From an uncultured Candidatus Saccharibacteria bacterium (lineage in GTDB: Bacteria; Patescibacteriota; Minisyncoccia; Phycocordibacterales; UBA9973), in the NCBI GenBank assembly GCA_964456475.1, contig CAYVZI010000002.1, positions 52,659 through 104,826 of the forward strand: a stretch of DNA of 52,168 bases, given 5' to 3'. A program made the position numbers and the translations under genes. Positions within the stretch are counted from its first letter, which is position 1; each line of letters starts with the position of its first letter. Under the pieces are notes generated by a model. It saw only the letters and a list, made by a program, of their open reading frames with translations. It was not told the DNA's origin and made no database searches. Of the stretch, positions 1 to 52,168 are shown one piece after another.

Positions 1-27
1 AGTCTTAAGGCAAAATGATTTTTGGGT

Positions 28-303
28 TCAGGAAGATAAATTTAGTCTTTTCACCCACCTGATATACAAAATTAAGATCGCTATCATCGCAACAGGGGCT
101 GTTATCAAAAATATTGAATCATCCGCGCCAGGTGAAATTCGGTCCTTAATTAAAATGGAAAGGAGTCCAATACCAAGACCCCCAAAGAAAGTAAGCAGTG
201 CTCCGCCAAAAATTTGCGTGAAATACACAAAAATATTAAGTGCTTTGTAGTTCATGATATAAGCTTTTTCAAAGCTTATCACTAAACTACTGTATGTCAA
301 CAA
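28..303 (-). CDS. Small hypothetical membrane protein (2 predicted TM helices)
   Basis: 91-aa ORF with two hydrophobic stretches, start region overlapping the recJ 3' end. Confidence 0.55.
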   Translation of the reverse strand: MLTYSSLVISFEKAYIMNYKALNIFVYFTQIFGGALLTFFGGLGIGLLSILIKDRISPGADDSIFLITAPVAMIAILILYIRWVKRLNLSS

Positions 304-1996
304 TACGCAACCGTATCGTCGTTCGTCCTGCGAAGTAGGACTTTTCGAGCGTAGCGATCAAATTGATTGAATCCCCTATCTGTATCGGCTTAGAAAAACT
401 ATTTTCATCAGCAAAGAATGCAATAGCAATTTTTTCTGGGGCGCTCGCGTCAGCGAGCGCCAACTCTAAATGATTTTTTTCTTTACCGAAGAGTTTGATC
501 CGCTTCACAGTCACATTCTGAAAAAGGAATGTCGGTTTTGGATTACCCAAACCAAACGGTGCAAGTTGGGTAATCATTGCAGACGTTTTTTCGTTGATAT
601 CGGAAAGCGTGAGCGTAGCATCGATTGAACTTGCGGAGATTACACCTTTTTCCATGGTTTCAAAAATAACACAAAGTTTTTCTTCAAGAAAATGTACCGA
701 TTCTTGTGTCACCGAAAATCCACCGGCGAGTTCGTGTCCACCGAAATCAATGAAGTGCTCTTTGGCTGTCTCCATGAGTTGCACGACATTCACCGCTCCA
801 TTCGAACGACACGAGCCCTTTACTACAGTGTCGCCATTCGTTCCCTCCCTTCCCCACACAAACACCGGTCTATCGAATTCGTCCATTACTTTGCCTGCCA
901 CAAGCCCAAGAATGCCCACGCGCCACTTCGGATTGCCAATCACAATGATTGGACCGAGAGTGCGTTCCGCGAGCGCATGCTTCACCTCTTTCATGATTCC
1001 CGCAACGAGTGTTTTGCGTTCATCATTGATCTTGGTGAGATGTTCCGCAAGCGCGCCAGCTTTTGCCGGGTCACGCTCTGAGAGCATTTCAAATGCTCGC
1101 ATTGGAGAATCCATACGGCTCGCCGCATTAATGCGAGGGGTCACCATAAACGTGATATCGTCTTCCACGATTGTCGTCTGATCGATGTTGAGTTTGCGCA
1201 GGAGCTGTTGCAATCCAGGACGCGGAGATTTACGGAAAACCTGCATGCCAAATGAGGCGATCGTGCGATTCTCGCCCACAAGTGGCACCATATCCGAAAG
1301 GGTCGCAAGGCCGGCCATATCAAGAAGCCACTTTTCCCAGCCTTCGTTTATTTTGTAGTACTCGCCATACTTTTTTACAAACGCTTGGACGAGCTTAAAC
1401 ATTACCCCCGAGCCGCAAAGCATGGGTTCTGGGTAAGAACCGAGTTTCGGATTCACAATTGCAAATGCCGAAGGCAGTGTTTCGTGTGGGAGGTGATGAT
1501 CAGTCACAATAACGTCAATACCATTTGCTTGTGCCTCAGCAATGTCTTCATGGTCGGTCGTACCAAGGTCGATAGTAATGAGTAGCTGCACTTCTTGTTC
1601 AATGAATGTCTCAATCGCGTCCTTGTTGAGCCCATACCCTTCTTCGTGACGGTCAGGAATATACACAGAGAAATGTTCATACCCGATCTTCGTCAGCAAA
1701 TCATGCAAGATGACTGCGCCGGGAATTCCGTCACAGTCGTAGTCGGCATAGACTACAATCTTTTGTTTCGCTTCGATAGCTTCAAATATTCGCACAACCG
1801 CCTTTTCCATATCATGCATAAGAAGCGGATCATGCATGTGTTCTTCGTATTTAGGTTTCAAAAATCGTTCAGCATCTTCTTGTGTTCGAATTCCCCGGTT
1901 CAAAAGAAGTCGAGCAAGAAGCGGGTTAAACCCAACAAGCGTATGCTCCCCCTCCATGACTTCAGGAATATGATCAAAATTCTTCTGCATAGGCAC
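287..1996 (-). CDS. recJ: ssDNA-specific exonuclease RecJ (DHH/DHHA1)
   Basis: YADYDCDG motif I, ITIDLG, TDHH, LSDMVPL, PRINAASR, GSCRS, GGHELAGG, LAPFGLGNPKP. Confidence 0.96.
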   Translation of the reverse strand: MPMQKNFDHIPEVMEGEHTLVGFNPLLARLLLNRGIRTQEDAERFLKPKYEEHMHDPLLMHDMEKAVVRIFEAIEAKQKIVVYADYDCDGIPGAVILHDLLTKIGYEHFSVYIPDRHEEGYGLNKDAIETFIEQEVQLLITIDLGTTDHEDIAEAQANGIDVIVTDHHLPHETLPSAFAIVNPKLGSYPEPMLCGSGVMFKLVQAFVKKYGEYYKINEGWEKWLLDMAGLATLSDMVPLVGENRTIASFGMQVFRKSPRPGLQQLLRKLNIDQTTIVEDDITFMVTPRINAASRMDSPMRAFEMLSERDPAKAGALAEHLTKINDERKTLVAGIMKEVKHALAERTLGPIIVIGNPKWRVGILGLVAGKVMDEFDRPVFVWGREGTNGDTVVKGSCRSNGAVNVVQLMETAKEHFIDFGGHELAGGFSVTQESVHFLEEKLCVIFETMEKGVISASSIDATLTLSDINEKTSAMITQLAPFGLGNPKPTFLFQNVTVKRIKLFGKEKNHLELALADASAPEKIAIAFFADENSFSKPIQIGDSINLIATLEKSYFAGRTTIRLRIVDIQ

Positions 1997-2035
1997 TATT
2001 CTAGCACGGCGCTCTTATATGCTAGACTTATTCCT

Positions 2036-2452
2036 ATGAACGACACAAACTGTATTTTTTGCAAAATCGTTGCGGGCGAAATTCCGTGCAACAAGATATA
2101 TGAAGACGAGCAAACATTTGCATTTCTTGATATTCGACCAGTAAATCCTGGGCATGCACTCGTAATTCCAAAAGAACACCACGTGAATATCACTGAAACC
2201 CCTGATGCGATTCTTGGATCAATGATGAGTACCGCTAAAAAAATTGCACAGATATTCCCGACAGCGCTTGGAACAGAGCATTACAACCTCGAAGTGAATA
2301 CTGGTTCGATTGCTGGTCAAGTCGTATTTCACGCGCACCTCCATCTTATTCCCCGCCACGAAGGTGACGGACTTGAGCTCTGGCATGGAAAACCGTACGA
2401 GGAAGGTCAGTCACAATTACTTGCAGAAAAAATGAAAAATACGCTCAAATAG
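2036..2452 (+). CDS. HIT family nucleotide hydrolase
   Basis: CIFCKIVAGEIP N-terminus, PGHALVIPKEH, HAHLHLIP histidine triad; true start ATG 2036 inside the longer ORF call. Confidence 0.95.
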   Translation: MNDTNCIFCKIVAGEIPCNKIYEDEQTFAFLDIRPVNPGHALVIPKEHHVNITETPDAILGSMMSTAKKIAQIFPTALGTEHYNLEVNTGSIAGQVVFHAHLHLIPRHEGDGLELWHGKPYEEGQSQLLAEKMKNTLK

Positions 2453-2468
2453 AGCGTATTTTTTGTTT
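2435..2468 (+). terminator. Intrinsic terminator after HIT
   Basis: aaaaatacgctc-aaata-gagcgtattttt hairpin followed by T-tract. Confidence 0.75.
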
Positions 2469-2497
2469 TTGACATAGTAGATAAATAGTGTTAGAGT
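2469..2497 (+). promoter_or_regulatory. Sigma70-type promoter
   Basis: TTGACA-N17-TAGAGT upstream of ORF 2535. Confidence 0.55.
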
Positions 2498-2534
2498 TTG
2501 CCCGAAGAAATTCCTCTTCATTAAAAACATCTAT

Positions 2535-3773
2535 ATGAAATCAATAGCAGTATGGGTGCTTCGGCATCTCATTATTCCTGTTGGCTTCATATGGTCAACA
2601 GGATTTTTCTCATTACTTAGTTCAGTCGACTTTTCTGACAAAGCGCCAAGAGACGCCTATCACACGTTTACCAACGAAGAATTAGCGACTTTGGAAATCA
2701 ACCCCGCAAACGCTATTGCGTACTGCGATACATTAGTCGCCCTTCGTACTCGCCAAGTTGAACAGACGGGTTATTATAGCCCGATGGATTATTTCCGTGA
2801 TCTAAAGCAGTTACGTATGTTTGAAACTGTATACAAGGACTCACTCGATCGTTCAACAATGGGAAGATTCATCTATATGAACTGTGTTTCCTTAATGGGA
2901 GCAACCAACAGACTCTGTAATCTTCGCGACAGCAAACAAAGTGTGGCATGGAATCAAGCTGATTTGGAAAATGCACGACATCATTGGTTTCCACTTGAAG
3001 CAAAGCAAGATGCTGAAGCAAAGAAACACCCAATGCAATGGTGGAGAGATTTTTTTTCTCCCCTCTTTGGCTGGCTACTTCGTATTTATTTGCGAGGATT
3101 GCCATTTGCGCTTCTCATGTTGCTCATTTGGAGAAAAAGAGTTCGTAAGGATTGCGAGGAGATAGATTGGCAATATGAAAAAGTCTCAAAACCAAAATTG
3201 ATTTCGGGGTTTGCACCAATCTCATTACTTGTGTCGTTACTTTTGTGGCCAGTGATTCTCTATCTGGACATTCGTAGTCGCATAAAAGAGACGCTCTATC
3301 GTGCTGAACTTGCATCAAGGAGAAGCGAGGTACTCTATCTGTTTTCTGAAACGGATCAGATCATTTTGGAGACAGGAAGAAAAATGTCACTTCGTGAATT
3401 TCGCGCTTATTTGGAAAGCATCGGCAGAGTGCGAAAACATTCATTTGTTATTGCGCTTGCTGTTACAGTACTGCTCAGTGTCAGTCCACAAATCATAGCT
3501 CCGGTTATAGCGATTCAAACCTATACTGAATCAACTGTTTTTACACGAAGAGCTCAAACAGATCATGATGTTGGAAAAGTTCCACTGTACAAAGTGGAAT
3601 ATCATTCATACGAGGCAGTCATGCCTCAAAAGAATGGAGCAGAACCGGAAATTACACAAAGTATTCTTTATTTTTACTTCATTGAAATCGGTCGAATCCT
3701 CAAAGGATTTACCACCATCAATGATGGAGTTCCAAAAGTTGCAAATCAATTTCGACTGAAACTGATTTCGTAA
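2535..3773 (+). CDS. Hypothetical multi-pass membrane protein
   Basis: 412-aa ORF with an N-terminal hydrophobic segment and about 3 internal TM-like stretches; family not recognised. Confidence 0.7.
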   Translation: MKSIAVWVLRHLIIPVGFIWSTGFFSLLSSVDFSDKAPRDAYHTFTNEELATLEINPANAIAYCDTLVALRTRQVEQTGYYSPMDYFRDLKQLRMFETVYKDSLDRSTMGRFIYMNCVSLMGATNRLCNLRDSKQSVAWNQADLENARHHWFPLEAKQDAEAKKHPMQWWRDFFSPLFGWLLRIYLRGLPFALLMLLIWRKRVRKDCEEIDWQYEKVSKPKLISGFAPISLLVSLLLWPVILYLDIRSRIKETLYRAELASRRSEVLYLFSETDQIILETGRKMSLREFRAYLESIGRVRKHSFVIALAVTVLLSVSPQIIAPVIAIQTYTESTVFTRRAQTDHDVGKVPLYKVEYHSYEAVMPQKNGAEPEITQSILYFYFIEIGRILKGFTTINDGVPKVANQFRLKLIS

Positions 3774-3788
3774 TTTAAAAAACTCAAA

Positions 3789-4640
3789 ATGAAAATAATA
3801 CTTTTAGCATTACTTTGTGTTTTGCCAACACAACTCTTTGCACAGATAGAGTTAAAAGATTCTGTGCATCATACCGAAATGACTGTGTATGCCGGCACTC
3901 TTGCCGGACCAAGGGTTCTCCTTGAAAATGCCAAAATTTCTGGCATATACACACTCCGTGTCGGTGGGACTATTACCTACGCACCAGCAAAATGGATATC
4001 CATTTTCGCTTTGGGAGCCGGTGAAGTGGCTCAAATCGACACGAGTACGATCATTACTCCATTCACGCTTTTCGCAGTAAAAGTCCGGCCTATCAAGGCG
4101 CTTACGATTACTGTGGGAAAGATAGCTTCTCCTATGACCGAACTACGTCCAATCCCAACTACAGGGGCTGGCCAATTCGAACCTTGGACAAAAGCCCGCA
4201 TTCCGGGCTCTGCACTTGGTGGAAAGGCTTCGTTTTCTTTAAACAAAGACTTCTCCCTTACCGGAGGAATATTTGCACGAGGATTTGAATCTTCTTCTGA
4301 GCTATCTGTGGGAAATTCGCACATCAGAGTTGCTGGATACTACATGAACCAAACAAAAATGTATGGTGGAGCACTGCAAGTGACTTATCCGTATGTTTCA
4401 AACACGATCATGTATAACCACAATCAAAATTGTGGAATGCTCACTGTGATAACCATACCGAAAACTGAAGGTATCGCCGTCTATTCTGATGTTGGATTCA
4501 ACCCCAACAATTGGACTATGATTCGCGGTGAATGGGGATTGTTTAAAGCATTCTCTATCAACAAAATCTTCGGCCTCATCGGTGCTGGATATAACAATGA
4601 GCTACAAAGCATCAACGGATACATATTCATACATATCTAA
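3789..4640 (+). CDS. Hypothetical secreted, beta-strand-rich protein
   Basis: Signal peptide MKIILLALLCVLPTQLFAQ; alternating hydrophobic strands; ends GYIFIHI. Confidence 0.7.
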   Translation: MKIILLALLCVLPTQLFAQIELKDSVHHTEMTVYAGTLAGPRVLLENAKISGIYTLRVGGTITYAPAKWISIFALGAGEVAQIDTSTIITPFTLFAVKVRPIKALTITVGKIASPMTELRPIPTTGAGQFEPWTKARIPGSALGGKASFSLNKDFSLTGGIFARGFESSSELSVGNSHIRVAGYYMNQTKMYGGALQVTYPYVSNTIMYNHNQNCGMLTVITIPKTEGIAVYSDVGFNPNNWTMIRGEWGLFKAFSINKIFGLIGAGYNNELQSINGYIFIHI

Positions 4641-4646
4641 TAAACC

Positions 4647-4670
4647 AAAGCCCCGGATGTCCGGGGCTTT
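4647..4670. terminator. Bidirectional intrinsic terminator
   Basis: aaagccccgga-tg-tccggggcttt between convergent ORF 3789 and pgk. Confidence 0.8.
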
Positions 4671-4685
4671 CTTAATTCCAGTTTT

Positions 4686-4810
4686 TAAAATTTTCAGAAA
4701 CAGATGCAGTTCGAGGCGCAAGCGAGACTTGTGACCAAAATGTACTCCTGGTACATTGCGGGAACAAACGAGAGAAGCAACAATGAAATGCGCTGTTTAT
4801 GGAAATTTTA
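4686..4810 (+). repeat. 125-bp structured dispersed repeat, copy 1 (overlaps pgk stop codon)
   Basis: Gap-free alignment to 47376-47500 (24 mismatches in 125) and 29556-29680; terminal arms taaaattttca/tggaaatttta. Confidence 0.9.
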
Positions 4811-5923
4811 CTTTAGTGCTTTAATTCCGGGAAGAGTCCCTTTTGCCATAAATTCTAGTGCGGCGCCGCCGGCAGTAGAGACGAAGGTAAATTTGTCGGC
4901 CATTTTCTTTTTTTCAACAAGCACTGCCGTATCTCCCCCGCCAATAATTGTCTCTCCTTTTGCCGAAGCGAGGAGTTTGATCACCTCTTCTGTTCCTTTT
5001 GTATATCCGCCTTCGTACCAGCCCATCGGTCCATTCCAAACGATGAGCTTAGCTTTCTTGATGAGGCCAGCAAGCGCATCAATACTTGGAAGTCCGATAT
5101 CAAAGATGGATTCAGTATGACGAATATCGTGTATAGAAACTGTCTGCTTTTTTCCGTCTCTTTCAACCACAACGCTCTCTGGAACTATCAGCTTTTTGTT
5201 TTTCAAAAGAGTTTTGAGAAGTGGTGCTTCTGAATCTACTTTTGATTTTCCAACGTCAATTCCTTCTGCACGTAGAAAATCATCCGCCAAACCTCCGCCA
5301 ATAAATACATGGTCCGCTTCCTTGAGATATTTTTTTAAAAGTGGAATCTTGGTTTCTGCTTTTACTCCGCCTTGGATAAAAAGAAATGGGTGCTTCGGTT
5401 TGAGAAGCTTTGAAAGTTCTTTCACTTCGCGCTCAAACTGGAATCCAGCATATGAAGGAAGGAGCTTCGGCAAAAGCACGGTTGAAGCATCCTCTCGGTG
5501 AGAGACAGGAAATGCCTCATTCACATAGATATCACCGAGCTTGGCGAGTGCAAGAGCAAAAAGCTTGTCTCCATCCTTCTCACCAGCCACACTACGCAAA
5601 TTCTCAAGCATAAGAACATCACCGTTTTTCATATTTCCGACAGCCTTTTGAGCTTCAATACCGGTAATGTCAGTAACGTAACAGAGTGGAAAATACTTTT
5701 TTAGTAACAAAAAAACGGGTTTCAATGTTTCTTCAGGTTCACGACCGATATGACTCACAAGAATTACTTTTGCTCCTTTTTTACGAAGGAAATCAATCGT
5801 TTTCTGAGCAACAGTAATACGTGTAGTATCGAGAACTTTTGTTCCATTCAGTGGAACATTGAAGTCTGTACGTACAATCACTCGTTTTCCTTTGATATTT
5901 TTTAGTTCTTTAACAGATTTCAT
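4808..5923 (-). CDS. pgk: Phosphoglycerate kinase
   Basis: RVIVRTDFNVP, SHIGR, LENLR, YVNEAF..SHR, GGVKAETK, WNGPMG, GGGDT, STAGGAALEF. Confidence 0.97.
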   Translation of the reverse strand: MKSVKELKNIKGKRVIVRTDFNVPLNGTKVLDTTRITVAQKTIDFLRKKGAKVILVSHIGREPEETLKPVFLLLKKYFPLCYVTDITGIEAQKAVGNMKNGDVLMLENLRSVAGEKDGDKLFALALAKLGDIYVNEAFPVSHREDASTVLLPKLLPSYAGFQFEREVKELSKLLKPKHPFLFIQGGVKAETKIPLLKKYLKEADHVFIGGGLADDFLRAEGIDVGKSKVDSEAPLLKTLLKNKKLIVPESVVVERDGKKQTVSIHDIRHTESIFDIGLPSIDALAGLIKKAKLIVWNGPMGWYEGGYTKGTEEVIKLLASAKGETIIGGGDTAVLVEKKKMADKFTFVSTAGGAALEFMAKGTLPGIKALK

Positions 5924-5926
5924 ATA

Positions 5927-6694
5927 CTAGAGCTCATTAGCAGCTTTTAAAATAGAAAGAAACGATTTTGGATTAAGGCTCGCGCGTCCAGGAAGAAGTC
6001 CGTCAACATGACCAGCCGAGAGAAATCCAGATGCACTCTTCTCGTCCACCGATCCTCCATAGAGGATGGTCACTGCTTCAGCATTCGCACCGCCGTACGC
6101 ATCAGTGAGTACTTTTCGAATGTACATATGCATCTCTTGGCAGTCCTCTGGTGTTGCATCACGACGATTCGTCGTCGTAGAAATAGCCCATACTGGCTCA
6201 TATGCAATAACGATTCTTGAAATCATATTCTTCGAAATTCCAATGAGGCATTCTTCAAGCTGAGTTTTTACCGTGCCGAGGTATATCATTCCATGATCAC
6301 GATCACGTTCACCGATACACAAAATCGGTGTAATCCCGACAGCAAGCAATTGCTTGATTTTTTTGTTTATAAATTCATTTGATTCACCAAGTTCACGTCG
6401 TTCTGAATGTCCCACAATACAATACGTTGCTTTCAAACCAGAGAGCATTGATGCTGAGACTTCTCCAGTATATGCACCCTCCTTTTCGGCCGACACATTT
6501 TGGGAAGCAAGTCCGAGTCCCGTAGATTTCAATTTTGAGAGCTCAGACAAGTACACAAAAGGAGCTGCTACTACAGCTTCTACATTCTTGAACGAACCAA
6601 CGCCTTTTTTAATAGCAGTAAACTGTGCACGAGCAAGGGCGACTGTTTTTGGGTTCATCTTCCAGTTACCCACAATGAGTTTTTTCTTTCGCAT
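5927..6694 (-). CDS. tpiA: Triosephosphate isomerase
   Basis: IVGNWKMN, GAYTGEVS, GHSERR, AYEPVWAI, LYGGSV; likely start MRKKK at 6694. Confidence 0.97.
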   Translation of the reverse strand: MRKKKLIVGNWKMNPKTVALARAQFTAIKKGVGSFKNVEAVVAAPFVYLSELSKLKSTGLGLASQNVSAEKEGAYTGEVSASMLSGLKATYCIVGHSERRELGESNEFINKKIKQLLAVGITPILCIGERDRDHGMIYLGTVKTQLEECLIGISKNMISRIVIAYEPVWAISTTTNRRDATPEDCQEMHMYIRKVLTDAYGGANAEAVTILYGGSVDEKSASGFLSAGHVDGLLPGRASLNPKSFLSILKAANEL

Positions 6695-6718
6695 ACTGTC
6701 CAGTATATCATACTGAAA

Positions 6719-6800
6719 AACTCTAAATACCAAATTCTAAGTCCTAAAAATGCCGACCCGAATCCTTTTTAGAGTTTAGTATTTAGGTTCTAGAGTTTGA
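6719..6800. repeat. Inverted 7-mer array without ORF (empty element)
   Basis: ctctaaa/attctaa/gtcctaa units facing ttagagt/ttagtat/ttaggtt units across a short spacer. Confidence 0.75.
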
Positions 6801-6802
6801 TT

Positions 6803-8611
6803 TTATTGTGTTTCCTTCCACGAATCCACAGTATACGAACCTGAAGGGCCAAGTACAAAGTTCACGTTCGCAAGACCGGTATCATAGGTCAAAGTTGCGC
6901 TATTAGACATGCTAATCCTGTAAGCTACAGCCTCCTTGGCACCAGCTGTGTTAGAAAAAGTGATTGTTCCATTTGGTGCTACAAGAATAACCGTACCTGC
7001 ACTGTTTGCAACATTAATAGCCGAAGATGACGATGAGGTGGTGAGCATCATCATATAACTACCCGTAGTACCTGACCCAGCGAATGCAGCCGAGTTTGAT
7101 GTTGAAACAGTACCATCAGAGATAATCATTCCACTTCCCGTTCCATATCCGGACGCGAGCTTCACGATAGCATTATTTGAGAGAACAATATTCCCCGTCA
7201 CCCAAAGCGTTCCCGACAACGTAAGCACGCCATTGTTACTGACATACAAATCACCAACAATCTTTTTTGGGCCAAGCGTAGCCGCAGAAGTACCAGAGAG
7301 CGAATAGCTACCAGTGAGAGTTCCACCAGCAAGTGCATCCGCCTTCCAGTCAGTTATTTGTGATGTTGAAATCGGAAAATTGAGCGGTGTTGGATCAGCA
7401 AGTGATGTATTACAACTCTTATTGTTTCCGCTTCCTGTTTGACAATAGAGGCTTCCTGCAATCGTTGACCCAGTGACTGTATGAGCCCAGGCATTACCTA
7501 CACTACCGGTTCCAATTGTCATTCCGCTAATAGTAGAGTTTACCCCACCGAGCGAGAGTTTGAAAAATCCATCGAGTCCAGATGGGCTCGTATTGTTCCA
7601 AGTGGTCGTTCCATATGTTCCCGTCTTTCCAAGACCGCTGGCATACCCAGCACTGTTTGCGCCCCAAATATAATAGTTTGAGGCATTTGCACTTCCATCG
7701 AGCACGACCCAGTATGTCGTACCGGCAGTAAGCGTCACGTTCGGAGAAAGTGCAACCGTTGCCCAACCATATGATGTAGTCACGGTCGATGCAGAAATTG
7801 TCCCCGTAGTAAGAGAACTTGATGAGGGCTTTCCAGAGGAATCACTGGTGATTCGCACAGTGAGATTACTCGGACTGCCCACTTTTTTTATATACACTTC
7901 CACCTGTGTGGCAGTATCAGAAATACTTGTTTGAAAACTCTGAGCTGCATCTTGTGTAGCAGAAGCATTCGCAAACGTAATCGAATGAGAGGGTGTACCC
8001 GTATCGTTGACTTGGTCAACGACTTGAGTGCTACGATCAGCGGCAAAAGCCGCTCCGGTGATTGAAGCACTCCCCGTTCCTGAAATATCACCATTCGCAT
8101 ATACATTACCGATAATCTGAGAAGAATTTGCCATAGAGAGTCCTCCATTCCCTACCTGCATACCATAGTTAAAAGAAACACCGGCTCCAGTGGTAACGAC
8201 GACATCGACAGCTCGATTGAAATCAGAGACATCACCAATACTGGTAATTTGTTTTTGTCCTCCGCTGAGATTGGTGATTGTCGTGACCGTCGAAGAACTT
8301 CCGAGCACAAGAGTAACACTCGAAGGTAGCGTCAAATTATTTTTCAAACGGTAGAATGCATCTTCGGCTCCAGACTCAGACAAAAAATAACTCTGTCGTG
8401 AAGTAAGAGCATCATTCGCAATTTTATACTCGCGAGCTGCCGGACCAGTGAGACCAAGAACAACAAGTACTGATGCCAAAATAAAGAAAATAAGCGAAAT
8501 CATCATCGCCGCTCCGCGCTCGTGGTTTGGTATTAGGTGTTTGGTGTTTGGTGATAGCTTATCCAAAACCATTTTTATTTTTTCTATGAAATTATTTTTT
8601 GAGTTTTGCAT
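6803..8611 (-). CDS. PilX/GspK-like minor pilin with large Ser/Thr/Gly-rich passenger (candidate adhesin)
   Basis: ERG|AAMMISLIF pilin-like helix lacking E5, FLSESGAEDA motif, last gene of the minor-pilin cluster, beta-rich C-terminus. Confidence 0.75.
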   Translation of the reverse strand: MQNSKNNFIEKIKMVLDKLSPNTKHLIPNHERGAAMMISLIFFILASVLVVLGLTGPAAREYKIANDALTSRQSYFLSESGAEDAFYRLKNNLTLPSSVTLVLGSSSTVTTITNLSGGQKQITSIGDVSDFNRAVDVVVTTGAGVSFNYGMQVGNGGLSMANSSQIIGNVYANGDISGTGSASITGAAFAADRSTQVVDQVNDTGTPSHSITFANASATQDAAQSFQTSISDTATQVEVYIKKVGSPSNLTVRITSDSSGKPSSSSLTTGTISASTVTTSYGWATVALSPNVTLTAGTTYWVVLDGSANASNYYIWGANSAGYASGLGKTGTYGTTTWNNTSPSGLDGFFKLSLGGVNSTISGMTIGTGSVGNAWAHTVTGSTIAGSLYCQTGSGNNKSCNTSLADPTPLNFPISTSQITDWKADALAGGTLTGSYSLSGTSAATLGPKKIVGDLYVSNNGVLTLSGTLWVTGNIVLSNNAIVKLASGYGTGSGMIISDGTVSTSNSAAFAGSGTTGSYMMMLTTSSSSSAINVANSAGTVILVAPNGTITFSNTAGAKEAVAYRISMSNSATLTYDTGLANVNFVLGPSGSYTVDSWKETQ

Positions 8612-8656
8612 ATATATGTATTTCTAAGACCAAAAACCTTACACCAAAAACCAGGG

Positions 8657-9181
8657 TTAATACCCCCCTCGAAGCACAATAGTATTATAAAGCGTAATAC
8701 TCTTCCCTGTTCCCGAACGAGTAGATTGTACTGTCATTTCAACTCGCACAGCAGTGTCGTTTGTAGTTACCACGTTCCGGAAAATGAGCGACGTGACGGA
8801 AACCTTACTTCCGGTCAAATCTCGCACAGTGCCGTCCGTACTGTCGGTTATCTGCAGCACTCCGCTTGAAAGGCCAAAACGTACTGTCTTTGCAGCACCG
8901 CTACTATCGAGAGAGTTAAGAAGCAATACTCCAGGACTAGTTGCAAAAGTACTTGATCCGGTATTTACACTCACTGCCCCGCGGATTTCACGAGTCATGC
9001 GCTCCATTGCTACTTGTCCGGAATCGAGAAGGTCGTTGTTGATTCGCGTTCCATTGTAGCCCTTCATCATTCCCAAAAGCGATCCTATAAGCATGGCAGA
9101 AATTGTAATAAACAAAGCGCAATACAAGAGTACTTCGATTATCGTAAAACCAGATGATTGTGGAAGAGAAGACTTAATCAT
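8657..9181 (-). CDS. Type IV minor pilin (PilW/GspJ-like)
   Basis: SG|FTIIEVLLY prepilin motif; MERMTREIRGA. Confidence 0.88.
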   Translation of the reverse strand: MIKSSLPQSSGFTIIEVLLYCALFITISAMLIGSLLGMMKGYNGTRINNDLLDSGQVAMERMTREIRGAVSVNTGSSTFATSPGVLLLNSLDSSGAAKTVRFGLSSGVLQITDSTDGTVRDLTGSKVSVTSLIFRNVVTTNDTAVRVEMTVQSTRSGTGKSITLYNTIVLRGGY

Positions 9182-9189
9182 TGTAATAA

Positions 9190-9732
9190 CTAAAAGATAT
9201 TTAAAATATAAAATTGCAGTGATTTTGAAACAGTAGCGCCGGTGTTTTCAACCCACGAAACAGTCACCGTCACCAATTTTGTACCCGAGTCAGTTGTTCC
9301 AGAGCTCGCGATATTACTCGAACCATCACGTGTTACCGCCGAAAGGACGACTGATCGAGTATATTTACCCACAACGCCATCAGATGAGGTAGTCGTTAGA
9401 CTCCATGTATTTGCACCTGTATTGTATTTTGGATAATACGTCGTACCGACAGTTAGACCAGAAATGTTTGTCCAAGCACCATCTCTTTGGATTCGAACAA
9501 CCTCAGCCCCTTCTTCTAGAAGAGCTGCTGCCTCATATGTGTTGACCGAACGATGTGAGATAGACAAGGCCTGGCCTGCAACCACAATAACGGAAAGTAA
9601 CGAGACTGTCAGAATCGAACTCGCAACCAAAATCTCCACAAGACTGAATCCTCGCTCGCGTGAAGTATGTATGAATTGAAAGCCTTTCAACCCGGATTTG
9701 TTTTTTTGAATTGTATTTGTATTTTTTTGCAT
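9190..9732 (-). CDS. Type IV minor pilin (PilV/GspI-like)
   Basis: RG|FSLVEILVA prepilin motif; C-terminal KLVTVTVSW. Confidence 0.88.
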   Translation of the reverse strand: MQKNTNTIQKNKSGLKGFQFIHTSRERGFSLVEILVASSILTVSLLSVIVVAGQALSISHRSVNTYEAAALLEEGAEVVRIQRDGAWTNISGLTVGTTYYPKYNTGANTWSLTTTSSDGVVGKYTRSVVLSAVTRDGSSNIASSGTTDSGTKLVTVTVSWVENTGATVSKSLQFYILNIF

Positions 9733-9757
9733 CCGCTTTACAAACTTTACAAACTTC

Positions 9758-10243
9758 TTAGTTACCGCTTGCGATCCCAGTCTTCGATAGCGTGATAGTC
9801 TTTTGGCCGACGGTCGTAGTACTGTCTTTTATTACAATCGTGCCGTATTGATTTGTATCACCAGTCATCTGTGCAAATACAACATCAGTTCCACCTCCTG
9901 CAATCGATACAACTGTGGCGATTCCACTCGGCAATGCAACTATCTTGTTTGTACTTGCGCTCGAATACGTACTGCCCGTAAACAATTCCAAACTACTACT
10001 TCCCACTCGAACCCCGTATTGATTTCCACCATCTGCAGAAAGTGTTCGAGATCGTGCTTCGTTCAATAGAGCTATAGATACGTCGACGGAATTATCGATT
10101 TTCTGTTTTTTTGCAAATGAACTTACTTGCATCGCAACAATTGTAGAAATGACCACAATAATCGTAACCCCAATCAGAGTTTCAATGAGAGTAAATCCGT
10201 TTATTCGTTTTGTATTCGTGTACATATGCTTTTTATTATACAC
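9758..10243 (-). CDS. Type IV minor pilin (FimT/GspH-like)
   Basis: NG|FTLIETLIG prepilin motif; LLNEARSRTL. Confidence 0.88.
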   Translation of the reverse strand: MYNKKHMYTNTKRINGFTLIETLIGVTIIVVISTIVAMQVSSFAKKQKIDNSVDVSIALLNEARSRTLSADGGNQYGVRVGSSSLELFTGSTYSSASTNKIVALPSGIATVVSIAGGGTDVVFAQMTGDTNQYGTIVIKDSTTTVGQKTITLSKTGIASGN

Positions 10244-10261
10244 AATACGGAAATGTAATTG

Positions 10262-11476
10262 TTATCCAATCGCACTTACCAAGCCATACATTGGTGAAAT
10301 CATCGAAATAGCGAAGAACCCTACAGCTCCACCGATAAACACCATGAGCACTGGCTCAATAATAGTCGACATATCCTTGGTCTTTGCGTCGACTTCCTCT
10401 TCATAATAAATCGCAATATCAGAAAGCATCTGTGAAAGCGCACCTGTCTCCTCCCCCACAGCAATCATTTCACCCATCATTACAGGGTACAAGTCTTGAT
10501 TGTCTTTAAACACGGAAGAAAGAGATGAACCTTTTTGCACGGCGAGATTAGCTTTTTCAATAACTTCTCGATAGTGCACATTTTGCAAAACTTCCTTGGT
10601 GATTGTGAGAGCACGAGTCATCTCCACACCAGAAGTAAGGAGCGTGGAGAGCGTTCGTGCCGTACGAGCTGTATTTACTTCTTTAATAAGCATACCTATT
10701 GCTGGAAGTTTGAGTGTTAGGGCATCAATTTTTGGTTTCAATTTTTCAGACCGGAAGATATACATTCCTCCGACGACAATCACGCCGACGACACCCAAAA
10801 ATATGAATGGGTGATTTGCCACCGAATCCGAAATGAAGATGACAAACTTGGTTGATGCAGGCAAAGCGGTTCCGAATTCTTTAAAAATCTTGGTGAGTGT
10901 CGGCACCACAAACATGAGCATAAGTGTAGCGATAATAAAGATAGCCGCGACGATAATTGACGGATACATCATCGCACTTTTAATTTTGCGATTGAGGTCG
11001 TATGTCTTTTGTAAATTGACACCGATATCACCGAGTGTGTTGGATAGATTTCCTGACTCTTCTCCGGCACGCACCATTGAGACCATTAGCGGACTGAATA
11101 CTTTTGGAAATTTTGCAAAACCATCCGAAAGAGTCCCACCCTTGTCTATTGTAGAAAGCAGTCCAACAAACACATCCTCGAGAGCAGGATTTTTATTTTG
11201 CTTCTTGAGTACCTCAATTGCACGAAAGAGCGGCAGTCCCGCCTTGAGCATTCCGGCAAGATTATGTGTAAAAATTATTTTTTCATGCAACTTTACTTTG
11301 CCAAAAAACTTGGCGAATTTGTCCGAAAAACTCACTTCTGTTTTGATTTCAGTCAGCGAAAGAGGCAAGATCCCTCGATCGCGCAATTCTTTGGCTGCAG
11401 TAAACCGACTCACTGAGTCAATCACGCCTTGTAAAGTTTTTCCTTGCGCATCACGCGCAGTATAAGTAAATTGCAT
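10262..11476 (-). CDS. pilC: Type IV pilus platform protein PilC (T2SS F family)
   Basis: LAGMLKAGLPL, AGEESGNL, KIKSAMMYP, VGEETGAL, IIEPVLMV. Confidence 0.96.
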   Translation of the reverse strand: MQFTYTARDAQGKTLQGVIDSVSRFTAAKELRDRGILPLSLTEIKTEVSFSDKFAKFFGKVKLHEKIIFTHNLAGMLKAGLPLFRAIEVLKKQNKNPALEDVFVGLLSTIDKGGTLSDGFAKFPKVFSPLMVSMVRAGEESGNLSNTLGDIGVNLQKTYDLNRKIKSAMMYPSIIVAAIFIIATLMLMFVVPTLTKIFKEFGTALPASTKFVIFISDSVANHPFIFLGVVGVIVVGGMYIFRSEKLKPKIDALTLKLPAIGMLIKEVNTARTARTLSTLLTSGVEMTRALTITKEVLQNVHYREVIEKANLAVQKGSSLSSVFKDNQDLYPVMMGEMIAVGEETGALSQMLSDIAIYYEEEVDAKTKDMSTIIEPVLMVFIGGAVGFFAISMISPMYGLVSAIG

Positions 11477-11480
11477 AAAT

Positions 11481-11901
11481 AAAATCTAAGTCCTAAATTC
11501 TAAAACCTAAAGAGAACTGGCTGTTTTTGTTACTATCGCACCAAGAATTTTCATCAATTCGGTATTTTCTTGTACTATAATGTTTTTTTCATTCAAAAAA
11601 TTCCCTTCTTCAATTAAATCAAGCCAAAATATGGACTCTTTGGCTTCCTTTCGACAAATTTTGACCCTCATCAAAAAATCTTTTCTACTCAACGATTCCG
11701 CGGCTTCAATAAAGTTGGCTCCGATTGATGCAGACGATCGAATTAATTGTTTAGAATATTCCAGATTACTTTGAGAGCGCGGAATCAATTTTAAAAAATC
11801 ACGTACTGTTTTTGCAAATACTCTTGTCCTATCTTCTAGTTTATATTGTTTAGGCTCGGTTTGCATTCTTTAGAATTTAGAACTTAGGATTTAGAATTTT
11901 G
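11481..11901 (-). mobile_element. Four-helix-bundle cassette flanked by inverted 7-mer arrays, between pilB and pilC
   Basis: Left aatctaa-gtcctaa-attctaa-aacctaa; right ttagaat-ttagaac-ttaggat-ttagaat; mobility is inferred only. Confidence 0.55.
11507..11866 (-). CDS. Four helix bundle protein (TIGR02436 / 23S rRNA IVS-protein-like)
   Basis: KQLIRSSASIGANFIEA, SRKDFLMRVKICRKEAKESIFWL. Confidence 0.92.
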   Translation of the reverse strand: MQTEPKQYKLEDRTRVFAKTVRDFLKLIPRSQSNLEYSKQLIRSSASIGANFIEAAESLSRKDFLMRVKICRKEAKESIFWLDLIEEGNFLNEKNIIVQENTELMKILGAIVTKTASSL

Positions 11902-11922
11902 AAGTTCTCCGTGTTATTTCCG

Positions 11923-13680
11923 CTACTCGGAAATAACACGGAGAACTTCTTCCGTTGTTGTTTGCCCTTGCACTGCCAAGAAGAATCCATCTTCGATCAT
12001 AGTCATCATTCCCTCCTTCTTTGCCTGTTCTTCGATTTGCGCTTGCGACGAACCCTTCAAAATAAGCTCTTTGATGGTGTTTGAAACTTCAAGCACCTCA
12101 TGGATACCCACGCGGCCTTTATATCCATCTTCTGACTCTTCATTTTTCTTCGCTCGATACAGTGGAATTGTGTCCCAGGTAGCATCATCAGCTACGACTT
12201 TTTCGGCTTTAAGGAACGTGAGTACTCGATCAAGGTCCACAATCTTTCCGATTGAATCAATCTCGGCCTTTGTCGGAGTATACTTTTCTTTTATTGAAGT
12301 AAGTTTACGCACGAGACGTTGAGCGATGATAGTTTTGACTGTCGAGACAATAAGGAACGGTTCGACTCCCATATCAATCATACGGGGAATCGCACCGGCG
12401 GCTGAGTTTGTATGGATTGTCGAAAGCACAAGATGTCCAGTGAGTGATGCATTAACCGCAAGACTTGCCGTCTCGCCATCACGAATTTCCCCGACCATGA
12501 TAATGTCCGGGTCTTGACGAAGTAACGTGCGCAAACCGTTGGCAAATGTGAGTCCTATCTCGGGCTTCACCTGTGTCTGATTGATGCGTGGCATCTGATA
12601 TTCGATTGGATCTTCTACCGTCGAAATATTCACATCTGTGGTATTGAGCAAATCAAGGACAGTATAGAGTGTCGTTGTCTTACCTGACCCGGTCGGTCCA
12701 GCAGCAAGGATCATTCCTGTTTTCTTTTTCATTGCAGTATGAATGCGTTCGAATGCTTCTCCGTGAAAACCAAGTCCTTCGAGTGAGTACCCGTGCGAGT
12801 TCTCGCGGAGTAGACGCATGACGACTTTCTCACCATAGTATGTAGGAAGTGTTGAGACACGAAATGAGACTTTTTCTCCTTCATTACTGATTTTGAAACG
12901 TCCATCTTGTGGTAAACGTTTTTCATCAAGCTTCAAATTGGAAAGTACTTTGATACGAGCAACAATTCCCGGTGCCACATCCTTTGGAAGCGTCATCGCA
13001 TCATGCAAAATACCATCAATACGATATCGCACCACCATCGCATCCTCTTCCGGCTCAATATGAATATCAGAAGTCCCCTGGCTCACTGCATGAGCAATGA
13101 GCGTGTCCACGATTTTGACAATTGGCAAATCTTCAGCAAGTTCCTTGAGATCCTTTTCGCTCTTTTCAGATCCTTCATCATCATTTTCAGTTTGAACAGA
13201 AACAGATTCCTTTGAGATGATAGTGTCGAAGTCGGCTTTCAGACTTTTTTTGTATTGCTGCAATGCACCTTTGATTGAAATCTCATCTGTAAGTACAGGT
13301 ATAATCTTGAGTCCTGTTTTCTTTTTTACGAAATCGATTGTAGGCAAATCATCTACGTCGAGCATTGCCACTTCAAGTGTATTGTCGGTCTTTTTGAATG
13401 CAATAACATTATTTGTGCGAGCAATCGGCTCAGGGATGAGCGAAAGTGTAGCAAAATCGATTTTTTCAGTACCCAAATTTACAAAAGGTATTCCTATGAT
13501 ATACGCCTCAATTCGTTTCAGTTCGCTCATCTTCAACTTTCCAGCAGAGACGAGTGCGCTTCCCAGATTTCCTTTGTTTGATTGTACCTCGGGAGACTGT
13601 TCAGCATTCGCAATATCAGTCGGCGAAACAAGTCCGGACTCTACGATAAACTTTTTTAATTGGGTGGCATCAATTTGCAT
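11923..13680 (-). CDS. pilB: Type IV pilus assembly ATPase PilB (GspE/PulE family)
   Basis: SDIHIEP, RLPQDGR, Walker A GPTGSGKTTT, LRQDPDIIMVGEIRD, STIHTNSA; probable start MQIDATQL at 13680. Confidence 0.96.
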   Translation of the reverse strand: MQIDATQLKKFIVESGLVSPTDIANAEQSPEVQSNKGNLGSALVSAGKLKMSELKRIEAYIIGIPFVNLGTEKIDFATLSLIPEPIARTNNVIAFKKTDNTLEVAMLDVDDLPTIDFVKKKTGLKIIPVLTDEISIKGALQQYKKSLKADFDTIISKESVSVQTENDDEGSEKSEKDLKELAEDLPIVKIVDTLIAHAVSQGTSDIHIEPEEDAMVVRYRIDGILHDAMTLPKDVAPGIVARIKVLSNLKLDEKRLPQDGRFKISNEGEKVSFRVSTLPTYYGEKVVMRLLRENSHGYSLEGLGFHGEAFERIHTAMKKKTGMILAAGPTGSGKTTTLYTVLDLLNTTDVNISTVEDPIEYQMPRINQTQVKPEIGLTFANGLRTLLRQDPDIIMVGEIRDGETASLAVNASLTGHLVLSTIHTNSAAGAIPRMIDMGVEPFLIVSTVKTIIAQRLVRKLTSIKEKYTPTKAEIDSIGKIVDLDRVLTFLKAEKVVADDATWDTIPLYRAKKNEESEDGYKGRVGIHEVLEVSNTIKELILKGSSQAQIEEQAKKEGMMTMIEDGFFLAVQGQTTTEEVLRVISE

Positions 13681-13780
13681 AACTATATACATATAGTATA
13701 TCAACAAAACACAAGAACATGAAAACAAAATTAAAAAAACCTTACACGAATGTGTAAGGTTTTTTACTAACGAACAGAAG

Positions 13781-15016
13781 TTAATAAGGAAACATTTTTC
13801 CGGCACGCGGATTAGCCCAAACATAGTTTCCTTCATCTTGAGATGATCGACAATACTGGTATGGAGTGATTGTGCCTTCGTTTTGATAATAGTTATCACG
13901 CCAACCTGAACCTGGTCCTGCCCAAAGCCAGTTGCCTGAGAGAGATGTCGAACTGGAGAGGCCTGCACAAGCACGATACGGTTGACCAGCAGTACCACTG
14001 CGAGCGTCACCTTGTGGCACAACCATGTACATAGTATTAAACGCATAATCACCTGGGTGTTTACAATTCGTACCGTCCTGACGACAGACGCTCTGTCCGC
14101 CAACGGTGAGGTTTCCGCTGATATCTGCATTGCCAGTGACAGAGAGTTGGTTCGAAGGAGCTCCTCCTGCACCGAGACGAAGACCTGTTGAAATGATTCC
14201 AACGCCAGATACATATAGATTTCCACGACCATTAATTACTCCATCCACATCAAGCTTATGAAGTGGTGCAGCGACTCCGATACCGACAGATCCAGTATTG
14301 TTGCTGTAAATATTTGCACCAGAAACTGTCCATGGACCAGCTCCTGTTGTTGTGCCTGTTCCTGTACTTGTTGGACATCCTGCTCCGCTTTGATTACAAA
14401 CAGGATAGCCTCCTACATAGAGCCAGTGCTTTGTTGTAGTTGGATTTGATCCAAATGGACCCTTCACCACAACCTGTCCGTCAAAAACTGCTGCGGCACG
14501 ACTGAAGCGATATCCAGCTGGAACACTTTCAGAATCTGGACCATCAACATACAACATTGGTGCTGGTGTACCCGATGCCGAAGTGTAGATTGATGATGAT
14601 AGTGCACCGATTGAGGTTACACCTTGCAAGAAAGTTGATCCCCAGTTTGAAAATCCAGTCGTATCAGTGATTCCGTTTACTGTAAGTGCTGAACCTGGAG
14701 TCCATCCTGAAGTTGGCATTGGACAAGGAACAGATCCGAGTGTGAGCTTACCTGGTTTCCATTGTGCTGTTCCGCTTACATTCACTGGTGCAGCAACATT
14801 GCCTCCCGGTGCGAGTGGTGTACTTCCTGGTGCAGTCCATGTCGAACCCGAACCAGATCCACCTCCACAAGGATCAGTATATGTAGTAGTTGCCGTAGCA
14901 CCCCCAGAGGTCGTACCACTACCGATTGGTCCGGCCGCTCCTACTACCCCAGCCATTCCGAGAATGACACTGAGTGAGAGAACTATTTTTGCACTGTTTG
15001 TAATTGTAGCTTTCAT
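13781..15016 (-). CDS. Secreted fibre-like surface protein
   Basis: N-terminal signal/anchor; GNVAAPVNVSGTAQ, SVGIGVAAPLHKLDVDG fibre-type repeat; Cys-containing C-terminal module. Confidence 0.75.
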   Translation of the reverse strand: MKATITNSAKIVLSLSVILGMAGVVGAAGPIGSGTTSGGATATTTYTDPCGGGSGSGSTWTAPGSTPLAPGGNVAAPVNVSGTAQWKPGKLTLGSVPCPMPTSGWTPGSALTVNGITDTTGFSNWGSTFLQGVTSIGALSSSIYTSASGTPAPMLYVDGPDSESVPAGYRFSRAAAVFDGQVVVKGPFGSNPTTTKHWLYVGGYPVCNQSGAGCPTSTGTGTTTGAGPWTVSGANIYSNNTGSVGIGVAAPLHKLDVDGVINGRGNLYVSGVGIISTGLRLGAGGAPSNQLSVTGNADISGNLTVGGQSVCRQDGTNCKHPGDYAFNTMYMVVPQGDARSGTAGQPYRACAGLSSSTSLSGNWLWAGPGSGWRDNYYQNEGTITPYQYCRSSQDEGNYVWANPRAGKMFPY

Positions 15017-15079
15017 GGTTTTATAAAAAATTTATTAATAATATTTGTATCCCTACTTTCTATTTTCTACTAACTAGTT

Positions 15080-16684
15080 TTAGATTTCTATCCACGGTGG
15101 ACGAACACGACCTCCGGGACCTCCCGCACCTGGCTTAGCAATCTTGTAAGTGAATGGATCACAAATGATTGGTGTTCCAGTGTATCCAGTACCTGATCTC
15201 GCATTAATGGTGACAGTCTGTGAAGCAGGGGATGTGGGCATTGTGCCAGTGAGTCCAACCTTGAATGTATCCGAAATCGATCCAATAGTTGACGGCGTGA
15301 TTGTATTGGTAATGTTTGCGGTTCCACCAGTTGGAGTCATTGTCAGATACATCGTGGTTGGAATAGTAGAAGAACTCAGTCCTGTCCACGAAATTTTGAG
15401 TGTAGATAATGAAAGGGGTGGGAGAGAAGCACCAGGAGTAAACACATCGGTCGCACTAGTGTAGTTAGCAGAATCAACAACTGCACATGAAGGTGGCACA
15501 ACTAGGACTCGAAGAGTCTTCACAATTGGTGCCCCACCGATTGCCGGAGTACACGACATCGTAAAAGTACTATTACCACTAATACCTCCAAAGATTTCGT
15601 TGTGCGGTCCGTTCGATGATGGTTTTGAAGTACCTGTCCATAATGAGTATCCAAATCCTGATGTTCCTGTACATGAACTCATTTGATTAGTGGTCCAAAC
15701 AAAGTTGATCGGAGCCCCGTGTGCAACAGAAAGAGTTGGAAGAGATCCACCTGGAGTAACTCCAGTCACCCCATTCGCCTTAAAATCAAGAGATGGCGCA
15801 GCAGGCTGTACGGTGATAATGACTGTGTCAGTTGCGGTCGCGGGAGTTGCGCCGACGGCACTCGTACAAGTAATAGTGTAGCTGTATGTTGCCGATGTTG
15901 TTGTTGAGGTATTTGCTGGCACAACGACGGCAACGCCCGTACTAGCACTAGTTGCAGTCCGTGCACCAGTCCAATTACCAGAGGCTGTACATGGTGTAGT
16001 GGTTGTAGTATCAAGACTCGATGAAACCCAAGTAAGATTTGCGGTTCCACCAGCCGAGCTCATTGTGAGAGCATCTGATCCATCAGCTTTGATATCTACC
16101 ATTGGTGTTCCGATAGTTGGAGTCATAGTCACGCCAGTGAAATTCACCCAGCCTACGTTTGTAGAACCCCAAGCGAATCCTCCGAATGCTCCCGTGGTTG
16201 GATTTGCAGTGACTCCGTATGTTGAACCTGTGGCACCTGATTTCAAGCTAATACATCCGTCAGCACCAGACGCCGGAGTTCCAGACATTACCCAAGCGAA
16301 TCCTGAAACAGTTCCGTCTGCCGCGATTGTCGGAGCTGAAGCACAATGTGCTGTGACCTGCGAAGCATTAAAACTAACCCATCCTACGTTAGAACTCCAT
16401 GCATATCCAGAAAAAGCACCGGTTGTTGCATCAATCGATACTGCGTAGGGAGAAGCAGTACAAACACTTCCTCCGACTGAGTTACCTTCAAGACAGTTTG
16501 TACTAATCCAGCCAATGGTCGAACTCCATGCATATCCATGCAATTCACCGCCGAGAGTCCCCGCCGCTTGTGATTTTTGAGAAAAAGCGACCGTGAGGCC
16601 AATAGCTCCAACCAATACAGCCATAACAAGTCCAAAAACATGAAGATGTGCTTTTTTTGTCGATGAAATGTGCAATGTATTCAT
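15080..16684 (-). CDS. Secreted Thr/Ser-rich surface protein with G(Y/F)AW repeats and Ig-like modules
   Basis: GYAWSSTIGWIS, GYAWSSNVGWVS, GFAWGSTNVGWVN repeats; paired-Cys xYTITC modules. Confidence 0.8.
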   Translation of the reverse strand: MNTLHISSTKKAHLHVFGLVMAVLVGAIGLTVAFSQKSQAAGTLGGELHGYAWSSTIGWISTNCLEGNSVGGSVCTASPYAVSIDATTGAFSGYAWSSNVGWVSFNASQVTAHCASAPTIAADGTVSGFAWVMSGTPASGADGCISLKSGATGSTYGVTANPTTGAFGGFAWGSTNVGWVNFTGVTMTPTIGTPMVDIKADGSDALTMSSAGGTANLTWVSSSLDTTTTTPCTASGNWTGARTATSASTGVAVVVPANTSTTTSATYSYTITCTSAVGATPATATDTVIITVQPAAPSLDFKANGVTGVTPGGSLPTLSVAHGAPINFVWTTNQMSSCTGTSGFGYSLWTGTSKPSSNGPHNEIFGGISGNSTFTMSCTPAIGGAPIVKTLRVLVVPPSCAVVDSANYTSATDVFTPGASLPPLSLSTLKISWTGLSSSTIPTTMYLTMTPTGGTANITNTITPSTIGSISDTFKVGLTGTMPTSPASQTVTINARSGTGYTGTPIICDPFTYKIAKPGAGGPGGRVRPPWIEI

Positions 16685-16686
16685 AA

Positions 16687-17046
16687 TTATTGTGAAGATG
16701 ACGACATAATACTATCAATAACTGATTGTTTTTCCTCCAAAGTAACGGTATTTTCGGGAGTTGCCTTTTTTTGAGAAGGAACAGTGCTTTCTTTTTGGAT
16801 TTGGTCGAGTATAGGACGTTTTGTTACATTTGTGGTTTCCCCATACTGAATCGATTCATTCGCGATCTGATCAATAATTACCGCACGCTCTTCGTAGATT
16901 GAAGAATTACTCGATCCAAAGTTCTGATACAGAAGCCACCCAACGACAACTGCCGCACAGAGAACAAACGCAACCGCTACCATTCGTCGCTTTTTTGCAT
17001 CTGGAATTGAAGAAGGAACACTTGAGATAGGTGTTTGAGAATCCAT
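16687..17046 (-). CDS. Hypothetical single-pass membrane protein
   Basis: KKRR followed by a 20-residue hydrophobic helix; co-oriented with the pilus locus. Confidence 0.7.
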   Translation of the reverse strand: MDSQTPISSVPSSIPDAKKRRMVAVAFVLCAAVVVGWLLYQNFGSSNSSIYEERAVIIDQIANESIQYGETTNVTKRPILDQIQKESTVPSQKKATPENTVTLEEKQSVIDSIMSSSSQ

Positions 17047-17141
17047 ATACTATATATAGTACCACCTATTCAAAAAATCTATTTGTGTTTTAGGGTGTGG
17101 AAAACCAAAACTAGTGAACAATTTTTCTTTTTTAGTATTAT

Positions 17142-17170
17142 TTGACACCTTTTCCCCTTCGGAGTATACT
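17142..17170 (+). promoter_or_regulatory. Sigma70 promoter of nusA
   Basis: TTGACA-N17-TATACT. Confidence 0.75.
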
Positions 17171-17266
17171 AATTTCGTTACCAATTAATGTATTTGCAGG
17201 TATGTCGGCCAATTTGGACCGGCAATTTTTTTATCAAAATTTAATAGTTTGGAATGTATTGTATAG

Positions 17267-17303
17267 ACTAAACCCTATCCCCTACACCCTAACCCCTAAT
17301 CCC
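17267..17303 (+). repeat. 7-mer tandem array abutting nusA start
   Basis: ccctatc-ccctaca-ccctaac-ccctaat-ccc-ATG. Confidence 0.7.
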
Positions 17304-18494
17304 ATGTTAGACCTCAAAGCCCTCAATATCGCACTCGATCAGCTCGAAGCTGAGAAGCATGTGCCTCGTGAAAAGATCATCGACGCCATCGAGCAAGCGC
17401 TCGCTGCTGCGTACAAAAAAGACTACGGTAAACGTGGTCAGATCGTTCGCGCCCATTTCAATCTTGAAACAGGTATCACTGAATTTTCTCAAATCAAAGT
17501 CGTTGCTGATGAATCGACTGTGTACTTCATCGAAGAAGGTGAAGACGCTCCGGAACTTCCTGAAGGCGACGAACGCGTTCGCTACAATCCAGAGCACCAC
17601 ATTCTTCTCGAAGATGCTCGCATCATGAAATCAAACGCCGAAGTCGGCGAAGAAATCGCATTCCCTCTTGAATCAAAGGAAGATTACGGACGTATCGCAG
17701 CCCAGACAGCAAAGCAGGTTATCATCCAGCGCATTCGAGAAGCTGAACACGGCGCAATCATGACTGAATTCGGCGGACACGAAGGCGACGTTATTTCTGG
17801 AATCATTCAGAAATTGGAACGCGGAATCGTGTACATCGAAATCGGTCGCGTCACTGCAATCCTTCCAAAAGAAGAGCAGATTCCAAACGAATTCTATCGT
17901 CGTGGCGAACGCATCCGTGCATATCTCTATGCAGTGGAAGAATCTCCACGCGGAGTATCACTCAAGGTTTCTCGCACACATCCAAAATTCATCCAAGCGC
18001 TCTTTGCACAAGAAGCTCCGGAAATCGCATCAGGTACGGTTGAGATCAAATCAATCGCCCGCGAAGCAGGTGCTCGCACAAAGATCGCAGTCTACTCTGC
18101 AGACGAACATGTTGATCCAGTCGGATCATGTGTGGGTCAAAAAGGAATTCGCGTAACTACAGTCATGAGCGAACTCGGCAATGAAAAGATCGACATCATC
18201 GAATGGAATCAAGACGCAGCAAAATTCGTTTCAGCTGCACTCTCTCCTGCAAAAGCACTCTCTGTAGTCATCGACGACACACAACACACCGCATCAGTTG
18301 AAGTTGCAGAAGACCAGCTCTCACTCGCAATCGGAAAAGGCGGACAGAACGTTCGTCTCGCAGCAAAACTTACTGGTTGGAGAATCGACATCAAGGGCGT
18401 AGGCGGTGCAACAGTTTCATCTGACGGTGATTCTGTAGAAATTCCAGAAGAAGTAGTTGAAGCTGTCGAAGAAACACCAAAAGACGAAGCGTAA
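17304..18494 (+). CDS. nusA: Transcription termination/antitermination factor NusA
   Basis: FGRIAAQTAKQ-like YGRIAAQTAKQVIIQRIREAE, AREAGARTKIAV, CVGQKG, LSLAIGKGGQNVRLAAKLTGWRIDIK. Confidence 0.98.
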   Translation: MLDLKALNIALDQLEAEKHVPREKIIDAIEQALAAAYKKDYGKRGQIVRAHFNLETGITEFSQIKVVADESTVYFIEEGEDAPELPEGDERVRYNPEHHILLEDARIMKSNAEVGEEIAFPLESKEDYGRIAAQTAKQVIIQRIREAEHGAIMTEFGGHEGDVISGIIQKLERGIVYIEIGRVTAILPKEEQIPNEFYRRGERIRAYLYAVEESPRGVSLKVSRTHPKFIQALFAQEAPEIASGTVEIKSIAREAGARTKIAVYSADEHVDPVGSCVGQKGIRVTTVMSELGNEKIDIIEWNQDAAKFVSAALSPAKALSVVIDDTQHTASVEVAEDQLSLAIGKGGQNVRLAAKLTGWRIDIKGVGGATVSSDGDSVEIPEEVVEAVEETPKDEA

Positions 18495-18608
18495 TTTGTA
18501 TTTCCCCTCATTTACTAAGGAGGGGTGGCGGTACTCAGACGGGGTGGTTCCAAAATTTCATTCCTAATTCCTAATTATTAATTATTAATTCCTAATTATT
18601 TTTAGCCC

Positions 18609-19193
18609 ATGGCCAACATCAATCACGAACCATCAAAATACATGCTCAATCTTTTGCATGTCCTTCCTCCATTCGTAGACGAATCAACAAATGTAATTAA
18701 TGCAATTGTTGAAGTCTCTGCCGGATCAATCAATAAATACGAACTTATCACCGAAAGCGGACAACTCAAGCTCGATCGCGTTGGATATTCATCAATGGCA
18801 TATCCATTCTCATACGGTGCGATTCCAATGACTTGGGATTATGACAATGACCCACTCGATGTAGAAATTGTAAATATTACAGAACCGCTTGTCCCTGGAT
18901 CACTTGTAGAGGTACGTGTCATCGGTGTAATGAAATTCATCGACGGCGGAGAAGTAGACGACAAAATCATTGCAGTTGTTGCAAGCGACAAACGCCAAGA
19001 ACACACCACTCACGTTGATCAGCTTGGTGAATACTTCAAAACAGAAACAAAATATTTCTGGGAAAATATCAAAGCTCTCAAGAAGCCAGGCACGGGAGTC
19101 GTAGAGACTTTCCATGGACCGGAAGAAGCAATGAAAGTAATTAAAGAATGTGCTGAAAAATATCAAACCGAATACGCCTCAAAAGTGAAATAA
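18609..19193 (+). CDS. ppa: Family I inorganic pyrophosphatase
   Basis: NKYE, KLDR, YPFSYGAIP, DNDPLD, DGGEVDDKIIAV. Confidence 0.93.
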   Translation: MANINHEPSKYMLNLLHVLPPFVDESTNVINAIVEVSAGSINKYELITESGQLKLDRVGYSSMAYPFSYGAIPMTWDYDNDPLDVEIVNITEPLVPGSLVEVRVIGVMKFIDGGEVDDKIIAVVASDKRQEHTTHVDQLGEYFKTETKYFWENIKALKKPGTGVVETFHGPEEAMKVIKECAEKYQTEYASKVK

Positions 19194-19226
19194 CTACTCC
19201 CTTATCACTAATCCCTTTTCCCTAGA

Positions 19227-20270
19227 ATGAAAAAAACAATCAAAAAATTACCTAAAAGCGAGACGGCTATTGAAGTCTCAATCCCTGCAGATGTATTTGA
19301 ATCATATCGTGCAAAGGCTGTGGCTCGCGCTGGCGCAGAGATGGAATTCCCTGGATTCCGCAAAGGTAAAGCTCCTGCTGAAGTAATCGAAAAGAACCTC
19401 GTCCCTATGGCACTTCTCGAGGAGATGGCCGACCTTGCTATTAATGAGCACTTCCCGAAAATCCTTGTCGATGAAAAGATTGATGCCGTTGGACGACCAA
19501 AGATCCAGATCACCAAGATCACCAAAGGTGACGATCTCGAATTCACCGCGACTGTAGCTGTCCTCCCAGAGCTCAAACTTCCAGACTACAAAAAGATTGC
19601 TGCAAAAGAGAATGAAACGGTAACCGACAATGAAGTGAATGACGACGAACTCGATGGAGCAATCAAAGAATTGAAGAAAGCTCGCGCTCATGACGAGATT
19701 CACAAGAGTGGAGCAGATCACGATCATGCAGAATTCGAAAAACAGGAATTCGATTCGACCCTCACCGATGAATACGTGAAACAGCTTGGGCCATTCGAAA
19801 CTGTAGAAGACTTCAAAGAAAAGTTCCGCGAAAACATCAAGATGGAAAAAGATGGTCGTGATCGAGAAAAGCGTCGCGTCGCAATCCTCGAAGCAATCGG
19901 TGAAAAAGTAGAAGTCGACCTCCCAGATGTTCTTGTAGAAAGCGAACTCCAAAATCTCATTGCTCGCTTGAAAGCTGATATCGCAAACGCCGGCGTACCG
20001 TTCGAGGAATATCTCAAGCACATCAAGAAGACGGAGGCAGACATGGCCAAAGACTTGCGTCCTGATGCCGAGAAGCGTTCAAAGATGGAGCTCATCATGG
20101 TCAAGATTGCCGAAGCGGAAAACATCAAACCAAAAGATGAGGATGTCGAAGCAGAGACCAAGCGTCTCATCCAGACCTACCAAGACGCCGATCCTTTCCG
20201 CGCTGCACAGTATGTAGCTCACATGCTCATGAACGAAGAGATATTTAAGTTTCTTGAATCGCAAAAGTAG
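19227..20270 (+). CDS. tig: Trigger factor (no FKBP/PPIase domain)
   Basis: PGFRKGKAP ribosome-binding loop; C-terminal chaperone domain; upstream of clpP. Confidence 0.93.
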   Translation: MKKTIKKLPKSETAIEVSIPADVFESYRAKAVARAGAEMEFPGFRKGKAPAEVIEKNLVPMALLEEMADLAINEHFPKILVDEKIDAVGRPKIQITKITKGDDLEFTATVAVLPELKLPDYKKIAAKENETVTDNEVNDDELDGAIKELKKARAHDEIHKSGADHDHAEFEKQEFDSTLTDEYVKQLGPFETVEDFKEKFRENIKMEKDGRDREKRRVAILEAIGEKVEVDLPDVLVESELQNLIARLKADIANAGVPFEEYLKHIKKTEADMAKDLRPDAEKRSKMELIMVKIAEAENIKPKDEDVEAETKRLIQTYQDADPFRAAQYVAHMLMNEEIFKFLESQK

Positions 20271-20277
20271 GTATAAG

Positions 20278-20304
20278 AAAATCCCGGCTAGCCGGGATTT
20301 TTTT
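20278..20304 (+). terminator. Intrinsic terminator after tig
   Basis: aaatcccggc-ta-gccgggatttttt. Confidence 0.8.
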
Positions 20305-20320
20305 CATAAAACACAATTAT

Positions 20321-20455
20321 TTATCTTCGGTGTGGAACACCGGGAGTGTGGGGTTTAAAAAACAGGTCCCAAATTATTGAAACCAGAAGAATTCCAATCG
20401 CCGAGGCTGTTATCACATCGACTTTTGTTGCCGTCAAAAACAGTTGTGTGCTCAT
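20321..20455 (-). CDS. Putative 44-aa single-TM peptide (not in ORF track)
   Basis: MSTQLFLTATKVDVITASAIGILLVSIIWDLFFKPHTPGVPHRR*, read manually. Confidence 0.4.
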   Translation of the reverse strand: MSTQLFLTATKVDVITASAIGILLVSIIWDLFFKPHTPGVPHRR

Positions 20456-20573
20456 AAGAATGTTTTTATTAATTTCAGTATACAAGATTCCACAAAATTG
20501 TCTATACTCCTTTTTTAATATTGTATCTGAGCCAGACTGAATTGCATTAAATAAAAAAATACCTCCCTGATTA

Positions 20574-20765
20574 TCAGGTTGGTATTTTTAGATTTTTTAG
20601 ATGTTTACGGTACGCTATAACTGCTAGGTAGAGCCACGCGATCACTTTAATAACTACTAAAATAAATACGGTCCCCATTTGTAATGGTGAATGAACGATT
20701 ACGGGACCATCAAAGCCATACGCAATAATACGACCTTCACTGCCAAACAAGAATAGATAATGCAT
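20574..20765 (-). CDS. Putative small membrane protein
   Basis: MHYLFLFGSEGRIIAYG...VFILVVIKVIAWLYLAVIAYRKH, hydrophobic helix with basic tail. Confidence 0.4.
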   Translation of the reverse strand: MHYLFLFGSEGRIIAYGFDGPVIVHSPLQMGTVFILVVIKVIAWLYLAVIAYRKHLKNLKIPT

Positions 20766-20842
20766 AAAGAATAATTTAGATCTTAAATATACAAGCGAAA
20801 CGTAATATTGTCCAGTGCGCAAAATTCTGCTATAGTATCCGG

Positions 20843-20868
20843 GTCATCCTCGACCTGATCGAGGATCC
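20843..20868. repeat. REP-like palindrome (GTCATC-hairpin-GATCC family)
   Basis: gtcatc-ctcga-cctga-tcgag-gatcc; compensatory variant of the copies at 42911, 46589 and 51181. Confidence 0.75.
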
Positions 20869-20937
20869 AGGTCTGAATTCCTTTATTCGTATTAAAAAGC
20901 TTGAAAGCTGTAAAGCTTGAAAGCTGTAAAGCTTCCC

Positions 20938-21528
20938 ATGCTTATCCCAACAGTTATAGAAAAATCACAATTCGGCGAGCGTGCGTACGACATCTACTCA
21001 CGCCTTCTTCGCGAACGCATCATCTTCCTTGGTGGCCCTATCGATGACCATATGGCCAATCTGGTCATCGCTCAACTCCTTTTCCTTGAAAACGAAGACC
21101 CAAAAAAGGACATCAAACTCTACATCAACTCTCCAGGAGGATCAGTCAGTTCCACACTCGCCATGGTTGACACGATGAATCACATCAAATGCGATGTCTC
21201 AACAGTGTGTGTAGGTATGGCCGCTTCTGGTGGCGCACTTCTACTTTCAGCAGGAACTAAAGGCAAGCGTTTTATTCTCCCTCATGCCGAGGTAATGATT
21301 CACCAAGTTCTCTCTGGTGTCGAAGGTCAAGGAACCGATATTGAAATCGGCGCGCGTCATATCCTCCGAACCAAAGCAACCCTCAACCAAATACTTGCAA
21401 AAAATACCGGCAAGACCGCCGCTCAAGTAGAAAAAGATACAGAACGAGACAATTGGATGTCTCCTGATGAAGCAAAAAAATACGGCATCGTCGACGAAAT
21501 CATCGTCAAATCAAAATCTGGAAAATAG
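20938..21528 (+). CDS. clpP: ATP-dependent Clp protease proteolytic subunit
   Basis: [46 protein letters not shown]. Confidence 0.98.
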
Positions 21529-21543
21529 TTCTCTCGTGTCACA

Positions 21544-21575
21544 CAAAAACAAACGCCCAATGGCGTTTGTTTTTG
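21544..21575 (+). terminator. Intrinsic terminator after clpP
   Basis: caaaaacaaacgcc-caat-ggcgtttgtttttg. Confidence 0.8.
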
Positions 21576-21596
21576 TATTGGGGTAAAATCGGAAGT

Positions 21597-23879
21597 ATGA
21601 ATGAGATGGAAAAAATGCTTCTCAGTGGCAATACAACACAAAAGAATATTAATGGAAGCCTTTTAGAAAAAGAAAGGGTAACTCCTATAGCTGAATCAAA
21701 AAACGAGTACAATGAACAAAAAGAACAGCTTCTTGCGTATCTTGAAAAAAAAGAGATTGTTGTATCAAAAAACCCGTACGTCCTAGATATCGACAAATTT
21801 AAAAATATAGTAAAATCCAGAATACAAATAAAGCAGAAATTTTTGAATCAGGATGAAATTATAAATGCCTTAGTTGGAGTAAAGTGCATATCAAAGGCAG
21901 ATATAGAATCCAACAAAACCGAAGATTCCACTTTAATTATAGAAAAACCCCTGCTTAATATACCCACAAATATTGAAGACGTCTTGAAGGGAAACATTGC
22001 TAATCCTGGCTATTTAAATCCTTGGGAGATACAAGAGAATACAAAATGGGATATACGCATTCCTCTTAGCGAAGGCAAAAATACAACCTTGGCGGAAATT
22101 TTTATCGCTCAAAAACTTAATGAACTTGGTGCACACAGAAACAATATGGGCGATTTGGAAATTATCGATCCAGCCAACAACAAACCAAAAAAGATTTCTG
22201 GATATCTTTTTCAAAAGTTAATCAAAGAACTCGGCGGAAAAGAACTGCGTATCCGAACAACACTACCCAATGAAAAAGAATACCAAACAGGCTTTGGATC
22301 AAGGGCTTTTTCTGAAAAAGTTTTACCCAATCTTTTTTCATCAGGAATTTTAAAAAACGAGGATTTTAAAACTATAGGCGGAAGTGCAGTCAGCGAATTA
22401 TACGCCATAAACGAACGGAAATTGGACCCCAAAAGTCCATACATAGGACTATCTGGTAAATATGGTTTTACACGATACTATCTCGGTAGAGACAAAATTG
22501 TCGGAACAAAAACTGAAACAAACGAGTTTATGAGCGTTATACAACTAGATCCAAATACCTTCGGCATTGTCGAAAAACTCCCTGGCAGAAATAGCCGACT
22601 CTTATACACATTCGACGGATTAAATGAGCAAGAAATAGCAAATCTACGAAGCAAGACTTCTGCTAATCTTTTATCAAAAAGTATCGAACCCACAGAAGCA
22701 AAGATTTCTGCATATTCCCTGACCGGTGGCGCAGAAATGAAAAAAAGAATCAGAGAATACAAAATCACAGAATTATTTCCTCAAAAAAAAGATGAGACTA
22801 GTGAAGTGTACGCCACACGACTATCTAATCTTAGTGATACGGATTATGTTTTAAATAATTTTAGAGAGTTTTTTAAGGACGCAAATATTGGGGTCCATAA
22901 CCTGTCTTGGATAGATCAACTTTCCATTGCTAATGCGATTTTGGAAGAAAAAAACAAAAAAAGGCTGGTTTCCTTCGCGTCAGATTATAAACTTGATGGA
23001 GTCAGAACATTTCTTTCCCTCGAACACGGTGGCAAAGAAATGAGTGACAAAATCCTTACGCTTGGTGAAAAATTACCGAGGCAAAACGCTGAATTGTTAT
23101 TCAAAAAATATGGTGAAATCATTGACGAGGTCAACAATGTGGCTGAATACTTTTCTGTATCACTCGCAAAAAATGCCACCCCAGAAATCATCGAACAAAC
23201 AAAGGAACAACTCCTCATTAAAGGCAAAGAAATGCTCGCCTACTATGCCGACCATGCAAAGACATGCGCCGAACAAGAGTGTGTTGATCTCGGCACTGAG
23301 CTCGAGACACGTCTAAAAGATTTAAAAGCATCAGTTGTATTACTTGGTTCTGCAGTCAAAACACTCGTCGAACGCGGTGAGTTCAATCTGCAAGATTTGA
23401 AAGATATCGAAATCTCATACGACGAGCATGGCTTGCAAGAAAAAGACAAAGCGGCAATCAGTGCAATGTCACACGAGAACACAAAACAGTATCCTGAAAA
23501 ACTTCGCGATTATTGGCGTGGTACCGCCGAGCAAGCACTCGAACATCCTGCTCCGGGCGAAACATTCATCAGTGTCAAATACCAAGGCGAAATCGTAGTT
23601 GTCATGCGTGTGATTCCACAAAACGACGGGTCTTTTTATGGTGCATCATTCAACGTCAATCCAAACATTCGTGGGTCACGCATCGGCACCGAACTCATGA
23701 AAGAGGTCATCGACAACTATACGAAACAAGGAGATTTTGTTGCAGATTGTTATGAGCACAATCCGATGCTCGAAAACTACACGGGCAAATTCGGTTTTGA
23801 AATAATCGACACCATCGAAAACTATCACGACACTGGTGCAACAATCAAAAAAATTATTCGTCGAAAGCAGGCGAACTAG
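21597..23879 (+). CDS. Large hypothetical protein with C-terminal GNAT-like acetyltransferase domain
   Basis: YGASFNVNPNIRGSRIGTELM acetyl-CoA binding motif A, then NPMLENYTGKFGFE motif B; N-terminal ~600 aa unassigned. Confidence 0.7.
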   Translation: MNEMEKMLLSGNTTQKNINGSLLEKERVTPIAESKNEYNEQKEQLLAYLEKKEIVVSKNPYVLDIDKFKNIVKSRIQIKQKFLNQDEIINALVGVKCISKADIESNKTEDSTLIIEKPLLNIPTNIEDVLKGNIANPGYLNPWEIQENTKWDIRIPLSEGKNTTLAEIFIAQKLNELGAHRNNMGDLEIIDPANNKPKKISGYLFQKLIKELGGKELRIRTTLPNEKEYQTGFGSRAFSEKVLPNLFSSGILKNEDFKTIGGSAVSELYAINERKLDPKSPYIGLSGKYGFTRYYLGRDKIVGTKTETNEFMSVIQLDPNTFGIVEKLPGRNSRLLYTFDGLNEQEIANLRSKTSANLLSKSIEPTEAKISAYSLTGGAEMKKRIREYKITELFPQKKDETSEVYATRLSNLSDTDYVLNNFREFFKDANIGVHNLSWIDQLSIANAILEEKNKKRLVSFASDYKLDGVRTFLSLEHGGKEMSDKILTLGEKLPRQNAELLFKKYGEIIDEVNNVAEYFSVSLAKNATPEIIEQTKEQLLIKGKEMLAYYADHAKTCAEQECVDLGTELETRLKDLKASVVLLGSAVKTLVERGEFNLQDLKDIEISYDEHGLQEKDKAAISAMSHENTKQYPEKLRDYWRGTAEQALEHPAPGETFISVKYQGEIVVVMRVIPQNDGSFYGASFNVNPNIRGSRIGTELMKEVIDNYTKQGDFVADCYEHNPMLENYTGKFGFEIIDTIENYHDTGATIKKIIRRKQAN

Positions 23880-24654
23880 ACTTTTTTTCTTCTCCAGCAA
23901 CCGGAGTAGAATTTTTCCAATATCCGTCAAAAATAATTTTCATAGTTTCTGCAATTTCTTTGTCTTCAATAATAAGACCCACAATTTTTTCTTTTGAAAA
24001 TGTAAGCATACTCGTCTTGTTATCGTACGTCAAAAGTGCGGTTGGAAATGATTTGACTCCAGAAGCTGTTCGAAACGAAGTGAGTTCAGTTCCCTTTTTT
24101 GCATACTCAGCATTGAAGTCATTATCGGAGACAATCATGCGTTTCTGTATTCCATTCGCAACTCTCTTCTTCAGATGTCGTACTGTCTCCTCAGGAAACT
24201 GGTTCATTGCAAGCTGCATGTCTGTAATCTGGCGAATTTCCTTGTCTACAGAAGGAAGATCCCCCGTTATTTTCAGTATGGCTTCTTCTCCTTCATAAAA
24301 CTGCACGTTTGGCTTACCGGCGATCAGATTGTATTTCGAAGCAAGCGATCCGAGTGAATGCTCGAGCATATCTTTGGCAAGGGCCAATTCTTTTTCCTTA
24401 CGTTCAATATTGCCCATAAGAAGGGACGGATGTCCGGCCACGAACACAGCCACGCTTCCCTCTCCACCCCGCTTCTCTACTAGACCGATAGCCTCAAGCT
24501 GTTCCAAGACCTTGTACGTAAGGCCTCTTTTGATGCCAGTCCAGTCGGCAAGTGCACTTGCTCTCTGTGGCCCCTTGTCCAATAGAGCCTCGTACGTAAG
24601 TGCCTGCTCTTCAGAGAGTCCAGCTTCTATAAGTAGATTGTTGCTGTTTTGCAT
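23854..24654 (-). CDS. TrmB-family HTH transcriptional regulator (copy 1)
   Basis: AGLSEEQALTYEALL..G..ASALA..TGIKRGLTYKVLEQL..IGLV wHTH; PNVQFYEG linker. Confidence 0.88.
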   Translation of the reverse strand: MQNSNNLLIEAGLSEEQALTYEALLDKGPQRASALADWTGIKRGLTYKVLEQLEAIGLVEKRGGEGSVAVFVAGHPSLLMGNIERKEKELALAKDMLEHSLGSLASKYNLIAGKPNVQFYEGEEAILKITGDLPSVDKEIRQITDMQLAMNQFPEETVRHLKKRVANGIQKRMIVSDNDFNAEYAKKGTELTSFRTASGVKSFPTALLTYDNKTSMLTFSKEKIVGLIIEDKEIAETMKIIFDGYWKNSTPVAGEEKKSSSPAFDE

Positions 24655-24676
24655 ATGAATATCGTATCATATTCGT

Positions 24677-24700
24677 CTTTGTCATACAAACATGACAAAG
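24677..24700. promoter_or_regulatory. Palindromic operator candidate upstream of TrmB copy 1
   Basis: ctttgtcat-N6-atgacaaag perfect 9-bp arms. Confidence 0.55.
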
Positions 24701-24767
24701 TGGATAACCTAATTATCCTTATTTATAAAGCTTTTTTAGCGATTTTAGATTAAATAATTATGTTATG

Positions 24768-24796
24768 TTGACAAATCATAATATAAATGCTATAGT
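24768..24796 (+). promoter_or_regulatory. Strong sigma70 promoter driving orphan array 1
   Basis: TTGACA-N17-TATAGT with extended -10 TG. Confidence 0.8.
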
Positions 24797-25390
24797 ATAA
24801 GCAAGAAAGTTCATTGATTAGGTGATTCGAGAAAAGTGCGGAGCAGTGAATGGTCAGGGGAGCCAAAAATCGCCATAACTAAGAACTGCTACGAGGAGAG
24901 CTTCTCTCGCATCATGTTTCCAAGATGGAGGCACAAGAATACAGGCTGGAAACCCATATTACTTCTGCCGTTACCCCATCACATCGGACACCAAACAGAT
25001 CCACCAAGGATTCGTTAGGACATCCAGTGAAAGAAAGAGACTAACCCCCTTTTGCTTTCACAAATGTCTTTGCGAAGGAGCTTCGTAACAAAGAGGAGAG
25101 AGAACTACTTTGAAACGAAGAGTATAGATGAAGGAGAGAGACCTGCACTATAGCAAAGAAGTGAACCTTAAAAACTAAACATGCCCGGAGACAATACTCG
25201 CGAAAGCGTATTATTTACTCCGGCAGATTCTGCACAAAACACAAACCTGTCATTCCGGAGTACACATCCGGAATCCATGCGTATTTTGTTGTGTGTAGAT
25301 ATGTTCCGTAAAGAAATTCGCGGAGTGCATAGTTGTTTTAGTTCTTTCAGAACGCCAGCATGGTTTTCTGAAAGAACTAAAACAAAAAAT

Positions 25391-25579
25391 ATGGAAAAAA
25401 TAATATTCGTAATACTGTTTCTAGTTATAGGGATAGTATTTACTATAGCCTCAATCATGGGGCTATACAAAATATGTAATAGGGTGCCCAGCAAGGCACC
25501 ACCATTCCCCGAAATATACGGGGAAACGAAAATTGGCCGAATTCTGGCCAATATAATATCCCTTGTTATTGGGATATAG
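25391..25579 (+). CDS. Small membrane protein, array 1 ORF1
   Basis: MEKIIFVILFLVIGIVFTIASIMGLYK..., ATG follows a 20-bp stem and A-rich tract. Confidence 0.6.
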   Translation: MEKIIFVILFLVIGIVFTIASIMGLYKICNRVPSKAPPFPEIYGETKIGRILANIISLVIGI

Positions 25580-25680
25580 GCGTTCATTGTTTGCTTTAAT
25601 ATTTAGCAGTATAGCAATGAACATTTGTCCCCGGATGACACAAACTGCCGGCGGTCTGATTTCTGCGAGAAGAAATCGAT

Positions 25681-25763
25681 GGGTAAAAAGGGTAAACATA
25701 TTCCCCGATTGGAAACAATCGGGGCCTTATTCAGCTCACGAAATTTTCGTTGGCTGATTGGGA
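25681..25763 (+). repeat. Intergenic module A (partial: hairpins 1 and 2)
   Basis: ccccgattg/caatcgggg then cttattcagctcacgaa..tcgttggctgattggga. Confidence 0.85.
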
Positions 25764-25859
25764 GGAAAGCCAAAATGTGCAAGCCTGTCGTGTACCGCGC
25801 CGACATAAAAAAAGCGGGATAGTAATACGTGTGCGAAGATCAGTACCACACTTACTCGA

Positions 25860-26690
25860 ATGGAAAGCAACTCGATATATTGCTTTTGCGGCGCCATGTC
25901 CAAGAAAAATACATGGCAACAATTCCGAGGCTCTCATATCGGGAGGTCAAACCAAACCCAGGCTCGGCTGGTGATTTTATTTATGACACAGTCATCAAAT
26001 ATTTTCGGAAAAAAAGTAGTTATTAGTAAAAAATCCCAAGAAATTGGGAGATATGTTAATTACAAAATTCAAATCGGGAGCGACGACCCGATTTTTGTTT
26101 CGAAGGATGCCGCCCGACAAGGACGGTGGTCCTTCGACACAAAAAGTTTTTTCAAAGGGGGTTCTTCCCCTTTGGACCAAGACGAATTGGAGATCATTCT
26201 CCAATTCGTAAAATTCTTAATCGTCTTCCAAGCGTATGAGTATACGCTTGGAACAAGGAGGAATTTCCTCCTGTCAGTAGAGACCACTGGGGTCGAAAAG
26301 GCCTCCGACGGTTACCATGACTTTGACTACCGAAAGGAAGTTAAGCTGGAGTCGGTAAACTCCAATTGGGGCAGCCGCTCCGCAATGAGTATCTACGCCC
26401 AATTCGACGGTCATGTGACCAACGAAGGAGGCAATCAATTGTTGGAGCGGTATTATTCGGCTCCAATACCTTTTATCAATATGACGCTTCAGGCAACTGA
26501 AGAGTCAATGATACGAAGGCTCGGTGAGCCAATCGGTCAAATGGAAATCTTTAACCCTCGGCCGAGGGAAAAGGAATACATTGAAAACTTCGGCACGGCC
26601 GAAGTAATTGATGGAAACAACCCGCTGGCAACGGCGTGGTTTGTTTTAAAAATTTTGCCAACATACTATATGTTGGCAAATATGAGGTAG
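25860..26690 (+). CDS. Hypothetical protein, array 1 ORF2 (start may be 25986)
   Basis: 276-aa open frame; family not recognised. Confidence 0.6.
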   Translation: MESNSIYCFCGAMSKKNTWQQFRGSHIGRSNQTQARLVILFMTQSSNIFGKKVVISKKSQEIGRYVNYKIQIGSDDPIFVSKDAARQGRWSFDTKSFFKGGSSPLDQDELEIILQFVKFLIVFQAYEYTLGTRRNFLLSVETTGVEKASDGYHDFDYRKEVKLESVNSNWGSRSAMSIYAQFDGHVTNEGGNQLLERYYSAPIPFINMTLQATEESMIRRLGEPIGQMEIFNPRPREKEYIENFGTAEVIDGNNPLATAWFVLKILPTYYMLANMR

Positions 26691-26846
26691 GGGTTTAGGG
26701 TTACAAAAAAAATGGCTCCGATTTTCTAATCGGAGCCCTTATTCAGTTCACGAAGCAATTCGTTGGCTGATAGGGATTCATACCTAGAATTTTGGTTCAC
26801 TTAGTTTTTCAATTTTGGAAAGTTAAGTGAACCAAAATTTAATAAA
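26691..26846 (+). repeat. Intergenic module B (hairpins 1, 2, 3)
   Basis: ggctccgatt/aatcggagcc; cttattcag..ctgatagg; aattttggttcactta/taagtgaaccaaaatt directly before ATG. Confidence 0.9.
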
Positions 26847-27071
26847 ATGTTGATCAGAAAAATCCACCTGTATAAGGTGGAACACCGCTACCACCATAGT
26901 GTAGCGGGATATTTAAATGGGCCGAGATCCTATTGGACAGCCCTGAAACCCGACCTCAGCCGGGTGTACGTAGTTGAGGAAAAAAACGACACCCTCGTAA
27001 GAGGGTGGGTTTGGTTTGTATTTGGGGCACTAGCCTCAGGCGCTGTTTGCTTTTTGACAGCAAACATCTAA
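26847..27071 (+). CDS. Small protein with C-terminal TM helix, array 1 ORF3
   Basis: 74 aa, ends WVWFVFGALASGAVCFLTANI. Confidence 0.6.
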   Translation: MLIRKIHLYKVEHRYHHSVAGYLNGPRSYWTALKPDLSRVYVVEEKNDTLVRGWVWFVFGALASGAVCFLTANI

Positions 27072-27162
27072 CCATCTGTCACCGAATGACATTAACTGCC
27101 GGCGCGTATTCTGAAATTGCGAGAAGTGAGTAAGAAAAGTACAAACTCAAAAATTTATTGTG

Positions 27163-27696
27163 ATGAACAAGAAAATTTTTAGTTTTGATGCCGAGACCAA
27201 CGGTCTTTGGGGCCGGGCGTTTTCGATTGCCGCTATCGTCTATGACGAGAACGGTGCGGAGACGATCCGCTTCATTGGCCGGTGTCCAATCGAAGGCGAA
27301 ACAAACAGCTGGGTAGCTGAAAATGTTTTGCCAAAGATGATGGACATCGCCGAGTCTCACGGCTCGTATGATGAACTGCTAAAAGCTTTTGCGGATTTTT
27401 ACAAATCCAACAAAGCCGATGCAGATATCATTGTGCATATGGGCGTGCCTGTGGAGTCAACACTTCTCAAGGATACTCATAGCCGTGGGTATATCGGCGA
27501 TTGGGACGGTCCGTTCCCCCTCATCGACATTGCAGGCAATCTGCAACAAGCCGGTGAGAATCCTACTTCAGTCGACGAATACGTCGCCAAGTATGGATTG
27601 GAGGTGCGCGATTTTGGCACGACACACAACCCGCTGTATGACAGCGAAGTTGCTGCAGTAGTGTATCGCCACCTTCAGGGACGGATTACTCAGTAA
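27163..27696 (+). CDS. DnaQ-like DEDDh 3'-5' exonuclease
   Basis: FSFDAETNG ExoI, PLIDI, THNPLYD ExoIII. Confidence 0.8.
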   Translation: MNKKIFSFDAETNGLWGRAFSIAAIVYDENGAETIRFIGRCPIEGETNSWVAENVLPKMMDIAESHGSYDELLKAFADFYKSNKADADIIVHMGVPVESTLLKDTHSRGYIGDWDGPFPLIDIAGNLQQAGENPTSVDEYVAKYGLEVRDFGTTHNPLYDSEVAAVVYRHLQGRITQ

Positions 27697-27762
27697 TCGG
27701 TCAGGCATTTGAGTGAGACTCCGAGCATGATACCAGCTTGGGAACAGAAGGTATCACAATAA

Positions 27763-27920
27763 GGGGTTACGGGTTATCGTATTTCCCCGATTGAGTAATC
27801 AATCGGGGCCTTATTCAGCCCACGAAATTTTCGTGGGCTGATAGGGATTGCTTACTTTCTGGTTGTTTTAGTTTTTTCAGAATGCCTAATTGGTTCTTTG
27901 AGAAAACTAAAACAACAAAA
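27763..27920 (+). repeat. Intergenic module C (hairpins 1, 2, 3)
   Basis: ccccgattg/caatcgggg; cttattcagcccacgaa/ttcgtgggctgatagg; gttgttttagtttt/aaaactaaaacaac before ATG. Confidence 0.9.
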
Positions 27921-28202
27921 ATGAAAGAAAGATCAATGAGCGAACTTGAATTCGCTCAGATAGTTTTTGAAAATGGGCTCTTTCTAGAGAGTCCATTAAA
28001 TTCAAAATCCTTTATGGCAGAAAATGCCACAGAGGAGAGCAAGGTGACTGAGAAACATGGGTGCTTCTCGTTTATGGGATCAATATACTTGATCTCATTC
28101 TCGGTTTCCTACGGGGAACCGAGTAAATCATGCAATCCCAGCAGTGGGTATTGCAAGGAGACAAAAATAATATCCGAGATTACCCGGATTATTTTACCCT
28201 AA
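27921..28202 (+). CDS. Hypothetical protein, array 1 ORF5
   Basis: 93-aa ORF starting MKERSMSELEF after module C. Confidence 0.55.
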   Translation: MKERSMSELEFAQIVFENGLFLESPLNSKSFMAENATEESKVTEKHGCFSFMGSIYLISFSVSYGEPSKSCNPSSGYCKETKIISEITRIILP

Positions 28203-28358
28203 GGGTTACTATGGTTTAAAAAACGGCCGAACAGAATATCGTTCGGCCTCTTATTCAGTCCGCGAAGCAATTCGTTGGCTGATAGGAATTCATACCTATA
28301 ATTTTAGTTCACTTAGTTTTTCAAGTTTGGAATATTAAGTGAACTAAAATTCAAAAAT
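28203..28358 (+). repeat. Intergenic module D (hairpins 1, 2, 3)
   Basis: ggccgaac/gttcggcc; cttattcag..ctgatagg; aattttagttcactta/taagtgaactaaaatt before ATG; closely similar to module B. Confidence 0.9.
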
Positions 28359-28544
28359 ATGAAAAACACAAAGCAACTTAAAAACGCGGCTTACAATGCT
28401 GCGTATGAAATTATTTCCTCAAGTTATTTTTTTGAGGGAACAAAAATTTTGGCTATGAAAGTAGCCAAAGATACAGGTTACAGGTATTGGTACAGCCAAT
28501 ACTTAAAAGCCTACTACGATTGCAGGCGAGAAAATGCCTCGTAG
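28359..28544 (+). CDS. Small Tyr-rich hypothetical protein, array 1 ORF6
   Basis: 61-aa ORF immediately after module D, followed by gggttgggtta and a terminator-like hairpin. Confidence 0.55.
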   Translation: MKNTKQLKNAAYNAAYEIISSSYFFEGTKILAMKVAKDTGYRYWYSQYLKAYYDCRRENAS

Positions 28545-28761
28545 GGTTGGGTTAATATATTTGAGGGGAAGTAGTTCCCCTCTCTTCACTCGCGCTTCTT
28601 CTGAAGCTGTGTGTCATTCCACAAAAGTTTCCTAAAGGAAACTTTTGTGGAACAAATCTCTCTCCTCGCACATAGTATCAATCTATATTCAAGGAGCGCG
28701 AATGAAGAGAAGTATAAAACAATAGAAAAAAAGCCGTTGCGATTCGCAACGGCTTTTTGTT

Positions 28762-29304
28762 TTATAAAAATATTTTTACGTGGTGCCAAATGGCAAAAGG
28801 ATTCATTGCGCAGTGCCAGAGCCAAACATCGACATTTTCGCCTGTATCATTTTTTGTCGTAAACAAACGAGCATGCATGGTGACCGACACATACTCATCA
28901 TGAAATGATGTATAGCCAATTATGTTCGGCAATCCATACCTTAGCAAATCTCCTTTCCCGTTTCCTGGTTGAGCCCTACCGAGGACACTTGCTCGCCAAA
29001 TAATTGATTCGTAGTTCGGAAAATGCGTTCCAAAATTCACAGCGCCCGTGTTCCAATCTTTTATTTGTCCACAAATCTCTTTGTCACTCATTACTTTTTC
29101 GTCATACAAGGTACCGTGCAGGTCTTCAGTTTCCATTATTTTGAACGGTGTGCGTTTGTCTACAAAACTTGCAAAGTCTTCACTGAGACTAAAAATGTGT
29201 GCTGGAAATAGCTTCTCGGCATTCCAAGGCTCAAAAACAGAAGGTATGTGGGTGATTTTTCCATTTTTCCCTGCGTTTATAACAACACTCGATTCATTGA
29301 TCAT
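28762..29304 (-). CDS. Hypothetical protein
   Basis: 180-aa ORF with protein-like composition; family not recognised. Confidence 0.6.
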   Translation of the reverse strand: MINESSVVINAGKNGKITHIPSVFEPWNAEKLFPAHIFSLSEDFASFVDKRTPFKIMETEDLHGTLYDEKVMSDKEICGQIKDWNTGAVNFGTHFPNYESIIWRASVLGRAQPGNGKGDLLRYGLPNIIGYTSFHDEYVSVTMHARLFTTKNDTGENVDVWLWHCAMNPFAIWHHVKIFL

Positions 29305-29555
29305 AAGCGGTCATTTTAGAAAGGTGAAATTTACTTATTTTTACTCCTCTTACAGACGGCTGTCAAACTTACCTCTTCTTTCTCGACATTATCAAGATAT
29401 TCTGGTATTCTGAAAATATCGAACTTTAATATATTAGTTTGCCCGTTCGTATAGAAAAAGCCTTGTTTGTCACTCAAACCATTATGAAATTCGGAACTTC
29501 CCTTTGTGCCTTCAATAGCAATCCTGTCATCTTGATTCGAATCAATCGAGCTTTT

Positions 29556-29680
29556 TAGAAATTTCAGAGACGAGTACAGTTCAAGGCGTAAGCGAGGCTT
29601 GCGACCAAGGTGTAGTAATCCTACTCCGCGGGAGCAAACGAGCGAAACAACGAAGAAATGTGCCGTATATGAAATTTCTA
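29556..29680 (+). repeat. 125-bp structured dispersed repeat, copy 2 (rny leader)
   Basis: Perfect 11-bp terminal arms tagaaatttca/tgaaatttcta; colinear with the other copies. Confidence 0.9.
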
Positions 29681-29707
29681 ATCTAAACGGCTGGCTGGTC
29701 GTTTACC

Positions 29708-31237
29708 ATGTCTACATTTACTATATTGCTGATTGCAGCAGGCGCCCTCGTAGCGGGTCTTTTTTGCGGATACTATCTCCGCAAGATCACCGCGCTTGGA
29801 CAGCGTCGCTCAATCGAAATCGACATCAAACAGATGTTGGTTGGTGCCAAAGAAGAAGCGGCTCGCATCACTGATGAAGCCAAGAAAAAAGCTGAGGAAA
29901 CCGAATCTGACCTTCGTATGATGGAACGTCAGAAGAACGAAGACTTCAAAAAGACGGAAGATCGCTTGATTAAAAAGGAAGAATTGCTCGATGCTCGTCA
30001 AACCGAAATCGACAAGGAAACCGAGCTCCAAAAGATGAAGATCGAGGAGATCAAGAAGATCAAAGAAAAGGGCGACGCCATGCTCGCAGAGCGTGTTGCC
30101 ACACTCGAAAAAGTAGCTGGTCTTTCACGTGAAGACGCAAAAAACGAACTCGTTCGCGAAATCGAACGCGAGTCTGAAGAAGACCTCATGATTCGCATGC
30201 AGAAGCTTGAGCAAAATTCTCAAGAACGCATGGATCGCCGTGCAAAGGATATCCTTGCAACCTCTATCCAGCGTCTCGCCTCTTCGACTGCAGCTGAGAT
30301 TATGACGACCAACGTCGCCATCCCATCTGACGACATCAAGGGCAAGATCATTGGAAAGGAAGGACGCAACATTCGCGCATTCGAACGCGCAGCCGGTGTT
30401 GAACTCATCGTCGATGAAACTCCTGGAGTCATCATCATTTCAGCCTTTGATCCTGTACGCCGACAAATCGCTCGCGTCGCTCTTGAGAATCTCATTCTCG
30501 ATGGACGCATTCAGCCAGCCAAAATCGAAGAAGTGGTAGAAAAAGCCAAGGAAGACATCAATAAGATCATCAAAGAAAAGGGTGAGCAGGCAGTGTACGA
30601 ATGTGGAATCTTCAATTTCGACCCACGCATCATCGCCATCTTGGGACGCCTCTACTTCCGCACATCATACGGACAAAACGTGCTTCAGCACTCAATCGAG
30701 ATGACACACATTGCCGGAATGATTGCCGAAGAGCTCGGTGCCGACGTTGCAATCGCCAAGCAAGGTGCACTCGTACACGACATCGGAAAAGCGCTCGACC
30801 ATGAAGTACAAGGTACGCACATCGATATCGGTATCCGCATCCTCCAGAAATTCGGTGCTGATCCTCGTGTGATTCAAGCAATGAAATCTCACCACGACGA
30901 CTGTCCACATGAAACAATCGAAGCCGTAATCGTGCAGACTGCCGACAATATTTCCGGCGGACGCCCAGGTGCACGACGCGACAGTGTTGAGAACTACCTC
31001 AAGCGCTTGCACGAAATGGAAGCACTCGTAAACGCTTTCCCAAATATCGACAAGTCATACGCGCTCTCTGCCGGCCGTGAAATCCGCATCTTCGTCACTC
31101 CAGAAAAAGTCACCGATGTCGAAGCAAAAGAAATGGCCCGTGAGATAGCGAAGAAAATGGAAACTGAACTCAAGTACCCAGGCGAAATCAAAGTGACGAT
31201 GATAAGAGAGACTCGAATCATCGAGTACGCCCGTTAG
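29708..31237 (+). CDS. rny: Ribonuclease Y
   Basis: N-terminal TM, coiled coil, KH domain (GKIIGKEGRNIR), HD domain (LVHDIGKA), YPGEIKVTMIRETR. Confidence 0.98.
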   Translation: MSTFTILLIAAGALVAGLFCGYYLRKITALGQRRSIEIDIKQMLVGAKEEAARITDEAKKKAEETESDLRMMERQKNEDFKKTEDRLIKKEELLDARQTEIDKETELQKMKIEEIKKIKEKGDAMLAERVATLEKVAGLSREDAKNELVREIERESEEDLMIRMQKLEQNSQERMDRRAKDILATSIQRLASSTAAEIMTTNVAIPSDDIKGKIIGKEGRNIRAFERAAGVELIVDETPGVIIISAFDPVRRQIARVALENLILDGRIQPAKIEEVVEKAKEDINKIIKEKGEQAVYECGIFNFDPRIIAILGRLYFRTSYGQNVLQHSIEMTHIAGMIAEELGADVAIAKQGALVHDIGKALDHEVQGTHIDIGIRILQKFGADPRVIQAMKSHHDDCPHETIEAVIVQTADNISGGRPGARRDSVENYLKRLHEMEALVNAFPNIDKSYALSAGREIRIFVTPEKVTDVEAKEMAREIAKKMETELKYPGEIKVTMIRETRIIEYAR

Positions 31238-31356
31238 TCTCTTCAGACATTACAAAAGACGCCCAATAGCATTAGGGGCGGCTTTTGTGATATTAAAAAA
31301 GCACACTCTTTATTTTAAGGTGTGCTTTTGTGAACAATTTTATGTTTCTCTTAATC

Positions 31357-31794
31357 TTATTTTCTATACAATGCTATCCTTGCTCCTTTACGAAATCCAT
31401 CTGGTGCTGAGATTCTTGTTATTTCAGAAGCTTTTCCGTCATTGTGGAATTTATAAAAACACATGCAACGAACGTCCATTCCGCGAAACCCCCTGCCATG
31501 ATCGCAATACAACAGACTTCCAATAAAATGGATGTACTCATCTGTATTTTTTGCATTAGCTGGAATTTCTTCTGGATGATTCATCAGGAAATCATAAACG
31601 GTTGCATTCAAAGGAATTTTTTCCTTTTGCATCTCTAAATATTTCACAAGATCATCCCAACTTGTATCCTCTTTGCATACATATAATTCAAAGTTTTGGG
31701 AATTCCACTCGATTACCCCATGTTTATCATGACTAAATAACATATCATTTGTGCGAAGATTCGGTACTTCATTGGTATTGATTATGTGTTTCAT
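31357..31794 (-). CDS. Hypothetical protein, array 2 ORF3
   Basis: 145 aa; PLNATVYDFLMNHPEEIP..IHFIGS resembles a recurrent uncharacterised CPR family (from memory, unverified). Confidence 0.7.
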   Translation of the reverse strand: MKHIINTNEVPNLRTNDMLFSHDKHGVIEWNSQNFELYVCKEDTSWDDLVKYLEMQKEKIPLNATVYDFLMNHPEEIPANAKNTDEYIHFIGSLLYCDHGRGFRGMDVRCMCFYKFHNDGKASEITRISAPDGFRKGARIALYRK

Positions 31795-31800
31795 ATATTT

Positions 31801-31855
31801 GTTTTAAAAGGTTACCCAAATTTCCCAGAGAGAATCTCGGGTAACCTTTTAAAAC
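31801..31855. repeat. Long palindrome directly upstream of ORF 31794 start
   Basis: gttttaaaaggttaccc/gggtaaccttttaaaac, 17-bp perfect arms. Confidence 0.8.
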
Positions 31856-31870
31856 TTTGGAAAAGAGCTT

Positions 31871-31920
31871 CTGTTTCGTCCTTTTGGACTCATCAGGCAA
31901 AGCAGTTCACTTTGCGACAG
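31871..31920 (-). ncRNA. Type III hammerhead ribozyme HHR-1
   Basis: Minus strand: CUGUC^GCAAAG-UGAACUG-CUUUGC-CUGAUGA-GUCC-AAAA-GGAC-GAAA-CAG; full core, three stems, GUC cleavage triplet. Confidence 0.93.
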
Positions 31921-32015
31921 TGCGGTAGAATTATCTCCACCGCTTTTATGTTAGGCACGTTTACGAAAGGCTGTGTCCATTTACCTTTTGCTCTGTCCCC
32001 AAGAGCCGGGCATCT

Positions 32016-32414
32016 TTAGGCTTCGACGGCCGTTTTCTGGAATTCAACTTTCTGCAAAAAATCTATCAGGTACTGATCGACAAAACCGGAAGCCCCGTTT
32101 TTGTTTATTGATCCGTCCCAGATGTCGTCTTTTGATTCTGACGTTGAATACAAAAATGTCTTTGCCGTGTCGTTGGCTAATTTCACCCGCAAGGTCAGCT
32201 GAGGGCCCTGCTCTTCCTGGGAAGTCCATGTTTTTCCGAGGACGACCAGGCAATTCTTCTGTCGTTGCGCTTTCAGCACAATTTCCTCGGAATTGCTGGA
32301 GATGAAAATTCTCTCGGCCACTTCCTGAGAAAAATGTGCCGCAACGGCTTGTTTGATCGTGCGGACATCGCTCGCCAAAGTCTGGCCGATAAAAATACAA
32401 GATATGTTCCTCAT
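32016..32414 (-). CDS. Hypothetical protein, possibly a degenerate receiver (CheY-like) fold, array 2 ORF2
   Basis: Start MRNISCIFIG at 32414 (the longer call runs through HHR-2); alternating beta/alpha pattern, GPQL..VK...TFLYS..DG.INK. Confidence 0.6.
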   Translation of the reverse strand: MRNISCIFIGQTLASDVRTIKQAVAAHFSQEVAERIFISSNSEEIVLKAQRQKNCLVVLGKTWTSQEEQGPQLTLRVKLANDTAKTFLYSTSESKDDIWDGSINKNGASGFVDQYLIDFLQKVEFQKTAVEA

Positions 32415-32438
32415 GCTATTAAATTTTTTGAAAGAATT

Positions 32439-32490
32439 ACTGTTTCGCTCTTTTGAGCTCATCAGGAGAAGCAATACACTTCTCGACAGT
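32439..32490 (-). ncRNA. Type III hammerhead ribozyme HHR-2
   Basis: Minus strand: ACUGUC^GAGAAG-UGUAUUG-CUUCUC-CUGAUGA-GCUC-AAAA-GAGC-GAAA-CAGU; compensatory stems relative to HHR-1. Confidence 0.94.
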
Positions 32491-32552
32491 GCCATGATTT
32501 TTTACATGGCCTTGATTTATAAAGCATTTTACGATTAGGCTGCTTCGTTTTC

Positions 32553-32849
32553 CTAGGTTTTGGGTACAACACAAAACATGTGGGCTATCGATCTAGGCTT
32601 GAAACCCGACATCTTCTGGCCGTCAGGCAAAAGCAGAGAAAGCTCCTTTACCTCTACCCATGTAGAACCTATAAATTCAGCGTCTTCAGGGATGTCAGTA
32701 TTTTCTTTTACATACCCTTTTATATGCTTAGCAACAGAACCACCCTCCTGGATGAAAATAACCTCTGATACTTCTCTCACTAGAGTATTTTCTCTCGGAT
32801 CGTTTTCTGTACGTTCGTATACTATGTAGTACCAGTTACCGACACTCAT
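32553..32849 (-). CDS. Hypothetical protein, array 2 ORF1
   Basis: Probable start MSVGNWYYIVYE at 32849. Confidence 0.6.
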   Translation of the reverse strand: MSVGNWYYIVYERTENDPRENTLVREVSEVIFIQEGGSVAKHIKGYVKENTDIPEDAEFIGSTWVEVKELSLLLPDGQKMSGFKPRSIAHMFCVVPKT

Positions 32850-32940
32850 GCTTTCGTTTTTTATGAATGAACAATTTATTTCGTATACATTATGCAATGG
32901 TTTTCCATTTCTGTCATATATGTCGTCATTTATTGAAATA

Positions 32941-32993
32941 TTGACAAAAATTCCATATTTTATATACTATTATTGTTGTCGAAATTTTCGACA
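32941..32993 (+). promoter_or_regulatory. Promoter and palindromic operator of TrmB copy 2
   Basis: TTGACA-N16-TATACT (32941-32968); tgtcgaaa-t-tttcgaca (32977-32993). Confidence 0.65.
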
Positions 32994-32999
32994 TAAAAT

Positions 33000-33743
33000 A
33001 TGAAAAACGAGAAACTATACGGAATATTGAAAGAAATAGGGCTAACCGACGATGAATCGGCTGTGTATTTGGCGAGCCTTTCGCTTGGAATTACGACTGT
33101 GCTCAAAATAGCCAAGGCTACAAACATCAAAAGAACGACAATCTATGGGATTATTGATTCGCTTAAAGAAAAAGGTCTTATGCGCATTGAGCTCAAAGGA
33201 TTAAAACAGCTCTATGCAGTCGAAAGCCCTGAGCGCTTGAATCTCATGCTCGAACGCAAAAAAGACGAGTTTGCAAAAAATCTGCCAGAATTCATGGCTC
33301 TCTATAAACTCGATGGGGGCGAAAGCGTCATCAAGTACTACACTGGCCTTCAGACAATGAAAGATATCTATCGTGACACACTCAAAGAAATAAAACCACA
33401 TCAAGACTATCTTGTAATCGCAAACGAAGAAAAATGGAGAAGCTTGGATCCGGGATTTGCTCTCTCGTATACAGAAGAACGAGCAAAACTACCGATAAAG
33501 ACTCGAATGCTCTTCCAAGACTCCCCTGTTGCACGTGAAGAAAAGAAATTTGAACGCAACTTCAACCACGAAATCAAAATCCTTCCGGAGAGCACCCCGC
33601 TCAACGTCGACACTCTCCTTCTCCCGAACAAACTCATCACATTTGAAATGACCCCGCCGTACATGACGGTAGTGATAGAAAACAAAAGCATCATTGAACT
33701 CCACCGCGAAATGTTCGAGATAATTTGGAAATCAATCAAGTAA
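33000..33743 (+). CDS. TrmB-family HTH transcriptional regulator (copy 2)
   Basis: IGLTDDESAVYLASL, IAKATNIKRTTIYGIIDSLKEKGL, SVIKYYTG. Confidence 0.88.
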   Translation: MKNEKLYGILKEIGLTDDESAVYLASLSLGITTVLKIAKATNIKRTTIYGIIDSLKEKGLMRIELKGLKQLYAVESPERLNLMLERKKDEFAKNLPEFMALYKLDGGESVIKYYTGLQTMKDIYRDTLKEIKPHQDYLVIANEEKWRSLDPGFALSYTEERAKLPIKTRMLFQDSPVAREEKKFERNFNHEIKILPESTPLNVDTLLLPNKLITFEMTPPYMTVVIENKSIIELHREMFEIIWKSIK

Positions 33744-33901
33744 TTCTCTATTTTTGGCACAAAAAAATACCCTTCCGGGTTGTGAGGCGACACCCCTTGT
33801 TCACTCCACGAACCAATGCTCATGAGTTGAATAAAGGGCGAGTGAGTCTGTTTGCGGTTTTGATACCACAAACTTCGCAGTCGCCGATTTTTATTACTTC
33901 T

Positions 33902-34624
33902 TTAATTACAGTTTCCACACCGTCTTTTTTCTCCAAGTCCGAGCCCGATTACAATTTGTCCTATCGGATCCTGTGTATGGTATATAGCACTCTTTTCGTG
34001 AGAGCCTCCATCTCCCCATTTAAATTCGGGGAGAATGTACCATCCATAATTGAAGCCTATATACATCGATCCGAAAGAAACGCGTAGATATGGCCCCAGG
34101 TATTCACGAAATGACATTGCACCAATACCGAGTTTGCTTTTTGTCCCAGGTATCTCTGTACAATATAAGCCCTCAAATACGAAATCGATCCTTTCAAGCT
34201 GGACAGTGACAAACGTAAACATATTCAACCTTCCGTCTTTTGTTTCTACATATGCATATGGAGTAAGCGAAACGTATGGAGAATCATTCACATACGTGAC
34301 CATAAGGCCAACATTTGCGTGTTCTCTGCTGTAAGCAATGCCTGCTCCTGCAATAAGAAGAGTAGAATTATCTACCAGTGCCTTTCTGTGGAAATCGTAT
34401 TCCACTTCAGAAAAAAGTATTTCGATTAATGCAAACCGACGTGCTATTTTCTGTTTTGCAAATCCAAACATTCCCGTATAAGAAGTATTTGCATTTCCAA
34501 TCCCAACAACTTCCAGTGTAAGCTTTTCTCCAGCTTGCTGTGTAGTGTCAAATTTTTTTTCTGCGAAAGCAGAAGGTGTGTGGAACATTCCCACGCCTGC
34601 GAGTGTGAGTAGTAATTTTTTCAT
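33902..34624 (-). CDS. Hypothetical secreted, beta-strand-rich protein
   Basis: Signal peptide MKKLLLTLAGVGMFHTPSAFA; amphipathic strands. Confidence 0.65.
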   Translation of the reverse strand: MKKLLLTLAGVGMFHTPSAFAEKKFDTTQQAGEKLTLEVVGIGNANTSYTGMFGFAKQKIARRFALIEILFSEVEYDFHRKALVDNSTLLIAGAGIAYSREHANVGLMVTYVNDSPYVSLTPYAYVETKDGRLNMFTFVTVQLERIDFVFEGLYCTEIPGTKSKLGIGAMSFREYLGPYLRVSFGSMYIGFNYGWYILPEFKWGDGGSHEKSAIYHTQDPIGQIVIGLGLGEKRRCGNCN

Positions 34625-34760
34625 CTATATGAACTTTTTAAGGTGTATGTTTAATTTTTTTTCGGATTTATTGTAGCATACATATTTTATTTTACAAATC
34701 CAAATATACGCCCTAAAATAACGGTTTTTTGCCATCGACTCCAAAAAAGCCTTGTAATCA

Positions 34761-34788
34761 TTGCATTATTGTCCCCCACAGCTATAAT
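34761..34788 (+). promoter_or_regulatory. Promoter candidate for hup
   Basis: TTGCAT-N16-TATAAT. Confidence 0.55.
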
Positions 34789-34915
34789 ACGCTTAGTTTT
34801 AAGCACTTACCTTAAAACGTATACGTTTACTAGCTCGGTCGAATTTTAGTTTCGTTTTTCTTTTTGCAAGAAGAAAAACGTTAGGAATTTTTGAAAATTA
34901 ATTCCTCTATAGTTT

Positions 34916-35188
34916 ATGAACAAAGCAGCTATCGTAGAGTTGGTTCACGGAAAAATCGGTGGAACCAAAGTGCAAGCTGAAGAAGTCGTGGACGGCATCA
35001 TGGATGCAATCGTCGGAACTCTCAAAAAGGGTGGCGAAGTATCCATCGCAGGCCTCGGAATCTTCTCAGTCAAACAACGTGCAGCCCGTATGGCTCGCAA
35101 TCCAAAGACTGGAGAGCAAGTCAAAGTGGCAGCAATGAAAGTGCCAAAGTTTCGTGCAGCGAAGGCACTCAAAGACGCAGTCAAATAA
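34916..35188 (+). CDS. hup: DNA-binding protein HU
   Basis: MNKAAIVE, GLGIFSVKQRAARMARNPKTGEQV, VPKFRAAKALKDAVK. Confidence 0.97.
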   Translation: MNKAAIVELVHGKIGGTKVQAEEVVDGIMDAIVGTLKKGGEVSIAGLGIFSVKQRAARMARNPKTGEQVKVAAMKVPKFRAAKALKDAVK

Positions 35189-35220
35189 TCTGAAAGATTA
35201 TTTGACCCGTTTCTCAATTC

Positions 35221-35256
35221 AAAAAAGTCCAGTTGCCTATCAGCTGGGCTTTTTTG
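35221..35256 (+). terminator. Intrinsic terminator after hup
   Basis: aaaaaagtccag..ctgggctttttt. Confidence 0.7.
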
Positions 35257-35324
35257 TTGCCTGATCGTGCAGAAATGCTAGAGTTAAGAAAAATAAAACT
35301 ATTTTTCTTTTAAAAATACATATT

Positions 35325-36443
35325 ATGGAACATGCAATAAAGATTCACTTTAATCCCGGCAAGACCGGCCCATTCTATACCGCCGTTTCTCGTGAGGTAT
35401 ACCAATATTTTTCGACCAACAAGATTGACCCCACTGGTAACTTCGCACTTTATGTAAAGACGGCAATACTGCTCACTCTCTTCCCTGTTTTTTACATTGC
35501 CTGGTTGTACTTTCATGATTACTTCTGGCTTTCAGCTGTAATCAATTTTCTTCTCGGCATGGATTTTGCTGGAATTGGATTCTGTGTCATGCACGATGGA
35601 AACCATGGTAGTTACAGTACAGACAAACGAGTAAACAAATTAATGGGACTCACCCTTAATTTACTTGGTGGAATTAATTTCTTCTGGGTAGACAAGCATA
35701 ATGTAAAACATCACACGTATGTGAATGTTGAGGGAAAGGATGAGGATATTTCGTTTGGCAAAGCAATGCGCATGAGTCCGGAACAACCATGGTACTGGTG
35801 GCATCGATATCAGGCTTATTACGTTGTTATTCTATACGGGATATTCTATTTCGGTTGGATATGGCTGCTTGATTTTATCAAATACGTGAAATTCTGCAGG
35901 GCTACGTACAATCCCAAGATGACATTTCATGCTTATTTCAGGAAATACGGAGGTAAACATGCAAATTTTTGGCTCACCAAGATTCAATATGCAACCATAT
36001 GGTTCATATTGCCGACAATCTTGATCGGATGGCAAGCAATGCTTATCGGATACCTCATTCGTGGCGTGACATGCGGAATAATCATAAGTTTTGTGTTTCA
36101 GCTAGCGCACGTCGTCGACGGCACTGCATTCGCCGTACCGGATACGCAAACAGGTAAACTGCCAGATGAATTTGCCGTTCATCACCTAAAAAGCACTAGT
36201 AATTTCTCACGAAAAAACTGGTTTGCAACATGGTTTCTTGGCGGACTCAATTATCAAATTGAACACCACATCTTTCCGGAAATCTCACATGTCCATTATT
36301 CAAAAATAAGCAATATAGTAAAAAAGGTGGCGATGCAATTTAATGAAAAATATAATGAACAACCCACTTTTCTTAGTGCGATTGTTTCCCACTTCCGGCA
36401 TTTACAGACACTCGGTAAAAAGCCAAAGCCTGCATATGCATAA
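35325..36443 (+). CDS. Membrane fatty acid (acyl-CoA) desaturase
   Basis: Three His boxes HDGNH, HNVKHH, QIEHH; several TM helices. Confidence 0.93.
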   Translation: MEHAIKIHFNPGKTGPFYTAVSREVYQYFSTNKIDPTGNFALYVKTAILLTLFPVFYIAWLYFHDYFWLSAVINFLLGMDFAGIGFCVMHDGNHGSYSTDKRVNKLMGLTLNLLGGINFFWVDKHNVKHHTYVNVEGKDEDISFGKAMRMSPEQPWYWWHRYQAYYVVILYGIFYFGWIWLLDFIKYVKFCRATYNPKMTFHAYFRKYGGKHANFWLTKIQYATIWFILPTILIGWQAMLIGYLIRGVTCGIIISFVFQLAHVVDGTAFAVPDTQTGKLPDEFAVHHLKSTSNFSRKNWFATWFLGGLNYQIEHHIFPEISHVHYSKISNIVKKVAMQFNEKYNEQPTFLSAIVSHFRHLQTLGKKPKPAYA

Positions 36444-36504
36444 CAAAACTACAAAGCTTCGGTTTTATACCGAGGCTTTTTTATTTACACCAAGAGAAAC
36501 TGGC

Positions 36505-36788
36505 GAGGCGGTCAGTAATAATTTTTTCGCCGTCGCTAAAAATTTTTCACGACCCTGCCTCGGCAACGACCACTACTGTGGTCGGCTCCGCGCCTACGGC
36601 TTTCGAATCTCCTGTCCCCGCCTAACAAAGAGTGCGGATAAGGGAGTCGGCGATTACATCGCCAGGTACTTTTCTCGTTTTGTAAACAAAAAATAGAAAA
36701 GTCTTTCGACTCTCCTGCGTAACTGAAGCAATTCAGTTACTACCCTGCACAAATGAAAAAGACGGCATAATGCCGTCTTTTTCATTTG
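36505..36788 (-). repeat. tRNA 3'-associated foldback element (tRNA-Gly TCC)
   Basis: Antisense copy of the tRNA T-arm/acceptor split by a hairpin, then AGACTTTTC-N21-GAAAAGTACCTGGCGATGTAATCGCCGA motif shared with 39760-39900. Confidence 0.8.
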
Positions 36789-36859
36789 TGCGGGGTAGGA
36801 GAGTCGAACTCCTCACCACAGTTTGGAAAACTGTTGTTTTACCGATAAACTAACCCCGC
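36789..36859 (-). tRNA. tRNA-Gly(TCC)
   Basis: gcgggg/ccccgc acceptor, acagt-tt-TCC-aa-actgt anticodon arm, ggag-ttcgact-ctcc T-arm. Confidence 0.95.
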
Positions 36860-37081
36860 TTATTAATATAAAGATGAGAACTCTGTCGGAATACAGGGTG
36901 AATGATGGGATGGGACCCATCCTGCAAGACCTTCTTGAGATATTTTATAATAATCTATGAAATATCCAAAAGGTGTACAGATCCTGTAAGGATTCGCCTG
37001 CCCTCTTTCGCAAGCAACCACGGAGACACCCCATGTCTCCGGAGAATCCCTTTTTTAAAAAATAACAAAACAAAACCTCCG

Positions 37082-37152
37082 TCGGGGTGCCGGGAATCGA
37101 ACCCGGCCCTCTTGTTCCCAAAACAAGTATACTACCGATATACTACACCCCG
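37082..37152 (-). tRNA. tRNA-Pro(TGG)
   Basis: cggggtg/caccccg acceptor, cttgt-tt-TGG-ga-acaag, ccggg-ttcgatt-cccgg. Confidence 0.95.
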
Positions 37153-37196
37153 ACGGAACCCTCGTCTACCTGTTATTTTTTAAAAAAGAAATTCTC

Positions 37197-37233
37197 CCCA
37201 AAACAAGTATACTACCGATATACTACGCCCCGA
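37197..37233 (-). pseudogene. Duplicated 5' half of tRNA-Pro
   Basis: 37 bp with 1 mismatch to 37117-37153; breaks at the anticodon loop. Confidence 0.85.
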
Positions 37234-37319
37234 AGACCTCGATAATATAGCAGTATTAAGGCATAAAGACAAATCCAAAATCTTCTGCTATAGTGCGACC
37301 AAACAAAAACCCTTTTAAG

Positions 37320-37820
37320 ATGCCACAGACATACACGATCGAGCATGAACTCGATCAAAAAAAGATACAGTCCCTTCGTGATTCAAATAGACTTATTGAA
37401 TACGAGAACAAGATTGTCCGCTACCGCGGAATTGAGTTCTCAAACGATGATGACATTTCTGACCAGAATAAATTACTCATCTTGCCTGGTCTCATGAGAA
37501 GAGATGAGCGTAGGTCAGAAAATAGGGTGTACATCAACATGCGCAACCCAAAAGCAGCACCGCCAAAATACATTGAAAATGTATTTTACTACAGAGATTC
37601 AAAGTCATTTAGCGAGTCCTCACTCAAACCTAAGGATAATTTTGTTCTTGTACTGGCACGTAGCATACTTTGGTTTGAAGTAGAAAAGTTCAACAGCTCG
37701 CTCGTGAGAAAGCACGAAATCGATAACAGAAGGAGGGATGTACTACTTTTCTTCCCAACAGATAGACTTTTACGGCTAAAATTTGTAGAAAACGTGATTG
37801 AAGAATTTCCATTCAGTTAA
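37320..37820 (+). CDS. Hypothetical protein
   Basis: Open frame of about 166 aa followed by a terminator hairpin at 37828-37855. Confidence 0.6.
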   Translation: MPQTYTIEHELDQKKIQSLRDSNRLIEYENKIVRYRGIEFSNDDDISDQNKLLILPGLMRRDERRSENRVYINMRNPKAAPPKYIENVFYYRDSKSFSESSLKPKDNFVLVLARSILWFEVEKFNSSLVRKHEIDNRRRDVLLFFPTDRLLRLKFVENVIEEFPFS

Positions 37821-37857
37821 AAACTGGAAAAACACCAACAAATTGGTGTTTTTTTAT

Positions 37858-45770: not shown

Positions 45771-45867
45771 CAAAACATACTCTTGCGAAACACGAAAATC
45801 CCTTGCTAGGGATTTTCTCCTTTCAGCGCCAGTCGCGCTTGCAGAGGTTTCGCAAGAGTATGTTTTG
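45771..45867. repeat. Long branched palindrome after rpsO
   Basis: 21-bp perfect arms caaaacatactcttgcgaaac/gtttcgcaagagtatgttttg enclosing gaaaatccct/agggattttc. Confidence 0.8.
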
Positions 45868-46054
45868 ACTCCGCAGAGTCGGTAGCCCGAATACAAACCC
45901 TTTTGTGTTACACTTATTATGTTCTCTTTTTCATAAGTCGTGTTCAATTTTTTATAAGTCGAATTATTTTAATAACAATTTAGATCATTAGGCACTAGGC
46001 TCTAGCAGAAAATCTGCATTCCCTAAATCCTAATTATCTAGAGCCTAATTTTCT

Positions 46055-46573
46055 ATGAGTATAATTAAACATCCGGATCAGCGTGTCGCCGTTTTTATCG
46101 ACACGCAAAACATCTATCACAGTGCCCGCAATCTCTATAAGTCGTACGTAAACTTCGGTAATGTCTTAAAGGAAGCCATTGCCGGACGCAAACTCATTCG
46201 TGCCGTTGCTTATGTCATTACCTCTGAAGCAGGGGATGAGAAAGCGTTCTTTGATGCACTCACCAAGGTTGGAATCGAAACCAAAACCAAAGACCTCCAG
46301 GTGTTCTCGAGTGGCGCAAAGAAAGCCGACTGGGACGTAGGTCTCGCAGTCGACGCAATCAAAATGTCTCACAAAGTCGATACGGTCATCATCATCTCCG
46401 GCGATGGCGACTTCATCCCGCTTGTCGAATATCTTCAGATGAACGGAGGGACACAGGTCGAAGTCGTAGCCTTCGGCAAATCAACTTCGATGAACCTCAA
46501 AGAAGCCTGCGACGACTTCCTCGACCTCTCTGAAAATCCAAACAAATATCTCATGCGTGCGGGGCGACGCTAG
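46055..46573 (+). CDS. NYN domain (LabA/DUF88, PIN-like) protein
   Basis: VFIDTQNI, KKADWDVGLAVD, ISGDGDFIPL, VEVVAF. Confidence 0.92.
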   Translation: MSIIKHPDQRVAVFIDTQNIYHSARNLYKSYVNFGNVLKEAIAGRKLIRAVAYVITSEAGDEKAFFDALTKVGIETKTKDLQVFSSGAKKADWDVGLAVDAIKMSHKVDTVIIISGDGDFIPLVEYLQMNGGTQVEVVAFGKSTSMNLKEACDDFLDLSENPNKYLMRAGRR

Positions 46574-46588
46574 TCGCAAATTAGGAAT

Positions 46589-46634
46589 CGACATGTACTC
46601 ATGTCGTCCCAGACTTGATCCGGGATCCACGAAT
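46589..46634 (+). repeat. REP-like element, inverted partner of 51181-51226
   Basis: 46 bp, 2 mismatches to the reverse complement of 51181-51226. Confidence 0.85.
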
Positions 46635-46711
46635 CTGATCTGAATGAAGAATAAAAATACCTTTAGAAATAAGGGTATTTTTTGACGCAGGAAAAGAATC
46701 TGGAAAAATGC

Positions 46712-46740
46712 TTGACAAAATCAAGTTAAGATGCTATCAT
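46712..46740 (+). promoter_or_regulatory. Strong sigma70 promoter
   Basis: TTGACA-N17-TATCAT with extended -10 TG. Confidence 0.75.
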
Positions 46741-46746
46741 ATATTT

Positions 46747-47245
46747 AATTCGGTTACCTTCATTTTTGAAGAGTAACTGAAGGCATCGAGGATCCAACGA
46801 GAGATGTGCCACTGCGCCATCAATTTTTGACCTCATTCGTTTTGCCGGAGGTGGATTGCACAGCAGTGCAATATTACCTGCCAGGTGTTGGATTGCCGGA
46901 TGGAAACCGGTGGGAAGTATTCCCGAAGTCATCAACTGAGTTCCCGTTTTGTTCTTTCCTTTCTTGAAAAATAAAAAAGGAAAATCAAACCACGTAATGT
47001 TGATGTCCCGGACAGAGCGTCCAAAATCGGTAGCCTAATAGAAGGGTAGGCTCGCACCACGGAGTGCAATACTGATGAGGAGTGCAGCGTGTGCTTAATA
47101 AAGATTTCTTTCGTTTTTGTGAAAAGAAAAGCTGCAAAAGCATCATTGCTCAACAATGGGAAAGAAGTTGTTGAGAAGTTTGCGGGAAAAACCTGCAAAG
47201 CATACTAAAGAGCCATCCGGGTAAAACTGGATGGCTCTCTTACAT
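46747..47245 (+). ncRNA. Candidate structured non-coding RNA of about 490 nt
   Basis: Bounded by the promoter and a terminal hairpin (gagccatcc/ggatggctc); many short stems; no convincing ORF. Confidence 0.4.
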
Positions 47246-47375
47246 TTTAGATGTACTTTTTTGGGATTTAGAGTAGAATCGAATTGGGCGACATTATTAC
47301 ATAATTGTTCGCGTTCGGACGTATAGAATTGCATTAGATTGGCAATTTTACGGTCCGAATACGAACTCTAACTCA

Positions 47376-47500
47376 TAGAACTTACAGAGGCGGATGCAGT
47401 TCACGACGCGAGCGAGGCTTGTGACTAAAATGTACATGGGGTACATTGCGGGAACAAACGAGCGAGGCAACAAAGAAATGCGCCGCATATGGAAGTTCTA
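47376..47500 (+). repeat. 125-bp structured dispersed repeat, copy 3 (pnp leader)
   Basis: Arms tagaacttaca/tggaagttcta; ends 8 nt before the pnp ATG. Confidence 0.9.
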
Positions 47501-47508
47501 TCAAACAT

Positions 47509-49656
47509 ATGCATTCCAAGGAATACTCTTTAGAAGTAGGTGGTCATACCATGACTGCGGTTTTTTCTGATCTTGCCGATCAGGCCAATGGTTCGGTGAT
47601 CCTCAAATGTGAGGACACTATTATTCTCGCAACTGCTGTCATCAGCAAAAGTGACAAAAACAATCCGGGCTTCTTCAACCTCACCGTTGAATACCTTGAA
47701 AAGTTTTACGCGTCAGGCCTCATCTTGGGGGGACAATACAACAAGCGTGAAGGTCGCCCTTCTGACGAAGCGATTCTTTCAGCGCGAATCATCGACCGTA
47801 CCATTCGCCCACTCTTTGCACATCACATCAAAAACGCCGTGCAAGTCGTCGCGACAGTGCTTTCTGTCGGTCGCATGGATCCAGGCGTCATGGCGGTCAA
47901 TGCATGTTCGCTCGCACTCGCTGTTTCAGATATTCCATGGGCAGGACCAGTGGGAGCAGTACTCGTCTCAAAACCAAAAACAGGTGGCGAAATGGCACTT
48001 GATCAATACGTGCCAAACACTGGTGAATCAAATTACGAACTCGACCTCACGATCTGTGGAAAGGAAGGAAATGTTGTCATGATCGAATCAATGACATACG
48101 AATACGATGAGTCATTAATGAACACTGCACTCGACATGGCAATGCCAGCAATCAACGCGCTCGAGAAATGGCAGCGCGACATCGTCGCAGAAATCGGTAA
48201 ACCAAAGAAAGACATGCCGGCTCCAGTACTTCCGGAGGAGGTCAAAAATCTTTTCGCATCGACTGTCGGACCAAAGCTTCCAACTATTTTCGGTACAGAA
48301 CCAAAGAAAGTAACAATGGCACTCGAAGAAGAATGGAAAAATATTCTCTCTGAAAAGTTTCCAGGTGAAGAAAACGAAAAAATGTTGGAAGTTGCAGAAG
48401 ACTATTTCAACGAAATGGTAGACGAGTTGTTCCACGTCAAAGCGCTCAAAGAAAACGCGCGTGCCGATGGACGCGCGCTCGACCAAGTTCGTGCACTCTA
48501 TGCCAAGGCTGGAGACTTTTCTCCGGTGCTTCACGGAACAGGAATCTTTTACCGTGGAGAAACTCACGTGCTTTCAATTCTCACACTCGGTGGACCAGAA
48601 ACTGCGACTGCAATTGAGGGAATGGAAATTCGCGGAACCAAACGTTTCACTCATCACTACAACTTCCCAGGATATTCTGTGGGCGAGACTGGACGCTTCG
48701 GTGGAATCAACCGTCGCGAAATGGGACATGGATTTCTCGCCGAGAAAGCATTGTATCCAATGATTCCGGACAAGATGGATTTTCCATACACCATCCGCGT
48801 CGTTTCAGAATCGACTGCATCAAACGGATCAACATCACAAGCATCAATCTGTGCATCAACCATCGCACTCATGGACGGAGGCGTGCCAATGAAGCGACCA
48901 GTTGCCGGAGTGGCAATGGGACTCGTACTCAACGTACAGAATCCGACTGAATACAAAATCCTCACCGACATCCAAGGACTCGAAGATCATCATGCCGATA
49001 TGGACTTCAAAGTTGCCGGAACACGAAATGGAGTCACTGCACTTCAGCTCGATATCAAAGTAGGTGGCGTACCAGTACAAGCAATCAAAGACGCAATGGT
49101 ACAAGCAAAGAAAGGACGTCTTGAAATCCTCGACGTGATCGAAAAAGAAATTTCTGCACCACGTGCTGACATTTCAGCAAGTGCTCCAAAGATTCTCGTC
49201 ATGCACATTCGTCCAGATCAGATTGGGGGAGTGATTGGTAGCGGAGGAAAGACCATCAAAGCAATCCGTGAAAAGACTGGTGCCGAACTCACCATCGAAG
49301 ATGACGGAACAGTCTACATCACGGGCAAGAACGGCGCAGCAGAAGCAGCACTCGTGATAGTTCAAGAGATGACACACGAATATAAGATTGGCGAAGAGAT
49401 GGAAGGGGAAGTGGTAAAACTTCTTGAAGTTGGAGCGATCGTAAAGATCAGTTCTTCAGCTGACGGAATGGTGCACATTTCCGAACTCGCTCCATGGCGC
49501 GTCAACAAAGTGACCGATCTTGTGAAAGAAGGAATGAAAGTGCCGGTCAAAGTCGTAGGCGTAGACCTCGAACGAGGACGTATCTCGCTTTCGATCAAGG
49601 CTGCAAAACCAGACTTCTTCCCGAAGCCTGCAGCACCTGAAGCTCCGAAAGTATAA
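47509..49656 (+). CDS. pnp: Polyribonucleotide nucleotidyltransferase (PNPase)
   Basis: KREGRPS..ARIIDRTIRPLF, HHYNFPGYSVGE, RREMGHG, SNGSTSQAS, DMDFKVAGT, KH and S1 domains. Confidence 0.98.
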   Translation: MHSKEYSLEVGGHTMTAVFSDLADQANGSVILKCEDTIILATAVISKSDKNNPGFFNLTVEYLEKFYASGLILGGQYNKREGRPSDEAILSARIIDRTIRPLFAHHIKNAVQVVATVLSVGRMDPGVMAVNACSLALAVSDIPWAGPVGAVLVSKPKTGGEMALDQYVPNTGESNYELDLTICGKEGNVVMIESMTYEYDESLMNTALDMAMPAINALEKWQRDIVAEIGKPKKDMPAPVLPEEVKNLFASTVGPKLPTIFGTEPKKVTMALEEEWKNILSEKFPGEENEKMLEVAEDYFNEMVDELFHVKALKENARADGRALDQVRALYAKAGDFSPVLHGTGIFYRGETHVLSILTLGGPETATAIEGMEIRGTKRFTHHYNFPGYSVGETGRFGGINRREMGHGFLAEKALYPMIPDKMDFPYTIRVVSESTASNGSTSQASICASTIALMDGGVPMKRPVAGVAMGLVLNVQNPTEYKILTDIQGLEDHHADMDFKVAGTRNGVTALQLDIKVGGVPVQAIKDAMVQAKKGRLEILDVIEKEISAPRADISASAPKILVMHIRPDQIGGVIGSGGKTIKAIREKTGAELTIEDDGTVYITGKNGAAEAALVIVQEMTHEYKIGEEMEGEVVKLLEVGAIVKISSSADGMVHISELAPWRVNKVTDLVKEGMKVPVKVVGVDLERGRISLSIKAAKPDFFPKPAAPEAPKV

Positions 49657-49670
49657 TAAAACTGAACACA

Positions 49671-49706
49671 GAAAAATCGTCTTACATTAGTAAGACGATT
49701 TTTCTT
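49671..49706 (+). terminator. Intrinsic terminator after pnp
   Basis: gaaaaatcgtcttac-atta-gtaagacgatttttc. Confidence 0.8.
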
Positions 49707-49713
49707 TTATGCT

Positions 49714-50676
49714 ATGATAATTAAATATATGGAACCAAACGGACTCGTCGACATCAATGCGCCAACGCCAGAAATAAATCCTGACGTAATGCCTACTCCG
49801 GCAATTACTCCACATTCTGAAAAGGCTATTTACATTGCAAAACACAATAGTCACATTCAACCAGTGCGCACTTTTTCGTCTGACTTAGCTGATGCAGTAC
49901 GCGAACATGGAGGCTCTGTGGTAAAAATCGCGATTGCAGAAAATGAAAAAAAGCAGAAGGAGTATGAGGAGGTGTCTATTACTTCACGCAAAAACATCGT
50001 CTTCAGTACACTTGGAATAATTCTTCTGGTCGGAGCAATCATTGGAGGCGTTTGGGTATACAAAGTCAAAACAAAGCCGGTGGAAGTCGTGCAAACACCC
50101 GTAGTACAACAGTCGCTTATCTTTTCTGAAAGCAATCAAATTATCGACGTCGTTGATGCAAGCAGTATGGAATCGGCAGGCCTTCTTACTTCAATCAATA
50201 CAATCGTCAATGCTCCAAATATTCAATCCGGTACAATAAAAAATATCGTCGTCACACAGAACGGACAGCGAATTGCTGCTTCACAATTCCTTGAGGGAAT
50301 TCGTGCAGAGCATGCACCTTCGGATTTCCTTCGAACGCTTTCAAATGAGTACATGCTCGGCACGTATCTCTACACTGACAACAATCTCTTTTTTGTACTC
50401 AAAGGATCGGCTCATGATTTCCTGCTTTCGGGAATGCTTGAATGGGAGCCGTTTATGTTAGCAGACCTCGCACCACTTTTTGCAATCGATGTCACAGGAG
50501 AAAACGCTCGACTTCTTGATACCAAAATGAGTGATGTCGTACTCGACAATCATGACGCACGCGCCGTGCTCGACACGAGCGGGAAGCCAGTATTCTTCTA
50601 TTCCTTCATTGATCCAAATACTATCCTCTTTGCCAAAAATCCGAAGATCATTACCACGCTCGTATCACGAATGTGA
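49714..50676 (+). CDS. Hypothetical single-pass membrane protein
   Basis: 320 aa; TM helix IVFSTLGIILLVGAIIGGVWVY followed by a large external domain. Confidence 0.75.
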   Translation: MIIKYMEPNGLVDINAPTPEINPDVMPTPAITPHSEKAIYIAKHNSHIQPVRTFSSDLADAVREHGGSVVKIAIAENEKKQKEYEEVSITSRKNIVFSTLGIILLVGAIIGGVWVYKVKTKPVEVVQTPVVQQSLIFSESNQIIDVVDASSMESAGLLTSINTIVNAPNIQSGTIKNIVVTQNGQRIAASQFLEGIRAEHAPSDFLRTLSNEYMLGTYLYTDNNLFFVLKGSAHDFLLSGMLEWEPFMLADLAPLFAIDVTGENARLLDTKMSDVVLDNHDARAVLDTSGKPVFFYSFIDPNTILFAKNPKIITTLVSRM

Positions 50677-50677
50677 C

Positions 50678-50750
50678 AAACTCTAATTTCTAAGTCCTAA
50701 ACTCTAAAAATACGGATTCTATAGAACTTAGATTTTAGTGTTTAGAGTTT
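50678..50750. repeat. Inverted 7-mer array without ORF (empty element)
   Basis: Shares tctaagtcctaaa with the arms at 6737 and 11485. Confidence 0.75.
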
Positions 50751-50775
50751 TCTTTTTTCGTGATATATTGTCTAC

Positions 50776-51126
50776 ATGACTACCGAATACAAACGAAAAC
50801 TTGAAGAGGAAAAAGCTGTGCTCATGTCCGAACTTGCAAATCTTGGAAATAGAGATCCCAAGAGTCACGAGTGGGAAGCGACTATCAGCGAAGCAGTAAC
50901 AGAAAATGCCGACATGAATAGTTCAGCTGACCGCTTCGAAGATTTTGAAGAAAAGAGCGCGCTCATCACTCCACTTGAAGCAAAACTTACACAAGTAGAA
51001 CAAGCACTTGAGAGAATTGAAAAAGGCACATTCGGTAAATGCCGAGTATGCCATGGACCAATCGAAGAGGCTCGACTCAACGCAAATCCCGCAGCAGAAA
51101 CTTGCATCGCACACCTCGAAGCCTAA
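50776..51126 (+). CDS. TraR/DksA family C4-type zinc finger protein
   Basis: ALERIEKGTFGKCRVC..IEEARLNANPAAETCIAH. Confidence 0.9.
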   Translation: MTTEYKRKLEEEKAVLMSELANLGNRDPKSHEWEATISEAVTENADMNSSADRFEDFEEKSALITPLEAKLTQVEQALERIEKGTFGKCRVCHGPIEEARLNANPAAETCIAHLEA

Positions 51127-51180
51127 GGCTTCGAGGTGTGTTTGTTTATGGGCAGACTTTATAAACTTTACGACTAGAAT

Positions 51181-51226
51181 ATTCATGGATCCCGGATCAA
51201 GTCCGGGACGACATGAGTACATGTCG
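51181..51226 (-). repeat. REP-like element, inverted partner of 46589-46634
   Basis: attcatggatcccggatcaagtccgggacgacatgagtacatgtcg. Confidence 0.85.
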
Positions 51227-51242
51227 CTTTAAACTATTTCTT

Positions 51243-52168
51243 ATGTCATTCGCTCGAGTATTCTCAGCTCAAACCGAACTTCTTTCTGGAAGGATTGTTT
51301 CCGTAGAAGTCGACACTTCAAAAGGTATGAACAACTTTTCGATTGTGGGACTCGGTGACCGAGCAGTGGACGAAGCTCGCGACCGTGTGGGATCAGCGCT
51401 CAAAAATTCTGGTTTTGAATCTCCAAAACACAAAAATCAAAAAACAATCGTTTCATTGTCGCCAGCCGATTTGAAGAAAGAAGGTTCACATTTTGACCTT
51501 GCGATCGCAGTTGGATATCTCATCTCCGAAGGACTCTCGACAAAGAACCTTGATAAGTCCTTGTTTATAGGGGAACTCGCACTCGATGGAGGCATTCGAC
51601 CAACTCGCGGGATCTTGGCAATTGCGCTCAAAGCAAGAGAACAGGGTTTCACAGAGATTTTTGTACCTAAAGAGAACGCGCTCGAAGCGACACTCGTTGA
51701 GGGACTCGCGGTATTTCCCGTGTCGAAACTTGATGAATTAGTGAAGAATCTGAATACAAAAACGGAATCACAAAACAGACTTGTGCCTTTTTCTAGAGAT
51801 ACTGGTGCGACTCCATTTTCAAAACCGGAAACAGACTTCGGCGACATTATCGGACAAGAGTCTGCAAAGCGTGGTCTCCTCATCGCAGCCGCTGGTGGAC
51901 ACAACATCATCATGTACGGACCACCAGGATCTGGAAAGACAATGCTTGCACGCGCACTTGCTGGAATCTTGCCAGAACTTTCACAGAACGATGCCATGGA
52001 AGTCACCGCAATTCATTCAATCGCTGGTGGCAAAAATATTACAGGCCTCCAATCCATCGCTCCGTTTCGATCACCCCACCACACTTCATCATATGTTTCC
52101 GTGATCGGTGGAGGCACATTTCCAAAACCAGGCGAAGTTACACTCGCACATCGCGGAGTTTTGTTTCT
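51243..52168 (+). CDS. comM: YifB/ComM family Mg-chelatase-like AAA+ ATPase (partial, runs off window; not in ORF track)
   Basis: Manual translation: IVGLGDRAVDEARDRV, SLSPADLKKEGSHFDLAIA, GELALDG, GHNIIMYGPPGSGKTMLA, PFRSPHH, PGEVTLAHRGVL. Confidence 0.95.
   Translation, partial: MSFARVFSAQTELLSGRIVSVEVDTSKGMNNFSIVGLGDRAVDEARDRVGSALKNSGFESPKHKNQKTIVSLSPADLKKEGSHFDLAIAVGYLISEGLSTKNLDKSLFIGELALDGGIRPTRGILAIALKAREQGFTEIFVPKENALEATLVEGLAVFPVSKLDELVKNLNTKTESQNRLVPFSRDTGATPFSKPETDFGDIIGQESAKRGLLIAAAGGHNIIMYGPPGSGKTMLARALAGILPELSQNDAMEVTAIHSIAGGKNITGLQSIAPFRSPHHTSSYVSVIGGGTFPKPGEVTLAHRGVLF

What the first reader, a model, noticed from the sequence alone, without database searches (positions are those of the whole stretch)
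31916..32484. Ribozyme-to-ribozyme monomer could be a 569-nt circular mRNA
Seen: the fragment between the two cleavage sites is 569 nt and contains exactly one ORF (132 aa, possibly a degenerate receiver fold) with its A-rich start context. Established: RNAs with a 5'-OH and a 2',3'-cyclic phosphate are RtcB-type ligase substrates, and tandem hammerheads generate circles in retrozymes and viroid-like RNAs. Inference: this locus may yield a covalently closed coding RNA, or be a domesticated or integrated remnant of a hammerhead-bearing RNA element. No ligase gene is in this window.
Basis: inference. Interest (0 to 1): 0.7.

Follow-up and report, generated by a model that had tools for sequence, protein, structure and literature searches.

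The report
Gene flanked by two hammerhead ribozymes
Two self-cutting RNA motifs (hammerhead ribozymes) do bracket a small gene in this uncultivated bacterium, but comparison with hundreds of similar sites suggests they cut a three-gene message into single-gene pieces rather than make a circular RNA, which could not be tested.

Summary
Two complete type III hammerheads lie on the minus strand (32492..32437 and 31923..31868). Their cleavage sites are exactly 569 nt apart and enclose one supported gene of 132 aa, whose predicted fold resembles a CheY-like receiver.

The circular-mRNA interpretation could not be tested, because no RNA run holds this locus. Comparative evidence points elsewhere:
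- The hammerheads belong to a large subfamily, each copy preceded by a hairpin. It is found mainly in Patescibacteria/CPR assemblies and IMG/VR viral contigs: 316 copies in 228 loci.
- Copies lie between co-oriented small genes, usually 20-30 nt before the next start codon, and often in arrays of 2-4.
- Distant homologs of the 132-aa gene have one upstream hammerhead (two contigs) or none (one). None has a second one.
- The downstream gene keeps its hammerhead only when another gene precedes it.
- The first gene after the promoter has no upstream hammerhead.

Best reading: a tricistronic accessory operon (A-HH-B-HH-C), divergent from a TrmB-like regulator gene, whose transcript is self-cleaved into monocistronic mRNAs with structured ends. 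Clustered hammerheads flanking single genes were described in 2011, when circles were sought and not found. This is a new member of a known kind, and a circular by-product remains possible.

The parts
33000..33743 (+). TrmB-like winged-helix regulator gene (247 aa), divergent from the ribozyme operon
   Evidence: Pfam PF01978 TrmB, E 7.8e-12. Orthologs of 70-97% identity sit beside related operons in L229, L176 and L232. TrmB-like genes lie next to this hammerhead subfamily in 45 of 119 genome loci.
32889..32929 (-). Putative promoter (ATGACA-17-CATAAT, 32917..32889) overlapped by a conserved operator-like 23-mer, ATGACGACATATATGACAGAAAT (32929..32907)
   Evidence: Promoter scan gives 10 of 12 matches. 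The 16-nt core of the 23-mer (GACGACATATATGACA) occurs once in the window. It recurs in L232 and twice in L176. Function is inferred.
32553..32849 (-). Gene A, 98-aa orphan and first cistron, with no hammerhead upstream
   Evidence: ORF list. The same 98-aa gene is called on the Logan contig. No homolog other than itself and no family hit.
32491..32511 (-). Pre-ribozyme hairpin (6-7 bp) abutting the 5' strand of stem III of the upstream hammerhead
   Evidence: Folding. This is a family-wide feature: 72% of 297 copies have a hairpin of -8 kcal/mol or better ending 5-7 nt before the cleavage site, against 13% of shuffles.
32437..32492 (-). Upstream type III hammerhead; predicted cleavage between 32485 and 32484
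   Evidence: RF00008 at 41.9 bits; model R1 at 65.9 bits; full consensus core.
31916..32484 (-). The 569-nt ribozyme-to-ribozyme RNA: hammerhead body, 22-nt A/U leader, gene B, 93-nt 3' UTR ending in hairpin-ACUGUC>p
   Evidence: Coordinates follow from the two cleavage sites. Fold z-score -2.65, not rod-like. Ends pair through a chimeric stem III in the linear form.
32016..32414 (-). Gene B, 132 aa, alpha/beta protein with a CheY-like receiver fold but no acidic phospho-acceptor pocket
   Evidence: Three distant homologs by exhaustive HMMER, E 1.4e-6 to 6.3e-4. Alignment. AlphaFold2 pLDDT 72, pTM 0.71. Foldseek hits to receiver domains, TM 0.55-0.65. No Pfam hit.
31922..31943 (-). Pre-ribozyme hairpin (8 bp) abutting the downstream hammerhead
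   Evidence: Folding; family-wide feature.
31868..31923 (-). Downstream type III hammerhead; predicted cleavage between 31916 and 31915
   Evidence: RF00008 at 38.7 bits; model R1 at 62.4 bits. An orthologous copy precedes the gene C ortholog in L229/L231.
31800..31856 (-). 20-bp leader hairpin between the downstream hammerhead and the gene C start codon
   Evidence: dG -31.9 kcal/mol, z -8.6. Conserved with compensatory changes in L229. It occurs there before three different genes, twice with a hammerhead and once without.
31357..31794 (-). Gene C, 145 aa, last cistron, function unknown
   Evidence: Homologs of 96% (L232) and 83% (L229) identity, always beside RNase Y. No family hit. The structure model was unusable, pLDDT 40.
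31295..31329 (-). Terminator-like hairpin (AGCACAC...GUGUGCU) followed by UUUUUU after gene C
   Evidence: Read from the sequence and visible in the alignment block.
31289..33741 (.). Strain-variable 2.45-kb island: the regulator plus the A-HH-B-HH-C operon
   Evidence: Contigs in runs X1 and X3 join 31264 to 33752 across 26 other letters, so they lack the whole block. The finer boundaries are my reading.

Best explanation
The two hammerheads are intercistronic self-cleaving 'punctuation' of a small accessory operon. They are not the termini of a dedicated circular RNA.

Proposed mechanism:
1. One promoter, overlapped by a conserved operator-like sequence and facing a divergent TrmB-like regulator gene, drives a tricistronic minus-strand transcript: gene A - hairpin - HH - gene B - hairpin - HH - leader hairpin - gene C - terminator.
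2. Each hammerhead folds as it is transcribed and cuts after GUC (32485|32484 and 31916|31915).
3. This releases three monocistronic mRNAs. Each upstream piece ends in a stable hairpin plus ACUGUC with a 2',3'-cyclic phosphate. Each downstream piece starts with a 5'-OH and the compact ribozyme body, followed by a short A/U-rich leader and the start codon.
4. The likely benefit is that every cistron gets the same defined ends, whatever gene lies next to it. That uncouples stability and translation between neighbours. It would suit a locus whose gene content is shuffled between strains.

Shown: the motifs, their conservation and covariation, their positions relative to genes, and the variable gene content. 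Inferred: co-transcription, cleavage in vivo, and the benefit.
For: 1. Real, conserved ribozymes.
- Both copies have a full consensus core and differ by compensatory stem changes.
- Among hits to a pattern that fixed only the core, stem II ends and the 3' strand of stem III, 223 of 224 have complementary free stem II positions (about 31 expected). 201 of 211 have the CUGUH strand plus a 6/6-bp stem I, against 3 of 211 shuffles.
- On 56 gapless copies, 98.3% of cells pair against 69.6% in shuffles, and 13 of 15 pairs change on both sides.

2. Intercistronic position across the family (316 copies in 228 loci).
- The ribozyme's 3' end lies most often 20-30 nt before a co-oriented ATG ORF. 64% lie within 100 nt, against 16% for random positions.
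- The preceding ORF's stop lies a median 43 nt upstream.
- 60 of 62 loci with several copies have them all on one strand. 50 of 89 neighbouring pairs enclose exactly one ORF. Spacings run from 270 to 4091 nt, so 569 is typical.

3. The number of hammerheads tracks the number of gene junctions, not a particular gene.
- Window: A-HH-B-HH-C.
- L229: X-HH-C.
- L232 (regulator and gene C proteins 96-97% identical): gene C directly follows the promoter, with no hammerhead. The window carries an extra 1050-bp block (32855..31806) exactly between the 5' UTR and the gene C ATG.
- Gene B homologs have one upstream hammerhead followed by a terminator (L224), one upstream hammerhead (L226), or none (L227).

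4. In 29 TrmB-divergent modules a small ORF separates the regulator from the nearest hammerhead. About half of such loci show only one hammerhead, so its conserved role cannot need a pair.

5. The hairpin before the ribozyme is conserved across the family. This fits protection of the new 3' end, or support for the short 4-5 bp stem III.

6. Only one promoter/operator copy lies upstream of gene A, and a terminator-like hairpin follows gene C.

7. Precedent: clustered hammerheads flanking single genes were shown to cleave polycistronic transcripts in vitro, and were proposed to yield single-gene mRNAs (PMC3088659; review PMC6765202).
Against: - No RNA data exist for this locus or its relatives. 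Co-transcription, cleavage in vivo and the fate of the fragments are all inferred.
- Both ribozymes score below Rfam's gathering threshold.
- In L176 a second operator copy follows the first hammerhead. Some family members may therefore sit at the 3' end of a transcription unit rather than inside one.
- The selective benefit (insulation, differential stability) is an analogy to synthetic ribozyme insulators, not a result.
- Processing and circularisation are not mutually exclusive. The shared stem III would hold the ends of the 569-nt piece together.
Confidence: 0.6

Rival explanations
1. One reading: the 569-nt piece released by the two cuts is ligated into a covalently closed, translatable circular mRNA for the 132-aa protein. 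Ligation would be by the hammerhead's own reverse reaction or by an RtcB-type ligase.
For: - Hammerhead products carry the 5'-OH and 2',3'-cyclic phosphate ends that RtcB joins (established chemistry; PMC8782182).
- Both ribozymes have the same stem III (CACUGUC / GAAACAG). The monomer's 3' end can therefore pair with its 5' ribozyme body. The MFE fold and partition function of the linear monomer show this, with pair probability about 0.6.
- 50 of 89 neighbouring hammerhead pairs in related loci also enclose a single ORF.
Against: - Double flanking is not conserved for this gene family or for gene C.
- First and last cistrons can never be circularised, and about half of related modules have one hammerhead.
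- A ligated circle would contain an intact, locally folded hammerhead and should re-cleave. No rod-like alternative fold that would hide it is seen.
- No RtcB or RtcA homolog was found in the window or in 1.88 Mb of hammerhead-bearing loci.
- The ORF has a normal stop, so endless rolling translation is not possible.
- Perreault et al. looked for circular or spliced products of clustered bacterial hammerheads and detected none (PMC3088659).
Confidence: 0.1
2. The hammerhead modules (conserved motif, hairpin, ribozyme, leader) mark the boundaries of exchangeable gene cassettes. Their sequence identity promotes recombination that inserts, deletes or swaps small genes downstream of TrmB-regulated promoters. 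Self-cleavage then makes each newly placed gene expressible in any context. This complements the best explanation rather than excluding it.
For: - Gene content between the conserved regulator and gene C differs among close relatives. The window has A and B, L232 has nothing, and L229 has an unrelated 120-aa gene. The window-versus-L232 breakpoint lies exactly at the 5' UTR/ATG junction and at the end of the leader hairpin.
- In L229 a nearly identical hammerhead plus leader (about 130 nt) precedes two unrelated genes, and the similarity stops at the ATG.
- The motif AGCCUNNUCGUAAA recurs upstream of hammerheads in several genomes.
- Contigs in X3 diverge from the window just beyond the upstream hairpin.
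- The whole 2.45-kb island is present or absent among co-existing strains.
- Genes led by hammerheads are mostly small orphans, plus ArdC, DUF932 and methyltransferases that are typical of mobile elements.
Against: - No recombinase is adjacent. The nearest integrase gene is 12 kb away.
- No target-site duplications or precise cassette excision products were seen.
- Variation can arise by ordinary homologous recombination or by deletion.
- The sample of close relatives is small (3-4 genomes).
Confidence: 0.15
3. The motifs are decaying or inactive copies with no role, and the arrangement is a chance product of duplicating an intergenic repeat.
For: Both score below the Rfam gathering threshold. 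Stem III is only 4-5 bp. No activity data exist.
Against: Every catalytic core position is consensus, and the stems show compensatory change between the two copies. The subfamily shows strong covariation and positional conservation across hundreds of genomes. The low Rfam score applies to the whole subfamily: in 18 related loci, each with at least one copy, none reaches the threshold.
Confidence: 0.04

Closest known systems
Clustered hammerhead ribozymes flanking genes in bacterial and prophage operons (Perreault et al. 2011, PMC3088659; e.g. the Agrobacterium tumefaciens ardA triple arrangement, Clostridium scindens, Azorhizobium caulinodans)
   Same: Several co-oriented hammerheads lie in intergenic regions and bracket single genes or short blocks whose identity varies. 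The proposed role is processing of a polycistronic RNA into single-gene mRNAs. Anti-restriction-type genes are among the cargo (ArdC here, ardA there).
   Different: This subfamily is type III with a 4-bp stem II closed by an AAAA loop, a conserved UGUGUR-like loop I and an abutting upstream hairpin. It is concentrated in Patescibacteria/CPR assemblies. In 45 of 119 genome loci it lies beside a TrmB-like regulator gene. No phage genes flank this copy.
Retrozymes and Avsunviroidae/viroid-like circular RNAs with type III hammerheads
   Same: Type III hammerheads at both ends of a unit of 300-1000 nt, with ligatable 5'-OH and 2',3'-cP ends, and identical stem III sequences that can juxtapose the ends.
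   Different: This unit is protein-coding and DNA-encoded in a bacterial chromosome in conserved synteny. It lacks long direct repeats and a rod-like fold, and has a ribozyme in one polarity only. The paired arrangement is not conserved. Circularity is untested.
Synthetic ribozyme insulators such as RiboJ (hammerhead plus hairpin placed in a 5' UTR; from my own knowledge, Lou et al. 2012)
   Same: A self-cleaving hammerhead a few tens of nt before the start codon removes the upstream context and leaves a standard structured 5' end. Before gene C, a hairpin follows the ribozyme, as in RiboJ.
   Different: These are natural elements, and the insulating effect is only inferred here. RiboJ derives from a plant satellite RNA.
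Integron gene-cassette arrays (analogy only)
   Same: Arrays of small, mostly orphan, co-oriented genes are separated by a repeated structured element and driven from one end. Gene content varies between strains.
   Different: There is no integrase and there are no attC sites. The repeated element is an RNA-level ribozyme, and no site-specific recombination is shown.

Membership tests
Hammerhead ribozyme, type III (Rfam RF00008) | Conserved catalytic core: C3 U4 G5 A6 N7 G8 A9, G12 A13 A14, A15.1-U16.1 and a cleavable H17 | tested here: met
   Both copies read CUGAUGA ... GAAA with GUC at the cleavage site.
Hammerhead ribozyme, type III (Rfam RF00008) | Three helices around the core, with I and II closed by loops and III open | tested here: met
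   cmscan alignments and folds show stem I of 6-7 bp, stem II of 4 bp with an AAAA loop, and stem III of 4-5 bp.
Hammerhead ribozyme, type III (Rfam RF00008) | Helices supported by covariation among relatives | tested here: met
   Searches are free of selection on the positions tested. One search gives 98.3% paired against 69.6% in shuffles, with 13 of 15 pairs changed on both sides.
Hammerhead ribozyme, type III (Rfam RF00008) | Score at or above Rfam's gathering threshold (48.5 bits) | tested here: not met
   41.9 and 38.7 bits. The whole subfamily falls below the threshold: in 18 related loci none reaches it.
Hammerhead ribozyme, type III (Rfam RF00008) | Site-specific self-cleavage | not testable with these tools
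   Needs in vitro transcription or end-mapping of RNA.
Clustered hammerheads flanking genes in bacterial/prophage operons (Perreault 2011) | Two or more co-oriented hammerheads in intergenic regions, flanking single genes or short blocks of variable identity | tested here: met
   Window layout A-HH-B-HH-C. The same layout occurs in 62 related loci.
Clustered hammerheads flanking genes in bacterial/prophage operons (Perreault 2011) | Prophage or integrase neighbourhood | tested here: inconclusive
   The block is a strain-variable island. A tyrosine integrase gene lies 12 kb away. No PHROG or PADLOC hit was found for genes A, B or C.
Hammerhead circular RNAs (retrozymes, viroid-like RNAs) | Covalently closed circular RNA detected (back-joined reads, RNase R resistance) | not testable with these tools
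   No RNA runs hold the window, L229 or L117. The junction search in JGI contigs found nothing, but the control also found nothing.
Hammerhead circular RNAs (retrozymes, viroid-like RNAs) | Non-coding, highly self-complementary rod-like or branched monomer | tested here: not met
   The monomer encodes a protein with homologs. The fold z-score is -2.65, 61% of bases pair in the circular MFE fold, and the fold is not rod-like.
Hammerhead circular RNAs (retrozymes, viroid-like RNAs) | Retrozyme: long direct repeats (hundreds of bp) carrying the ribozymes | tested here: not met
   Similarity between the two ribozyme regions is limited to about 110 nt at 82% column identity. PBS, PPT and target-site duplications were not examined.
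Hammerhead circular RNAs (retrozymes, viroid-like RNAs) | Viroid-like replicon: RNA-only, not part of a cellular chromosome; ribozymes in both polarities for symmetric rolling circle | tested here: not met
   The locus is present in DNA assemblies in synteny with RNase Y, trigger factor and NusA. No hammerhead lies on the plus strand.
RtcB-dependent RNA circularisation | An RtcB-type ligase encoded by the organism | tested here: inconclusive
   No RtcB or RtcA homolog was found in the 52-kb window or in 1.88 Mb of hammerhead-bearing loci (tblastn, E<=1; Pfam). The rest of the genome is not available.
CheY-like receiver domain (gene B product) | (beta-alpha)5 flavodoxin-like fold | tested here: met
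   The AlphaFold2 model (pLDDT 72, pTM 0.71) has alternating strands and helices. The top Foldseek PDB hits are almost all receiver domains, TM 0.55-0.65, E about 1e-3. This rests on a moderate-confidence model.
CheY-like receiver domain (gene B product) | Conserved acidic pocket and phospho-acceptor Asp at the end of strand 3; Pfam Response_reg match | tested here: not met
   The four-member alignment has LGK/LGK/IGT/LEK at that position and GQ after strand 1. There is no Pfam hit.
TrmB family transcriptional regulator (33000..33743) | N-terminal TrmB winged-helix DNA-binding domain | tested here: met
   PF01978, 45.3 bits against a cutoff of 25.6.

The most novel reading that the evidence does not exclude
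Single genes bracketed by two hammerheads with identical stem III, here and in dozens of Patescibacteria and phage loci, are ligated after self-cleavage into covalently closed circular mRNAs that are translated. That would be a natural, ribozyme-made circular coding RNA in bacteria.
Probability: 0.1. Interest if true: 0.85.

Novelty: new member of a known kind. Interest (0 to 1): 0.4.

Why it matters
What bacterial hammerheads are for has been an open question since they were found in large numbers in 2011.

This locus is a compact instance that could be tested: a regulator, one promoter/operator, three small genes and two ribozymes in 2.45 kb that some strains lack.

The comparison made here adds three points that I did not find in the searchable literature:
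- A hairpin-plus-type-III hammerhead subfamily is abundant in Patescibacteria/CPR assemblies, and Rfam's gathering threshold misses it.
- It lies at gene junctions, with a very regular spacing to the next start codon.
- In more than a third of the genome loci it accompanies a TrmB-like regulator gene.

If the punctuation/insulator reading holds, these would be natural counterparts of the ribozyme insulators used in synthetic biology, serving loci whose gene content is shuffled. If the circular reading holds, it would be a new class of bacterial RNA.

Tried and rejected
- RNA evidence: three searches for RNA runs (window 31850-32500, L229:4300-8500, L117:4400-5900) returned nothing. Junction reads and read ends could therefore not be examined.
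- Back-join junction (CTACCGCACTGTCGAGAAGTGTATTGC) in JGI metagenome contigs: 0 hits. The control pattern for the genomic upstream hammerhead also gave 0, so the result is uninformative.
- DNA contigs of eight runs show no back-joined form. This was expected and says nothing about RNA.
- Folding the monomer as a circle: stem III probability drops to 0.01. I discount this. Nearest-neighbour models do not capture the hammerhead core, and they mispair CUGAUGA with ACAG in all copies.
- More gene B relatives: the alignment was too divergent for the metagenome scan, and the viral scan found none.
- Genes A and C: no Pfam, NCBIfam, PHROG or PADLOC assignment. Gene A has no homolog. The gene C structure model was unusable, pLDDT 40.
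- Weak NCBIfam hits of gene B to AmiC and AgrA (E 0.003 and 0.05, far below the cutoffs) were dismissed.
- Other ribozyme classes as second cutters in single-hammerhead modules: none at Rfam gathering scores in 125 kb.
- Missing Shine-Dalgarno sequence as a special feature of genes led by hammerheads: rejected, because the whole genome lacks them.
- Rfam matches to microRNA, snoRNA and Yfr10 families in the region are chance hits on hairpins.
Full report
**What is there**

On the minus strand of 31290..33000 the window carries three small co-oriented ORFs:
- gene A, 32849..32553, 98 aa
- gene B, 32414..32016, 132 aa
- gene C, 31794..31357, 145 aa

A type III hammerhead lies in each of the two gaps between them. 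Rfam's default scan reports only four tRNAs in the window. With permissive thresholds, RF00008 matches 32492..32437 at 41.9 bits and 31923..31868 at 38.7 bits. Both are full length and both are below the gathering score of 48.5.

Every catalytic core position is consensus. The two copies differ by compensatory substitutions in stems I and II. Cleavage after GUC falls between 32485|32484 and between 31916|31915. The core pattern occurs 3 times in the window against 0.33 expected. A covariance model built here finds exactly these two copies, at 65.9 and 62.4 bits.

**Anatomy around the ribozymes**

- Each hammerhead is directly preceded by a hairpin (32511..32491 and 31943..31922) that ends a few nucleotides before the cleavage site.
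- The upstream ribozyme ends 22 nt before the gene B ATG, in an A/U-rich leader.
- The downstream ribozyme is followed by a perfect 20-bp hairpin (31856..31800; dG -31.9, z -8.6) and then the gene C ATG.
- A sigma-70-like promoter (ATGACA-17-CATAAT, 32917..32889) precedes gene A. A 23-nt sequence, ATGACGACATATATGACAGAAAT, overlaps it. Its 16-nt core occurs once in the window and recurs in relatives.
- A TrmB-like regulator gene (33000..33743) is transcribed divergently.
- A hairpin followed by a U-tract follows gene C.

The simplest reading is one regulated tricistronic transcript, A-HH-B-HH-C. This is an inference.

**The enclosed gene is real**

A word-indexed search of 5.8 billion proteins found only gene B itself. 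An exhaustive HMMER search found three distant homologs of 124-129 aa, with E from 1.4e-6 to 6.3e-4.

An AlphaFold2 model has pLDDT 72 and pTM 0.71. It is alpha/beta, and its best PDB matches are CheY-like receiver domains, with TM 0.55-0.65. The acidic pocket and the phospho-acceptor Asp are absent, and there is no Pfam hit.

Genes A and C have no assignable function.

**The ribozymes belong to a large family**

The pattern CTGATGAGNNCAAAAGNNCGAAACAG fixes only the core, the ends of stem II and the 3' strand of stem III. It hit 103 IMG/VR viral contigs.

Of the 80 genome rows shown:
- 58 are named Patescibacteria/CPR lineages (Saccharibacteria, Paceibacterota, Parcubacteria and others)
- 15 are unnamed 'bacterium'
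- 7 are other taxa

Structural support from positions the pattern left free:
- 223 of 224 unique hits have complementary free stem II positions, against about 31 expected.
- 201 of 211 have the upstream CUGUH strand and a 6/6-bp stem I, against 3 of 211 shuffles.
- On 56 gapless copies, 98.3% of cells pair against 69.6% in shuffles, and 13 of 15 pairs show changes on both sides.
- 72% of 297 copies have a stable hairpin ending 5-7 nt before the cleavage site, against 13% of shuffles.

None of these copies reaches Rfam's gathering score. I found no paper in the searchable library that links hammerheads with CPR, Patescibacteria or Saccharibacteria.

**Where family members lie**

My scanner called 316 type III copies in 228 loci, and 62 loci have 2-4 copies.
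- The ribozyme's 3' end lies most often 20-30 nt before a co-oriented ATG ORF. 64% lie within 100 nt, against 16% of random positions.
- The preceding ORF ends a median 43 nt upstream.
- The genes that follow are small, with a median of 106 aa.
- In 60 of the 62 multi-copy loci all copies are on one strand.
- 50 of 89 neighbouring pairs enclose exactly one ORF.
- Spacings run from 270 to 4091 nt, so 569 is ordinary.

Most genes led by a hammerhead have no Pfam hit. Those with hits include ArdC, DUF932, DUF2201, RNA polymerase alpha CTD-like domains and methyltransferases.

Perreault et al. (PMC3088659) described this kind of arrangement in 2011. They showed cleavage of polycistronic transcripts in vitro and proposed processing into single-gene mRNAs. 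They also report that they looked for spliced or circular products and detected none. A 2019 review still lists the function as open.

**Is the pair of ribozymes conserved?**

It is not.

Gene B homologs:
- L224 has one hammerhead about 30 nt before the ATG and an intrinsic terminator after the gene.
- L226 has one upstream hammerhead and none downstream.
- L227 has none.

Gene C orthologs:
- In L229/L231 (83% identity, the same place beside RNase Y) an unrelated 120-aa gene is followed by hairpin, hammerhead, leader hairpin and gene C.
- In L232 (96% identity) gene C follows the promoter directly, with no hammerhead.

DNA alignment shows that, relative to L232, the window has an extra 1050-bp block (32855..31806). 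The block runs from the gene A ATG to the end of the leader hairpin. It lies exactly between the shared 5' UTR and the gene C ATG.

The number of hammerheads therefore equals the number of gene junctions. The first cistron has no upstream hammerhead.

**A wider module**

The window's TrmB-like protein finds relatives in 45 of 119 hammerhead-bearing genome loci and in 0 of 103 viral loci.
- In 34 cases the regulator gene is divergent from the ribozyme strand.
- The first cleavage site is then a median 700 nt from the regulator's start; it is 516 nt in the window.
- One small ORF of varying family lies in between.
- With the covariance model, 23 of 44 such loci show one hammerhead and 21 show two to four. 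Some loci are cut off at their ends.

A role that needs two cuts cannot explain the single-copy modules.

**Variability**

- Contigs in runs X1 and X3 join 31264 to 33752. Co-existing strains therefore lack the whole 2.45-kb regulator-plus-operon block.
- In L229 a nearly identical hammerhead plus leader (about 130 nt) precedes two unrelated genes, and the similarity stops at the ATG. A third copy of the leader hairpin lacks a ribozyme.
- The motif AGCCUNNUCGUAAA recurs upstream of the pre-ribozyme hairpin in several genomes. One is L176, which has the same regulator and two hammerheads 565 nt apart.

These points suggest modular, cassette-like exchange at the ribozyme modules. No recombinase is adjacent, and the evidence is thin.

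**The circular-RNA idea**

Points that make it chemically plausible:
- Hammerhead products have the ends that RtcB joins.
- The shared stem III lets the 3' end of the 569-nt piece pair with its own 5' ribozyme body. The linear MFE fold and partition function show this, with probability about 0.6.

Points against it as the purpose of the arrangement:
- The comparative points above.
- A ligated circle would carry an intact hammerhead with no competing rod-like fold (z -2.65).
- The ORF has an ordinary stop codon.
- No RtcB or RtcA homolog is found in the window or in 1.88 Mb of related loci.
- The 2011 search for such products was negative.

Direct tests were impossible. No RNA runs are available, and the junction search lacked a positive control hit.

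The 'integrated RNA element' reading fails its defining features. The locus is chromosomal DNA in conserved synteny. The repeats are short, the unit is coding, and only one polarity carries a ribozyme.

**Verdict**

The most likely mechanism (confidence 0.6) is co-transcriptional self-cleavage of a TrmB-regulated tricistronic accessory transcript into three mRNAs. Their ends would be defined and structured: a hairpin with a 2',3'-cyclic phosphate at the 3' end, and a 5'-OH on the ribozyme body at the 5' end. This would make each cistron independent of its changing neighbours.

A circular form of the middle piece is a minority possibility (about 0.1) that only RNA data can settle.

The locus is a new member of a known kind. 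The family-level picture found on the way is the more interesting result: abundance in CPR assemblies, the upstream hairpin, the regular spacing, and the association with TrmB-like regulators.

Noticed in passing
window 31289..33741: Co-existing strain variants in runs X1 and X3 lack the whole 2.45-kb block (TrmB-like regulator plus A-HH-B-HH-C). Their contigs join 31264 to 33752 across 26 other letters, so the block is an accessory island between the RNase Y terminator and the next gene.
   Followed up: partly
window 31806..32855 compared with L232: L232 encodes a regulator and a gene C that are 96-97% identical to the window's. It lacks a 1050-bp block (gene A, hammerhead, gene B, hammerhead, leader hairpin). 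The breakpoints lie exactly at the 5' UTR/ATG junctions, so gene content behind the same promoter is cassette-like.
   Followed up: yes
L105-L223 (genome contigs); window 33000..33743: TrmB-like regulator genes accompany this hammerhead subfamily in 45 of 119 genome loci and in 0 of 103 viral loci. Usually the regulator is divergent, with one small ORF of varying family before the first ribozyme. This recurrent module in CPR assemblies appears undescribed in the searchable literature.
   Followed up: partly
window 31800..31856; L229 4800..4865, 5440..5495, 7930..7995: A 20-bp leader hairpin just before the start codon is conserved with compensatory changes. In L229 it lies in front of three unrelated genes, once without a hammerhead. 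Its role is unknown; it could control translation or bind a protein.
   Followed up: partly
window 32907..32929; L232 about 1120..1145; L176 5145..5170 and 4500..4522: An operator-like sequence, ATGACGACATATATGACAGAAAT, overlaps the -35 of the operon promoter and is conserved in relatives. L176 has a second copy downstream of its first hammerhead. It is probably the binding site of the TrmB-like regulator.
   Followed up: partly
window 32528..32541 and about 31960..31973; L155, L176, L195, L229: A short motif, AGCCUNNUCGUAAA, lies upstream of the pre-ribozyme hairpin in several independent genomes. The repeated intergenic unit is therefore larger than the ribozyme itself.
   Followed up: partly
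18 related loci (125 kb): At Rfam's gathering thresholds none of the hammerheads of this subfamily is reported, and only tRNAs are found. Standard annotation pipelines will therefore miss the whole group.
   Followed up: yes
whole window: Almost no gene in the window has a Shine-Dalgarno motif. Start codons lie in A/T-rich, unstructured contexts. This is consistent with a Patescibacteria-like organism that initiates translation without SD pairing.
   Followed up: partly
window 36789..39759 and 44420..45478: A cluster of four tRNA genes lies 4-7 kb from the island, and a tyrosine recombinase (phage-integrase family) gene lies 12 kb away. tRNA genes are also frequent in related hammerhead loci.
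   Followed up: no
L216 and L222 (first ORFs after the regulator): Some first cistrons in related modules begin MKILVIEDQ or MKVLVFDDN, like canonical receiver domains. Receiver-like single-domain proteins may be recurrent cargo of these operons, alongside the degenerate one in the window.
   Followed up: no
L142 (labelled Bacteroidales) and L114 (Polynucleobacter): A few contigs assigned to non-CPR taxa carry the same module. L142 has the TrmB-like gene and three hammerheads. This may reflect mis-binning or horizontal transfer.
   Followed up: no
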